This document shows positions 1-64,000 of a stretch of DNA of 64,000 nt, piece by piece. The notes under the pieces are model-generated. The model saw only the letters and a list, made by a program, of their open reading frames with translations, did not search any database and was not told where the DNA came from. This stretch comes from Escherichia coli O157:H7 (GTDB taxonomy: Bacteria > Pseudomonadota > Gammaproteobacteria > Enterobacterales > Enterobacteriaceae), in the NCBI RefSeq assembly GCF_013167455.1, contig NZ_CP038328.1. One strand, 5' to 3'. Position 1 is the first letter of the stretch. The number at the start of each line of letters is the position of its first letter. The position numbers and the translations under genes were made by a program.

Positions 1-126
1 CATAATCTGGTATTCCGAAGGAATGCGATCGTCTTCCACCAGATCTCCGGTATAAATACTTTCTCTTATCCACTCCACCACTTGTTGATAGAGCGGTATT
101 TGTGACGACTTACTTAATGATTTCAT
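1..126 (-). CDS. GntR-family HTH transcriptional regulator, N-terminal 42 codons only (gene runs off the window start)
   Basis: Reverse complement of 1..126 begins with ATG (124..126) and translates MKSLSKSSQIPLYQQVVEWIRESIYTGDLVEDDRIPSEYQIM, a typical GntR-type winged-helix N-terminus. Absent from the ORF track because no stop lies inside the window. Confidence 0.4.
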   Translation of the reverse strand, partial: MKSLSKSSQIPLYQQVVEWIRESIYTGDLVEDDRIPSEYQIM

Positions 127-324
127 GGCGCGCACCTGAACATTTACAGTTGTCTATGGACAATCATGGACAACTTCAAGCGTATAGTAGGTGAACGGGA
201 GAAAAAGAGGATCGAAGCGTCTCACATTTTGAGGGACCAAATCGTGATCAAAAAAATGTGACGTGAGTCGATATTTGTCAGAAGTTTACTGCGCCGTAAG
301 GAAATAACGGCGCGTTGGTAGGTG

Positions 325-3128
<2,804 letters not shown>

Positions 3129-3132
<4 letters not shown>

Positions 3133-4073
3133 GCGTGCGCTCCTTCATGACGACGAATGCGTGGGTCCAGTGCGGCGTTGAGCAAATCGACAATCAAATT
3201 ACAGACCACAAAAACCACCACCATCATCAGCGTAAAGCACTGGATCACCGGATAGTCACGGTTAAAAATCGCCGACACCGCATAGCGCCCGACGCCGGGC
3301 CAGGTAAAGATGTTTTCGATAATCATCGTCCCGCCAATCAGTTCGCCAATGTGCATCCCCACGGCGGTGATCATCGGCAGCGAGGCATTGCGCAGAATAT
3401 GACGACGCTCGGTCTGTTTGTCATTCAGGCCGCGTAGCCGCGCCCAGGTGACGTGACGCTGACCGGCGACGTCCAGCATACTGGCGCGCAGCAGCCGTGC
3501 GTTAATCGCCAGCGACATAAAGGCAATGGAAACCGCAGGCAAAATGATGTGCTGCCAGCCGCCGTAGCCCATCGCGGGTAGCCATTGCAGATACACCGAA
3601 AACGCCATCACCAGTAAAAATGCCAGCCAGAAGTTGGGCATCGACACGCCGAGAAACGCGATGAAACGTACGGCGAAATCCGGCAGACGGTCACGATGGC
3701 GCGCCGCCCAGATACCGAGCGGTACGGAAGTGAGCAGAATTAATACCAGCGCCGCACCCGCCAGTTCCAGCGTGGCGGGCAGGAAGTTCAGCATATCGTC
3801 CAGCACCGGGCGCTGCGTGGCAAATGAGATGCCGAAATCAAGATGCAGCGCCTTCCACAACCAGGTGCCGTACTGCACATACAGCGGCTGATCCAGTCCC
3901 AGCATGGTGCGGGTAGAGGCCAGCATCTCCGGCGTCGGCGGCAGGTTAGACAGACGCAAATAATCGAGCGCCGGGTCGCCGGTACCGAGGCGCAGCATCA
4001 GAAAAATGATCACCGAGGCGGCGAGCACCATCGGGATCAGCAGCAGAAAGCGGCGTAATACGTAACGCAACAT
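3129..4073 (-). CDS. nikB: Nickel ABC transporter permease NikB
   Basis: 314-aa DppB/OppB-type permease; tightly packed in the operon. Confidence 0.93.
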
Positions 4074-5647
4074 TAAGGTTTCACCGGTTTAATCTGTTCG
4101 AACGGAATTTCGGTGGCGATCGGCGCGTAGGGGATGTTACCCAGCTCCGGTTTTGATACCACCATCATTGAGATGTAACTGATAGGCAGATAAACCGCCT
4201 CGTCATGCAGACGGGTCAGAATGTCGCGATACAGTGCCTGACGTTGTGCTTCGTCATGGGTCGCCAGCACTTCGCCGATCTCTTTATCAATCAGCGGCTT
4301 GTCGGCTAATCCTTGCTGTGCCTGGAAGTCAGCGTGCGACGGTACGCGCATTGAACTCAGGAAGGCGTGTGGATCGTATGGCGCGCCCCAGGTGCGGTGG
4401 AAAATCATGCCAAAACGACCGTCGCGCTGACGCGCATAGATACTGCTCTCTTCTTCGCCAATCAGCGAGACATCTGCGCCAATCTGGCGCATATCAGCCT
4501 GAATGATTTCCGCCATCGATTTGCTTAACGCATCGGTGCCGATGAACGAAAGTTCAATGTGCAGCGGCTGACCATTTTTCTCGCGGATGTCTTTGCCCGC
4601 AGGCAGCGTCCAACCGGCTTTTTCCAGCAACGCTTTCGCTTTCTGCGGATCGTACTGGCGCGGTTTCAGGCCGAGGTTGGCGTAGGGCACAGAAGGGGCA
4701 AACAGGGTGTCGGCGACCTGCTGGGTGCCATACAACGCGTTATCAATCAGCGATTTTTTGTTTACCGCGTAATTAAGAGCTTCACGTACTGCCAGCTCAT
4801 TGGTGGGGGCTTTGGCGGTATTAAGCGCCAGCATCACGGTTTCGATCGGCTGTGACAGTTGGGTATGGTAAGCCGGGTTCTGGCTAAAGCGGGCGAAGGT
4901 ATCGAGCGGTAATAACCCTTCGTTTCCGTACAGCAGGTCGATATCGCCAGTTTCAAACGCCACCGCGCGGGTAGTCGGGTCTGGGATGACGTTAAAAGTG
5001 ATCTTCTTAATTGCCGGCTTTTCGCCCCAGTAGTTTTCGTTACGGACGAAGACATCGTACTGATTCAGTTTCGATTCCTGCAAAACCCACGGTCCGGTGC
5101 CAATCGGCGCTTTAATCCCGTTCATGGTTTCATGGTTTTTAAACTGCGAGGGGGCGATAAAGCGGAAAGGGCGCGGCAGGGCCAGTTCTTGCAGGAAAGG
5201 ATAGTAGGCGCTTTTCAGGGTGATTTGCAGCTCTGTTTTACTGAGTGCTTTAACATCAACAATCTGGTTTGCCAGCTCCAGCCAGGCGTGACGTTGACGG
5301 TTATCGAGCACTGCGCGGAAGTTTTCTGCCGCCGCCTCTGCATCAAACGGTTCGCCGTTAGAGAATTTCACGTCATCACGCAGGGTGAAGGTCCAGATTT
5401 TACCATCTTCTGAATGAGTCCAGCTTTTTGCCAGCCACGGGATCACCGAACCGTCTGCCTGATATTTCACCAATGGTTCATAAACCATGCTCTGGGCGAA
5501 CATCTGGTTAGGCGTGTAAAGGTGCGGGTTTAGTGGCCCGACATTCACCGGCCAGGCGGTGGTGATTTCATCTGGTGCAGCGGCATGGACGATAAAAGAC
5601 GCACAAGCCAGCAGCGCAAATAGAGTGCGGCGGAGTGTGGAGAGCAT
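4073..5647 (-). CDS. nikA: Periplasmic nickel-binding protein NikA
   Basis: 524 aa with N-terminal signal peptide; family-5 solute-binding protein; first gene of the nik operon. Confidence 0.93.
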
Positions 5648-5685
5648 GGTAACCCCAATGGATTAAAATAGATGGCGGAAATAAG

Positions 5686-5713
5686 TATGACGATTTTAAG
5701 TATTCGTCATACT
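5686..5713 (-). promoter_or_regulatory. NikR operator in the nikA promoter (GTATGA-N16-TCATAC)
   Basis: Perfect dyad GTATGA(5686..5691)-16 nt-TCATAC(5708..5713), about 40 bp upstream of the nikA start; matches the established NikR operator architecture. Confidence 0.8.
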
Positions 5714-5757
5714 GATTACCTGTTCTGGATCAATAGATGGGCAGTCGGGTGGGCGGA

Positions 5758-6345
5758 TCAGTTAACTGAATCGATCCATTGCACACTGTCGGCGGTGAGC
5801 GTAAAGGGAGTAGGGGTGCAGATCGCCAGGCTTAAATTTTCTAGCTGACAATGGCTGACTGACAGCGAGGAGTGATAGGTGCTGTCTACGCTGACGATTT
5901 GCCAGGCGCTGCCACCACGCTGTTTAACGATGGCTTCTTTGCGCGTCCAGATGCGCCAGAACATTTCCAGTTGCTGATCAGGATGCACGGCGTCCATCTC
6001 AGCATGTTCCCCGAGGCTGAACACGGCGTTCGCCAGCCAGCGCCAGTTGGCGCGCGGGCGAATCACTTCGATATCGCAGCCGACTTCGCCTTCATCACTC
6101 AACAGCAGGGCGATATCGTCACCGCTATGGCTTAAGTTGAACCATAGCGGCGTTTCCGGCGCAAATGCAGGTTTGCCTTGTTCGCCATAGATGATCTCCG
6201 GTAGCGGGGAAAGCGTGTGCGAAAGCAATGCACGCCCCGCCAGCCAGCGTTCGCGTCGTGGACCTTGCGGTGCTTGCTCGCGTAAACCCGGTGGCAGTGG
6301 AGCTGCGCTTAAGGTCGAAACTTTCCCCAGAACTATCCGATACAT
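5758..6345 (-). CDS. acpT: 4'-phosphopantetheinyl transferase AcpT (195 aa)
   Basis: Translation from the internal ATG at 6345 (MYRIVLGKV...) gives 195 aa matching AcpT. The longer ORF-track start at 6465 would overlap the upstream KS gene and is rejected. Confidence 0.88.
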   Translation of the reverse strand: MYRIVLGKVSTLSAAPLPPGLREQAPQGPRRERWLAGRALLSHTLSPLPEIIYGEQGKPAFAPETPLWFNLSHSGDDIALLLSDEGEVGCDIEVIRPRANWRWLANAVFSLGEHAEMDAVHPDQQLEMFWRIWTRKEAIVKQRGGSAWQIVSVDSTYHSSLSVSHCQLENLSLAICTPTPFTLTADSVQWIDSVN

Positions 6346-6346
6346 A

Positions 6347-7576
6347 TCAGGGCCAACGTTTAATGATGATGGATGTATTAATGCCGCCAAAGGCAAAGTT
6401 GTTACTCTGCAAAAACTCACAATCAACCTTGCGGGCTTCATGCATGATGTAATCCAGCGCGCCACAATTCGGGTCTGGTTTATTCAGGTTTAGCGTAGGC
6501 GCAAACCAACCTTCGCGCATCATTTGCAGACTCATCCAGGCTTCGAGCGCGCCACAGGCACCAAGCGTATGACCAAAATAACTTTTCAGCGAGGAGAGCG
6601 GCACATTATCACCGTAAATGGTTGCTGTCGCCAGACTTTCTGCCATATCACCGCGATCGGTCGCCGTACCATGCGCTGAAATATAGCCGATATCTTGTGC
6701 GCTTAACCCGGCGATTTTCAGCGATTGCTCCATACAATACTGCATGGTTTCGCGCTGCGGCTGGGTAATATGTGCCGCGTCGCAGTTAGTCGCAAAGCCG
6801 ACGATTTCACCGTAAATGGTCGCGCCGCGCGCTTTGGCGTGCTCCAGTTCTTCGAGAATGAGCGTACCTGCGCCTTCACCAATCACCAGCCCGTCGCGGT
6901 TTTCATCGAACGGTGAAGGTGTGGTTTTCGGCGCATCATTGTGCTGGCTGGTGGCGAAAAGCGTATCAAATACCGCTGCTTCTGAAGGACATAACTCTTC
7001 GGCACCACCAGCAACCATCACCGTTTGATAACCGTGGCGAATGGCTTCCCACGCATAACCGATTGCCTGGCTGCCGGAAGTACAGGCGCTGGAGGTTGGG
7101 ATCACCCGCCCGCGCAGGCCGAAAAAGAGGCCAGTATTAACGGCGGTGGTGTGCGGCATCATCTGCACATAGGTGGTGCCAGTGATGTTATTGGTGTGCT
7201 TTTCCGTCAGCATGGTGGCGAACTCGCTTACCGGGCCGGTACTGCCGGTCGATGAACCGTACGCAATGCCCGTTTCGCCGCTGGTTAATATCGGATCGCC
7301 AATCAACCCTGCCTGCTCTAACGCCAGCTCGCTGGCACGGGTCGACATTTGCGACACGCGGCCCATCGCACGGATACGCTTGCGGGTGTAGTGCTCCGGT
7401 AGCGTGAAATCATCAACAGGCGCGCCAAGCAGGGTGTGCAGCCCATCGTAGACCTGCCACTCCGGCATTTTGCGCACCGCATTTTCATATGCCAGTAAGC
7501 GTGCAGAAACGTCCTGCCAGTTTTCACCAAAGGCAGTCACGCCGCCCATTCCTGTAATCACTACGCGACGTGTCAT
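6347..7576 (-). CDS. apeR: Beta-ketoacyl-ACP synthase (FabB/FabF-like elongating KS) of the APE-type cluster
   Basis: 409 aa; active-site SSACTSG Cys plus ISAHGTAT and FGHTLGA His motifs. Ape letter assigned from position in a colinear 17-gene cluster, tentative. Confidence 0.8.
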   Translation of the reverse strand: MTRRVVITGMGGVTAFGENWQDVSARLLAYENAVRKMPEWQVYDGLHTLLGAPVDDFTLPEHYTRKRIRAMGRVSQMSTRASELALEQAGLIGDPILTSGETGIAYGSSTGSTGPVSEFATMLTEKHTNNITGTTYVQMMPHTTAVNTGLFFGLRGRVIPTSSACTSGSQAIGYAWEAIRHGYQTVMVAGGAEELCPSEAAVFDTLFATSQHNDAPKTTPSPFDENRDGLVIGEGAGTLILEELEHAKARGATIYGEIVGFATNCDAAHITQPQRETMQYCMEQSLKIAGLSAQDIGYISAHGTATDRGDMAESLATATIYGDNVPLSSLKSYFGHTLGACGALEAWMSLQMMREGWFAPTLNLNKPDPNCGALDYIMHEARKVDCEFLQSNNFAFGGINTSIIIKRWP

Positions 7577-8304
7577 AACATCCCTCCGTTGATGGAAATA
7601 ACCTGGCGGGTGACGTAACCCGCAATATCAGACATTAAATAGCTGGCAAGCCCGGCAACTTCTTCCGCCTGGCCCATGCGTTTCATGGGGATCATCGACA
7701 TTGCCTCTTTCAGGGCGCTCTCTTCCATTTCGATCATCCCGGTATCAATAAGCCCCGGCGCGATGCAGTTGACGGTGATTTTGCGCTTCGCGAGTTCGAT
7801 AGCCAGCGCTTTTGTTGCGCCGATAATTCCGGCTTTGGCAGCGCTGTAATTCACCTGGCCGCGATTGCCCATTACGCCGGAAACCGAGGATAGCGTGATG
7901 ATGCGCCCACCCTGGCGTGCGCCGATCATCGGCATAATGCACGGCTGAATGACGTTGTAGAAACTGTCGAGGTTGGTGTGGATCACCGCATCCCAGTCGT
8001 CATCGCTTAAAGCCGGAAAAGCGGCATCGCGGGCGATCCCGGCGTTACTGACCACGCCGTACCAGGCACCGTGTTGCGCGATTTCGTGCTCCAGCACTTC
8101 CCGACACTGTTCGCGGTTTGCGACGTCGAAACTGAGCAAACGCCCGTTACCCCCATTGGCGACAATGGCATTCAGCGTTTCCTGAGCGCCTGTGGCGTCA
8201 CGGTGATAGTGAACGCCAATGTTAAAGCCGTCTGCCGCCAGTTGGCAGGCGATGGCGCGACCAATGCCTTTGCTGGCACCAGTAACCAGAACTGAACGAC
8301 TCAT
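7573..8304 (-). CDS. apeQ: 3-oxoacyl-ACP reductase (FabG-like SDR ketoreductase)
   Basis: 243 aa; N-terminal TGASKGIG Rossmann motif and SDR catalytic YSAAK; 4-bp overlap with the downstream KS. Confidence 0.8.
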   Translation of the reverse strand: MSRSVLVTGASKGIGRAIACQLAADGFNIGVHYHRDATGAQETLNAIVANGGNGRLLSFDVANREQCREVLEHEIAQHGAWYGVVSNAGIARDAAFPALSDDDWDAVIHTNLDSFYNVIQPCIMPMIGARQGGRIITLSSVSGVMGNRGQVNYSAAKAGIIGATKALAIELAKRKITVNCIAPGLIDTGMIEMEESALKEAMSMIPMKRMGQAEEVAGLASYLMSDIAGYVTRQVISINGGML

Positions 8305-8768
8305 CAGGACGCTCCTTGTTGAAACAGGGTGGTAAGTTCTTCCGCGGTCGGCTGGAAGGTGTTAATGCGGCCCGTCGCCTCGCCGTCGTTGATGCTGCAC
8401 TCAAAACTGCCGAAGCGATCGTCTTGCATCAGCAGTTTGACGGTAATGGTCAGTGTCTGGCCTGCGGGCAGAATGCCAGTGGTGCAAAGCAATTCACGCG
8501 CGCCCAGTATCATCCCTAACTCAATACTGTTTTTGCCCTGCTGGTGGCGATGCCAGCCAGACCAGACGCCGACGGTTTGCGCCATCAGTTCAAGGGTAAA
8601 CCAGCCGGGGAGATTGCCGTCCGGGTCGAGAAACGGTGCCAGTACGCCACTGGGCGAAACCGTCACGCGGCACACCGCGCTGTCATCGCTGACGCTCACC
8701 ACGTCTTCCAGCAGTAACATGGGCGCGTCGTGGGGCAGATAAGCGCCGGGGGATAAATAGTGGCTCAC
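8304..8768 (-). CDS. apeP: Hotdog-fold 3-hydroxyacyl-ACP dehydratase (FabA/FabZ-like)
   Basis: 154-aa hotdog-sized ORF inside the PKS-like cluster; overlaps neighbours by 1 to 4 bp. Confidence 0.7.
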   Translation of the reverse strand: MSHYLSPGAYLPHDAPMLLLEDVVSVSDDSAVCRVTVSPSGVLAPFLDPDGNLPGWFTLELMAQTVGVWSGWHRHQQGKNSIELGMILGARELLCTTGILPAGQTLTITVKLLMQDDRFGSFECSINDGEATGRINTFQPTAEELTTLFQQGAS

Positions 8769-9943
8769 GAAACCCTCCCGAGCAGAATGCTGGCGTTATT
8801 GCCGCCAAAGGCGAAGGAATTGGACAGGATCACCGGACGTGCCAGCGGCTGCGGTTTTTCGATAATGCCACACGGTGGCAGCGTGGGATCGCGCGGCGAC
8901 AGGCTGAAGTCCTGAGCGGGCAGCGGTAAATCACGCTGTAAAATCAACATACTAATTGCCGCCTCGGTAATGCCCGCTGTGCCCAGCGTGTGTCCGGTCA
9001 AATGTTTGGTGGAGCTGCACGGTACGCGTTCGCCAAACAGGGCGTTAACCACCATTGATTCAATCTGATCGTTGAGTTGTGTGGCGGTGCCGTGCAGGTT
9101 GATATAGCCGACGTCATCTGGCGTAAGCTGCGCATCGGTCAGCGCCTGATTAATAGCGCGGATCGCTCCTTCGCCCTGCGGATGCGGGGCTGAAATATGG
9201 TAAGCGTCGCTCGATTCACCAACGCCCAGCAACGCGATGGGCTGCGGTTCCCGGGTCAGCAGCATTAGCCCCGCCCCTTCACCAATGGTGATACCTGCGC
9301 GGTCACGACCAAACGGCTGACATAAGGTTGGCGACAGCGATTCGAGGCTGTGAAAACCGTTAATCGGCATCCGGCTCAGGGTGTCTGCGCCACCCACAAT
9401 GGCGGCATCGACCAGCCCCGCTTCGATAAGCCTGCGCCCGCTGATTATCGCTCTGGCGCTGGAAGAGCAGGCGGTTGAAAGGGTATAGGCCGGGCCGTCG
9501 AGCGCCAGCCAGTGGCTGAGAAAACGCGACGGATCGCCGAGTTCCTGTTGCGCGTAGTGCCATGTGGTGCTCGGCTGCCCGTGGGTGCGCAGGTTAACGT
9601 GCGTGTCGCCTTCATGCAGGCCGGAGGTGCTGGTACCAAGCACAATCGCAATGCGCTCGCGGCCATATTTCGCAATGGCGTCATCAACCTGCGGCTGGAT
9701 CTGCGCCAGCGCCGCCAGCAGGATCTGATTGTTGCGCGAGCGGTGCGCAGCGAATTTTTCCGGGATAAGCGGAAGCTCGCCATCCACGCCAGCCAGGACC
9801 GCCTGCGGATGCCCCTGCAACCAGCCTGCGCGCGGGCGCATGCCGGGAGCAACACCGCGAGTCAGGTTGGTTGCGATTTCGTCAAGGTTATTTCCCAGGG
9901 CGTTGATCATGCCGACGGCGGAAATATAAATCATATCAGTCAC
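8765..9943 (-). CDS. apeO: Beta-ketoacyl synthase (KS partner of the chain-length-factor-like protein)
   Basis: 392 aa; active-site TACSSS Cys with HGTAT and GHTLG His motifs. Confidence 0.8.
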   Translation of the reverse strand: MTDMIYISAVGMINALGNNLDEIATNLTRGVAPGMRPRAGWLQGHPQAVLAGVDGELPLIPEKFAAHRSRNNQILLAALAQIQPQVDDAIAKYGRERIAIVLGTSTSGLHEGDTHVNLRTHGQPSTTWHYAQQELGDPSRFLSHWLALDGPAYTLSTACSSSARAIISGRRLIEAGLVDAAIVGGADTLSRMPINGFHSLESLSPTLCQPFGRDRAGITIGEGAGLMLLTREPQPIALLGVGESSDAYHISAPHPQGEGAIRAINQALTDAQLTPDDVGYINLHGTATQLNDQIESMVVNALFGERVPCSSTKHLTGHTLGTAGITEAAISMLILQRDLPLPAQDFSLSPRDPTLPPCGIIEKPQPLARPVILSNSFAFGGNNASILLGRVS

Positions 9944-10520
9944 CTAAGTATTGAATGGTGATGTGGTATTTAAAGACATGCTGCTCAATGCTGATTGGCA
10001 CGCGTTTGCCCTTGCGATTCAGATAGGTGATTTCCGTGACCAGTTTGCCGCTGGCGTTACGCAGCTCGCGTTTGTCACCGTTGTCGCGAAGTGTCCATCC
10101 TGCGGGAAGTTGCGGTTGCCAGGCGCTAATCGGCCAGTGGCTGAGCATCACGTCAGCCAGTACCTGACTTGCGGGCGGTAACTGTGGGACGACGATGGAT
10201 TGCTCGGCGCGTAGCCCTTGCGCATCGTAGGTCACCAGAAACAGGCGAATGCCGACCGACGACAGCCCGGCAAGGGTGATTTTCTGATCGTCGGCGTTAA
10301 GCATCACTAACAGCGACTGGGTTTTGCCGTTGAAGCTGCCGGTCAACAGTTGCTGCGAATTGACTGCGGGTGAAATCCCTGGTGCCGGCAGCGTGATGCG
10401 CGTGCCAGGTTGCAGCCACGCCTGCGGGCGGCCTTCCTGTTCTGGTTGCGAGTGGCTACAGCCGGTGAGGATAAGCGTAGCGGTCAGGGCGAACGCTCGC
10501 CAGAATGTGGATTTGATCAT
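9936..10520 (-). CDS. apeN: Lipoprotein of the APE export module (DUF3261-like)
   Basis: 194 aa; signal peptide with lipobox LTGC; sits between the MMPL exporter and a KS. Confidence 0.65.
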   Translation of the reverse strand: MIKSTFWRAFALTATLILTGCSHSQPEQEGRPQAWLQPGTRITLPAPGISPAVNSQQLLTGSFNGKTQSLLVMLNADDQKITLAGLSSVGIRLFLVTYDAQGLRAEQSIVVPQLPPASQVLADVMLSHWPISAWQPQLPAGWTLRDNGDKRELRNASGKLVTEITYLNRKGKRVPISIEQHVFKYHITIQYLGD

Positions 10521-12835
10521 TTTTTTGTTCTCTTTTTATCGGGCATAGCCAGCGGCGAAAGCAGGAAGGCGGTGAAAATACCGCTCACCAGCACAATGCC
10601 AAAACTGCTGATGGCCTGGGTGGCGCTGAATACCAGCATACCCAGCGTCAGCAAGGTGGTGAGCATTGCCAGCGCGATCGCCAGTAGCGAAGTTAACGGT
10701 GTACCGCGCGGATTACTGAAAAACAGCGTGTAGTTGATACCGATGCCAAGCACCAGCACCAGCGCCAGCAGCGAAAAGAGATTCACCGCCTGCCCGCTCA
10801 TCGCCAGCACCGCCAGACCACAGCCCAGCGAAAGCACCGAAGGCACCAGGCTGATAAGCCCTTTGCGCCAGCCGAGACGGGCCACTGCGCCGCAGGCAAT
10901 CACTGCCAGCGCCACCAGCAACAAGCCGGTTAAGACGTAGCGGTAAAGTGCGAACAATTCATCAAAGGTGCTTTTGCGATCAACCCAGGCAATGCCGCAA
11001 GGGTAATATGTGGCGATTTCCTGCATCAACGCGCTACTTTTAACCCCTTCAACCGGCACCAGTACGCCGCTTTCGCCGTTTTCCAGCGTCAGCCACAGCA
11101 GACGCCAGCCTTCACTGGCGGGGCTTGCCAGCCATTCATCAACGTTCACTGGCATGGCGTTGAGATCCGGGTTCACTGCCGTCAGCCCGGCATTTTGCAG
11201 CGCTTTTGTTACTGTCGGGGCCGCCGTTTTCAGCAGTTGTAAATCTTCCTCCTGCCGCGCAAGGGAGTTCAGCGGAATGGTGCGGTAGTTGCTGATAAGC
11301 CCCTCTTTTTTCGCATACTCAAGTGAGGCGGTATATTTCTCCAGTCGCCGCAATGTTTGCTGTGGCGAATCGCCGTAAACCACAAACCATTTTTGATCGA
11401 CGCTCTGCCCGGTCAGGGCGGTAATGGCTTTTTCCTGCGCCAGAATATGCTGCGGTAGCGCCTGTAACTGCGAGATATCGTCATCGACGCGTAGCATTGA
11501 CATCCCCGCCAGCGAAAACAGCGCCAGCGCGACGGGCAGACCCAGCGACAGTTTTTTATTACGCCGCCACGCTGCCAGCCAGCGTAGCATCAGCGCCATC
11601 GCCGGAACCGGACGCACCGGCAGGCCACGGCACAGCCACGGATGCCAGAACAGGACGGTCAGACAGGAGGCGCTCAACCCGACGGCGGCAAAAATCGCCA
11701 TCTGGCGAATGCCGGGGAAGGGGGCGAGCATCATAATCAGATACGCCGCCACGGTGGTGAGCAGCGCCAGTAGCAAGGCATTGCGTACTTTCGCCAGGCT
11801 TTGCCACGGCGAAACGTCGTTGCCGTGAACCATCCGCTCGGTGAGATAATAGAGCGTGTAGTCAGCGGAAATGCCGATAACGCTCATGCTCATCACCAGC
11901 GTCATCAGGTGTAATTCACCGAAAATCAATAAAGTGGCGACCGTTCCCGCCAGCGCGCCGATGCCGATGGAAATCACGCAAAGCAGCAACGGGCGTAAAG
12001 AGCGGAACACCGCCACAATCAGCAATATCACCCCCAGCAGCGTAGCCACGCCCAGGGTGGAGATATCCTGCTTCGCCTGTTGGCTGGCGTAATCGCTGTA
12101 AAACACCGTGCCGCGCGAGAGCAACTGTGCCTGCGGGTAACGCGTTTTCAGATCCTTTTCCAGCGTATTCAGGGTCGTGATCAGCTGGTGGGTTTGCTGC
12201 ATATCAAACGACGATCCCGCCAGTTCGCCGTGCAGCAGATACCAGTAGTTGCCCTGGGGATCCTGCGTCACCAGCCAACCGTCCATCAGCCGCAAACGCT
12301 GGCCGTTTTTCGCCATTGCCAGCTGCGAGCCGCGCATTAACATCAGCGGATCGTTTTGCAGCTCCTTGCCGCTTACGCCGGAGAATGCGGAATAAAGCTG
12401 GGAGAGGATCCACTGTGCCTGCGCTTCGCCGCCGTTTTGCAGGCGGGCGCGGGTGTTGGGGTCAATCAGGCCGTTGCGATGCTGCCAGAAAAACGCTCCC
12501 CACGCCTGCTGGCTGGCGGCATCCATTGGCCCTTTAACGTCGCCGAGCGCAGCGGATTTTTGCAGCAGCGTCAGCCACTCCTGAGCGACCAAAGGATTAG
12601 CCTCTTTACCGGGGCTGACCAGCCACACCAGTTGGCGGTCAAGACGCTGCATAAAGCCGTCATTCAGCGCCGGAGGAATATCGCCCATCGTCTGTTTGGG
12701 TAACATAGCCAGCACGCTACTGTTCAGCCGTGATTGCGGCAGCAGGATCAGCAACGCCACCGCCATGACCAGGCAGACTAGCCCCCATAACAGCGCGGGG
12801 CGTTTACTGGGCGGCAAAACGTTGGCGTTCGTCAT
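10517..12835 (-). CDS. apeM: MMPL/RND-family membrane exporter
   Basis: 772-aa polytopic protein with two hydrophobic bundles separated by a large soluble loop, the typical MMPL layout. Confidence 0.75.
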   Translation of the reverse strand: MTNANVLPPSKRPALLWGLVCLVMAVALLILLPQSRLNSSVLAMLPKQTMGDIPPALNDGFMQRLDRQLVWLVSPGKEANPLVAQEWLTLLQKSAALGDVKGPMDAASQQAWGAFFWQHRNGLIDPNTRARLQNGGEAQAQWILSQLYSAFSGVSGKELQNDPLMLMRGSQLAMAKNGQRLRLMDGWLVTQDPQGNYWYLLHGELAGSSFDMQQTHQLITTLNTLEKDLKTRYPQAQLLSRGTVFYSDYASQQAKQDISTLGVATLLGVILLIVAVFRSLRPLLLCVISIGIGALAGTVATLLIFGELHLMTLVMSMSVIGISADYTLYYLTERMVHGNDVSPWQSLAKVRNALLLALLTTVAAYLIMMLAPFPGIRQMAIFAAVGLSASCLTVLFWHPWLCRGLPVRPVPAMALMLRWLAAWRRNKKLSLGLPVALALFSLAGMSMLRVDDDISQLQALPQHILAQEKAITALTGQSVDQKWFVVYGDSPQQTLRRLEKYTASLEYAKKEGLISNYRTIPLNSLARQEEDLQLLKTAAPTVTKALQNAGLTAVNPDLNAMPVNVDEWLASPASEGWRLLWLTLENGESGVLVPVEGVKSSALMQEIATYYPCGIAWVDRKSTFDELFALYRYVLTGLLLVALAVIACGAVARLGWRKGLISLVPSVLSLGCGLAVLAMSGQAVNLFSLLALVLVLGIGINYTLFFSNPRGTPLTSLLAIALAMLTTLLTLGMLVFSATQAISSFGIVLVSGIFTAFLLSPLAMPDKKRTKK

Positions 12836-13409
12836 CGGTCAGTTGCGCTGGCGTCAGTTGATGTTGGGTAAGAGCAATATCGGTGCGATCGCCCTGTTTA
12901 TCATTAAGTTGAATGCTCTCCAGATAGGTTTTCCCGGCGAGATCGATGGTGTTGAAAATTTTATCCAGCGGCGTGGTGGTCGGCGTCAGGCGCAGCGTCC
13001 AGCGGCCTTCGCCTTTGTCAGCAAATTCGACGCGGAAGTTTTGTTCCAGCACTTTGCGATCGGCCTGGAACAACGCGCGCAGCAGGTGGTTAAACTGGAA
13101 CATCTGCGGGTTGTTTTCTGCCGTGATGATTTGCGGCGGCTGACCGTTGATCACCTGCACCATGCGTTTATCGTCCAGTAATAGTTGCATGGGGAACGGT
13201 GAGGTTTGATCCCACAACAGCCCCTGGTCGCGGGCGATCAACATCTGGCCCTGAGATCGCAGCGGCTGCGGCAGATCTTTAATCGTCCGGGTTTGATCGA
13301 AATGGGCGCGGATCACCGGTTGTTCGGTAAAGCGTTGCTGAAGATCGTCCAGGGTCAGGGCGCTCACAAACGGGCTAATCAGCAGCGCCAGCAGCGGTAA
13401 AAATTTCAT
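12804..13409 (-). CDS. apeL: LolA-like outer-membrane lipoprotein carrier protein
   Basis: 201 aa with signal peptide; size and position match the LolA-like component of APE clusters. Confidence 0.65.
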   Translation of the reverse strand: MKFLPLLALLISPFVSALTLDDLQQRFTEQPVIRAHFDQTRTIKDLPQPLRSQGQMLIARDQGLLWDQTSPFPMQLLLDDKRMVQVINGQPPQIITAENNPQMFQFNHLLRALFQADRKVLEQNFRVEFADKGEGRWTLRLTPTTTPLDKIFNTIDLAGKTYLESIQLNDKQGDRTDIALTQHQLTPAQLTDDERQRFAAQ

Positions 13410-13828
13410 GGTTTGACTCCCATGCGTTCAAACAGAATATCGGGGCTGACAAAGCACAGTTCGCGACTTTGCTCGTCGACCGCGACCTGAATGGTGTATC
13501 CGGTGGTGGCGCGTTTGCCCGTTTCGGCATCGAAAATCTGATAGCCAATCCGCAGACGGTTTTCGAACTCTTCGATATGCGCACGCACGCGGATGCGTTG
13601 CTCAAAGGTGAGGGCGTGGCGATATTTCACCCGCGCATCGACCACTGGCCACAAATAACCGGACTCTTTCATTTGCCGATAGCCGTAATTGAACTGGTTG
13701 AGCAGCGCCTCGCGAGCCACTTCAAAGTAGCGAAAATAGTTACCGTGCCAGGCCACGCCCATCATATCGACGTCGTGAAAGGGAATGGTCAGCTCGACTT
13801 CTGCGGTAAATCGGGGATCGTTCAGCAC
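13406..13828 (-). CDS. apeK: Hotdog-fold acyl-CoA/acyl-ACP thioesterase (4HBT-like)
   Basis: 140-aa small thioesterase-sized ORF, translationally coupled (ATGA overlap) to the next gene. Confidence 0.65.
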   Translation of the reverse strand: MLNDPRFTAEVELTIPFHDVDMMGVAWHGNYFRYFEVAREALLNQFNYGYRQMKESGYLWPVVDARVKYRHALTFEQRIRVRAHIEEFENRLRIGYQIFDAETGKRATTGYTIQVAVDEQSRELCFVSPDILFERMGVKP

Positions 13829-13831
13829 CCT

Positions 13832-15508
13832 TTACTCCTTGTCCTGAATTTCCGGCAGTTGCCAGAAATCGAAAAAATTAAACCAGTCGAGAGGCGACTG
13901 GAGCGCGTAATGTTCCAGACGCGCGGCGTAATGATCGATAGCGTTTTGCAGCGCCTGTTGGCGTTCGCCGCGCGGCAGCTGCAGTGGGTCGGCAAAGCTT
14001 TCGCAGTGAATATGCAGCTTGCCGTGCTGGCGCAGGGCGAAAATCAGATTCACCGGGCAGCGCAAAATAGAGGCGAGAATAAACGGCCCCTGTGGGAAAG
14101 GCGCAGGCTGGCCCATAAACGAACTCCAGCAGACGCGCCAGTCGCCGCCGCGTTGCGGGTTGACGGCGATGCGGTCACCGACAATCGCCACCCATTCGCC
14201 GTTATCCAGCTTCTCTTTCAGCAGGATGGCGGTTTCTGGGCCGATATCTGTTACCGGCATCAGGTTAATGCCTGCCTGAGGAGCCATCTCCTGCATTATC
14301 TGTTTAAAGCGTTGGGCGTTTTCGCTAAACACCAGCGCGTTAATGGTTTTGTAGCCCTGAATTTTTGCCAGCGCCCGGCACACTTCCACATCGCCAAGAT
14401 GCGAGGCCAGCAGCAATTTGCCGCGCGGATCGCGGACGTCAAGCGCTGCTTCTGCGCCTGGCGCAAACAGCACATCACGCCCTGGTTGTAGCTCGCCGCG
14501 CCAGCTGGCGATTTTGTCGAGCATGGCATTACCGAAACGTAGAAAGTGCTGATAGCTGTTGAGTTTTGCCGCCTGTGGTTGATGCTGTCGTACACGGGCG
14601 AGCCAGTCTTGCGACGCTTTGCGCGCACGAGAAGCAGTGAGCCAGTAGACGCCCACCACCGGGTAAAGCAGCGCGCTAAACGCCGTTCTTCCCAGCAGAC
14701 GCCAGACCAGCAGCATCAGGCGCATTCCCCATAATCCTTTCACTTCACTCTGCCGCGCCCAGTGGCAGGAAGAGCGGCGCATCAGCAGTGAAGGAATACG
14801 CGGCAACATGCCGAAAAACAGACGCGTGTGCATGAGCGAGATGCGGACGTTATCTTTCAGGGCATCAAAATGCGAAAGCCCGTCCAGTGGATAGGTGACG
14901 CGGGTCGGCACGAAATAGCTGGTATTTCCCTGCCAGTAGAGGCGCACCATCACTTCGGTGTCGAAATCCATCCGCTTGCCGATGGTGGCGTGTTTTGCCA
15001 GTTGCAGCGTTGGCGCAACCGGATAAACGCGAAAACCGCACATGCTGTCTTTCAGTTGCAGGGAGAGCGTTTCGATCCATACCCAGACGTGGGTGACCCA
15101 GCGCCCGTAAAGCCGTGAGCGGGGGATGGAGTCATCGTAAATTGGCTGGCCGGAGATCAGTGCCGCAGGTTGTTGTTCAGCGAGAGCCAGCAGTTTAGGG
15201 ATATCTTCAATCGCGTGCTGACCGTCAGCATCCACCTGCACCGCATGGCTGAACCCTGCGTCTGCCGCTGCCTGTAAGCCACGCATCACCGCCGCGCCTT
15301 TGCCTGCGTTTTCTGCCAGGCGAATTAAGGTCACGCCAGGCTGTTCGGCAAGCAGACTGTCCAGTTGCTGTTGTGTGGTGGCATCGCTGCCGTCATCCAC
15401 CACAATACAGGGCAGATTAAATGGCTTAAGACGCGCCAGCACGCCCGGCATCATCGCGCCGTGGTTGTAGCAGGGTATCAACACGCAGGGAGAAAAGTTT
15501 ACCGACAT
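13832..15508 (-). CDS. apeJ: Bifunctional family-2 glycosyltransferase / acyltransferase
   Basis: 558 aa; N-terminal GT2 motif VVDDGSD, followed by a membrane segment and a C-terminal acyltransferase-like domain. Confidence 0.7.
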   Translation of the reverse strand: MSVNFSPCVLIPCYNHGAMMPGVLARLKPFNLPCIVVDDGSDATTQQQLDSLLAEQPGVTLIRLAENAGKGAAVMRGLQAAADAGFSHAVQVDADGQHAIEDIPKLLALAEQQPAALISGQPIYDDSIPRSRLYGRWVTHVWVWIETLSLQLKDSMCGFRVYPVAPTLQLAKHATIGKRMDFDTEVMVRLYWQGNTSYFVPTRVTYPLDGLSHFDALKDNVRISLMHTRLFFGMLPRIPSLLMRRSSCHWARQSEVKGLWGMRLMLLVWRLLGRTAFSALLYPVVGVYWLTASRARKASQDWLARVRQHQPQAAKLNSYQHFLRFGNAMLDKIASWRGELQPGRDVLFAPGAEAALDVRDPRGKLLLASHLGDVEVCRALAKIQGYKTINALVFSENAQRFKQIMQEMAPQAGINLMPVTDIGPETAILLKEKLDNGEWVAIVGDRIAVNPQRGGDWRVCWSSFMGQPAPFPQGPFILASILRCPVNLIFALRQHGKLHIHCESFADPLQLPRGERQQALQNAIDHYAARLEHYALQSPLDWFNFFDFWQLPEIQDKE

Positions 15509-15852
15509 AGGCGGATCTTCCCGCTACTGGCGGTGTGGCGGGCGTCACCGTCGTGACGCTGATAGCTAAAGCTCAGAATCTGGCGTTCTTCCTGCCAGTT
15601 AAGCGCGAGCGTGACGCGGTTTTCCGGCAGCAACGGAGACTGGAATTTTATGTTCTGAATGGAGTGAAAACGCCAGCCAGGCGCGAGCAGATTGAGCGCG
15701 TAGCTCATCGCCCAGTCGATTTGCGCAACTCCTGGGAGTAATGGTTGCACGGCAAAATGACCGCGAAACCAGAACAGATCCGCCCTGAGATGCAGAACAA
15801 TTTCAAGGTGATTCGTTTGTGCCTGATGGCGCTCGATTTCATGGGGCTTCAT
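15499..15852 (-). CDS. apeI: Hotdog-fold dehydratase (second DH subunit)
   Basis: Start set at the ATG at 15852, which has an AGGAG ribosome-binding site 9 nt upstream, giving 117 aa. The ORF track extends it to 15882. Confidence 0.65.
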   Translation of the reverse strand: MKPHEIERHQAQTNHLEIVLHLRADLFWFRGHFAVQPLLPGVAQIDWAMSYALNLLAPGWRFHSIQNIKFQSPLLPENRVTLALNWQEERQILSFSYQRHDGDARHTASSGKIRLCR

Positions 15853-17200
15853 GAAATAACTCCTGTAATTGCGCATAGACACGCTTGTTCATACTGTTTA
15901 CTGGCATTTCATCAATAACGCGCCAGTAACGCGGAATAGCAACTGGCTCCAGCGTCGGGCGCAGTAAACGCCGCCAGGTCATTTCCTGGCTATGCCCGCC
16001 GCCGTTCTGCCATTGCAGATGAGCTTCGTCATCCAGCACCAGCAAAACGCCTATGCTCTGACGCCCGCCGCGCGTAACGGGAACTGCCGCCGCCTCGCGA
16101 ATGCCGTCCAGCGCCAGTAGACGTTGTTCTACTTCCTGGAGTGAAATACGTTTTTCTTCAATCTTAACGATGCGCCCACGACGCCCCATCAGATGGAACT
16201 GACCATCTTCGCTAAACTGTAAGATATCGTCGAGTAACATGCCGTTATCTTCCGCTATCAGCGGTGAAAAGAGGCGAAAGGCATCGCCTTCGGCCTGGAA
16301 CTGCATACCTGGGAGGGGTAGCCAGCGGCGTTGCTCTTGTTCGCGGTAGCGCCAGGCGATGACGCCAGTTTCCGTGCTGCCGTAGATTTCATCAGGCCAG
16401 ACGCGCAGCCAGCTCGCGGTATGTTGTACATCCTGCCACGGCAGCTCACCGCCAGCAGAGAGAAGCACCTGAACGGGTGGCGGAGAAAGCTGGGTATCCA
16501 GGCGCTTCAAAAATGCCGGGCTGCTGATGAAGATATAGCGATGCTGATGACTCAACGCGGCAAACTGTTCGACATACCAGAGCATGGCGGCGTGCAGCGG
16601 TAATCCCAACGCCATGGGCAGGAAAACGCGAAAAGTCAGGCCGTACAAATGCTGCGGCAATACGGAACCGACGACACGACAACCCGCCAGACGTGCGCCT
16701 AATCGTTCAGCCAGCAGTTCTGCTTCACGATCCAGCAAATGAACAGGTTTAATCGCCCGTTTCGGCTGTCCCGTGGAACCGGAGGTAAACAGCTCGATAA
16801 AAGCCTCTGGCGCTATAGCGGCAAAGGTGAAGGATTGTGTCGCGATTTGTGGAGAACTTGCTACCAACAGCAATGAACCTTGCCAGTTAAGTTCGCTGTC
16901 GCTAAGCACACCATCAAAAAGTTCACGTTGCTCGTTAAGCTGGATAACACGGTTATGCCCCGGAAGCACCGGCGTTTTTCCGGCGTGTAGCGTGGCGAGC
17001 AGGGCAACGATAAACAGATAGCTGTTCTCAAAGCACAGCGCCCAGCGTTCACCCGGCTGTTGCTGCAAGCGGCAGATAAGTTGCGCGACATCGTGACGCA
17101 AATCGCCCAGCGTCCAGGTACTTTCGTTCAGCCACGCAATGGGTGTGTCATCAGGGCGTGGCGCAGTCAGCCAGCGTGCAAGCGGTAAGGTCTGCTTCAT
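15839..17200 (-). CDS. apeH: AMP-dependent synthetase/ligase (adenylating starter-unit ligase, acyl-ACP synthetase-like)
   Basis: AMP-binding motif TSGSTGQPK; start placed at the ATG at 17200, which forms an ATGA overlap with the upstream gene's stop, giving 453 aa. Confidence 0.8.
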   Translation of the reverse strand: MKQTLPLARWLTAPRPDDTPIAWLNESTWTLGDLRHDVAQLICRLQQQPGERWALCFENSYLFIVALLATLHAGKTPVLPGHNRVIQLNEQRELFDGVLSDSELNWQGSLLLVASSPQIATQSFTFAAIAPEAFIELFTSGSTGQPKRAIKPVHLLDREAELLAERLGARLAGCRVVGSVLPQHLYGLTFRVFLPMALGLPLHAAMLWYVEQFAALSHQHRYIFISSPAFLKRLDTQLSPPPVQVLLSAGGELPWQDVQHTASWLRVWPDEIYGSTETGVIAWRYREQEQRRWLPLPGMQFQAEGDAFRLFSPLIAEDNGMLLDDILQFSEDGQFHLMGRRGRIVKIEEKRISLQEVEQRLLALDGIREAAAVPVTRGGRQSIGVLLVLDDEAHLQWQNGGGHSQEMTWRRLLRPTLEPVAIPRYWRVIDEMPVNSMNKRVYAQLQELFHEAP

Positions 17201-17778
17201 GCGCGATCTCTTTTCATCACCTGACGGCGCAGCAGCCATTCACCAGCCATTAACGTCCCCATCAACAAATAAGCAATCATGCCGTTCCAGGCGGTCCATA
17301 ACGACATATCGGCATAAAGCGCGGTAAAGAGGGCAATTCCACCGTTAATGATGAAAAAGCCGCACCAGATTTGCGTGACGTGGCGGGTATAGCGCACGCC
17401 CTTTTCCGGGAGGTCTGGCTCCTGCAACCGCGCCAGCCGCTCAACTATCGGCATTGCCGACCACAGCGAACCGCCAAAAACCGCCAGCATGACCGCGTTA
17501 ACCACTACCGGGTAAAACAGCAGTAGCTGGTGCGTTTTCAACATAAAGCTGGCGACACATAATGCGATGCCCACGACAGCGACGAGTTGCGTGACGGCTT
17601 GTAAAGGCCCCGCCTGGCGACGGGTCTGGCGCAGACGCAACAAAAGCAGCAACGCCATTAGCGGTAACAGCCAGTGCAGGCCGTTATGCGCTAAGCCAAA
17701 CCAAATCACAAACGGCCAGGCGAGCAGCAATAATCCAGTCAGCAGCTTAATCATCGGTAGCGAGCGAATGCCCGACAT
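17197..17778 (-). CDS. apeG: Integral membrane protein of the APE cluster
   Basis: 193 aa with about 5 predicted transmembrane helices. Confidence 0.6.
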   Translation of the reverse strand: MSGIRSLPMIKLLTGLLLLAWPFVIWFGLAHNGLHWLLPLMALLLLLRLRQTRRQAGPLQAVTQLVAVVGIALCVASFMLKTHQLLLFYPVVVNAVMLAVFGGSLWSAMPIVERLARLQEPDLPEKGVRYTRHVTQIWCGFFIINGGIALFTALYADMSLWTAWNGMIAYLLMGTLMAGEWLLRRQVMKRDRA

Positions 17779-17782
17779 CAGA

Positions 17783-18034
17783 TCAGGCTTCTTGTAGCAG
17801 GCGTTCTACAGCCTCGACGACATCCTGGACTGTACGCACTGCTTTAAACTCTTCCGGCTTGATTTTCTTACCGGTTTTCTTTTGCAGGTGCACAATCATG
17901 TCAACGGCGTCGATGCTGTCCAGTTCCAGATCTTCGTACAGGCGCGTTTCAGGTTTGATGTCCTGCGGATCGATTTCAAACAGCTTAACCAGCAGGGCTG
18001 AGACTTCCTGATAGACGGTTTGTTGTTCTGTCAT
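17783..18034 (-). CDS. apeF: Acyl carrier protein
   Basis: 83 aa; phosphopantetheine attachment motif LELDSIDAVDM; GAGGAA ribosome-binding site upstream. Confidence 0.85.
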   Translation of the reverse strand: MTEQQTVYQEVSALLVKLFEIDPQDIKPETRLYEDLELDSIDAVDMIVHLQKKTGKKIKPEEFKAVRTVQDVVEAVERLLQEA

Positions 18035-18045
18035 GATGGCTTTCC

Positions 18046-18303
18046 TCAGGCACGTTGCGCAGCAATGAAAGAGGCCAGAGTGGCGACGGAGAAAAAGTGC
18101 TGACGCATCTCTTCGCTTTCCGCAGAGAGCACGATGCCGTACTCATTTTTTACTGCCAGTCCCAGTTCCAGGGCATCGATAGAGTCCAGCCCTAAACCGT
18201 CGCCAAACAGCGGCGCGTCGGTATCGATATCATCAGGCGTCAACTCGTCCAGATTGAGGGTGCTGATGATGAGGTTTTTAATTTCCAGATAAAGCGCTTG
18301 CAT
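18046..18303 (-). CDS. apeE: Acyl carrier protein
   Basis: 85 aa; motif LGLDSIDALEL; AGGA ribosome-binding site upstream. Confidence 0.85.
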   Translation of the reverse strand: MQALYLEIKNLIISTLNLDELTPDDIDTDAPLFGDGLGLDSIDALELGLAVKNEYGIVLSAESEEMRQHFFSVATLASFIAAQRA

Positions 18304-19099
18304 TATTTATTCCTGAGAGAGGTAAACAACCTTGTTGTAATTGAAGCAAAAGATGCCGGTTTAACTGCCTTGCTGCCAGCGCCGGTTCTTGTGAAGTTGC
18401 ATCGTAAAATTTATTGATTTCAACCCGACCATGGACTGCAACCGTAAAAAACGGCCGGTCAGGTGGAACGTCATACCATTTACTTTGTTTATCCAGCAGA
18501 TGCTCGCTACAGCCGATTGTCACGATGCGTAAATCGCTGGCGCAGCGCACGGCAATATTCGCCGCCCCGCGCTGCAGCGTCATTTTTTCACCGGGCTTCG
18601 TTCGTGTGCCTTCGGGGAAAATCAGGATAGTGTCACCCTGTGCCAGTCGCTGTTGGCAGCGGGGTAACAGAGTTTCAGCTTCGCTGTTGATTAAATAATC
18701 TGTCGCCCGCACGACGCCGCCAAGAAAAGGATTTTTTAACAGCGCGCTTTTCACCAGGCAGTCAGTTTCTGGCATGACTGACGCCAGCAGCACGTAATCG
18801 ATCAGCGTGGGATGATTGGCTACGACGAGGCAACCGCGTTCCTGATGTAAGATTTCAGCGCCATCAATACGATAATCCAGTACGCCAAGCCCTTTCGCGA
18901 CAGTTAAAAACAGGCGAAAACTGGCGGCAATGCTGCGACGCGCCAAACGACGGCGGCGGGAAGTATCCCACACCAAAACTAACAATATGTTAAACCACAC
19001 GACAGAAAGCAGCAGGCCGCCGAGACCAAACAGGGCAAAACATAACCCGGTCATGACCAGTCGCCAGGTCCACTCCAGACGTGACATCAGCTTACTCAT
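18278..19099 (-). CDS. apeD: Lysophospholipid (PlsC-type) acyltransferase
   Basis: N-terminal membrane anchor and acyltransferase-sized body; start placed at the ATG at 19099 (ATGA coupling with the upstream stop), giving 273 aa. Confidence 0.7.
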   Translation of the reverse strand: MSKLMSRLEWTWRLVMTGLCFALFGLGGLLLSVVWFNILLVLVWDTSRRRRLARRSIAASFRLFLTVAKGLGVLDYRIDGAEILHQERGCLVVANHPTLIDYVLLASVMPETDCLVKSALLKNPFLGGVVRATDYLINSEAETLLPRCQQRLAQGDTILIFPEGTRTKPGEKMTLQRGAANIAVRCASDLRIVTIGCSEHLLDKQSKWYDVPPDRPFFTVAVHGRVEINKFYDATSQEPALAARQLNRHLLLQLQQGCLPLSGINNASALSGN

Positions 19100-19818
19100 C
19101 TGTGGCTCCAGCGCCATTGCACGCGCTCGCCAGGCAGTGAAAATGTGTCTACATTTTGTAAATAGTGCTGTAAAAACAACATGCTTTGCGGCAGTGTTGT
19201 TTCATTGCCCGCAATGGCTGACTGCGTTTCACATTGCCAGTCATCGCCAGCTTCAATCACCAGCGCGACGGCGTACGGCCAGGTCGGCATTTCTGATGGC
19301 AGTTGTGGGTGATAAAACTCGGGCAGGAAACCGTCAAAATCGACCATCAGCACGCGCTGGTATCCCGCTTGTAGCAGGCTAAGCACTTCACACAAACCTT
19401 GCTGGAAACTATCGCGACCAGCCGAAAGCGATGACGAAACGCTCGGCTGTTTGGCCGCAATGGTCAGGTTACCCACGGAAGAGTTGTGTACGGAGAGCGC
19501 GAAGTCCGTCGGAGAAAGCGCCTGTTCGGTTGCCAGTGCATGAACAATGCGGTAATTGCGCTCCAGTTCGCCATGACGACTGGTATACAAAACGGCGTCT
19601 GGTTGATGGCGGCGTAGCATTGCCAGACCGCATTCAACAGCCAGTTTGCTCCCGGAGCTGAGGCGGCGGGCGGTCATCATTGGCAGTTCACTTAATTTTG
19701 CCAACGGTGCTGTCGGGTCAATTGCCTGAGGCTGACGTGACCACTCCTGCCATTGCAGCGTTTCACTAAGTCCAGGCGCTCTTGCCTGCCAGTCGAGAAT
19801 GTTTAATGCAAATTTCAT
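19096..19818 (-). CDS. apeC: KS-like protein lacking the active-site Cys (chain-length-factor-like KS partner)
   Basis: Ketosynthase-like by cluster context, but no Cys/His/His triad is visible. Start ambiguous: ATG at 19818 (240 aa) or TTG at 19842 (248 aa). Confidence 0.6.
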   Translation of the reverse strand: MKFALNILDWQARAPGLSETLQWQEWSRQPQAIDPTAPLAKLSELPMMTARRLSSGSKLAVECGLAMLRRHQPDAVLYTSRHGELERNYRIVHALATEQALSPTDFALSVHNSSVGNLTIAAKQPSVSSSLSAGRDSFQQGLCEVLSLLQAGYQRVLMVDFDGFLPEFYHPQLPSEMPTWPYAVALVIEAGDDWQCETQSAIAGNETTLPQSMLFLQHYLQNVDTFSLPGERVQWRWSHR

Positions 19819-19858
19819 CAACGCGCGCCCGCGGTAAACCAAAATTATTAAGTGACGA

Positions 19859-20926
19859 TTATTTCTTTTGGCATATCAAAAGTGTATGCCCAACGCCTAA
19901 ATTATCGTGGCGCTCTGCTACCTGGAATCCTGCTTTATTCAGATAGTCGTAAAATTTCTCTGCACTATAGAAACGGCTGTTACCGTTTGCCATGCAGGTA
20001 AAATAAAGTGAGGACGCGTTCAGGCTAAACGATGCTGCTTCAAACCGCTGCGCATCCCAGAACAACTCCATGATGCAAACTTTTGCGCCAGGCTTCATTA
20101 CGCTGGCAATTTTGCTGAGTATGCTAATTATTTGTTCGGGTGAAAAACAGTCTAAAAATTGGCTCATCCACCAGATATCAGCCTCGCCCGGTAATGGGGC
20201 ATCGCTTAGCATATCCACCGCATGGAAATCTATGCGATCAGAAAAACCTGCATTCGCGATATTTTCTTTCGCTAGTACGATTTGTTGTGGCAGATCTAAT
20301 AACGTAACGGCGATGTTTTCATTGTATTTGCAGCAACGCAAAGCCCACTTACCCGTATTGCCGCCTACATCGTACAATGTTGTGGGGTTGTTGGCGAATA
20401 CATAAGGCAGTGCGGCGTTAAATGCGCCATCTGAATAGTAATGATCAAACGCAAACCAGCTTTCACGAGCGGCGTCTGGTAATTGCGAAAGTGCCGGATA
20501 TATCGTCGACCAGTCGCCAAATACTTTTAACCCGGAAGGTTTTCCTTCATTGAGTGAATCGGCGAGGAAGAAGAGCCCCTGGTAACAGACATCCTGGGTG
20601 AAATCCATATTCACGCGAGTCATAGTGTCATGCAGGAGGTAATGACCGATTTTCGCCAGGTAATAAATTCCCTCTTTACAGGTAATAATTCGCCCGCTTA
20701 AGCCCATATCTAACAGAACGCTGGTAGCATATTCGTTGATATGGCTATGTTCGGTGATATCAGCCAGCGTTGCGCCATGTTTGCCTTGCCGATCCAGATA
20801 TGAAAGTACACCCGCATTACGTAGGCAGAGTGCTGTTTGAAAAAGCATAGGGGCAAAGGCAATGCGTTGAGCTTCGGTAATCGCATCCAGTGCGCTAAGA
20901 GAATCCTGTTCGTACATGTTGGGCAC
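19859..20926 (-). CDS. apeB: Class I SAM-dependent O-methyltransferase
   Basis: 355 aa; SAM-binding motif LYDVGGNTG; first gene of the 17-gene block. Confidence 0.8.
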   Translation of the reverse strand: MPNMYEQDSLSALDAITEAQRIAFAPMLFQTALCLRNAGVLSYLDRQGKHGATLADITEHSHINEYATSVLLDMGLSGRIITCKEGIYYLAKIGHYLLHDTMTRVNMDFTQDVCYQGLFFLADSLNEGKPSGLKVFGDWSTIYPALSQLPDAARESWFAFDHYYSDGAFNAALPYVFANNPTTLYDVGGNTGKWALRCCKYNENIAVTLLDLPQQIVLAKENIANAGFSDRIDFHAVDMLSDAPLPGEADIWWMSQFLDCFSPEQIISILSKIASVMKPGAKVCIMELFWDAQRFEAASFSLNASSLYFTCMANGNSRFYSAEKFYDYLNKAGFQVAERHDNLGVGHTLLICQKK

Positions 20927-20985
20927 AACCTGTTAAGAGGGAATTAAATTATTATCGGACCGCAACGGCCCGACTTTAGGAAGAA

Positions 20986-21375
20986 TTATAAATCTGCGCC
21001 CGCTGACAAATTCAGTTGAATATCTTTGTCGAGATTGCGGACCCAGCGATTGTAGTTTTTATGAATTTGTCCGCCTGACGCTTGTAGGTTCTGGCTATTT
21101 TCATAATTGATATCGTAGCTGGATGCCGTGTAGTTAATGCGTATTTCCGCTGAATGATCGCGTGACTGTTGACGTGCTTTAATTATGCCTTGTCCGGCTT
21201 CGGACATAATCCATTTGCGTTCAACGCCAGCTTTCAGAATCGCTTTTTTCACTTGTTCCTGGGTATGACCAGCGCTGACGGTTGAGTGAACCTGATCAAT
21301 TGGCGCAGTACGCGCGCAACCTGCTAAAGCACCCACAACAGCAATAGCCGCAAACCATTTCATGTAATGTCTCAT
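20986..21375 (-). CDS. Small secreted lipoprotein, function unknown (possibly the first gene of the APE operon)
   Basis: 129 aa; signal peptide with lipobox LAGC; GGGG ribosome-binding site; sits between the AT-rich region and the methyltransferase gene. Confidence 0.55.
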   Translation of the reverse strand: MRHYMKWFAAIAVVGALAGCARTAPIDQVHSTVSAGHTQEQVKKAILKAGVERKWIMSEAGQGIIKARQQSRDHSAEIRINYTASSYDINYENSQNLQASGGQIHKNYNRWVRNLDKDIQLNLSAGADL

Positions 21376-21704
21376 TAGAACCCCATTAAAGTATTGTTTT
21401 TACGAGTAAAGCAAGTTTTAACTGTAATTGCTGGCATCACTATTCTTTATTTAGAGAAAAAATTACTTGTGAGATAAGTCAGTAAGTGCACATCAGAGTA
21501 AAAATCTCTGAAATGACTAAATTACTGCCAGCAGGGACCAACTATAAGTGAGTGAGAAAAATGAGGCAATAAAAATAACACAATGTTATCAGTGCATTCT
21601 TTGAGAAGGATTTAATCGCTATTCGGCGTTTATATATATTTGACTTAAGGAATGGTTTTTTTAAATTAATTTTCTGAATAATGTTTCATCATTTCCTCAA
21701 ATCA

Positions 21705-21735
21705 AATGGCCACTGTTAGATAAACGGTGGCCATT
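21705..21735 (-). terminator. Hairpin downstream of yhhT (9-bp perfect stem AATGGCCAC/GTGGCCATT)
   Basis: Inverted repeat directly after the yhhT stop, followed on the minus strand by a T-rich stretch. Confidence 0.45.
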
Positions 21736-21754
21736 GCCTGCTCAGGAGGTGCTA

Positions 21755-22804
21755 TTAACCCGGTAACCGACTTTTCGGTCTGCCCGGCCCCAGTAAAATC
21801 GCCAGTTTGCTGCCGCCTTTCGTCGTTTCCATCCAGATTTTACACACGCTGGTTAATGGCACCGAAAGTAGCATCCCTACCGGGCCGAGCAGCCATCCCC
21901 AAATTAACAATGAAAGAAATACCACCATGGTGGACATCCCCAGGCGATGGCCCATCATCCGTGGTTCTAAAATATTGCCGATGACCATATGGACCACTAA
22001 AAACAATGCGCCGACCAGAATACATTCGTAAACACCATTAAACAGCAGCACCTGAATCATTGGCGGTACGGCGGAAATTACCGCGCCGATATTGGGCACG
22101 TAGTTAAGCAAAAACGCCAGTACTGCCCACATCAGCGCAAACTGTACCCCCATCAGCTCCAGCCCCAGCCAGACGATGACACCCGTCCATAAACTGAGTA
22201 GCGTCTTTAACGCCAGATAATGCGAAACGCCTTTAAGTGCGCGGTGTAATCCCGCGATGTGAATCTGTGGGTTATTCAGCGCAAAACGCATTTTGTAAGG
22301 GACGTGGCGCACTTCAAACAGCATAAAAACTACGGTCATCACCAGCAAAAGCACGCTCGCCATTGCCCCGGAAAGCCCGGTCATTAGCGCTGTGGTGAAG
22401 GTAACCACTTTTTCCGAGTCCATCCGCTGCAGCATTCGCTCCGGCGACATATGCAAATTAAGAAAAGGCAACATCTCCTGCAATTTAAAAAGTTTGCGCG
22501 TCAGCTCCTTATTAAACTTCGGCAGCATAGAGATAAATTCGTTAAACGATGCCGCCAGTACGCCGACCAGCGCGGTTAGTGCGATCAGCATCACCACCAC
22601 TACAATCGTAATGGCAACGGGGCGTTGTACTCCCCGACGAATAAACCAGGTGACGAGCGGGTTGAGGACGATGGCAAAAAACAGCGCCAGTAACAGCTGC
22701 ACAATGATATCTGCCGCTGCGTGAATGCCCGCGAGGATCACTACCAGCGAGGCCAGCTTGAGCAGAATGTGCATGCCCGTTTTATCGGGTTGAGGGGTTT
22801 CCAT
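21755..22804 (-). CDS. yhhT: AI-2E-family inner-membrane transporter YhhT
   Basis: Start at the internal ATG (METPQPDKTGMH...) gives 349 aa matching YhhT. Confidence 0.88.
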   Translation of the reverse strand: METPQPDKTGMHILLKLASLVVILAGIHAAADIIVQLLLALFFAIVLNPLVTWFIRRGVQRPVAITIVVVVMLIALTALVGVLAASFNEFISMLPKFNKELTRKLFKLQEMLPFLNLHMSPERMLQRMDSEKVVTFTTALMTGLSGAMASVLLLVMTVVFMLFEVRHVPYKMRFALNNPQIHIAGLHRALKGVSHYLALKTLLSLWTGVIVWLGLELMGVQFALMWAVLAFLLNYVPNIGAVISAVPPMIQVLLFNGVYECILVGALFLVVHMVIGNILEPRMMGHRLGMSTMVVFLSLLIWGWLLGPVGMLLSVPLTSVCKIWMETTKGGSKLAILLGPGRPKSRLPG

Positions 22805-22935
22805 TGGGGCTTCCTTGTGACTTTTTGTATTAAGTGTAGCGGGAGTCACGACGGCAATATTCTGATTCTTACTGCTGATTTTCACGTCAGCACGTGGTAA
22901 AAATGAAACACTGTTGTAAAAATGTGGTGATCCTC

Positions 22936-24153
22936 ATGCCCGAACCCGTAGCCGAACCCGCGCTAAACGGATTGCGCCTGAATTTGCGCATTCTCTCCAT
23001 TGTCATGTTTAACTTCGCCAGCTACCTCACCATCGGGTTGCCGCTCGCTGTATTACCGGGCTATGTCCATGATGTGATGGGCTTTAGCGCTTTCTGGGCA
23101 GGATTGGTTATCAGCCTGCAATATTTCGCCACCTTGCTGAGCCGTCCTCATGCCGGACGTTACGCCGATTTGCTGGGCCCCAAAAAGATTGTCGTCTTCG
23201 GTTTATGCGGCTGCTTTTTGAGCGGTCTGGGATATCTGACGGCAGGATTAACCGCCAGTCTGCCCGTCATCAGCCTGTTATTACTTTGCCTGGGACGCGT
23301 CATCCTTGGGATTGGGCAAAGTTTTGCCGGAACGGGATCGACCCTGTGGGGTGTTGGCGTGGTTGGCTCGCTGCATATCGGGCGGGTGATTTCGTGGAAC
23401 GGCATTGTCACTTACGGGGCGATGGCGATGGGTGCGCCGTTAGGCGTCGTGTTTTATCACTGGGGCGGCTTGCAGGCGTTAGCGTTAATTATTATGGGCG
23501 TGGCGCTGGTGGCCATTTTGTTGGCGATCCCGCGTCCGACGGTAAAAGCCAGTAAAGGCAAACCGCTGCCGTTTCGCGCGGTGCTTGGGCGCGTCTGGCT
23601 GTACGGTATGGCGCTGGCACTGGCTTCCGCCGGATTTGGCGTCATCGCCACCTTTATCACGCTGTTTTATGACGTTAAAGGTTGGGGCGGTGCGGCTTTC
23701 GCGCTGACGCTGTTTAGCTGTGCGTTTGTCGGTACGCGTTTGTTATTCCCTAACGGCATTAACCGTATCGGCGGCTTAAACGTAGCGATGATTTGCTTTA
23801 GCGTTGAGATAATCGGCCTGCTACTGGTTGGCGTGGCGACTATGCCGTGGATGGCGAAAATCGGCGTCTTACTGGCGGGGGCCGGGTTTTCGCTGGTGTT
23901 CCCGGCATTGGGTGTAGTGGCGGTAAAAGCGGTTCCGCAGCAAAATCAGGGGGCGGCGCTGGCAACCTACACCGTATTTATGGATTTATCGCTTGGCGTG
24001 ACCGGACCACTGGCTGGGCTGGTGATGAGTTGGGCGGGCGTACCGGTGATTTATCTGGCGGCGGCGGGACTGGTCGCAATCGCGTTATTACTGACGTGGC
24101 GATTAAAAAAACGGCCTCCGGAACACGTCCCTGAGGCCGCCTCATCATCTTAA
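22936..24153 (+). CDS. yhhS: MFS transporter YhhS
   Basis: Start at MPEPVAEPALNG gives 405 aa; 12-TM MFS topology; divergent from yhhT. Confidence 0.88.
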   Translation: MPEPVAEPALNGLRLNLRILSIVMFNFASYLTIGLPLAVLPGYVHDVMGFSAFWAGLVISLQYFATLLSRPHAGRYADLLGPKKIVVFGLCGCFLSGLGYLTAGLTASLPVISLLLLCLGRVILGIGQSFAGTGSTLWGVGVVGSLHIGRVISWNGIVTYGAMAMGAPLGVVFYHWGGLQALALIIMGVALVAILLAIPRPTVKASKGKPLPFRAVLGRVWLYGMALALASAGFGVIATFITLFYDVKGWGGAAFALTLFSCAFVGTRLLFPNGINRIGGLNVAMICFSVEIIGLLLVGVATMPWMAKIGVLLAGAGFSLVFPALGVVAVKAVPQQNQGAALATYTVFMDLSLGVTGPLAGLVMSWAGVPVIYLAAAGLVAIALLLTWRLKKRPPEHVPEAASSS

Positions 24154-24156
24154 AAC

Positions 24157-24714
24157 TTACTGAATAACCAGCGTATTAATGATGTTTTCTGCGGTGGTCT
24201 GCGCTTTTTGCTGATCGTCAGCTGGCAGAGTAATTTGCATGGTCAGCAGTTGATTACCCACGTTACCCAGAATAACGGAAGAGTACGCCGTCTGGCCTTT
24301 CGCGGAGATAATACTGTCTAACTGCTGCATTTTGTGACCTTTCAGCTCAATGGCTTTATTGGTGACCACTTGCAGCTGTGGATCGCGGCTACGTTGCTGA
24401 TCTTCCAGACGCTTCGCCAGCACCGCCAGATCTTCTTTCGGATCATCGCCCATGATGACGATGACTGCTTTCTGCCCGGTGGCGTCGGACCAGACATGCA
24501 TGTTATTGGCCTGCGTTCCCAGCTTACCGCTCTGGTCGGTCATATCCGCTGGCAGCGAGAAACTTAACTTGCCATCAAGCAGGTTGACGGGATTCCCGGT
24601 AGCGTTACTTTCCGCGACCGAACCCTGCGCCGTAGCGTTAGTGTCTTTATCATCACAGGCCGCAAGCCCCATAACCAGCAGGCCAATTCCGACATATTTA
24701 ACCAGATTGCGCAT
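24157..24714 (-). CDS. dcrB: Periplasmic lipoprotein DcrB
   Basis: Start at [20 protein letters not shown] gives 185 aa with lipobox LAAC. Confidence 0.85.
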
Positions 24715-24786
24715 TGACTTCTTCCTTTCGATAAACGGCCATAACGGCTCATTCATCCATCTTATCACAACTCTGATAACGAACCT

Positions 24787-25452
24787 TTAACTCGCCTGCA
24801 AAGCGTTGATTTCGGATTTATCTGCCAGTCTTTTCAACAGCATATTGAGTAATACGCCATACATTGGCAGGAAGAAAACGATACTGATTAACACTTTGAA
24901 ACAGTAATCGACCAGCGCGATTTCCATCCAGTGTTCAGCCATAAAGGCATCCGGGCTACGCCAGAAGGCAATGAAGAAAAAGGCCAGCGTGTCGCTGACG
25001 TTACCGAACAGTGTGGACGCTGTCGGTGCCAGCCACCAGCGGCGACTCTGACGCAGGCGGTTAAAAACGTGCACGTCGAGGATCTGTCCCAGCGCGTAGG
25101 CCATGAAACTGGCGGTGGCGATACGGGCGACAAACAGGTTGAAGTGGGAGAGTGCGCCGAATCCCTGCCATGAACCCATATAGAATAGCGACGAGATGAC
25201 GTAGGAGATCAGCAATGCCGGGATCATCACCGCAAAGATGATACGACGGGCCAGCGGTGCGCCAAAAATACGTACGGTCAGGTCGGTAGCGAGAAAGATA
25301 AACGGAAAGCTAAACGCGCCCCAGGTGGTATGGAAACCAAAAATGGAGACGGGAAGCTGAACCAGATAGTTACTGGAGGTGATCACCAGCAGATGAAATA
25401 ACGATAACCAGAACAACGCCTTATAGCGTTGAGTTTGCGAGAAAACGTTCAT
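24787..25452 (-). CDS. yhhQ: Queuosine-precursor transporter YhhQ
   Basis: 221-aa polytopic membrane protein matching YhhQ. Confidence 0.88.
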   Translation of the reverse strand: MNVFSQTQRYKALFWLSLFHLLVITSSNYLVQLPVSIFGFHTTWGAFSFPFIFLATDLTVRIFGAPLARRIIFAVMIPALLISYVISSLFYMGSWQGFGALSHFNLFVARIATASFMAYALGQILDVHVFNRLRQSRRWWLAPTASTLFGNVSDTLAFFFIAFWRSPDAFMAEHWMEIALVDYCFKVLISIVFFLPMYGVLLNMLLKRLADKSEINALQAS

Positions 25453-25672
25453 ATTGTACCTTTTTGATTAACCATTGGGGTGAGGGAACCCAATACGTAC
25501 GACACGTCTGTTACCTTAACATAATAACGTGCTTACCCTTTTTTCGAGCCGCCGCATGATACTGCTTTACGTTGACAATGCAATGGTTAATTTTCACGCA
25601 ATCGTTAACCTGGTTTGCTTACGGACTCACAGGGCGTAAACTAGCGCCGTTTTTTTATGTGATGAGAAGAAA

Positions 25673-25918
25673 ATGACCGATCTCTTTTCCAGCCCTGACC
25701 ACACACTCGACGCACTTGGCCTGCGCTGCCCGGAACCAGTCATGATGGTGCGCAAAACAGTGCGCAATATGCAGCCAGGTGAAACATTGCTGATTATTGC
25801 TGACGATCCGGCGACGACCCGCGATATCCCTGGGTTTTGTACCTTTATGGAACACGAACTGGTTGCCAAAGAGACGGATGGACTGCCTTATCGTTATTTG
25901 ATTCGTAAAGGCGGTTGA
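25673..25918 (+). CDS. tusA: Sulfurtransferase TusA
   Basis: 81 aa with the conserved LGLRCPEP active-site Cys motif. Confidence 0.92.
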
Positions 25919-25986
25919 CGGGGGCAGATTGGCTTCGATGCCGCCTTTTCCCCTCACCCTAACCCTCTCCCCAGAGGAGCGAGGGG

Positions 25987-26014
25987 ACCGATCGCGCTCA
26001 ATGTTGCGATCGGT
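25987..26014. terminator. Hairpin between convergent tusA and zntA (9-bp stem ACCGATCGC/GCGATCGGT)
   Basis: Perfect inverted repeat with a 10-nt loop between two convergent stops; only a weak T-run follows on the plus strand. Confidence 0.4.
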
Positions 26015-26019
26015 TTGCC

Positions 26020-28218
26020 TTATCTCCTGCGCAACAATCTTAACGCATTCGCTGTCACCAGCACCGTCGCACCCGTATCTGCCAGCACTGCCAGCCATAG
26101 TCCGGTCATCCCTAACAGCGTGGTGACGAGGAAGATCCCTTTCAGCCCCAGCGCAATAGTGATGTTCTGGCGGATATTGGCGTGAGTGGCGCGTGCCAGT
26201 TCAATCATTTGCACCAGACCGCGCAGGTGGTTATGGGTTAATGCTGCGTCGGCGGTTTCCAGCGCCACGTCTGTGCCGCTGCCCATTGCAATCCCGATGG
26301 CGGCAGCTTTCATCGCTGGCGCGTCGTTAATACCGTCACCGACCATCGCCAGCGGCGCATGTTGATTCAGCTCGGTCACCGCTTTGACTTTATCTTCCGG
26401 CAACAGGCCCGCTTTAAACTCCAGCCCCAGCTCCCCGGCAATTGCCGCCGCTGCGCGTGGATTATCGCCGGTGAGGATCACCCCTTTGACGCCCAGCGCG
26501 TTCAGTTCACTGATGGCAGTTGCAGCATCGGCGCGCAGGGTATCCTGCAATGCAATGATACCCAGCACGTCATCATTACGTACTACCAGCACAACCGTTT
26601 GCCCGGCGCTTTCCAGTTCATTAATCAAACCAGCAAATGCATCAGCGGGATGTTTCCCGGCAGCGCATATCAACACGCGCTCACCGTTAACCTGCGCTTC
26701 AATGCCAGACCCGACCAGCGCCCGCTGTGATTCGGCGGCGGGAATGGCGAGTGCAGCAACCTGTGCTTCGCGCACGATGGCCTGCGCCAGTGGATGCGTC
26801 GCGCCTTGCTCGACCGCCGCCGCCAGTGTCAGCAGTTCAGATTCACTAATACCCGTTGCCGGATGAATCGCGGTAACGCGCGGTTTACCGACGGTCAGCG
26901 TACCGGTTTTATCAAACGCCACCTGGGTAACACGACCCAGCTGTTCCAGCGCCGCTCCGCCTTTAATCAACGCCCCACGACGCGCTGCCGCCGCCAGCCC
27001 GGAGGTAATCGCCGCAGGCGTTGAGATAACTAACGCACACGGGCAGCCAATCAGCAGCAGCGTCAGCCCTTTATAAATCCACTCCTGCCAGCTGGTGGCA
27101 AACAGCAGCGGTGGCACCAGCGTCACCAGCAGAGCGACGGCCATAATCGCGGGCGTGTAAATACGGCTGAAACGGTCGATAAACCGCTCAATGGGTGCGC
27201 GACGCTCTTCGGCTTCTTCGATCAGTTTCAGAATCCGGTCAATGGCGCTGGCACCCGGTTCTGACAGCACTTCCAGCGTTACCAGACGGTCTACGCTGGT
27301 GGCTCCTGCAGGAACTTTATCGCCCGTTGCGCGCTCCACCGGAATAGATTCGCCGGTCAGGGCGCTTTCATCAAAACTGGCAAACGGTGAGAGCAGTTTA
27401 CCGTCGGCAGGCAAACGTCCACCTGCGGCGACTTCAATCACATCGCCAGGGCGCAGGCTGTTAATCGCCACCTCTTCCCGCTCACCGTTACGCAGGCGCG
27501 TGGCGGTTTCTGGTTTCAGCGCCATTAACGCGCTGACCTCTTGACGCGCGCGGCTGGCGGCCCAGCCTTCCAGTCGTTCACCAATCAAAAACAGCAGCAA
27601 CACCATCGCAGCTTCAGCCGTTGCGCCAATAAACAGTGCACCAATAGCGGCTACGCTCATTAAGGTTTCAATGGCGAAGTAGCTGCCGGATTTGATCAGC
27701 CGTAATGCCTGACGAGCAATCGGGTACAGCCCAACCAGCGTGGTCGCGATAAACGCCAGTTGCCCGAACGGATGATTAAATTGCTCCAAACCCCAGCTGA
27801 TTGCCATCATCACGATAAGCGTAATCAGCGGCAGATTCTCTTTCAGGCGCGATGCTTGTGGCTCGTCGGCGGCCTGCTCATCGCGCAGGGAATAGCCCGC
27901 TTTTTGCACCGCAGATTCAACTTGTGCACGGATGTCATTGTCGGCATCAACCACCAGTTTTTCGGTGGCGAACAACACCTGTACCTGATTCACGCCTGCA
28001 AGCTGGCGCACGGCATTTTCTACCTTGCGCGCACAGGCGGCGCAGTCCATGCCGCTGACTTTCCAGCTATAGCGGGTGCCGGAGACGTTTTCAGAGAGAG
28101 TTGGCGTGCTGGAACATGCGCCGTCGCAGCAACAGTCGTTGGCGTTCTGTACCGTGGTTAGCGGTTTGAACGCAGCAAATTGAGGGGCTTTCTTGCCGTG
28201 ATTGTCAGGAGTCGACAT
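26020..28218 (-). CDS. zntA: Zn/Cd/Pb-exporting P1B-type ATPase ZntA
   Basis: 732 aa; N-terminal metal-binding GMDCAAC, transmembrane CPC motif, phosphorylation motif DKTGTLT. Confidence 0.95.
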   Translation of the reverse strand: MSTPDNHGKKAPQFAAFKPLTTVQNANDCCCDGACSSTPTLSENVSGTRYSWKVSGMDCAACARKVENAVRQLAGVNQVQVLFATEKLVVDADNDIRAQVESAVQKAGYSLRDEQAADEPQASRLKENLPLITLIVMMAISWGLEQFNHPFGQLAFIATTLVGLYPIARQALRLIKSGSYFAIETLMSVAAIGALFIGATAEAAMVLLLFLIGERLEGWAASRARQEVSALMALKPETATRLRNGEREEVAINSLRPGDVIEVAAGGRLPADGKLLSPFASFDESALTGESIPVERATGDKVPAGATSVDRLVTLEVLSEPGASAIDRILKLIEEAEERRAPIERFIDRFSRIYTPAIMAVALLVTLVPPLLFATSWQEWIYKGLTLLLIGCPCALVISTPAAITSGLAAAARRGALIKGGAALEQLGRVTQVAFDKTGTLTVGKPRVTAIHPATGISESELLTLAAAVEQGATHPLAQAIVREAQVAALAIPAAESQRALVGSGIEAQVNGERVLICAAGKHPADAFAGLINELESAGQTVVLVVRNDDVLGIIALQDTLRADAATAISELNALGVKGVILTGDNPRAAAAIAGELGLEFKAGLLPEDKVKAVTELNQHAPLAMVGDGINDAPAMKAAAIGIAMGSGTDVALETADAALTHNHLRGLVQMIELARATHANIRQNITIALGLKGIFLVTTLLGMTGLWLAVLADTGATVLVTANALRLLRRR

Positions 28219-28253
28219 GGCATCCTCCGGTTAAGTTTTTTCTCATTAACCGA

Positions 28254-28285
28254 AGGATACACTCTGGAGTCGACTCCAGAGTCAA
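28254..28285 (-). promoter_or_regulatory. zntA promoter with ZntR (MerR-type) operator
   Basis: On the minus strand: TTGACT, a 20-bp spacer containing the perfect palindrome ACTCTGGAGTCGACTCCAGAGT (28261..28282), then TATCCT. Confidence 0.8.
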
Positions 28286-28291
28286 GTTTTA

Positions 28292-28918
28292 TCAGAGATA
28301 CAGCGAGCGGACGATGAGGAAGTGACCGGCAAAGTAGCAGGCCGCAGCAATCGCGTTGTCCGCACGGAAGCGTCGGCGATAGTGACTACCCAGCCAGACA
28401 AAGTTACTGATAAACAGCAACGAAGCGCCGACAAACGCAGAGAGTGCCGGAGCGGTCGGACGGAAGAACCACAGTTCACCTGCCAGCCACACCATCACCA
28501 GCGTCATGCCGATAAACGTGCAGATAGGCCAACGATACTCTTCCAGCCGCGTCCAGATAATCGCCAGTAACAGCGCACCCAGAACCAGCAACACCAGTGG
28601 CAGAGGCCAGAAGAAAGAGAGCGTCATCTGACTGGCGAAATAGATGGTGTACAGCAGGTGCGAGAGGAAAAACGCGCCGATGGCGTACATCAGACGTTGA
28701 CGTGGCAACAGGGTTAGCGCATCGCCCAGCAGTGAGGCGCACAGCCCTGCCAGCACCAGATAGCTAATGGCGTCGAACATCGGCGCTTGCCAGGCCAGTA
28801 ACAGCAGGAGAAGAAGGGTTAACGGTTTAAACACCCAGCGTTGCCAGGTTGGCCCACGATACGATGCATCCACAGATAGCCATGCGGAAAGACAGACAGC
28901 GATAAACGACCAAAGCAT
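28292..28918 (-). CDS. yhhN: YhhN-family membrane protein
   Basis: 208-aa polytopic membrane protein matching YhhN. Confidence 0.85.
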
Positions 28919-29058
28919 CTTAGTTCCTTGAATTCGTTATTTTTTCGTAAGCGGAATGCCTACGGTCTTGCTTCCAGTTTAGTGGCGAGGGTGGACGGAT
29001 GACAACACCATAACTGGCAGGGTATGCTTATTTCCGCATTTTCCGATGAGGGATAAAG

Positions 29059-29418
29059 ATGAGCAAACCACCTCTTTTCTTTATTGTTATCATTGGCTTA
29101 ATCATCGTCGCCGCATCGTTTCGTTTTATGCAACAGCGACGGGAAAAAGCTGATAATGATATGGCACCACTCCAGCAAAAGCTGGTGTTGGTGAGCAACA
29201 AGCGGGAAAAACCGATTAACGATCGCCGTTCGCGCCAGCAGGAAGTGACTCCGGCAGGCACCAGTATGCGCTATGAGGCAAGCTTCAAACCGCAAAGCGG
29301 AGGAATGGAGCAGACGTTTCGCCTCGACGCCCAGCAGTACCACGCCCTGACAGTGGGCGATAAAGGTACGCTGAGCTATAAAGGAACGCGCTTTGTTAGC
29401 TTTGTTGGCGAACAATAA
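29059..29418 (+). CDS. yhhM: DUF2500 membrane-anchored protein YhhM
   Basis: 119 aa with a single N-terminal transmembrane helix. Confidence 0.8.
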   Translation: MSKPPLFFIVIIGLIIVAASFRFMQQRREKADNDMAPLQQKLVLVSNKREKPINDRRSRQQEVTPAGTSMRYEASFKPQSGGMEQTFRLDAQQYHALTVGDKGTLSYKGTRFVSFVGEQ

Positions 29419-29420
29419 GG

Positions 29421-29690
29421 TTATTTTTTAACTTTAAATTTCTTCTGCCAGACCAGCAGTTCAAACACGCCGAAAAGGAAAATCCGCACCTTTTCGGCGG
29501 TGGTCATCTGCGGGCCATCTTTCGGTAAAGTGGATTTCAATAGCGCCAGTTGCATACCATGCATCAGCACGGTAAAAATCAGCGCCACGTTAACGAAAAT
29601 ATTCAGCGGGCGCGGGAAGGGATGCACCAGGTTGAGGATTAAAAATCCCCAAACACAGAGCATTAACAAACGACCAATATTAATCAGCAT
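29421..29690 (-). CDS. yhhL: Small membrane protein YhhL (DUF1145)
   Basis: Start at the internal ATG (MLINIGRLLML...) gives 89 aa with 2 to 3 TM helices; overlaps rsmD by 11 bp. Confidence 0.75.
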   Translation of the reverse strand: MLINIGRLLMLCVWGFLILNLVHPFPRPLNIFVNVALIFTVLMHGMQLALLKSTLPKDGPQMTTAEKVRIFLFGVFELLVWQKKFKVKK

Positions 29691-30276
29691 CACTTTCTCC
29701 TTGTGCTTCGCGTTGATACAGCCGATAAGCCACCTGACCCGCCACTTTTTCCCGATGTAACGACCAGTTTGCCGGAACGGTGGGCAGACCGTTTTCGACT
29801 TCGCTTTCGACATAAATCAGGGTTTCGTCAGCCAGCCAGCCGTTATCTTCCAGTAAATTTATCGTCTCTTCTAACAAACCACGGCGGAACGGTGGATCGA
29901 CAAACACGATATTATGCGGTGTGCCTTTTTGCGCCAGGAATGACATTGCGTTGCTGTTCACCACGCGTGCATTGCCTGCTTTTAGTGTCGCCAGATTCTT
30001 AATTAACTGCTGAGAAACTGCACGATCCATCTCAATTAACGTGGCCCCCGCAGCGTAGCGCGATAACGCTTCCAGCCCCAGCGCGCCGCTCCCGGCGAAG
30101 CAATCCAGACATTGGGCGTCAACAATGACCGGAGCCAGCCAGTTAAACAACGTTTCGCGTACGCGGTCGGTGGTGGGGCGCAGACCTGGGCTATCAGGAA
30201 CCGGGAGTTTACGGCCTCGCCACTGCCCGCCAATAATGCGGATTTGGCCGCTGCCGGAATGATTCGGTTTTTTCAT
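29680..30276 (-). CDS. rsmD: 16S rRNA m2G966 methyltransferase RsmD
   Basis: 198 aa; SAM motif LDCFAGSGALGLEALSR and DPPF catalytic motif. Confidence 0.9.
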   Translation of the reverse strand: MKKPNHSGSGQIRIIGGQWRGRKLPVPDSPGLRPTTDRVRETLFNWLAPVIVDAQCLDCFAGSGALGLEALSRYAAGATLIEMDRAVSQQLIKNLATLKAGNARVVNSNAMSFLAQKGTPHNIVFVDPPFRRGLLEETINLLEDNGWLADETLIYVESEVENGLPTVPANWSLHREKVAGQVAYRLYQREAQGESDAD

Positions 30277-30425
30277 GATAAATTGCTCAATCCGCCAGAT
30301 AACACATACTTGCAGGCGGTGATGTGAATTAAGTTAAGTGATAGACTATTTCATCATTTTTTTAGCTGCTATGTACATAGCGTTAACGCTGTGCCATGAA
30401 GCAACAGCGAGGAGTGTAGTCGCAA

Positions 30426-31922
30426 ATGGCGAAAGAAAAAAAACGTGGCTTTTTTTCCTGGCTGGGCTTTGGTCAAAAAGAGCAGACCCCGGAAAAAGAG
30501 ACAGAAGTTCAGAATGAACAAACGGTTGTAGAAGAAATCGTTCAGGCGCAAGAGCCTGTGAAGGCTTCTGAACAAGCCGTCGAAGAGCAGCCGCAGGCGC
30601 ATACTGAGGCCGAGGCGGAAACTTTTGCTGCCGACGTTGTGGAAGTCACTGAACAGGTTGCTGAAAATGAAAAAGCGCAGCCTGAAGCGGAAGTCGTTGC
30701 ACAACCGGAACCGGTCGTAGAAGAAACGCCGGAGCCAGTGGCTATCGAACGTGAAGAGCTGCCGTTGCCGGAAGACGTCAACGCCGAAGAGGTTTCGCCA
30801 GAAGAGTGGCAGGCTGAAGCGGAAACCGTAGAGATTGTCGAAGCGGCGGAAGAAGAAGCGGCTAAAGAAGAAATCACCGACGAAGAGCTGGAAGCACAGG
30901 CGCTGGCTGCCGAAGCAGCAGAAGAGGCGGTGATGGTGGTTCCTCCGGCAGAAGAAGAGCAGCCGGTGGAAGAAATCGCTCAGGAGCAGGAAAAACCGAC
31001 CAAAGAAGGTTTTTTCGCGCGCCTGAAACGCAGCCTGTTAAAAACCAAAGAAAATCTCGGTTCCGGATTTATCAGCCTGTTCCGCGGTAAAAAAATCGAC
31101 GATGATCTGTTTGAGGAGCTGGAAGAGCAGCTTTTGATCGCCGATGTGGGCGTGGAAACCACACGTAAAATTATCACCAATCTGACGGAAGGCGCATCCC
31201 GCAAGCAGCTTCGTGATGCCGAGGCGCTCTATGGCCTGCTGAAAGAAGAGATGGGTGAGATTCTGGCGAAAGTCGATGAGCCGCTGAATGTTGAAGGTAA
31301 AACGCCGTTCGTGATCCTGATGGTGGGCGTCAACGGTGTGGGTAAAACCACGACGATTGGTAAGCTGGCACGTCAGTTTGAGCAGCAGGGTAAATCGGTG
31401 ATGCTGGCGGCGGGCGATACTTTCCGTGCAGCAGCGGTTGAACAGCTTCAGGTCTGGGGGCAGCGCAACAATATTCCGGTGATTGCCCAGCATACCGGGG
31501 CGGATTCCGCCTCTGTTATCTTCGACGCCATTCAGGCGGCTAAAGCGCGTAATATCGACGTCCTGATTGCCGATACCGCCGGACGCCTGCAGAACAAATC
31601 GCACCTGATGGAAGAGTTGAAGAAAATCGTCCGCGTGATGAAGAAACTCGACGTTGAAGCGCCGCATGAAGTTATGCTGACTATCGATGCCAGCACCGGG
31701 CAGAACGCGGTAAGCCAGGCCAAACTGTTCCATGAAGCCGTTGGCTTAACCGGCATCACGCTAACGAAACTGGACGGCACGGCGAAAGGCGGGGTAATTT
31801 TCTCGGTGGCTGACCAGTTTGGTATCCCTATCCGCTACATTGGTGTCGGCGAACGTATTGAGGATTTGCGTCCGTTTAAGGCGGACGACTTTATAGAGGC
31901 ACTTTTTGCCCGAGAGGATTAA
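30426..31922 (+). CDS. ftsY: Signal-recognition-particle receptor FtsY
   Basis: 498 aa; acidic repetitive N-terminal domain followed by an SRP GTPase domain (GVNGVGKTTT, DTAGR). Confidence 0.95.
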   Translation: MAKEKKRGFFSWLGFGQKEQTPEKETEVQNEQTVVEEIVQAQEPVKASEQAVEEQPQAHTEAEAETFAADVVEVTEQVAENEKAQPEAEVVAQPEPVVEETPEPVAIEREELPLPEDVNAEEVSPEEWQAEAETVEIVEAAEEEAAKEEITDEELEAQALAAEAAEEAVMVVPPAEEEQPVEEIAQEQEKPTKEGFFARLKRSLLKTKENLGSGFISLFRGKKIDDDLFEELEEQLLIADVGVETTRKIITNLTEGASRKQLRDAEALYGLLKEEMGEILAKVDEPLNVEGKTPFVILMVGVNGVGKTTTIGKLARQFEQQGKSVMLAAGDTFRAAAVEQLQVWGQRNNIPVIAQHTGADSASVIFDAIQAAKARNIDVLIADTAGRLQNKSHLMEELKKIVRVMKKLDVEAPHEVMLTIDASTGQNAVSQAKLFHEAVGLTGITLTKLDGTAKGGVIFSVADQFGIPIRYIGVGERIEDLRPFKADDFIEALFARED

Positions 31923-31924
31923 CA

Positions 31925-32593
31925 ATGATTCGCTTTGAACATGTCAGCAAGGCTTATCTCGGTGGGAGACAGGCGCTGCAGGGCGTTACGTTCCATATGC
32001 AGCCGGGTGAGATGGCGTTTCTGACCGGTCATTCCGGCGCAGGGAAAAGTACCCTCCTGAAGCTGATCTGTGGGATTGAGCGGCCCAGCGCCGGGAAAAT
32101 CTGGTTTAGCGGCCATGACATCACGCGTCTGAAAAACCGTGAAGTTCCGTTTCTGCGCCGCCAGATTGGCATGATTTTCCAGGATCACCATCTACTGATG
32201 GACCGTACTGTCTACGATAACGTGGCGATCCCGCTGATTATCGCCGGTGCCAGCGGTGACGATATTCGCCGCCGGGTGTCGGCGGCACTGGATAAAGTCG
32301 GGCTACTGGACAAAGCGAAGAACTTCCCTATTCAGCTTTCTGGCGGTGAACAACAGCGTGTTGGCATTGCCCGCGCGGTGGTGAACAAGCCCGCGGTACT
32401 GCTGGCGGACGAACCGACTGGTAACCTGGACGACGCGTTGTCGGAAGGGATTCTACGTCTGTTTGAAGAGTTTAACCGCGTAGGGGTAACCGTATTGATG
32501 GCAACGCACGACATCAACCTGATTTCACGGCGTTCCTATCGCATGCTCACCCTGAGCGATGGTCACTTGCATGGAGGCGTGGGCCATGAATAA
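31925..32593 (+). CDS. ftsE: Cell-division ABC ATPase FtsE
   Basis: 222 aa; Walker [10 protein letters not shown] and signature LSGGEQQRV. Confidence 0.95.
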
Positions 32594-33644
32594 GCGCGAT
32601 GCAATCAATCATATTCGGCAGTTTGGCGGGCGTCTTGATCGCTTCCGTAAATCGGTCGGCGGCTCAGGCGACGGCGGTCGTAACGCACCGAAACGCGCGA
32701 AATCCTCGCCAAAACCGGTAAATCGCAAAACCAACGTTTTCAACGAACAGGTGCGCTATGCCTTCCACGGCGCATTGCAGGATCTGAAAAGCAAACCGTT
32801 CGCCACATTTTTAACGGTGATGGTTATCGCCATCTCCCTGACGCTGCCCAGCGTCTGTTATATGGTGTACAAAAACGTTAACCAGGCGGCGACGCAGTAT
32901 TATCCGTCACCGCAAATCACTGTTTATCTGCAAAAAACGCTGGACGATGACGCCGCTGCGGGCGTGGTGGCACAGTTGCAGGCCGAGCAAGGCGTAGAGA
33001 AAGTGAACTATCTTTCTCGTGAAGACGCACTGGGCGAGTTCCGTAACTGGTCTGGTTTTGGTGGCGCGCTGGATATGCTGGAAGAAAACCCGCTTCCGGC
33101 AGTGGCGGTGGTGATCCCGAAGCTCGACTTTCAGGGGACGGAGTCTCTGAATACGCTGCGTGATCGTATCACGCAGATTAACGGCATTGACGAAGTGCGG
33201 ATGGATGACAGCTGGTTTGCCCGTCTGGCGGCGTTGACCGGGCTGGTCGGGCGCGTTTCGGCGATGATCGGCGTGTTGATGGTGGCGGCAGTGTTCCTCG
33301 TCATCGGTAACAGTGTACGCCTGAGTATCTTTGCTCGTCGTGACTCCATTAACGTGCAGAAACTGATTGGTGCAACGGATGGTTTCATCCTGCGCCCGTT
33401 CCTGTACGGTGGCGCATTGCTGGGGTTTTCTGGCGCATTGTTGTCATTAATTTTATCAGAAATTCTGGTACTGCGATTGTCATCGGCGGTTGCGGAAGTG
33501 GCACAGGTTTTCGGAACGAAGTTTGATATCAATGGTTTATCGTTCGATGAATGCCTGCTGTTGCTGCTGGTATGCTCGATGATTGGCTGGGTGGCAGCGT
33601 GGCTTGCCACGGTACAACATTTACGCCACTTTACGCCTGAATAA
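32586..33644 (+). CDS. ftsX: Cell-division ABC permease-like protein FtsX
   Basis: Start at [12 protein letters not shown] gives 352 aa, overlapping the ftsE stop. Confidence 0.9.
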
Positions 33645-33660
33645 TAAAAGCGTGTTATAC

Positions 33661-33695
33661 TCTTTCCCTGCAATGGGTTCCGTAGCAGGGAAAGA
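33661..33695 (+). terminator. Strong hairpin after ftsX (11-bp stem TCTTTCCCTGC/GCAGGGAAAGA)
   Basis: Perfect 11-bp inverted repeat 17 nt after the ftsX stop with no U-run; terminator or processing/regulatory hairpin. Confidence 0.4.
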
Positions 33696-33768
33696 GACCC
33701 CGTTGTCTCTTCCCGGTATTTCATCTCTATGTCACATTTTGTGCGTAATTTATTCACAAGCCTGCATT

Positions 33769-33795
33769 GAACTTGTGGATAAAATCACGGTCTGA
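33769..33795 (+). promoter_or_regulatory. rpoH sigma-E-dependent promoter (P3) with overlapping DnaA box
   Basis: GAACTT (33769..33774), 16-nt spacer, TCTGA (33791..33795); TGTGGATAA (33774..33782) is the reverse complement of the DnaA box TTATCCACA. Confidence 0.7.
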
Positions 33796-33888
33796 TAAAA
33801 CAGTGAATGATAACCTCGTTGCTCTTAAGCTCTGGCACAGTTGTTGCTACCACTGAAGCGCCAGAAGATATCGATTGAGAGGATTTGA

Positions 33889-34743
33889 ATGACTGACAAA
33901 ATGCAAAGTTTAGCTTTAGCCCCAGTTGGCAACCTGGATTCCTACATCCGGGCAGCTAACGCGTGGCCGATGTTGTCGGCTGACGAGGAGCGGGCGCTGG
34001 CTGAAAAGCTGCATTACCATGGCGATCTGGAAGCAGCTAAAACGCTGATCCTGTCTCACCTGCGGTTTGTTGTTCATATTGCTCGTAATTATGCGGGCTA
34101 TGGCCTGCCACAGGCGGATTTGATTCAGGAAGGTAACATCGGCCTGATGAAAGCAGTGCGCCGTTTTAACCCGGAAGTGGGTGTGCGCCTGGTCTCCTTC
34201 GCCGTCCACTGGATCAAAGCAGAGATCCACGAATACGTTCTGCGTAACTGGCGTATCGTCAAAGTTGCGACCACCAAAGCGCAGCGCAAACTGTTCTTCA
34301 ACCTGCGTAAAACCAAGCAGCGTCTGGGCTGGTTTAACCAGGATGAAGTCGAAATGGTGGCCCGTGAACTGGGCGTAACCAGCAAAGACGTACGTGAGAT
34401 GGAATCACGTATGGCGGCACAGGACATGACCTTTGACCTGTCTTCCGACGACGATTCCGACAGCCAACCGATGGCACCGGTGCTCTATCTGCAGGATAAA
34501 TCATCTAACTTTGCCGACGGCATTGAAGATGATAACTGGGAAGAGCAGGCTGCAAACCGTCTGACCGACGCGATGCAGGGTCTGGACGAACGCAGCCAGG
34601 ACATCATCCGTGCGCGCTGGCTGGACGAAGACAACAAGTCCACGTTGCAGGAACTGGCTGACCGTTACGGTGTTTCCGCTGAGCGTGTGCGCCAGCTGGA
34701 AAAGAACGCGATGAAAAAACTGCGCGCTGCTATAGAAGCGTAA
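33889..34743 (+). CDS. rpoH: Heat-shock sigma factor RpoH (sigma-32)
   Basis: 284 aa with sigma-70-family regions 2 to 4. Confidence 0.96.
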
Positions 34744-34764
34744 TTTCCGCTATTAAGCAGAGAA

Positions 34765-34796
34765 CCCTGGATGCGAGTCCGGGGTTTTTGTTTTTT
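34765..34796 (+). terminator. rpoH intrinsic terminator
   Basis: Stem CCCTGGA/TCCGGGG with a 6-nt loop, followed by TTTTTGTTTTTT. Confidence 0.75.
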
Positions 34797-35013
34797 GGGC
34801 CTCTACAATAATCAATTTCCCCTCCGGCAAAACGCCAATCCCCACGCAGATTGTTAATAAACTGTCAAAATAGCTATTCCAATATCATAAAAATCGGGTA
34901 TGTTTTAGCAGAGTATGCTGCTAAAGCACGGGTAGTCATGCATAAAACGAAATAAAGTGCTGAACAACAACATCACAACACACGTAATAACCAGAAGAAT
35001 GGGGATTCTCAGG

Positions 35014-36117
35014 ATGAACATAAAGGGTAAAGCGTTACTGGCAGGATGTATCGCGCTGGCATTCAGCAATATGGCTCTGGCAGAAGATATTAAAGTCGCG
35101 GTCGTGGGCGCAATGTCCGGTCCGGTTGCGCAGTACGGTGACCAGGAGTTTACCGGCGCAGAGCAGGCGGTTGCGGATATCAACGCTAAAGGCGGCATTA
35201 AAGGCAACAAACTGCAAATCGTAAAATATGACGATGCCTGTGACCCGAAACAGGCGGTTGCGGTGGCGAACAAAGTCGTTAACGACGGCATTAAATACGT
35301 GATTGGTCACCTCTGTTCTTCATCAACGCAGCCTGCGTCTGACATCTACGAAGACGAAGGCATTTTAATGATCACCCCAGCGGCAACCGCGCCGGAGCTG
35401 ACCGCCCGTGGCTATCAGCTGATCCTGCGCACCACCGGCCTGGACTCCGACCAGGGGCCGACGGCGGCGAAATATATTCTTGAGAAAGTGAAACCGCAGC
35501 GTATTGCTATCGTTCACGACAAACAGCAATACGGCGAAGGTCTGGCACGAGCGGTGCAGGACGGCCTGAAGAAAGGCAATGCTAACGTGGTGTTCTTTGA
35601 TGGTATCACCGCCGGGGAAAAAGATTTCTCAACGCTGGTGGCGCGTCTGAAAAAAGAGAATATCGACTTCGTTTACTACGGCGGTTATCACCCGGAAATG
35701 GGGCAAATCCTGCGTCAGGCACGCGCGGCAGGGTTGAAAACTCAGTTTATGGGGCCGGAAGGCGTGGCTAACGTCTCGCTGTCTAACATTGCGGGCGAAT
35801 CAGCGGAAGGGCTGCTGGTGACCAAGCCGAAGAACTACGATCAGGTTCCGGCGAACAAACCCATTGTTGATGCGATCAAAGCGAAAAAACAGGACCCAAG
35901 CGGCGCATTCGTTTGGACCACCTACGCCGCGCTGCAATCTTTGCAGGCGGGCCTGAATCAGTCTGACGATCCGGCTGAAATCGCCAAATACCTGAAAGCG
36001 AACTCCGTGGATACCGTAATGGGACCGCTGACCTGGGATGAGAAAGGCGATCTGAAAGGCTTTGAGTTCGGTGTGTTTGACTGGCACGCCAACGGCACGG
36101 CAACCGATGCGAAGTAA
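35014..36117 (+). CDS. livJ: Leu/Ile/Val-binding periplasmic protein LivJ
   Basis: Start at [11 protein letters not shown] gives 367 aa with signal peptide; the sequence is a paralogue of the livK product downstream. Confidence 0.93.
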
Positions 36118-36137
36118 CAGATAGATAAATGAAAATG

Positions 36138-36169
36138 CCCGATGCGCTGAACTGCCATCGGGTTTTTTT
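36138..36169 (+). terminator. livJ intrinsic terminator
   Basis: Stem CCCGATG/CATCGGG with an 11-nt loop followed by TTTTTTT. Confidence 0.8.
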
Positions 36170-36219
36170 GTGTTTGTCGAAATGGTTGTAGAAAGATTAA
36201 ACAATCCAGGATATGCTTA

Positions 36220-36242
36220 ATGTACGGTGACATACCGTACAT
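36220..36242 (+). promoter_or_regulatory. Palindromic operator upstream of the toxin-antitoxin operon
   Basis: Perfect dyad ATGTACGGT-GACAT-ACCGTACAT directly upstream of a TATTAT -10-like hexamer and the antitoxin ribosome-binding site. Confidence 0.55.
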
Positions 36243-36266
36243 ATTATACGGAGCAGGAGAGTTCAC

Positions 36267-36533
36267 ATGTCTGCTGTTAAAAAGCAGCGTATCGATCTGC
36301 GTTTAACTGACGATGACAAAAGTATGATTGAGGAAGCGGCAGCGATATCTAATCAGTCCGTCAGCCAATTTATGTTGAACAGCGCTTCGCAGCGGGCTGC
36401 GGAAGTGATTGAACAGCATCGGCGGGTGATCCTCAATGAGGAATCCTGGACGCGGGTGATGGATGCGCTGAGTAATCCACCGTCACCAGGTGAAAAGCTA
36501 AAACGTGCGGCAAAACGTCTTCAGGGAATGTAA
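36267..36533 (+). CDS. DUF1778-family antitoxin (TacA/AtaR/ItaR-like) of a GNAT toxin-antitoxin module
   Basis: 88 aa, 6 nt upstream of a GNAT toxin gene; small charged protein typical of DUF1778 antitoxins. Confidence 0.8.
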   Translation: MSAVKKQRIDLRLTDDDKSMIEEAAAISNQSVSQFMLNSASQRAAEVIEQHRRVILNEESWTRVMDALSNPPSPGEKLKRAAKRLQGM

Positions 36534-36539
36534 TAATTT

Positions 36540-37067
36540 ATGGATGATCTGACGATAGAGATTCTGACCGATGATGCAGATTATGATCTACAGCGATTCG
36601 ACTGCGGCGAGGAAGCGTTAAATCTCTTTCTGACGACACATCTCGTTCGTCAACATCGCAACAAAATTCTGCGAGCGTATATCCTTTGTCGCAACACTCC
36701 AGAACGTCAGGTGCTGGGATATTACACATTATGCGGCAGTTGTTTTGAACGAGCCGCATTGCCCTCGAAATCGAAACAGAAAAAAATTCCCTACAAAAAT
36801 ATTCCCAGCGTTACTCTTGGGCGTCTGGCAATTGATCGTTCATTACAGGGGCAGGGATGGGGAGCAACACTGGTTGCTCATGCCATGAAAGTCGTCTGGT
36901 CAGCCTCTTTAGCGGTAGGTATTCACGGTCTTTTTGTCGAGGCGCTGAATGAAAAAGCCCATACGTTTTATAAATCGCTGGGCTTTATCCCTTTAGTCGG
37001 GGAAAACGAAAATGCGTTATTTTTCCCAACCAAATCCATTGAACTGCTTTTTACACAGAGCGATTAA
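36540..37067 (+). CDS. GNAT-fold acetyltransferase toxin (TacT/AtaT/ItaT-family tRNA-acetylating toxin)
   Basis: 175 aa; motifs FDCGEEALNLFL and LGRLAIDRSLQGQGWGATL are typical of aminoacyl-tRNA-acetylating GNAT toxins. Confidence 0.8.
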   Translation: MDDLTIEILTDDADYDLQRFDCGEEALNLFLTTHLVRQHRNKILRAYILCRNTPERQVLGYYTLCGSCFERAALPSKSKQKKIPYKNIPSVTLGRLAIDRSLQGQGWGATLVAHAMKVVWSASLAVGIHGLFVEALNEKAHTFYKSLGFIPLVGENENALFFPTKSIELLFTQSD

Positions 37068-37447
37068 CGCTTCTCCCAGCCGCCCTGCTGTGCCGTAAAT
37101 CCCAGTGCCTGCATAAACGCCGTCATCACACCGCGATCTTCCACGCCTGCATCCGCCATCCACCAGCATGAAACGCCAGGATTGTTACGCAAAACCTCTT
37201 CCAGCAGATATTGCCCCACACCGCGACGTCGAGTGACTTCCCGCACGCGCAGGGAATCCAGTGCCCCCTCGGTGCCGCTTAAGGTTACCCGCACGGCAGC
37301 AAGCAGGCGCTCGTTAAAACGCGCGGCGTAGATGCGGTGGTTATCGTCAACCTGTAAAGAGGAAGGGGAATACTCCGGCCAGATCTTTTGCAGGTCAATC
37401 CGGTCCTGGTCGCTAAATTTTTCTAATCGAATGATGGTCAGCTTCAT
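37064..37447 (-). CDS. panZ: PanD maturation factor PanZ (PanM/YhhK; GNAT fold)
   Basis: 127 aa matching PanZ; its 3' end overlaps the toxin gene's 3' end by 4 bp (convergent). Confidence 0.85.
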   Translation of the reverse strand: MKLTIIRLEKFSDQDRIDLQKIWPEYSPSSLQVDDNHRIYAARFNERLLAAVRVTLSGTEGALDSLRVREVTRRRGVGQYLLEEVLRNNPGVSCWWMADAGVEDRGVMTAFMQALGFTAQQGGWEKR

Positions 37448-37870
37448 GGGTAACCCGTGTAAATCACAAAAGTGGAACCAGTGTAGCGAAATAATTTAAT
37501 CGGAGGCTTTCTCTTTTTTATTTCTTTTGGCAGGTGATTAATTTCTTAACAGCAATAATTACAAAGTTAAAACATTAGAGAATGAAAAATACCCAGCATA
37601 ATCCCCTGAATGGTAGTGAATTATTCCGCCCTTTGTGCCGTTATTTTATGCTGACAAAGGCACTTTTTTCTGTTTATCTATCAATAAATTCAGAATATTA
37701 TCTGTTCTTAATCGACTGAAAAATAGGGACTTTAATCGCTATTATCACAAAATACTGCGCTAAACCCTTAATCAGACAGGCAAAAACAGTGCAGTATAAA
37801 AAAAGAACAGTCTGATTTGTTAACACATAAAAACAAAGCAACACAACATCACGAATGGGGATTTTTGACT

Positions 37871-38980
37871 ATGAAACGGAATGCGAAAACTATCATCGCA
37901 GGGATGATTGCACTGGCAATTTCACACACCGCTTTAGCCGACGATATTAAAGTTGCCGTTGTCGGCGCGATGTCCGGCCCGATTGCCCAGTGGGGCGATA
38001 TGGAATTTAACGGCGCGCGTCAGGCGATTAAAGACATTAATGCCAAAGGGGGAATTAAAGGCGATAAGCTGGTTGGCGTAGAATATGACGACGCCTGCGA
38101 CCCGAAACAAGCCGTTGCGGTCGCCAACAAAATCGTTAATGACGGCATTAAATACGTTATTGGTCATCTGTGTTCTTCTTCTACCCAGCCTGCGTCAGAT
38201 ATCTATGAAGACGAAGGTATTCTTATGATCTCGCCGGGAGCGACAAACCCGGAGCTGACCCAACGCGGTTATCAACACATTATGCGTACTGCCGGGCTGG
38301 ACTCTTCCCAGGGGCCAACGGCGGCAAAATACATTCTTGAGACGGTGAAGCCCCAGCGCATCGCCATCATTCACGACAAACAACAGTATGGCGAAGGGCT
38401 GGCGCGTTCGGTGCAGGACGGGCTGAAAGCGGCTAACGCCAACGTCGTCTTCTTCGACGGTATTACCGCCGGGGAGAAAGATTTCTCCGCGCTGATCGCC
38501 CGCCTGAAAAAAGAAAACATCGACTTCGTTTACTACGGCGGTTACTACCCGGAAATGGGGCAGATGCTGCGCCAGGCCCGTTCCGTTGGCCTGAAAACCC
38601 AGTTTATGGGGCCGGAAGGTGTGGGTAATGCGTCGTTGTCGAACATTGCCGGTGATGCCGCCGAAGGCATGTTGGTCACTATGCCAAAACGCTATGACCA
38701 GGATCCGGCAAACCAGGGCATCGTTGATGCGCTGAAAGCAGACAAGAAAGATCCGTCCGGGCCTTATGTCTGGATCACCTACGCGGCGGTGCAATCTCTG
38801 GCAACTGCCCTTGAACGTACCGGCAGCGATGAGCCGCTGGCGCTGGTGAAAGATTTAAAAGCTAACGGTGCAAACACCGTGATTGGGCCGCTGAACTGGG
38901 ATGAAAAAGGCGATCTTAAGGGATTTGATTTTGGTGTCTTCCAGTGGCACGCCGACGGTTCATCCACGGCAGCCAAGTGA
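37871..38980 (+). CDS. livK: Leucine-specific periplasmic binding protein LivK
   Basis: Start at [11 protein letters not shown] gives 369 aa with signal peptide; first gene of livKHMGF. Confidence 0.93.
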
Positions 38981-39027
38981 AAATCCCACCGCCCGTGAAA
39001 TGCGGGCGGGTTTAGAAAGGTTACCTT

Positions 39028-39954
39028 ATGTCTGAGCAGTTTTTGTATTTCTTGCAGCAGATGTTTAACGGCGTCACGCTGGGCAGTACTTACGCGCTGA
39101 TTGCCATCGGCTACACCATGGTTTACGGCATTATCGGCATGATCAACTTCGCCCACGGCGAGGTTTACATGATCGGCAGCTACGTCTCATTTATGATCAT
39201 CGCCGCACTGATGATGATGGGCATTGATACCGGCTGGCTGCTGGTAGCGGCGGGATTCGTCGGCGCAATCGTCATTGCCAGCGCCTACGGCTGGAGTATC
39301 GAACGGGTGGCTTACCGCCCGGTGCGTAACTCTAAGCGCCTGATTGCACTCATCTCGGCAATCGGTATGTCCATCTTCCTGCAAAACTACGTCAGCCTGA
39401 CTGAAGGTTCGCGCGACGTGGCGCTGCCCAGCTTGTTTAATGGTCAGTGGGTAGTGGGTCATAGCGAAAACTTCTCTGCCTCTATTACCACCATGCAGGC
39501 GGTGATCTGGATTGTCACCTTCCTCGCCATGCTGGCGCTGACGATTTTCATTCGTTATTCCCGTATGGGGCGCGCCTGCCGTGCCTGCGCCGAAGATCTG
39601 AAAATGGCGAGCCTGCTTGGCATTAACACCGACCGGGTGATTGCTTTGACCTTTGTGATTGGCGCGGCGATGGCGGCGGTGGCGGGCGTACTGCTCGGTC
39701 AGTTCTACGGCGTCATTAACCCCTATATCGGCTTTATGGCCGGGATGAAAGCCTTTACCGCTGCGGTGCTCGGTGGGATTGGCAGCATTCCGGGAGCGAT
39801 GATTGGCGGGCTGATTCTGGGGATTGCGGAGGCGCTCTCTTCTGCCTACCTGAGTACGGAATATAAAGATGTGGTCTCATTCGCCCTGCTGATTCTGGTG
39901 CTGCTGGTGATGCCGACCGGTATTCTGGGTCGCCCGGAGGTAGAGAAAGTATGA
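39028..39954 (+). CDS. livH: Branched-chain amino-acid ABC permease LivH
   Basis: 308-aa polytopic permease. Confidence 0.95.
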
Positions 39955-41228
39955 AACCGATGCATATTGCAATGGCGTTGCTCTCTGCCGCGATGTTTTT
40001 TGTCCTGGCGGGCGTCTTTATGGGCGTACAACTGGAGCTGGATGGCACCAAACTGGTGGTCGACACGGCTTCAGACATCCGTTGGCAGTGGGTGTTTATC
40101 GGCACGGCGGTGGTCTTTTTCTTCCAGCTTTTGCGACCGGCTTTCCAGAAAGGGTTGAAAAGCGTTTCCGGACCGAAGTTTATTCTGCCCGCCATTGATG
40201 GCTCCACGGTGAAGCAAAAGCTGTTTCTCGTGGCGCTGCTGGTGCTTGCGGTGGCGTGGCCGTTTATGGTCTCACGCGGGACGGTGGATATCGCCACCCT
40301 GACCATGATCTACATTATCCTCGGACTCGGGCTGAACGTGGTGGTAGGGCTTTCTGGTCTGCTGGTGCTGGGGTACGGCGGCTTTTACGCCATCGGCGCT
40401 TATACCTTTGCGCTGCTCAATCACTATTACGGCTTGGGCTTCTGGACCTGTCTGCCGATAGCCGGGTTGATGGCGGCGGCGGCGGGCTTCCTGCTCGGCT
40501 TCCCGGTGCTTCGCTTGCGCGGTGACTATCTGGCGATCGTTACCCTCGGTTTCGGCGAAATTGTGCGCATATTGCTACTCAATAACACCGAAATTACCGG
40601 CGGTCCGAACGGTATCAGTCAGATCCCGAAACCGACTTTTTTCGGCCTTGAGTTCAGCCGTACCGCTCGTGAAGGCGGCTGGGACACGTTCAGTAATTTC
40701 TTTGGCCTGAAATACGATCCCTCCGATCGTGTCATTTTCCTCTACCTGGTGGCGTTGCTGCTGGTGGTGCTAAGCCTGTTTGTCATTAACCGCCTGCTGC
40801 GGATGCCGCTGGGTCGCGCCTGGGAAGCGTTGCGTGAAGATGAAATCGCCTGCCGTTCGCTGGGCTTAAGCCCGCGTCGTATCAAGCTGACTGCCTTTAC
40901 CATCAGCGCCGCGTTTGCCGGTTTTGCCGGAACGCTGTTTGCTGCGCGTCAGGGCTTTGTCAGCCCGGAATCCTTCACCTTTGCCGAATCGGCGTTTGTG
41001 CTGGCGATAGTGGTGCTCGGCGGTATGGGCTCGCAATTTGCGGTAATTCTGGCGGCAATTTTGCTGGTGGTGTCGCGCGAGTTGATGCGTGATTTCAACG
41101 AATACAGCATGTTAATGCTCGGTGGTTTGATGGTGCTGATGATGATCTGGCGTCCGCAGGGCTTGCTGCCCATGACGCGCCCGCAACTGAAGCTGAAAAA
41201 CGGCGCAGCGAAAGGAGAGCAGGCATGA
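39951..41228 (+). CDS. livM: Branched-chain amino-acid ABC permease LivM
   Basis: 425-aa permease; 4-bp overlap with livH. Confidence 0.95.
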
Positions 41229-41992
41229 GTCAGCCATTATTATCTGTTAACGGCCTGATGATGCGCTTCGGCGGCCTGCTGGCTGTGAATAACGTCAATC
41301 TTGAATTGTACCCGCAGGAGATCGTCTCGTTAATCGGTCCTAACGGTGCCGGAAAAACCACGGTCTTTAACTGCCTGACCGGATTCTACAAACCCACCGG
41401 CGGCACTATTTTACTGCGCGATCAGCATCTGGAGGGTTTGCCGGGGCAGCAAATCGCCCGCATGGGCGTGGTGCGTACCTTCCAGCATGTGCGTCTGTTC
41501 CGCGAAATGACGGTAATTGAAAACCTGCTGGTGGCGCAGCATCAGCAACTGAAAACCGGGCTGTTCTCTGGCCTGTTGAAAACGCCTTCTTTCCGTCGCG
41601 CCCAAAGTGAAGCGCTCGACCGCGCCGCCACCTGGCTTGAGCGCATTGGTTTGCTGGAACACGCCAACCGTCAGGCGAGTAACCTGGCCTACGGTGACCA
41701 GCGCCGTCTGGAGATTGCCCGCTGCATGGTGACGCAGCCGGAGATTTTAATGATCGACGAACCTGCGGCAGGTCTTAACCCGAAAGAAACGAAAGAGCTG
41801 GATGAGCTGATTGCCGAACTGCGCAATCATCACAACACCACTATCTTGTTGATTGAACACGATATGAAGCTGGTGATGGGAATTTCGGACCGAATTTACG
41901 TGGTCAATCAGGGGACGCCGCTGGCAAACGGTACGCCGGAGCAAATCCGTAATAACCCGGACGTGATCCGTGCCTATTTAGGTGAGGCATAA
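41225..41992 (+). CDS. livG: Branched-chain amino-acid ABC ATPase LivG
   Basis: 255 aa; Walker [10 protein letters not shown]. Confidence 0.95.
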
Positions 41993-41993
41993 G

Positions 41994-42707
41994 ATGGAAA
42001 AAGTCATGTTGTCCTTTGACAAAGTCAGCGCCCACTACGGCAAAATCCAGGCGCTGCATGAGGTGAGCCTGCATATCAATCAGGGCGAGATTGTCACGCT
42101 GATTGGCGCGAACGGGGCGGGGAAAACCACCTTGCTCGGCACGTTATGCGGCGATCCGCGCGCCACCAGCGGGCGAATTGTGTTTGATGATAAAGACATT
42201 ACCGACTGGCAGACGGCGAAAATCATGCGCGAAGCGGTAGCGATTGTCCCGGAAGGGCGTCGCGTCTTCTCGCGGATGACGGTGGAAGAGAACCTGGCGA
42301 TGGGCGGCTTTTTTGCCGAACGTGATCAGTTTCAGGAGCGCATAAAGTGGGTGTATGAGCTGTTTCCACGTCTTCATGAGCGTCGTGTTCAGCGGGCAGG
42401 CACCATGTCCGGCGGTGAACAGCAGATGCTGGCGATTGGTCGCGCGCTGATGAGCAATCCGCGTTTGTTGTTGCTTGATGAGCCATCGCTCGGTCTTGCG
42501 CCGATTATCATCCAGCAAATTTTCGACACCATCGAGCAGCTGCGCGAGCAGGGGATGACTATCTTCCTCGTCGAGCAGAACGCCAACCAGGCGCTGAAGC
42601 TCGCTGATCGCGGCTACGTGCTGGAAAACGGCCATGTTGTGCTCTCCGATACTGGTGATGCGCTGCTGGCGAACGAAGCAGTGAGAAGTGCGTATTTAGG
42701 CGGGTAA
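41994..42707 (+). CDS. livF: Branched-chain amino-acid ABC ATPase LivF
   Basis: Start at MEKVMLSFDKV gives 237 aa; Walker A GANGAGKTT. Confidence 0.93.
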   Translation: MEKVMLSFDKVSAHYGKIQALHEVSLHINQGEIVTLIGANGAGKTTLLGTLCGDPRATSGRIVFDDKDITDWQTAKIMREAVAIVPEGRRVFSRMTVEENLAMGGFFAERDQFQERIKWVYELFPRLHERRVQRAGTMSGGEQQMLAIGRALMSNPRLLLLDEPSLGLAPIIIQQIFDTIEQLREQGMTIFLVEQNANQALKLADRGYVLENGHVVLSDTGDALLANEAVRSAYLGG

Positions 42708-42716
42708 ATTATCGAT

Positions 42717-42746
42717 AACCCGGCAGCTAAGTTCTGCCGGGTTATT
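42717..42746 (+). terminator. livF terminator hairpin
   Basis: Stem ACCCGGCAG/CTGCCGGGT with a 7-nt loop followed by TATTCG (short T-run). Confidence 0.55.
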
Positions 42747-42825
42747 CGTCCGTATACAGACTTGTTTCAACTGACCGGGAGGATTAAAACCAGACCACTT
42801 ATTTGCCACGGAAAGGTTCCCTCCC

Positions 42826-43572
42826 ATGCATTATGCCGTTGTTGTCATGCTTGAACTGCTTTGCTGTATTCACGCTTACCGTACCGGACAAGAGCGGTAC
42901 TGGATTTTTATCATTTTCTGTTTTCCGGTGATTGGCTGCGTGGCGTATTTCGTCATAGTGATGCTGCCTGAAACGGGCGCTGACCGTCACGGGCATACTT
43001 TGCTGATGCGCCTGCAGGACAAACTCAACCCTGAGCGCCACCTGCGCAAATTAACCGAAGAACTGGCGATTGCCGAGACGAATCAAAACCATTATGCGTT
43101 GGCTAATGAACTGGCGCGTCTGGGGCGTTATCACGAAGCTGTTCCCCATTATCAGCAGGCGTTAAGCGGGATATTCGCCCATGAAGCGGCAATGATGCTA
43201 AGCCTGGCGCAGGCACAGTTTGCTATTCAGGAGTTCGCCGCCTGTCAGCAGACGCTGGAAGATGTGATGCGTTATAACCCTGATTTTCAGTCGGCAGACG
43301 GGCATTTGTTATTTGCCAGAACGTTAGCCGCACAAGAAAAATACGCTGATGCGGAAAGCGAGTTTGAAGTATTGATTTCTTATTACCCCGGCCCGCAGGC
43401 GCGTATTTACTATGCGGAAATGTTGGCGAAAATGAGTCGGTTACGTGAAGCCAACGAGCAGTATGTTGCCGTGGTTGATACGGCTAAACGCTCAAGACCT
43501 CATTATAGAAAACACCACCGGGAATGGATTAAGACCGCCAATGAGCGGCTGAAGCAGAGTGTGGTGCAATGA
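42826..43572 (+). CDS. Hypothetical membrane-anchored protein: N-terminal PLD-N-like transmembrane hairpin plus C-terminal TPR-like helical domain
   Basis: 248-aa ORF with an AAAGG ribosome-binding site; hydrophobic N-terminus (YWIFIIFCFPVIGCVAYFVIVMLPE); helical repeat C-terminus; its own terminator at 43643..43680. Confidence 0.55.
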   Translation: MHYAVVVMLELLCCIHAYRTGQERYWIFIIFCFPVIGCVAYFVIVMLPETGADRHGHTLLMRLQDKLNPERHLRKLTEELAIAETNQNHYALANELARLGRYHEAVPHYQQALSGIFAHEAAMMLSLAQAQFAIQEFAACQQTLEDVMRYNPDFQSADGHLLFARTLAAQEKYADAESEFEVLISYYPGPQARIYYAEMLAKMSRLREANEQYVAVVDTAKRSRPHYRKHHREWIKTANERLKQSVVQ

Positions 43573-43642
43573 AAATCTTCTTTGCCGTTAGACCAGTGTC
43601 GCGGCAATCTTTTGTTAAAATTGAAAAATGTAGCTCTCATCG

Positions 43643-43680
43643 GGCAGCAAAATTGGACGCAGAATTTGCTGCCATTTTTG
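43643..43680 (+). terminator. Intrinsic terminator after the 248-aa ORF
   Basis: Perfect 9-bp stem GGCAGCAAA/TTTGCTGCC with a 13-nt loop followed by ATTTTTG. Confidence 0.65.
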
Positions 43681-43795
43681 CTCTTCATGGTAAGGAGTTC
43701 TGGCGATTAGCTGGCCGTTAATCGCCTCTTTTCAGTGCATTCTCGGGATATCCGTGCCCCATCTCCCATTTTCCCTCACCCGTACCGTCACCGCC

Positions 43796-43872
43796 TTGTC
43801 ATCTTTCTGACACCTTACTATCTTACAAATGTAACAAAAAAGTTATTTTTCTGTAATTCGAGCATGTCATGT
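43796..43872 (+). promoter_or_regulatory. ugpB promoter pho-box array (PhoB binding sites)
   Basis: Tandem TGTCA-type repeats (TTGTCATCTTTCTGACACC ... CATGTCATG) ending about 60 bp before the ugpB ATG. Confidence 0.7.
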
Positions 43873-43931
43873 TACCCCGCGAGCATAAAACGCGTGAATT
43901 CGCGCATTCGGTACAACAAGAGAGATAAACG

Positions 43932-45248
43932 ATGAAACCGTTACATTATACAGCTTCAGCACTGGCGCTCGGACTGGCGTTAATGGGGAATGCACAGGCA
44001 GTGACGACCATTCCGTTCTGGCATTCTATGGAAGGGGAACTGGGTAAAGAGGTGGATTCTCTGGCCCAACGTTTTAACGCCGAAAACCCGGATTACAAAA
44101 TTGTACCGACCTATAAAGGCAATTACGAACAGAATTTAAGCGCGGGGATTGCCGCATTTCGTACCGGCAATGCTCCGGCTATTTTGCAGGTTTATGAAGT
44201 TGGCACCGCCACCATGATGGCGTCGAAAGCCATTAAACCGGTTTATGACGTGTTTAAAGAGGCGGGGATTCAATTCGATGAGTCGCAGTTTGTGCCGACG
44301 GTTTCCGGTTACTACTCCGACAGCAAAACGGGCCACTTACTCTCCCAGCCATTCAACAGCTCGACTCCCGTTCTCTATTACAACAAAGACGCCTTCAAGA
44401 AAGCGGGGTTAGACCCGGAACAACCGCCGAAAACCTGGCAGGATCTGGCGGACTATGCCGCAAAACTAAAAGCCTCCGGCATGAAGTGCGGCTACGCCAG
44501 CGGCTGGCAGGGCTGGATCCAACTGGAAAACTTTAGCGCCTGGAACGGTCTGCCGTTTGCCAGCAAAAACAACGGCTTTGACGGCACGGATGCGGTGCTG
44601 GAGTTCAACAAGCCGGAGCAGGTGAAACACATCGCCATGCTCGAAGAGATGAACAAGAAGGGCGATTTCAGCTACGTCGGGCGTAAGGATGAATCCACCG
44701 AGAAGTTCTATAACGGTGATTGCGCTATGACCACCGCCTCTTCCGGTTCTCTCGCTAATATTCGCGAGTACGCCAAATTCAACTATGGCGTAGGCATGAT
44801 GCCTTACGACGCCGATGCGAAAGATGCACCGCAAAACGCCATTATCGGCGGGGCCAGCCTGTGGGTGATGCAGGGCAAAGATAAAGAAACGTATACCGGC
44901 GTGGCGAAGTTCCTCGACTTCCTCGCGAAGCCAGAAAACGCTGCCGAGTGGCATCAGAAAACCGGTTATCTGCCAATCACCAAAGCAGCGTATGACCTGA
45001 CCCGTGAGCAGGGCTTTTATGAGAAAAACCCAGGGGCGGATACCGCGACGCGTCAGATGCTGAATAAGCCGCCGTTGCCGTTCACCAAAGGGCTGCGTCT
45101 GGGCAACATGCCGCAGATCCGCGTGATTGTGGATGAAGAGCTGGAGAGCGTGTGGACCGGTAAGAAGACACCACAGCAGGCACTGGATACCGCCGTTGAG
45201 CGTGGAAATCAGTTGCTGCGCCGCTTTGAGAAATCGACGAAGTCTTAA
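43932..45248 (+). CDS. ugpB: sn-glycerol-3-phosphate periplasmic binding protein UgpB
   Basis: 438 aa with signal peptide. Confidence 0.95.
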
Positions 45249-45258
45249 TCAGTGTAAT

Positions 45259-45326
45259 GTCGGATGCGTTTCGCTTATCTGACCTGGCATCGCGTGTAGG
45301 CCGGATAAGCGAAGCGCATCCGGCAC
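45259..45326. repeat. REP/BIME element (two inverted REP copies) between ugpB and ugpA
   Basis: GTCGGATGCGTTTCGCTTATCTGACC and GTAGGCCGGATAAGCGAAGCGCATCCGGCAC match the REP consensus in opposite orientations. Confidence 0.85.
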
Positions 45327-45345
45327 AGTTCAGGAATTAACCGTA

Positions 45346-46233
45346 ATGTCATCATCCCGTCCGGTGTTCCGCTCGCGCTGGCTGCCTTATCTGCTGGTCG
45401 CGCCGCAGCTCATCATCACCGTTATCTTTTTTATCTGGCCTGCGGGCGAAGCGTTGTGGTACTCGCTGCAAAGCGTCGATCCGTTTGGTTTCTCCAGCCG
45501 GTTTGTCGGCCTGGATAACTTCGTCGCGCTGTTTCATGACAGCTACTATATCGACTCCTTCTGGACGACGATAAAATTCAGCACCTTTGTCACCGTCAGC
45601 GGTTTGCTGGTATCGCTGTTCTTTGCGGCGCTGGTGGAGTACATCGTGCGCGGCAGTCGTTTCTATCAAACCTTGATGCTGCTGCCGTATGCCGTGGCTC
45701 CCGCCGTTGCCGCCGTATTGTGGATCTTCCTGTTTAACCCCGGTCGCGGGCTGATCACCCATTTTCTCGCTGAGTTCGGCTACGACTGGAACCACGCGCA
45801 AAACAGCGGTCAGGCAATGTTTCTGGTGGTGTTTGCCTCAGTATGGAAGCAAATCAGCTACAACTTCCTGTTCTTCTATGCCGCGCTGCAATCCATTCCC
45901 CGTTCGTTGATCGAAGCCGCAGCCATCGACGGTGCAGGGCCGATTCGCCGCTTCTTTAAGATTGCGCTGCCGCTTATCGCCCCGGTGAGTTTCTTCCTGC
46001 TGGTAGTGAACCTGGTGTATGCCTTCTTCGACACCTTCCCGGTGATCGACGCCGCCACGTCCGGCGGGCCGGTTCAGGCCACCACTACGCTGATTTATAA
46101 GATCTACCGCGAAGGCTTTACCGGACTGGATCTGGCTTCGTCTGCCGCACAGTCGGTGGTGTTGATGTTCCTCGTCATCGTGCTGACGGTGATGCAGTTC
46201 CGCTATGTTGAAAGCAAGGTGCGTTACCAATGA
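45346..46233 (+). CDS. ugpA: sn-glycerol-3-phosphate ABC permease UgpA
   Basis: 295-aa MalF-type permease. Confidence 0.95.
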
Positions 46234-47075
46234 TTGAGAACCGTCCGTGGCTGACGATATTCAGCCATACCATGCTGATCCTCGGGATCGCGGTGATCCT
46301 ATTCCCGCTGTACGTGGCGTTTGTCGCGGCGACGCTGGATAAACAGGCCGTCTACGCCGCGCCGATGACGCTCATCCCCGGCACGCATCTGCTGGAAAAC
46401 ATCCACAACATCTGGGTAAACGGGGTAGGCACAAATAGTGCGCCGTTCTGGCGGATGTTGCTTAACAGCTTCGTGATGGCGTTCAGCATTACGCTCGGCA
46501 AAATTACCGTCTCGATGCTCTCGGCATTCGCCATTGTCTGGTTTCGTTTTCCGCTGCGTAACCTCTTTTTCTGGATGATTTTTATCACCCTGATGTTGCC
46601 GGTTGAAGTACGTATCTTCCCGACGGTGGAAGTCATCGCCAACCTGAAGATGCTCGACAGCTACGCAGGTTTAACGCTGCCGCTGATGGCCTCGGCGACC
46701 GCGACGTTTCTTTTCCGCCAGTTCTTTATGACCCTACCGGATGAACTGGTGGAAGCCGCGCGGATCGACGGCGCGTCGCCAATGCGCTTCTTTTGCGACA
46801 TCGTTTTTCCGTTGTCCAAAACTAATCTGGCGGCGTTGTTTGTGATCACCTTTATTTACGGCTGGAACCAGTATTTGTGGCCGTTGTTGATTATTACCGA
46901 CGTGGATCTCGGCACCACCGTGGCAGGGATCAAAGGGATGATCGCCACTGGCGAAGGCACCACAGAATGGAACTCAGTGATGGCGGCGATGTTGTTAACC
47001 CTGATCCCACCAGTAGTGATTGTTTTAGTGATGCAGCGTGCCTTCGTGCGCGGCCTGGTCGATAGTGAGAAATAA
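46230..47075 (+). CDS. ugpE: sn-glycerol-3-phosphate ABC permease UgpE
   Basis: 281-aa MalG-type permease; 4-bp overlap with ugpA. Confidence 0.95.
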
Positions 47076-47076
47076 G

Positions 47077-48147
47077 ATGGCAGGACTGAAATTACAGGCA
47101 GTAACCAAAAGCTGGGATGGCAAAACCCAGGTGATTAAACCGCTGACCCTTGATGTGGCGGATGGCGAATTTATCGTGATGGTCGGGCCGTCAGGCTGCG
47201 GGAAATCGACGCTGCTGCGCATGGTTGCCGGGCTGGAGCGGGTGACGGAAGGCGATATCTGTATCAACGACCAGCGGGTGACCGAAATGGAGCCGAAAGA
47301 TCGCGGGATTGCGATGGTGTTCCAGAACTACGCGCTTTATCCGCATATGAGTGTTGAAGAAAACATGGCGTGGGGGCTGAAAATTCGCGGCATGGGCAAG
47401 CAGCAAATTGCCGAGCGCGTTAAAGAGGCGGCGCGCATTCTGGAACTGGACGGTCTGCTTAAGCGCCGCCCGCGCGAGCTTTCCGGCGGTCAGCGTCAGC
47501 GTGTGGCGATGGGCCGGGCGATTGTGCGCGATCCGGCGGTGTTCCTGTTTGATGAGCCACTCTCTAACCTCGATGCCAAGCTGCGCGTACAGATGCGTCT
47601 TGAACTGCAACAGCTGCACCGTCGCCTGAAAACGACTTCACTCTACGTTACTCACGATCAGGTTGAGGCGATGACCCTCGCCCAGCGAGTAATGGTGATG
47701 AACGGCGGCGTTGCCGAACAGATTGGCACACCAGTTGAAGTCTACGAAAAGCCCGCCAGCCTGTTTGTGGCGAGTTTTATTGGCAGCCCGGCGATGAATC
47801 TGCTGACAGGCCGCGTGAATAACGAAGGCACGCACTTCGAGCTGGACGGCGGCATTGCGCTGCCGCTAAACGGTGGCTACCGTCAGTATGCAGGGCGTAA
47901 AATGACTCTCGGCATTCGCCCGGAACATATCGCGCTAAGCTCGCAGGCAGAAGGCGGCGTGCCGCTGGTGATGGACACGCTGGAGATCCTCGGCGCAGAT
48001 AACCTGGCGCACGGACGCTGGGGCGAACAGAAGCTGGTGGTACGGCTGGCGCATCAGGAGCGCCCGACGGCAGGCAGCACGCTGTGGCTGCATCTGCCGG
48101 AAAATCAGCTACATCTTTTTGATGGTGAAACAGGACAACGAGTATGA
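47077..48147 (+). CDS. ugpC: sn-glycerol-3-phosphate ABC ATPase UgpC
   Basis: Start at [13 protein letters not shown], the ATG directly after the ugpE stop, gives 356 aa; Walker [10 protein letters not shown]. Confidence 0.93.
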
Positions 48148-48887
48148 GTAACTGGCCTTATCCCCGCATCGTCGCCCACCGTGGCGGCGGTAAACTGGCC
48201 CCGGAAAACACCCTGGCGGCAATCGACGTCGGGGCAAAATACGGTCATAAGATGATCGAATTTGACGCGAAGTTGTCGAAAGATGGCGAAATCTTCCTGC
48301 TCCATGACGACAATCTCGAACGTACCAGCAACGGCTGGGGCGTCGCGGGTGAACTGAACTGGCAGGATTTACTACGTGTGGATGCAGGCAGTTGGTACGG
48401 CAAAGCGTTTAAAGGTGAGCCGCTGCCGTTGCTTTCGCAGGTGGCGGAACGCTGTCGCGAACATGGGATGATGGCGAATATCGAAATCAAACCCACCACT
48501 GGCACTGGGCCATTAACGGGCAAAATGGTGGCGCTGGCGGCACGCGAGCTGTGGGCCGGTATGACGCCGCCGCTACTGTCATCGTTTGAGATTGATGCTT
48601 TAGAAGCCGCACAACAGGCAGTACCAGAACTGCCGCGCGGTTTGTTGCTGGATGAGTGGCGCGACGACTGGCGAGAACTGACCGCGCGGCTGGGCTGCGT
48701 CTCTATTCATCTCAATCATAAGTTGCTCGATAAAGCGCGAGTGATGCAGTTGAAAGACGCCGGATTACGGATTCTGGTTTATACCGTCAATAAACCCCAG
48801 CGCGCGGCAGAGTTGCTGCGCTGGGGCGTGGATTGCATCTGTACCGATGCGATTGATGTGATTGGTCCGAACTTTACGGCCCAATAG
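48144..48887 (+). CDS. ugpQ: Glycerophosphodiester phosphodiesterase UgpQ
   Basis: 247 aa; GDPD-family N-terminal motif VAHRGGG. Confidence 0.93.
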
Positions 48888-49314
48888 TTTTCAACGGTAT
48901 ATCAGGCTGCGGCGTGCCGGGCTGATTCAGCATGTCGCCGTTTCTCCTCTCCGGCAACATATGCTGCTGATTCAACGAACTATCCGGATTACGGTTGCTG
49001 TTTAACATCCCGCCATTGGTGTTGGGCAGCATTTGCTGCCGGGCGGGATTTCGCTCCCCCGGCTGTGACTGCAACACCCGCTGAGAATTATTGTTTATCT
49101 GGTTTTCTAAATGCTGTTGTTGCAACTGAGTTTGCGTTTTCAGTTGCTGATTCAGCATCCCTTTTTGCTGGATTTGCTGCGTTTGCATCTGGGTTTGCAT
49201 CCGCTGCTGACTGGGGATCTGATACCCCGGCTGGTTAGGGTTGTTCAGAGTATTAATGGGCTGTGCAAAGCCGACAAACGGCAGGAGTGCCGTAAGAATC
49301 AGAAGTCGTTTCAT
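48874..49314 (-). CDS. yhhA: Secreted Gln-rich protein YhhA (DUF2756)
   Basis: 146 aa with signal peptide and a Q-rich low-complexity body; its 3' end overlaps ugpQ by 14 bp (convergent). Confidence 0.8.
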
Positions 49315-49433
49315 CGCGTATCCTCCTCTGAAGATATTCTTTAAGTTTACTCCTTTCCTGCAATCATCAGGATTAATTCAGAGTTATATACCAGGCTTAG
49401 CTGGGGTTGCCCCTTAATCTCTGGAGAATAACG

Positions 49434-51179
49434 ATGATAAAACCGACGTTTTTACGCCGGGTGGCCATTGCTGCTCTGTTCACAGGAAGTTGTTTTAGTA
49501 CGGTAGCCGCGCCACCTGCGCCGTCTCCTGTTTCTTACGGCGTGGAGGAAGATGTCTTTCATCCGGTACGCGCGAAACAGGGGATGGTGGCATCTGTAGA
49601 TGCTACTGCCACTCAGGTGGGGGTGGATATCCTCAAGGAGGGCGGGAATGCCGTTGATGCCGCCGTGGCTGTGGGCTACGCGCTGGCGGTAACGCATCCG
49701 CAGGCAGGGAATCTGGGCGGTGGTGGTTTTATGCTGATCCGCTCGAAAAATGGCAATACCACCGCTATCGATTTCCGCGAAATGGCACCCGCCAAAGCGA
49801 CCCGCGATATGTTCCTTGATGACCAGGGCAACCCGGACAGCAAAAAATCACTCACTTCGCATCTGGCTTCCGGCACGCCCGGTACGGTCGCTGGTTTCTC
49901 GCTGGCGTTGGATAAATACGGCACAATGCCGTTGAACAAAGTGGTGCAGCCAGCGTTTAAACTGGCACGCGATGGTTTTATCGTTAACGACGAGCTGGCT
50001 GACGATCTCAAAACCTACGGGAGCGAAGTGCTGCCGAATCACGAAAACAGCAAGGCTATCTTCTGGAAAGAGGGCGAGCCGCTGAAAAAGGGCGACAAGC
50101 TGGTGCAGGCGAACCTGGCAAAGAGCCTGGAGATGATTGCCGAAAACGGCCCGGACGAATTCTACAAAGGCACGATAGCGGAACAGATTGCCCAGGAGAT
50201 GCAGAAAAACGGTGGCCTGATCACTAAAGAAGATTTAGCGGCGTATAAAGCGGTCGAACGCACACCGATAAGCGGCGATTATCGCGGGTATCAGGTTTAC
50301 TCCATGCCACCGCCATCCTCCGGCGGGATCCATATCGTACAAATCCTCAATATTCTGGAAAACTTCGATATGAAGAAATACGGTTTTGGCAGCGCCGACG
50401 CGATGCAGATCATGGCAGAAGCGGAGAAATATGCCTACGCTGACCGCTCGGAATATCTTGGCGACCCGGATTTTGTGAAAGTCCCGTGGCAGGCGCTGAC
50501 CAATAAAGCCTATGCCAAATCTATTGCCGAGCAAATCGATATCAATAAAGCGAAACCGTCCAGCGAGATTCGCCCCGGCAAGCTTGCGCCTTATGAGAGT
50601 AATCAAACTACCCATTATTCGGTGGTGGATAAAGACGGTAACGCGGTGGCGGTGACCTATACGCTGAACACCACCTTCGGTACGGGTATTGTCGCGGGCG
50701 AGAGCGGTATTTTGCTCAATAACCAAATGGATGATTTCTCTGCCAAACCGGGCGTACCGAACGTTTACGGGCTGGTGGGCGGTGATGCCAACGCCGTCGG
50801 GCCGAACAAACGCCCGCTGTCATCGATGTCACCAACCATTGTGGTGAAAGACGGTAAAACCTGGCTGGTCACCGGTAGCCCTGGCGGGAGCCTGATCATC
50901 ACTACAGTGCTTCAAATGGTGGTGAATAGCATCGATTATGGCATGAACGTCGCCGAAGCGACCAATGCGCCGCGTTTCCACCATCAGTGGTTGCCGGACG
51001 AGCTGCGTGTCGAAAAAGGGTTTAGCCCGGATACGCTCAAGCTGCTGGAAGCAAAAGGTCAGAAAGTGGCGCTGAAAGAGGCGATGGGCAGTACACAAAG
51101 CATTATGGTTGGGCCGGACGGTGAGTTGTACGGCGCATCCGACCCGCGCTCGGTGGATGATTTAACGGCGGGGTACTAA
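49434..51179 (+). CDS. ggt: Gamma-glutamyltranspeptidase Ggt
   Basis: Start at MIKPTFLRRVAIAALF gives 580 aa with signal peptide. Confidence 0.93.
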   Translation: MIKPTFLRRVAIAALFTGSCFSTVAAPPAPSPVSYGVEEDVFHPVRAKQGMVASVDATATQVGVDILKEGGNAVDAAVAVGYALAVTHPQAGNLGGGGFMLIRSKNGNTTAIDFREMAPAKATRDMFLDDQGNPDSKKSLTSHLASGTPGTVAGFSLALDKYGTMPLNKVVQPAFKLARDGFIVNDELADDLKTYGSEVLPNHENSKAIFWKEGEPLKKGDKLVQANLAKSLEMIAENGPDEFYKGTIAEQIAQEMQKNGGLITKEDLAAYKAVERTPISGDYRGYQVYSMPPPSSGGIHIVQILNILENFDMKKYGFGSADAMQIMAEAEKYAYADRSEYLGDPDFVKVPWQALTNKAYAKSIAEQIDINKAKPSSEIRPGKLAPYESNQTTHYSVVDKDGNAVAVTYTLNTTFGTGIVAGESGILLNNQMDDFSAKPGVPNVYGLVGGDANAVGPNKRPLSSMSPTIVVKDGKTWLVTGSPGGSLIITTVLQMVVNSIDYGMNVAEATNAPRFHHQWLPDELRVEKGFSPDTLKLLEAKGQKVALKEAMGSTQSIMVGPDGELYGASDPRSVDDLTAGY

Positions 51180-51187
51180 GGTTAGCG

Positions 51188-51218
51188 GCCCTCTTCGTGG
51201 GAAGAGGGCTGTTTTCTT
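51188..51218 (+). terminator. ggt intrinsic terminator
   Basis: Perfect 9-bp stem GCCCTCTTC/GAAGAGGGC with a GTGG loop, followed by TGTTTTCTT. Confidence 0.8.
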
Positions 51219-51547
51219 GAACAAGATAAATTAGTGTCTGGATTGCTTTTACTATTGCTCCGTAATATATAATCATAATTATCCTGAATGCTTTTAAGGG
51301 GCTTAGGTTATGCTTTCTTTTCAAGAGTATGCAGAATAGTCTTTCATTTACCGTGAAAATAGGACGTGCGATAATTACTTCCTGATATTCAGGAAAGGAA
51401 TTAACTATGCTATTAAATAAACTGTAGTTATAGTTCATTTTAGAGTGTAATTTATTGATTTAAATATCACGCTTTGTGTTGTTTATGTGCATAATGGCAT
51501 TCATCATGACTTTGATCGATTTTGTAAAGTGTTTTTAAGGGGGAATA

Positions 51548-51964
51548 ATGAAAGCAAAATACGTGATTCTCTCTGTACTTAATAAACAAGAACTCTTCTA
51601 TTTAAAATCAAGATACAAAGAAATGAAGAAACTTGCTAATAAGCATGAAGTCTCTCTCGTAGAACAAAATTTCATTGATGCTATTATTTCAATGGTGGGT
51701 TATTGCTCTTTGGGGTTTGGGTTGGTAAGTATAGTTAATGGGATATTGCTTGTATTCTCATTTTTTCAGGATAATATGTTGAAAAGTTTTTTTCTGTCTT
51801 CAATCGTTAGTATTGCCATGTTCGCTATTCTTATCATACACAGAAAACTGGATACTAAATTCTCTTACCAATTATGCCTCAAAATGTTTTATCTTAAAAT
51901 TAAGTTATTCTGTTATTGTATTCCTGCACCAGTTGTAGTTCCTGATATATTCATTAATAATTGA
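51548..51964 (+). CDS. Hypothetical small membrane protein in the low-GC islet
   Basis: 138-aa ORF with an AGGGGG ribosome-binding site 5 nt upstream; two predicted TM helices; very AT-rich codon usage. Confidence 0.4.
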   Translation: MKAKYVILSVLNKQELFYLKSRYKEMKKLANKHEVSLVEQNFIDAIISMVGYCSLGFGLVSIVNGILLVFSFFQDNMLKSFFLSSIVSIAMFAILIIHRKLDTKFSYQLCLKMFYLKIKLFCYCIPAPVVVPDIFINN

Positions 51965-52824
51965 TGTGGCATATGATTATTGAGGCCATGTTTTATCCTC
52001 AAATTTGTATTTTCATCATAAAATGTAACCTTGAATTTTTTTACAGTAGAACTAATTTGTATGATTTTTAAAGGGGTAGGTTTTAATGAGAATTTATTTT
52101 TAAAATCAACTGATGTGTAATGAAATAATCGTCCTGTACCAGGTCTATTTCCTAATGAAGGACGAATCAATCTATTATACTTAGGTACGATTTTCATGCC
52201 TGAATATCCACCATATGCAGTAATCGAAAAGTCCACGATGCTGTATGCATAATCAGCAGAATTAATATCACCTCCCATTTTTTTTGCTATTACTCTGTAG
52301 AGTTCACGTATTGGACCTGAATCATACTCGTTAAAAAATAAAGGTGATAAGCTTTCATAAAAATTATTCGCCCCATGAGCAACTAATGTGACGCCTATAC
52401 CTTTTATTCGGTTTGAATGCACTACCTTACCAAATTTCAACGCGCCAACCCCGCCTACGACCTGTCCTACAGATGCAACAATATCGAAACTTAAGTTCAC
52501 ATATTTTATCAAACCATGTTCTTCGAAAATATCAGTAGTGATATATTTATCATAATTTCCTTGTCTGAAAAGTTGATATTCTTTTCTTGCTGTTTCTGAC
52601 TCCATTTTTAATTCATTGATAAGTCGTGCTTTTTCATTGATGTCATATGAAGAATTGAATCTGTGAGTAATATCATTAATAGTATTTTCTATTTCTTGCA
52701 GATACTCGAATCTAACTAATGGGGACTCAATAAAAAATGTTGAAGCAAGTGTTGCGGTTTTGCGTAAAGAAAGGGCATATTTGTTAAGATCATATCGTAA
52801 ATGACTTATAGCTGCTGTACCCAT
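51913..52824 (-). CDS. Hypothetical protein in the low-GC islet (occupies the position of the K-12 yhhZ/yrhA variable segment)
   Basis: 303-aa ORF; AT-rich; Gly-rich segments (VVGGVGALKFGKV, TAYGGYSGMK); no recognisable family from the sequence alone. Confidence 0.5.
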   Translation of the reverse strand: MGTAAISHLRYDLNKYALSLRKTATLASTFFIESPLVRFEYLQEIENTINDITHRFNSSYDINEKARLINELKMESETARKEYQLFRQGNYDKYITTDIFEEHGLIKYVNLSFDIVASVGQVVGGVGALKFGKVVHSNRIKGIGVTLVAHGANNFYESLSPLFFNEYDSGPIRELYRVIAKKMGGDINSADYAYSIVDFSITAYGGYSGMKIVPKYNRLIRPSLGNRPGTGRLFHYTSVDFKNKFSLKPTPLKIIQISSTVKKFKVTFYDENTNLRIKHGLNNHMPHQLLMNISGTTTGAGIQ

Positions 52825-53034
52825 TAAGTAGACTCTCTATCCATAAACAAACAGTAATAACTATTGCTTGCGAAAATATGTTCTCTTTAATAAGAAATAT
52901 TAACGAGTAATGATTCAAAGGTCTCTTGATGTTACAAATTGTTTCAAAATGATGGTGGTAATATAAGGAAAAACTCAAATTAGATGAACAAAACTAATTA
53001 TTCACATTGGTAACAGGCAATTTGAGAATATTCT

Positions 53035-53523
53035 TTACTTCACCCGCGCCATAAAATACGCATCAACATATTCACCATTACGTAATGCGTACTTCTTGCC
53101 AGTCCCTTCAATCTCAAAGCCGAATTTTTTATAGACCTTAATTGCTGGCGCGTTATCGACGAACACCGTTAGCTCAATACGATCTACCCGCAACCAGTTG
53201 TCGCACATTTCAATCATCTCTCGCATCAGGGCGCTGGCGACGCCGCGATTCTTCCAGCGGGCGTCGACACAGATACCAAAATCGGCAACATGACTGCGGC
53301 GTGGGCGCTGTTGCACGTCAATGGTGAGATGGCCCACGACGTCTCCATCAATACAGGCGACGAGTTGCTTGATGCCGGGACGATCGGCGAGTCGCTCCTG
53401 CCACATATGATCGGAAGGATGAGGCACCTGTAGTGTGTTGTAATACACCTCCGGCTGGGCGTGAATCTGCCTGATGGCCTCGTAATCCCGTGTTTCAGCA
53501 TGGCGTATCACTATCTCACTCAT
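53035..53523 (-). CDS. yhhY: GNAT N-acetyltransferase YhhY
   Basis: Start at MSEIVIRHAETRDYEAIRQ gives 162 aa. Confidence 0.88.
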   Translation of the reverse strand: MSEIVIRHAETRDYEAIRQIHAQPEVYYNTLQVPHPSDHMWQERLADRPGIKQLVACIDGDVVGHLTIDVQQRPRRSHVADFGICVDARWKNRGVASALMREMIEMCDNWLRVDRIELTVFVDNAPAIKVYKKFGFEIEGTGKKYALRNGEYVDAYFMARVK

Positions 53524-53607
53524 TCCTTTGTCCTCTTTGGGGTAAATGTCCCTTTCAACATCATTGACTTTCGAATGCGAGTCAAATGCATTTTTTTGCA
53601 AAAAGTG

Positions 53608-53640
53608 TTGGACAAGTGCGAATGAGAATGATTATTATTG
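53608..53640 (+). promoter_or_regulatory. ryhB promoter with Fur box
   Basis: TTGGAC -35-like hexamer, then AATGAGAATGATTATTATT (Fur-box-like) overlapping the -10 region, directly upstream of the RyhB 5' end. Confidence 0.7.
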
Positions 53641-53644
53641 TCTC

Positions 53645-53734
53645 GCGATCAGGAAGACCCTCGCGGAGAACCTGAAAGCACGACATTGCTCACATTGCTT
53701 CCAGTATTACTTAGCCAGCCGGGTGCTGGCTTTT
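53645..53734 (+). ncRNA. ryhB: RyhB small RNA (Fur-repressed, Hfq-dependent iron-sparing sRNA)
   Basis: 90-nt sequence GCGATCAGGAAGACCCTCGCGGAGAACCTGAAAGCACGACATTGCTCACATTGCTTCCAGTATTACTTAGCCAGCCGGGTGCTGGCTTTT matches RyhB, including the terminal hairpin AGCCAGC/GCTGGCT plus U-run; lies between yhhY and yhhX. Confidence 0.9.
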
Positions 53735-53856
53735 TTTTTGATCTTTCGTTCTCAATTTATCCTCGGGAAGTGCTTGTGTTCGTTATGCGCACTCCAGTAG
53801 GAACCACGTCCGCTTTGCGCTAAGGTGTAAATAACCACCTTAAAAAGGACGAAATC

Positions 53857-54894
53857 ATGGTCATCAACTGCGCCTTTATTGGCTTCGGCAAAAGCACCAC
53901 CCGTTACCATCTGCCGTATGTACTTAACCGCAAGGATAGCTGGCATGTCGCGCATATTTTTCGCCGCCATGCAAAGCCGGAAGAACAAGCTCCCATTTAC
54001 TCTCATATCCATTTCACCAGCGATCTCAACGAAGTGCTAAACGATCCCGATGTTAAGCTGGTTGTTGTCTGCACCCATGCGGACAGCCACTTCGAGTACG
54101 CGAAGCGCGCGATGGAAGCCGGGAAAAATGTGCTGGTCGAAAAACCGTTCACTCCGACACTTGCGCAGGCGAAAGAGCTGTTTGCACTGGCGAAAAGCAA
54201 AGGGCTGACCGTCACGCCATATCAGAATCGTCGCTTTGATTCCTGCTTCCTGACGGCGAAAAAAGCGATTGAAAGCGGCAAGCTGGGAGAGATTGTCGAA
54301 GTGGAAAGCCATTTTGACTATTACCGCCCGGTGGCAGAAACCAAACCTGGGCTGCCGCAGGATGGCGCGTTCTATGGCCTTGGTGTGCATACGATGGACC
54401 AGATTATTTCTCTGTTCGGTCGCCCGGATCACGTCGCTTATGACATCCGCAGCCTGCGCAATAAAGCCAATCCTGACGATACTTTCGAAGCGCAACTGTT
54501 TTATGGCGATCTAAAAGCCATCGTCAAAACCAGCCATCTGGTGAAAATCGATTATCCGAAATTTATCGTTCACGGTAAGAAAGGTTCGTTTATTAAATAT
54601 GGTATCGACCAGCAGGAAACCAGCCTGAAGGCTAATATTATGCCGGGCGAACCGGGATTCGCAGCGGATGATTCGGTCGGTGTGCTGGAGTATGTCAATG
54701 ACGAGGGCGTGACGGTCAGAGAAGAGATGAAGCCGGAGATGGGCGATTACGGGCGCGTTTATGATGCGTTGTATCAAACCATCACCCACGGTGCGCCAAA
54801 TTACGTCAAGGAATCTGAAGTTCTTACGAATCTGGAAATACTTGAACGTGGATTCGAGCAAGCCTCTCCCTCCACAGTGACTCTCGCGAAGTAA
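53857..54894 (+). CDS. yhhX: Gfo/Idh/MocA-family NAD(P)-dependent oxidoreductase YhhX
   Basis: 345 aa with N-terminal Rossmann fold. Confidence 0.9.
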   Translation: MVINCAFIGFGKSTTRYHLPYVLNRKDSWHVAHIFRRHAKPEEQAPIYSHIHFTSDLNEVLNDPDVKLVVVCTHADSHFEYAKRAMEAGKNVLVEKPFTPTLAQAKELFALAKSKGLTVTPYQNRRFDSCFLTAKKAIESGKLGEIVEVESHFDYYRPVAETKPGLPQDGAFYGLGVHTMDQIISLFGRPDHVAYDIRSLRNKANPDDTFEAQLFYGDLKAIVKTSHLVKIDYPKFIVHGKKGSFIKYGIDQQETSLKANIMPGEPGFAADDSVGVLEYVNDEGVTVREEMKPEMGDYGRVYDALYQTITHGAPNYVKESEVLTNLEILERGFEQASPSTVTLAK

Positions 54895-55016
54895 GTTTGA
54901 TGGCCCCTCGAATAGTTCAATTTTTTTGAACAGAGGGGTCAATTTTCACCCTCTATCATCCCAGGCAGATCGGGTCCACACTAAGCCCATCGAAATCATT
55001 CAGGGGGCGAATACAA

Positions 55017-55712
55017 ATGATCTACTTACGCAAAGCAAATGAACGTGGTCATGCAAATCATGGCTGGCTGGACTCCTGGCATACTTTCTCTTTTGCCAAC
55101 TATTACGATCCGAACTTTATGGGCTTCTCCGCGCTGCGCGTGATTAACGACGACGTGATTGAAGCAGGGCAGGGCTTCGGCACTCACCCGCATAAAGATA
55201 TGGAAATTTTGACCTACGTGCTGGAAGGTACTGTTGAGCACCAGGACAGCATGGGCAATAAAGAGCAGGTTCCGGCGGGCGAGTTCCAGATTATGAGTGC
55301 GGGTACGGGTATTCGTCACTCAGAGTACAACCCAAGCAGCACCGAGCGTCTGCACCTGTATCAGATCTGGATCATGCCGGAAGAAAACGGCATTACGCCG
55401 CGTTATGAACAGCGTCGCTTCGATGCAGTGCAGGGCAAACAACTGGTGCTTTCGCCAGATGCGCGTGATGGTTCATTGAAAGTGCATCAGGATATGGAAC
55501 TGTACCGCTGGGCGTTGCTGAAAGATGAGCAGTCGGTGCATCAGATTGCCGCTGAACGCCGCGTCTGGATCCAGGTGGTGAAAGGCAATGTCACCATTAA
55601 CGGCGTGAAAGCCTCGATCAGCGATGGTCTGGCAATCTGGGATGAGCAGGCAATCTCCATCCATGCGGATAGCGACAGCGAAGTGTTACTGTTCGATCTG
55701 CCGCCGGTTTAA
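55017..55712 (+). CDS. yhhW: Pirin-like quercetin 2,3-dioxygenase YhhW
   Basis: 231-aa cupin/pirin fold with metal-binding His residues. Confidence 0.9.
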   Translation: MIYLRKANERGHANHGWLDSWHTFSFANYYDPNFMGFSALRVINDDVIEAGQGFGTHPHKDMEILTYVLEGTVEHQDSMGNKEQVPAGEFQIMSAGTGIRHSEYNPSSTERLHLYQIWIMPEENGITPRYEQRRFDAVQGKQLVLSPDARDGSLKVHQDMELYRWALLKDEQSVHQIAAERRVWIQVVKGNVTINGVKASISDGLAIWDEQAISIHADSDSEVLLFDLPPV

Positions 55713-55935
55713 AGCTCAACGGCATCTTTGAAGCCTGCCTTTTTGCAGGCTTCCTCGCTCGCTCCGGTCGCGTGCTGATGTACGCTTCCGGGGTTTTGCA
55801 GCGTCGTTAGCACAATGCGATGCAATTGATTTAGTGTATATCTAATAATTGTAAACAAGCACTGTTTTCCCCGGGAAGGTTCTGATGCGTCCGTGTTAAA
55901 CTAAGAGAATCTATCTCTTTTGTACCTTCAGGACG

Positions 55936-56931
55936 ATGAAAAAGAAAAGACCCGTACTTCAGGATGTGGCTGACCGTGTAGGCGTGACCAAAATGACGGT
56001 CAGCCGTTTTTTACGCAACCCGGAGCAGGTTTCCGTCGCTCTACGCGGCAAGATTGCCGCGGCTCTTGATGAACTGGGCTATATTCCCAATCGTGCGCCC
56101 GATATCCTCTCTAACGCCACCAGCCGGGCGATTGGCGTCCTGTTACCTTCTCTCACCAACCAGGTTTTCGCGGAAGTATTACGCGGAATCGAAAGCGTCA
56201 CCGACGCGCACGGTTATCAGACCATGCTGGCCCACTACGGTTATAAACCGGAAATGGAGCAAGAACGTCTCGAATCAATGCTCTCATGGAATATCGACGG
56301 ACTGATCCTCACCGAACGTACCCACACGCCGCGCACCTTAAAGATGATTGAAGTGGCGGGGATCCCGGTGGTGGAGTTGATGGACAGCCAGTCGCCGTGT
56401 CTCGATATCGCCGTCGGTTTTGATAACTTTGAAGCGGCACGCCAGATGACCACAGCCATTATTGCTCGCGGGCATCGCCACATTGCCTATCTCGGCGCAC
56501 GTCTCGACGAACGTACTATCATCAAACAGAAGGGATACGAACAGGCGATGCTGGATGCAGGCCTGGTGCCATATAGCGTGATGGTTGAGCAATCTTCTTC
56601 TTACTCTTCCGGTATTGAACTGATTCGCCAGGCACGGCGGGAATATCCGCAGCTGGATGGCGTGTTCTGTACTAATGATGATCTGGCGGTCGGCGCGGCG
56701 TTTGAATGTCAGCGTCTGGGGTTAAAAGTTCCTGACGATATGGCGATTGCCGGTTTCCACGGTCATGACATTGGTCAGGTGATGGAGCCACGACTTGCGA
56801 GCGTGCTGACGCCGCGTGAGCGGATGGGCAGTATTGGCGCTGAACGCCTGCTGGCGCGTATTCGTGGCGAATCTGTGACACCGAAAATGTTAGATTTAGG
56901 TTTCACCTTGTCACCGGGCGGATCTATTTAA
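55936..56931 (+). CDS. gntR: Gluconate repressor GntR (LacI family)
   Basis: 331 aa; N-terminal HTH (LQDVADRVGVTKMTVSRFL) plus periplasmic-binding-protein-like domain. Confidence 0.93.
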   Translation: MKKKRPVLQDVADRVGVTKMTVSRFLRNPEQVSVALRGKIAAALDELGYIPNRAPDILSNATSRAIGVLLPSLTNQVFAEVLRGIESVTDAHGYQTMLAHYGYKPEMEQERLESMLSWNIDGLILTERTHTPRTLKMIEVAGIPVVELMDSQSPCLDIAVGFDNFEAARQMTTAIIARGHRHIAYLGARLDERTIIKQKGYEQAMLDAGLVPYSVMVEQSSSYSSGIELIRQARREYPQLDGVFCTNDDLAVGAAFECQRLGLKVPDDMAIAGFHGHDIGQVMEPRLASVLTPRERMGSIGAERLLARIRGESVTPKMLDLGFTLSPGGSI

Positions 56932-57010
56932 GCCCACAAATTTGAAGTAGCTCACACTTATACACTTAAGGCACGGATGGATATTGCTTCTGATATTGTC
57001 CGGCTGGACA

Positions 57011-57039
57011 ATGTTACCGATAACAGTTACCCGTAACAT
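57011..57039 (+). promoter_or_regulatory. GntR operator pair in the gntK promoter
   Basis: Two adjacent dyads, ATGTTACCGATAACA and GTTACCCGTAACAT, 30 to 60 bp upstream of gntK. Confidence 0.6.
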
Positions 57040-57069
57040 TTTTAATTCTTGTATTGTGGGGGCACCACT

Positions 57070-57597
57070 TTGAGCACGACTAACCATGATCACCACATTT
57101 ACGTCTTGATGGGCGTATCGGGCAGCGGCAAATCTGCGGTCGCAAGTGAAGTGGCGCATCAACTTCATGCCGCGTTTCTTGATGGCGATTTCCTCCATCC
57201 ACGGCGCAATATCGAAAAAATGGCGTCTGGCGAACCGCTGAATGACGACGATCGCAAACCGTGGTTGCAGGCGCTGAACGACGCCGCGTTTGCTATGCAG
57301 CGCACTAATAAAGTGTCGCTGATCGTCTGTTCTGCATTGAAAAAACACTATCGTGACTTGCTGCGTGAAGGTAATCCGAATCTCTCTTTCATCTACCTGA
57401 AAGGCGATTTTGATGTGATTGAAAGCCGCCTGAAAGCGCGCAAAGGCCATTTCTTTAAAACCCAAATGTTGGTGACGCAGTTTGAAACGCTGCAGGAGCC
57501 GGGTGCGGACGAAACCGATGTACTGGTGGTGGATATCGATCAACCGCTGGAAGGTGTTGTGGCAAGCACCATTGAGGTTATTAAAAAAGGCAAATAA
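57070..57597 (+). CDS. gntK: Thermoresistant gluconokinase GntK
   Basis: Start at the TTG at 57070 (MSTTNHDHHIYVLMGVSGSGKS) gives 175 aa with a P-loop. Confidence 0.9.
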   Translation: MSTTNHDHHIYVLMGVSGSGKSAVASEVAHQLHAAFLDGDFLHPRRNIEKMASGEPLNDDDRKPWLQALNDAAFAMQRTNKVSLIVCSALKKHYRDLLREGNPNLSFIYLKGDFDVIESRLKARKGHFFKTQMLVTQFETLQEPGADETDVLVVDIDQPLEGVVASTIEVIKKGK

Positions 57598-57600
57598 GTA

Positions 57601-58941
57601 GTGACTACATTAACGCTTGTTTTAACAGCAGTAGGGTCTGTTTTACTGCTGCTGTTTTTAGTCATGAAGGCGCGTATGCACGCTTTCCTGGCTTTAATGG
57701 TGGTGTCCATGGGGGCTGGCCTTTTTTCCGGTATGCCGCTCGATAAAATCGCAGCGACGATGGAAAAAGGGATGGGAGGCACCCTCGGCTTCCTGGCGGT
57801 GGTTGTCGCCCTGGGAGCTATGTTTGGCAAGATCTTACATGAAACCGGCGCAGTCGATCAGATTGCCGTCAAAATGCTTAAATCCTTCGGTCACAGCCGC
57901 GCGCATTATGCCATCGGCCTTGCGGGGCTGGTCTGTGCGCTACCGCTGTTCTTTGAAGTGGCGATTGTTCTGCTGATTAGCGTTGCTTTCTCAATGGCGC
58001 GCCACACCGGTACGAACCTGGTGAAGCTGGTAATCCCATTATTCGCAGGCGTGGCGGCCGCGGCGGCGTTCCTGGTGCCAGGGCCAGCGCCAATGCTGCT
58101 GGCATCGCAGATGAACGCCGATTTTGGCTGGATGATCCTGATTGGCCTGTGTGCGGCAATTCCGGGAATGATTATTGCCGGGCCGCTGTGGGGTAACTTC
58201 ATCAGCCGTTACGTTGAGCTGCATATTCCTGACGACATCAGCGAACCGCATCTCGGCGAAGGCAAAATGCCATCCTTCGGATTCAGCCTGTCGCTGATCC
58301 TGCTGCCGCTGGTGCTGGTAGGGCTGAAAACCATTGCCGCGCGTTTTGTGCCGGAAGGCTCTACCGCTTACGAATGGTTCGAGTTTATTGGTCATCCGTT
58401 TACCGCGATTCTGGTTGCTTGTCTGGTAGCGATTTATGGCCTGGCAATGCGTCAGGGCATGCCAAAAGACAAAGTGATGGAGATTTGCGGTCACGCGCTG
58501 CAACCGGCGGGGATCATTCTGCTGGTGATTGGTGCGGGCGGCGTGTTCAAACAGGTGCTGGTTGACTCTGGCGTAGGTCCGGCACTGGGCGAAGCGTTAA
58601 CCGGCATGGGCCTGCCGATTGCCATCACCTGCTTCGTGCTGGCCGCTGCAGTGCGCATCATTCAGGGTTCTGCAACCGTTGCCTGTTTAACGGCGGTGGG
58701 ACTGGTGATGCCGGTTATTGAACAACTGAACTACTCCGGTGCGCAAATGGCGGCGCTGTCGATTTGTATCGCCGGTGGTTCGATTGTTGTCAGCCACGTT
58801 AACGACGCTGGTTTCTGGTTGTTCGGTAAATTTACCGGCGCGACCGAAGCCGAAACGCTGAAAACCTGGACCATGATGGAAACCATCCTCGGCACTGTCG
58901 GTGCCATCGTTGGGATGATTGCGTTCCAGCTGTTGAGTTAA
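57601..58941 (+). CDS. gntU: Low-affinity gluconate transporter GntU (GntP family)
   Basis: 446-aa polytopic GntP-family permease with a GTG start. Confidence 0.9.
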   Translation: MTTLTLVLTAVGSVLLLLFLVMKARMHAFLALMVVSMGAGLFSGMPLDKIAATMEKGMGGTLGFLAVVVALGAMFGKILHETGAVDQIAVKMLKSFGHSRAHYAIGLAGLVCALPLFFEVAIVLLISVAFSMARHTGTNLVKLVIPLFAGVAAAAAFLVPGPAPMLLASQMNADFGWMILIGLCAAIPGMIIAGPLWGNFISRYVELHIPDDISEPHLGEGKMPSFGFSLSLILLPLVLVGLKTIAARFVPEGSTAYEWFEFIGHPFTAILVACLVAIYGLAMRQGMPKDKVMEICGHALQPAGIILLVIGAGGVFKQVLVDSGVGPALGEALTGMGLPIAITCFVLAAAVRIIQGSATVACLTAVGLVMPVIEQLNYSGAQMAALSICIAGGSIVVSHVNDAGFWLFGKFTGATEAETLKTWTMMETILGTVGAIVGMIAFQLLS

Positions 58942-58952
58942 TTACTGCGACA

Positions 58953-58995
58953 AATTACTGCGAGCTTGCTCGCAGTAATTCATTTCTCTTTTCTC
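58953..58995 (+). terminator. gntU terminator hairpin (12-bp perfect stem)
   Basis: AATTACTGCGAG-CTTG-CTCGCAGTAATT followed by a pyrimidine-rich tract. Confidence 0.6.
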
Positions 58996-59080
58996 CTCTC
59001 TTCATCTTTTTGATCTCTCTCGCAAATTTACCTGCAAATAATCCGTTCTAATCACTGCCTAAAGATCGCAGGAGATAAAG

Positions 59081-61205
59081 ATGGAAAAGCACGCAGCTGA
59101 ATTGCTTTTACAGCGGATGTTAGGAAATACCACCGCTACTTTCAGGGAAGGGCAATGGGAAGCCATAGACGCGGTGGTGAACCAACGGCGAAAACTGCTG
59201 GTTGTCCAACGCACTGGCTGGGGGAAAAGTGCTGTGTACTTCATCGCCAGTAAAATCTTCCGCGATCGCGGCGCTGGCCCGACAATTATCATCTCTCCTT
59301 TGCTTGCCCTGATGCGTAACCAGGTTGCCGCCGCTGAACGGTTAGGTATTACGGCTGAAACGTTGAATTCTACAAACAGAGAAGAATGGCAGCGCATTAG
59401 CGATAAGTTGCTGCAAGGTGAGGTCGATTGCTTGCTGGTTTCCCCGGAACGTTTGGCAAACCAGGACTTTATCGAAACGGTTTTATATCCTATAGCCGAT
59501 CATATTGGCTTGCTTGTGGTCGACGAGGCGCACTGCATCTCTGATTGGGGCCACGATTTTCGCCCGGATTACCGACGTATATTAGATATTTTGCGCAACT
59601 ACCTGCGAATACCCCTGTTCTGGGTACAACCGCGACAGCGAATAACCGTGTCGTTGAGGATATCCGTCAGCAATTGGGTGACATTGTGATTCAGCGTGGA
59701 ACGCTGGCTCGCGAAAGTTTGGCGCTTGATGCCTTAGTCTTAGGTGAACACTCATCCCGTCTGGCATGGTTAGCAACGGTTATCCCTCAGTTTTCCAAAT
59801 CGGGAATTGTTTATACCCTGACTACTCGCGATGCCGAACTTGTCGCCGAGTGGTTAAGGAAAAATGGTATCAGTGCATTTGCTTACTACAGCGGCGTGAC
59901 TTGTGAAGGCGCGGAAGATTCTAATACTGCCAGGGAATATCTGGAGCAGGCGTTGCTGGCAAATAAAATTAAAGTGCTGGTTGCGACAACGGCGCTGGGA
60001 ATGGGCTTTGACAAACCGGATTTGGGGTTTGTTATTCATTACCAGATGCCAGGTTCGATAGTTGGTTACTACTAACAGGTGGGGCGTGCCGGTCGCGGTA
60101 TCGATTCTGCTGTTGGCATACTGCTTTGCGGCAGTGAAGACCGTGCTATTCATAAATTCTTCCGTGAAAGCGCCTTTCCTGCGGAGGCGCAAATTCATGA
60201 AATACTCAACGTACTTAGCGTGAATGACGGTCTTACCTTACGAGGCATTGAACAACGGACGAATCTCCGTTATGGGCAAATAGAAAAAGCACTGAAATTA
60301 TTGGTAGCTGAAAATCCATCGCCTGTGGTGTATACCGAGAAATTATGGCGCAGAACAATTGTCAGTTTTTCTCCTGACCATGAACGAATTAACCATTTGA
60401 TGAATCAGAGAAAAAGTGAGCTGGCAGACGTTGAAAGCTATATCACGACCAAGGAGTGCAAAATGCAATTTCTGCGCCGCGCACTCGATGAGCCAGGTGC
60501 CGAACATTGTGGTAAATGTAGCAGTTGTCTTCAGCATCCGTTGTTGTCGCCCGACATTGATAGCGGCTTACTCCATGCGGCAAACTTATTTATTAAACAC
60601 GCTGACCTGTCATTAAATCTCAATAAACAGGTGGCAGCTGGGGCTTTTACGCAATACGGATTTAAAGGGAACTTGCCTGCGAGTTTACAAGGATCTACGG
60701 GGCGAATCCTTTCTCGTTGGGGATATTCCGGGTGGGGAAAGCAGGTAGCACAGGAGAAAAAAACGGGGCGATTCAGTGATGAACTGGTGGAGGCATGTGC
60801 GGAAATGGTTCGCCAACGCTGGAATCCGCATCCTGAACCAACCTGGGTATGCTGCGTTCCTTCATTAAAGCACCTCGACCTGGTTCCTGATTTTGAAAGC
60901 ACCTCGACCTGGTTCCTGATTTTGCCCGGCGACTGGCGGCGAAACTTGGCTTACCTTTTATTGATGCCATTGAAAAAGTCGTGGACAATCCACCGCAGAA
61001 AATGCAGCAAAACCGTTTCCACCAGTGTCAAAATCTCGACGGGGCGTTTGTGATTACCCCTCCTTTGATGCCTGGTCCGGCGTTGCTGGTTGACGATATC
61101 GTGGATTCTGCATGGACGCTGACAGTTCTAACAGCACTGTTACGCCAGGCAGGTTGCCCGACGGTTTATCCTCTTGCCCTTGCTTCTACCTCGGTAAAAA
61201 ATTGA
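59081..61205 (+). pseudogene. Disrupted RecQ-family DNA helicase fused to a C-terminal ComF-like phosphoribosyltransferase domain
   Basis: Three ORF-track fragments belong to one gene: Walker A GWGKS and RecQ motifs [19 protein letters not shown] and GYY*QVGRAGRG, a Cys-rich RQC-like region, and a PRTase motif ALLVDDIVDSAWT at the C-terminus. Lesions: frameshift near 59597..59612, in-frame TAA at 60073..60075, 29-bp tandem duplication at 60896..60924. Reconstructed ancestral product about 698 aa. Confidence 0.75.
60867..60924 (+). repeat. Perfect 29-bp tandem duplication inside the RecQ-like gene
   Basis: AAAGCACCTCGACCTGGTTCCTGATTTTG occurs twice back to back (60867..60895 and 60896..60924); 29 is not a multiple of 3, so the reading frame shifts. 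Confidence 0.95.
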
Positions 61206-62407
61206 TGAATCTTTCAGCCAATGCACAAGCAACTCTCCTGCTAACCAGCGATTTTTCTCGCGCGGCGGCGAGTAAGTATAAACCTCTTAGTAATAGTGAA
61301 TGGGGGAAGTTTGCATTATGGCTGAAGCACCAACGTATCAGTCCCGCCGAGCTTCTGGTGCCGCAACCGCAAGAGAAACTTACAGGCTGGAGCGATCCGC
61401 GTATTTCTCAGGAGCGTATTCTTGGCTTGCTGGCGCGTGGTCATAGTCTGGCGTTGGCGGTAGATAAGTGGCAACGCGCCGGTTTATGGATCTTAACCCG
61501 CGGAGATGCTGATTATCCCGTTCGCTTGAAAAACCGATTGCGAACGGATGCACCTCCCGTTTTATTTGGCTGCGGGAATAAAGCATTACTGCAAGCGGAA
61601 GGTATGGCGATTGTTGGCTCGCGAGATGCTCCGACTGACGATTTGCGCTATACCCAACAACTGGCCGCGAAACTGGCCCAACAGGGGATTTGCGTTATCT
61701 CTGGTGGTGCGCGAGGTATTGATGAATGTGCAATGGCGTCGGCACTGGAGGCCGGGGGAACTGCCGTTGGCGTATTAGCTGATAGCTTGTTAAAAACGAG
61801 TACGTTAGTGAAATGGCGTGAAGGGCTTATAGCAGGCAACCTGGTGTTGATTTCGCCGTTTTACCCAGAGGTACGTTTCACCGTCGGCAATGCGATGGCG
61901 CGAAATAAATATATTTATTGCCTTGCTGAAAGCGCAATGGTTGTACGTGCGGGAATGACCGGTGGAACGATAACCGGGGCGATGGAGGCATTAAAACATC
62001 AGTGGCTGCCTGTGCAGGTTAAACCAAATCAGGATATGCAATCAGCCAATTCACGATTAGTAGAAAATGGGGCGTCATGGAGTGCTGAACAGGCTGAGAA
62101 TGTGACGATCAGACTGCCAGACGTTCCTGGGCTGATGTATGACAGAGCACTCCGTAACGCTCAACCAGAACTGTTTTCGCTGCATGAAGATGACGCAAAT
62201 TACGCAGTAATGCCCGCGTATACGCCTGTCGATTTTTATCAACTCTTTGTGGCGGAACTGGCGATCCTTGCAAAGGAATCGATAAGTATTGAAAGGCTGG
62301 CGTCTTGTACTGGTTTAACCATCGAACAAATTAGTGTGTGGCTGAACCGCGCAGAAGAAGAGGGAAGGGTTATCCGATTGGGCGAAGGTCATTATCAGTT
62401 CAGGTAA
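61205..62407 (+). CDS. DprA/Smf-family (SLOG Rossmann) protein, a paralogue of the DNA-processing protein DprA
   Basis: 400 aa from the ATG at 61205, which shares a base with the TGA stop of the upstream helicase frame; Rossmann motifs AIVGSRDAPTDD and VISGGARGIDE; C-terminal winged-helix-like tail. Confidence 0.75.
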   Translation: MNLSANAQATLLLTSDFSRAAASKYKPLSNSEWGKFALWLKHQRISPAELLVPQPQEKLTGWSDPRISQERILGLLARGHSLALAVDKWQRAGLWILTRGDADYPVRLKNRLRTDAPPVLFGCGNKALLQAEGMAIVGSRDAPTDDLRYTQQLAAKLAQQGICVISGGARGIDECAMASALEAGGTAVGVLADSLLKTSTLVKWREGLIAGNLVLISPFYPEVRFTVGNAMARNKYIYCLAESAMVVRAGMTGGTITGAMEALKHQWLPVQVKPNQDMQSANSRLVENGASWSAEQAENVTIRLPDVPGLMYDRALRNAQPELFSLHEDDANYAVMPAYTPVDFYQLFVAELAILAKESISIERLASCTGLTIEQISVWLNRAEEEGRVIRLGEGHYQFR

Positions 62408-62410
62408 TAA

Positions 62411-62446
62411 AACAGGTGCCGCGTCTGGTTGTGTGCAGCACCTGTT
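62411..62446. terminator. Hairpin between convergent DprA-like gene and yhgN
   Basis: Perfect 9-bp stem AACAGGTGC/GCACCTGTT with an 18-nt loop between the two stop codons. Confidence 0.45.
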
Positions 62447-62452
62447 TGAACC

Positions 62453-63046
62453 TTACCCCTTCATCCACATTCGAATGCCGTCGAGGAACATCTGGGTTGC
62501 CATCATCACCAGAATCAATCCCATCAGGCGTTCAAGTGCGTTCACCCCTTTCTCGCCCAGCAGACGTAAAAATAGCGAAGACTGTAGCAGGATGACAAAG
62601 GTGCCGCCCCAGGCCAGCAGCAGAGCAATCACCAGATGTCCCATCTGATTCGGGTACTGATGAGACAACAACATCAGCGTGGCGAGAATAGTTGGCCCGG
62701 CGACCAGCGGAATTGCCAGCGGCACGATAAATGGCTCTTCACCTGCCGGAAGCCCGCTGCTATTTCCTGAAGCGCTGGGGAAAATCATCTTAATGGCAAT
62801 TAGAAACAGAATGATGCCGCCAGAAATGGAGACGGTTTCTGCTCGCAGGCTGAGAAATGCCAGAATTTTCTCACCCGCAAACAGGAACACCAGCATCACC
62901 AGGAGAGCAATAAGCAACTCTCGCACCATGATTGCCCGCCGTCTTTTCGGTTCAGTATGTTTCAGTACGGACATGAAAATAGGTAGGTTTCCGAGCGGAT
63001 CCATAATCAGGATCAATAAAACTGCTGCAGAAATGATTTCATTCAT
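62453..63046 (-). CDS. yhgN: MarC-family inner-membrane protein YhgN
   Basis: 197-aa polytopic membrane protein matching YhgN; divergent from asd. Confidence 0.88.
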   Translation of the reverse strand: MNEIISAAVLLILIMDPLGNLPIFMSVLKHTEPKRRRAIMVRELLIALLVMLVFLFAGEKILAFLSLRAETVSISGGIILFLIAIKMIFPSASGNSSGLPAGEEPFIVPLAIPLVAGPTILATLMLLSHQYPNQMGHLVIALLLAWGGTFVILLQSSLFLRLLGEKGVNALERLMGLILVMMATQMFLDGIRMWMKG

Positions 63047-63237
63047 AACTCAAATTCCCTGATAATTGCCGCGGACTTTCTGCGTGCTAACAAAGCAGGA
63101 TAAGTCGCATTACTGATGGCTTCGCTATCATTGATTAATTTCACTTGCGACTTTGGCTGCTTTTTGTATGGTGAAAGATGTGCCAAGAGGAGACCGGCAC
63201 ATTTATACAGCACACATCTTTGCAGGAAAAAACGCTT

Positions 63238-64000
63238 ATGAAAAATGTTGGTTTTATCGGCTGGCGCGGTATGGTCGGCTCCGTTCTCATGCAACGCATG
63301 GTTGAAGAGCGCGACTTCGACGCCATTCGCCCTGTCTTCTTTTCTACTTCTCAGCTTGGTCAGGCTGCGCCGTCTTTTGGCGGAACCACTGGCACACTTC
63401 AGGATGCCTTTGATCTGGAGGCGCTAAAGGCCCTCGATATCATTGTGACCTGTCAGGGCGGCGATTATACCAACGAAATCTATCCAAAGCTTCGTGAAAG
63501 CGGATGGCAGGGTTACTGGATTGACGCAGCATCGTCTCTGCGCATGAAAGATGACGCCATCATCATTCTTGACCCCGTCAATCAGGACGTCATTACCGAC
63601 GGATTAAATAATGGCATCAGGACTTTTGTTGGCGGTAACTGTACCGTAAGCCTGATGTTGATGTCGTTGGGTGGTTTATTCGCCAATGATCTTGTTGATT
63701 GGGTGTCCGTTGCAACCTACCAGGCCGCTTCCGGCGGTGGTGCGCGGCATATGCGTGAGTTATTAACCCAGATGGGCCATCTGTATGGCCATGTAGCAGA
63801 TGAACTCGCGACCCCGTCCTCTGCTATTCTCGATATCGAACGCAAAGTCACAACCTTAACCCGTAGCGGTGAGCTGCCGGTGGATAACTTTGGCGTGCCG
63901 CTGGCGGGTAGCCTGATTCCGTGGATCGACAAACAGCTCGATAACGGTCAGAGCCGCGAAGAGTGGAAAGGGCAGGCGGAAACCAACAAGATCCTCAACA
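63238..64000 (+). CDS. asd: Aspartate-semialdehyde dehydrogenase Asd, 5' part (about 254 codons; continues beyond the window end)
   Basis: ATG at 63238; translation [45 protein letters not shown]... with active-site region GGNCTVSLM; no stop before the window end, so absent from the ORF track. Confidence 0.92.

What the first reader, a model, noticed from the sequence alone, without database searches (positions are those of the whole stretch)
59597..60078. Two further lesions in the RecQ-like gene: frameshift near 59600 and in-frame TAA within the conserved YYQ-GRAGR motif
RecQ-type similarity continues from frame 2 (...[13 protein letters not shown]) into frame 1 ([13 protein letters not shown]...) around 59597..59612, which requires a 1-bp indel. 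At 60073..60075 a TAA replaces the codon expected before QVGRAGRG, consistent with CAA to TAA. Together with the 29-bp duplication this makes three independent hits, arguing for relaxed or adverse selection on the helicase while the downstream DprA-like ORF stays open.
Basis: seen in the sequence. Interest (0 to 1): 0.5.

Follow-up and report, generated by a model that had tools for sequence, protein, structure and literature searches.

The report
Dead toxin gene of RqlHI/PsyrTA
The two lesions are real, but they mark an already-annotated pseudogene: in E. coli O157:H7 the helicase-toxin gene (rqlH/psyrT) of a known toxin-antitoxin phage-defence pair has decayed, while its antitoxin gene (rqlI/psyrA) is still intact.

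Summary
The window is E. coli O157:H7, 100% identical to EDL933. Against an intact allele that is 99.6% identical (strain EC1515), the RecQ-like gene at 59081..61205 has three lesions:
- one C is lost from a CC pair at 59596/59597, a frameshift at codons 172/173 between helicase motifs II and III;
- C->T at 60073 turns CAA into TAA (Q332*), at the Q of the RecQ motif VI YYQ-GRAGR;
- an exact 29-bp tandem duplication lies at 60867..60924.

The locus is not the housekeeping recQ/dprA pair. It is RqlHI, also called PsyrTA: a RecQ-like helicase with a toxic C-terminal phosphoribosyltransferase (PRTase) domain, plus a DprA-like antitoxin. PADLOC gives PsyrT E=0 and PsyrA E=1.5e-202.

The deletion and the TAA occur together in about 306-308 of 5426 complete E. 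coli genomes, including all O55:H7 genomes examined. The duplication occurs in 291, O157 only, so it came later.

The decayed lineage carries 6 non-synonymous changes to 1 synonymous in rqlH. Intact alleles differ by 19 to 92 (Fisher p=3e-4). That fits relaxed constraint.

An open rqlI is expected by chance (p about 0.3-0.4) and also fits toxin-antitoxin logic. RefSeq already flags the gene as 'frameshifted; internal stop', and in Sakai it is pseudogene ECs_4281. This is ordinary and already known.

The parts
59081..61205 (+). rqlH / psyrT pseudogene: a RecQ-like SF2 helicase with a C-terminal PRTase toxin domain. It is split into four ORF fragments: 59081..59689, 59545..60075, 60079..61053 and 60981..61205.
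   Evidence: The fragments tile the PADLOC PsyrT model at 5-174, 161-326, 330-611 and 615-687 of 689 positions. The intact orthologue scores PsyrT E=0, 1065.9 bits. PGAP notes 'frameshifted; internal stop' in EDL933, and Sakai lists it as pseudogene ECs_4281.
59596..59597 (+). Site of the 1-bp deletion. One C of the ancestral CGC-CAA is lost at codons 172/173, between helicase motifs II (DEAH) and III (TATA).
   Evidence: Alignment to EC1515, Nissle and TR01. The exact 61-mer occurs in 308 genomes.
60073..60075 (+). TAA nonsense codon (Q332*, ancestral CAA) at the Q of helicase motif VI, YYQ-GRAGR.
   Evidence: The exact 61-mer occurs in 306 genomes.
60867..60924 (+). Exact 29-bp tandem duplication (2 x AAAGCACCTCGACCTGGTTCCTGATTTTG) at codon ~596, inside the PRTase domain. 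It is a second frameshift.
   Evidence: The junction 61-mer occurs in 291 genomes, all of them O157 among those listed. It is absent from O55:H7.
60607..61205 (+). Region encoding the PRTase (ComF-like) toxin domain, residues ~510-698 of the intact protein.
   Evidence: Pfam Pribosyltran matches residues 605-683, weakly (E=0.0087). PGAP names this part 'ComF family protein' in strain 98218. PMC4670107 reports that toxicity and RqlI binding require the region beyond residue 509.
59502..59502 (+). Lineage-specific missense change R141H. Others are Q224H at 59751, P511S at 60610 and D549Y at 60724. The only synonymous change is L674L at 61130.
61205..62407 (+). rqlI / psyrA: an intact 400-aa DprA-like antitoxin. 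Its ATG overlaps the rqlH stop (TGATG). PGAP's model starts earlier, at 61112.
   Evidence: PADLOC PsyrA E=1.5e-202 over residues 1-400. Pfam DNA_processg_A E=4.7e-51 and SLOG cluster4. The 400-aa length matches published RqlI (PMC4670107). E24K at 61274 is the only change in this lineage.

Best explanation
The locus is the two-gene RqlHI (= PsyrTA) toxin-antitoxin/anti-phage module, an accessory insert between gntU and yhgN present in about 30% of complete E. coli genomes.

In the common ancestor of O55:H7 and O157:H7 the toxin/effector gene rqlH was knocked out. The two lesions responsible are the 1-bp deletion at codons 172/173 and the Q332* nonsense codon; their order is unresolved. Either one stops translation before the C-terminal PRTase domain, which is the toxic part.

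After that the gene drifted neutrally. It gained four missense changes before the O55/O157 split. At the base of the O157 lineage it gained the 29-bp duplication inside the PRTase region. One more missense change followed later.

The antitoxin gene rqlI is still open, for two reasons. It could not be lost while the toxin was alive. And since the toxin died, too little time has passed for it to be hit.

Shown here: the identity of the genes, the exact lesions, their distribution and relative timing, and the shift from purifying to neutral substitution.

Inferred: the fragments make no active protein; the first knock-out was tolerated or mildly favoured because RqlH is costly and genotoxic; rqlI is now a dispensable orphan.
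For: - The window is identical to O157:H7 genomes, and the locus is found in 1650 of 5426 genomes.
- The lesions are defined against intact alleles.
- PADLOC matches: PsyrT E=0 for the intact orthologue, PsyrA E=1.5e-202 for the window's own protein, and the fragments tile the PsyrT model.
- Helicase and PRTase domains are found by Pfam and by alignment to RecQ.
- PGAP and Sakai already annotate a pseudogene.
- Lesion counts are 308, 306 and 291 genomes.
- No genome carries only one of the first two lesions.
- All O55:H7 genomes examined have the deletion and the TAA without the duplication. The basal O157 strains LSU61 and 493/89 have the duplication.
- Intact alleles are under strong purifying selection, dN/dS = 0.056. 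The decayed lineage shows 6 non-synonymous to 1 synonymous change, Fisher p=3e-4, as expected under neutrality.
- Published biology: RqlH is genotoxic through its PRTase domain, and RqlI binds and neutralises it (PMC4670107). PsyrTA defends against phage and its antitoxin could not be deleted (bioRxiv 10.1101/2022.05.11.491447). Expressing PsyrTA in K-12 slowed growth (10.1101/2024.12.20.629700).
Against: - No expression or protein data were available, so a residual role for a fragment cannot be excluded. Candidates are the 171-residue N-terminal ATPase piece and the 74-aa C-terminal ORF that still ends at the native stop overlapping the rqlI start.
- The order of the deletion and the TAA is unresolved.
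- Point-substitution density in rqlH (6 in 2125 bp) is no higher than in neighbouring genes. The case for relaxed constraint rests on the non-synonymous to synonymous ratio and on the three disruptive lesions.
- Whether the loss was selected or neutral cannot be decided from these data.
Confidence: 0.9

Rival explanations
1. Adaptive loss. The first knock-out of rqlH was positively selected in the O55:H7/O157:H7 ancestor because the helicase-PRTase is costly or genotoxic, for example in the microaerobic gut. It did not merely drift to fixation. This variant shares the pseudogene conclusion and differs only in the evolutionary force.
For: - RqlH alone induces SOS, filamentation and mutagenesis, and delta-rqlI strains lose fitness in vivo (PMC4670107).
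- Expressing PsyrTA in K-12 caused a growth defect and gave no detectable protection in that study.
- Independent disruptions exist: an ISEcp1-blaCTX-M-15 insertion in strain 98218 with rqlI intact, and an IS-split rqlH in S. sonnei 53G (PMC4670107).
Against: - Intact alleles elsewhere show strong purifying selection, dN/dS = 0.056.
- In an even sample of the other genomes, 30 of 31 had the canonical locus length, so loss is not generally favoured.
- A single fixation event cannot separate selection from drift or hitch-hiking in a clonal lineage.
Confidence: 0.3
2. Sequencing or assembly artefact. The gene is really continuous and the lesions are errors in this assembly.
For: Single-base indels and small duplications are common assembly errors. 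One other genome (WP4-S17-ESBL-03) shows frameshifts in both genes that could be errors.
Against: The same three lesions occur in 291-308 independently sequenced complete genomes, including EDL933, Sakai, TW14359, EC4115 and Xuzhou21. Their phylogenetic distribution is nested and sensible.
Confidence: 0.01
3. Programmed recoding. A -1 ribosomal frameshift near 59596 and stop-codon read-through at 60073 still yield a full-length protein.
For: A -1 slip on CGC-AAC would formally regenerate the ancestral CAA codon and reading frame (read directly from the sequence).
Against: - There is no X_XXY_YYZ slippery heptamer at the site (sequence).
- TAA lies inside motif VI.
- The 29-bp duplication is a third frame break.
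- All three lesions are derived relative to intact alleles that need no recoding.
- Substitutions in this lineage are neutral-like.
Confidence: 0.01

Closest known systems
RqlH-RqlI of extraintestinal pathogenic E. coli F11 (Russell & Mulvey 2015, PMC4670107)
   Same: - Orthologous locus with the same two genes in the same order.
- RqlH is 698 aa: a RecQ-like helicase plus a PRTase domain.
- RqlI is 400 aa: a DprA-like region plus a predicted helix-turn-helix.
- The rqlH stop and rqlI start overlap.
- B2-type alleles such as Nissle and CFT073 are about 95.7% identical in DNA to the window.
   Different: In O157:H7 and O55:H7 rqlH is a pseudogene with two or three disruptive lesions. The toxin that makes rqlI essential for fitness in F11 should therefore be absent.
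PsyrTA toxin-antitoxin / anti-phage system (Sberro 2013; Millman 2022, bioRxiv 10.1101/2022.05.11.491447)
   Same: Both proteins match the PADLOC PsyrT and PsyrA models end to end. It is the same family, and the published name is treated as a synonym of RqlHI.
   Different: The window's copy lacks an intact PsyrT. It would count as an incomplete, non-functional system with an orphan PsyrA.
ShosTA (PRTase toxin with a DprA-like antitoxin; PMC11961720)
   Same: The DprA-like antitoxin also matches ShosA models (E=2.7e-27). The toxin logic is also PRTase-based, with DNA damage and filamentation.
   Different: ShosT has no RecQ-like helicase domain. The window's proteins score far better against the PsyrT/PsyrA models.
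Housekeeping RecQ and competence protein DprA/Smf
   Same: The helicase core aligns with E. coli RecQ from motif I to motif VI. RqlI carries the DNA_processg_A domain.
   Different: Both score below the NCBIfam equivalog cut-offs: recQ 298 bits against 640.2, dprA 102.8 against 191.15. RqlH has an extra PRTase domain. The locus is accessory and is absent from K-12 (PMC4670107).
IS-split rqlH in Shigella sonnei 53G (PMC4670107) and the ISEcp1-blaCTX-M-15 insertion in E. coli 98218
   Same: These are independent natural inactivations of rqlH that leave rqlI intact.
   Different: The mechanism differs: mobile-element insertion rather than a point deletion, a nonsense codon and a tandem duplication.

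Membership tests
PsyrTA / RqlHI | The toxin gene encodes a RecQ-family SF2 helicase core (motifs I-VI). | tested here: met
   The intact orthologue scores 253.9 bits on NCBIfam recQ_fam, above the 219.8 cut-off. Pfam finds DEAD and Helicase_C. It aligns with RecQ structure 1oyw. The window's fragments tile the PsyrT model.
PsyrTA / RqlHI | [quoted passage not shown] | tested here: met
   The PsyrT model is covered to position 687 of 689. Pfam Pribosyltran matches residues 605-683, only weakly (E=0.0087). PGAP names the C-terminal part 'ComF family protein'.
PsyrTA / RqlHI | A DprA-like antitoxin is encoded immediately downstream, overlapping or abutting the toxin stop. | tested here: met
   PsyrA E=1.5e-202 over residues 1-400. 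Pfam DNA_processg_A E=4.7e-51. The TGATG overlap at 61203-61207 is visible in the sequence.
PsyrTA / RqlHI | An intact, translatable toxin ORF, that is, a complete functional system. | tested here: not met
   There is a frameshift at 59596/7, a TAA at 60073 and a 29-bp duplication at 60867-60924. PGAP notes 'frameshifted; internal stop'.
PsyrTA / RqlHI | The toxin is toxic and is neutralised by the antitoxin, and the pair protects against phage. | not testable with these tools
   This is known only from the literature for orthologues (PMC4670107; 10.1101/2022.05.11.491447). It was not measured for this allele.
Housekeeping RecQ (TIGR01389 / PRK11057 equivalog) | The score reaches the equivalog cut-off. 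| tested here: not met
   298 bits against a cut-off of 640.2, and 226 bits against 1015.
Competence DprA/Smf (TIGR00732 equivalog) | The score reaches the equivalog cut-off. | tested here: not met
   102.8 bits against a cut-off of 191.15.
Programmed ribosomal frameshift / read-through gene | A slippery heptamer at the shift site, and conservation of the recoding signal in relatives. | tested here: not met
   There is no X_XXY_YYZ motif around 59590-59600. Relatives carry an uninterrupted ORF.

The most novel reading that the evidence does not exclude
The orphan antitoxin RqlI is not just a leftover. It is kept by selection in O55:H7/O157:H7. It might work as an 'anti-addiction' or immunity factor that neutralises PRTase toxins of the PsyrT/ShosT type arriving on phages, satellites or plasmids. 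Or it might have an independent DprA-like role in handling single-stranded DNA. Its expression would have been rewired after translational coupling to rqlH was lost.
Probability: 0.08. Interest if true: 0.45.

Novelty: already known. Interest (0 to 1): 0.15.

Why it matters
The main value is for annotation and interpretation. O157:H7 should be scored as lacking a working PsyrTA/RqlHI defence system, even though both gene names appear in its annotation. 'RecQ family helicase' and 'DprA' here do not mean DNA-repair or competence functions.

The lineage is a natural toxin-null, antitoxin-only state of a system whose mechanism is still poorly understood. Comparing it with ExPEC strains, where rqlI is a fitness factor, could be useful.

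Fixing the order of lesions also gives small lineage markers for the O55:H7 to O157:H7 stepwise model: the deletion and TAA came before the split, and the duplication at the base of O157. None of this changes current understanding.

Tried and rejected
- I tried to list the genomes that have the deletion and TAA but no duplication, using a 1442-nt synthetic 'no-duplication' query. It failed because the tool joins the two overlapping pieces in duplication-bearing genomes and ranks them first. A 218-nt query with a short 3' flank and a strict E-value solved it.
- I searched for single-lesion intermediates with two synthetic haplotypes, deletion-only and TAA-only. There was no exact match, so the order of the first two lesions stays open. 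At most about two genomes could hide behind an extra SNP, given the counts of 308 and 306.
- The consensus promoter scan found no sigma-70-like site upstream of rqlH or rqlI on the + strand. It says nothing about expression.
- A literature search for the Sakai locus tags ECs4280-4284 found nothing.
- I considered and rejected three readings: housekeeping RecQ/DprA (below the equivalog cut-offs), assembly error (hundreds of concordant genomes) and programmed recoding (no slippery site, three breaks, derived state).
- I did not survey ORF integrity in all 1650 loci, because the tools do not allow bulk retrieval. Only an even sample by locus length and a few individual loci were inspected.

Full report
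**What the sequence is**

The 3.5 kb around the finding is 100% identical to many E. coli O157:H7 chromosomes, including EDL933. The gene order is gntR-gntK-gntU, then a RecQ-like gene, then a DprA-like gene, then yhgN on the minus strand, then asd.

RefSeq/PGAP already annotates the RecQ-like gene in EDL933 as a pseudogene, 'frameshifted; internal stop'. The curated Sakai record lists it as pseudogene ECs_4281, next to ECs_4280, 'DNA processing chain A'.

**Checking the observation**

ORF 59081..59689 carries ...[13 protein letters not shown]..., and ORF 59545..60075 carries ...[17 protein letters not shown]... and stops at TAA 60073..60075 after ...GSIVGYY. The next ORF begins at QVGRAGRG.

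I aligned 59081..61205 to intact alleles from strain EC1515 (99.6% identical over the locus) and from Nissle. There are three frame-breaking differences:
- One C is lost from CGC-CAA at 59596/59597, at codons 172/173.
- C->T at 60073 changes CAA to TAA, giving Q332*.
- An exact 29-bp tandem duplication lies at 60867..60895 and 60896..60924. Tandem Repeats Finder also found it, with 2.0 copies and 100% match.

Alignment to the solved E. coli RecQ structure 1oyw puts codon 332 on the Q of YYQETGRAGR, helicase motif VI. It puts the frameshift between DEAH (motif II) and TATA (motif III).

**What the genes are**

The intact orthologue matches the PADLOC model PsyrT end to end (E=0, 1065.9 bits). 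The downstream protein matches PsyrA (E=5e-202). The window's own four ORF fragments tile the PsyrT model at positions 5-174, 161-326, 330-611 and 615-687 of 689. The window's 400-aa downstream protein matches PsyrA at E=1.5e-202.

Pfam finds DEAD and Helicase_C, plus weak RecQ_Zn_bind and Pribosyltran, in the helicase. It finds DNA_processg_A plus a SLOG domain in the partner.

Both proteins fall below the NCBIfam equivalog cut-offs for true RecQ (298 bits against 640) and true DprA (103 against 191). They are not the housekeeping genes.

The pair is the published RqlH-RqlI system of extraintestinal pathogenic E. coli (ExPEC), the same as PsyrTA. The literature reports the following:
- RqlH (698 aa) is genotoxic through its C-terminal PRTase domain.
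- RqlI (400 aa) binds that domain and neutralises it.
- The two genes form an operon, with rqlH upstream and its end overlapping rqlI.
- K-12 lacks both genes (PMC4670107).
- PsyrTA was later shown to protect against phages, and its antitoxin could not be deleted (bioRxiv 10.1101/2022.05.11.491447).

The published 400-aa length and the PsyrA model both place the true rqlI start at 61205, in a TGATG overlap with the rqlH stop. PGAP's upstream ATG at 61112 is probably wrong.

**Distribution and order of the lesions**

The locus is present in 1650 of 5426 complete E. coli genomes.

| Lesion | Genomes with the exact 61-mer |
|---|---|
| 1-bp deletion | 308 |
| TAA at 60073 | 306 |
| Duplication junction | 291 |

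Synthetic deletion-only and TAA-only haplotypes have no exact match in the collection. The two older lesions therefore always travel together, and their order cannot be resolved.

Every O55:H7 genome I retrieved (DEC5B, CB9615, RM12579, USDA5905) has the deletion and the TAA but not the duplication. Five further genomes rank with CB9615, RM12579 and USDA5905 against the duplication-free query: DEC5A, DEC5D, DEC5E and TB182A, all named O55:H7, and strain 2013C-4465, whose record gives no serotype. They also match the deletion-bearing haplotype with a single difference and a deletion-length span.

The basal O157 strains LSU61 and 493/89 already carry the duplication. They still have the ancestral bases at 59751 and 61274.

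The inferred sequence of events is:
1. Stem of O55/O157: R141H, the 1-bp deletion, Q332*, P511S, D549Y and the synonymous L674L.
2. Base of O157: the 29-bp duplication inside the PRTase region.
3. Typical O157:H7: Q224H in rqlH and E24K in rqlI.

**Selection**

Between the intact alleles of EC1515 and Nissle, rqlH shows dN/dS = 0.056, from 19 non-synonymous and 92 synonymous differences. The gene is clearly maintained elsewhere.

In the O55/O157 lineage the point changes in rqlH are 6 non-synonymous (one of them the nonsense codon) to 1 synonymous. That differs from the intact-allele ratio (Fisher p=3e-4) and matches the neutral expectation of about 76% non-synonymous. This supports relaxed constraint.

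It does not show selection for loss. After the first knock-out all later hits are neutral. The raw substitution density in rqlH (6 in 2125 bp) is similar to that of neighbouring genes.

The open rqlI frame is also uninformative. If the two later disruptive events fell at random over rqlH plus rqlI, rqlI would escape with p about 0.3-0.4.

The pattern does fit toxin-antitoxin logic. The toxin can be lost at any time, but the antitoxin only after the toxin.

Outside this lineage inactivation looks uncommon. In an even sample of the ranking, 30 of 31 other genomes had the canonical locus length. The exceptions I looked at were:
- an ISEcp1-blaCTX-M-15 insertion in rqlH with rqlI intact, in strain 98218;
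- one genome with frameshifts flagged in both genes, possibly assembly error.

**Rival readings**

- Assembly error is excluded by hundreds of concordant independent genomes.
- Programmed recoding is excluded for four reasons. There is no slippery heptamer at 59596. The TAA lies in motif VI. There is a third frame break. And all three lesions are derived relative to uninterrupted alleles.
- Adaptive loss is plausible but untestable here. RqlH is genotoxic (PMC4670107), and PsyrTA slowed the growth of K-12 in one study (10.1101/2024.12.20.629700).

**Verdict**

The finding is a correct reading of a real but ordinary feature that is already annotated. It is the decayed toxin/effector gene of a known toxin-antitoxin defence pair in the O55:H7/O157:H7 lineage, with its antitoxin gene still intact.

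What this work adds is modest. It gives the family assignment (RqlHI/PsyrTA rather than RecQ/DprA) and the exact ancestral states. It also gives the relative timing of the three lesions and a quantitative test of relaxed constraint.

Noticed in passing
window 60867-60924; loci L005-L008 (RM19259, M1300706002, PNUSAE008512, PNUSAE014970): The 29-bp duplication is polymorphic within typical O157:H7. Seven genomes lack it although they carry the derived bases 59751C and 61274A. The basal strains LSU61 and 493/89 have it with the ancestral bases. This four-gamete conflict is best read as secondary, precise loss of one repeat copy. The duplication has no flanking microhomology, so an identical second gain is unlikely.
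   Followed up: partly
L012 (NZ_CP033605.1, 'O157:H7' strain TR01), locus 3016-6314: A genome labelled O157:H7 carries an intact rqlH (WP_000410812.1) and non-O157 alleles of gntR, gntK and yhgN. Either the region was replaced by recombination or the strain lies outside the classical O157:H7 clone.
   Followed up: partly
L016 (NZ_CP173493.1, strain 98218), locus 2421-5586: An ISEcp1-blaCTX-M-15 transposition unit is inserted in rqlH. It leaves only the PRTase part, annotated 'ComF family protein', and an intact rqlI. This is an independent natural knock-out of the toxin gene.
   Followed up: partly
L017 (NZ_AP022044.1, WP4-S17-ESBL-03): Both rqlH and rqlI are flagged as frameshifted in this genome. 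This could be real double decay or homopolymer errors in the assembly.
   Followed up: no
window 59081-60300 (helicase half of rqlH), against L002 and L003: Intact rqlH alleles fall into deeply diverged classes. Between EC1515 and Nissle, dS is 0.21 overall and up to 0.62 in codons 301-400, against 0.03 in rqlI, 0.04 in asd and 0.12 in gntU. For a 538-nt helicase segment, 1104 genomes are only 90-95% identical to the window. dN/dS stays at 0.056. This suggests old allelic lineages or imported segments in the helicase part only.
   Followed up: partly
window 60981-61205: The PADLOC model PDLC02869, named 'DpdF' and 74 positions long, matches this 74-aa fragment ORF end to end (E=2e-56). Model PDLC02866 (255 positions) also matches the C-terminal part. 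These models look as if they were built from fragments of psyrT-like pseudogenes. They could mislabel PsyrT remnants as DpdF.
   Followed up: no
window 61112-61207: PGAP starts the DprA-like CDS at ATG 61112 (431 aa, overlapping rqlH by 94 nt). The PsyrA model and the published 400-aa RqlI fit ATG 61205, which overlaps the rqlH stop (TGATG). That arrangement suggests translational coupling, which the upstream lesions would now break.
   Followed up: partly
window 58953-58980: A perfect 12-bp-stem hairpin (AATTACTGCGAG-CTTG-CTCGCAGTAATT) followed by a T-rich tract lies right after the gntU stop. It is a likely gntU terminator and separates gntU from the rqlHI operon.
   Followed up: no
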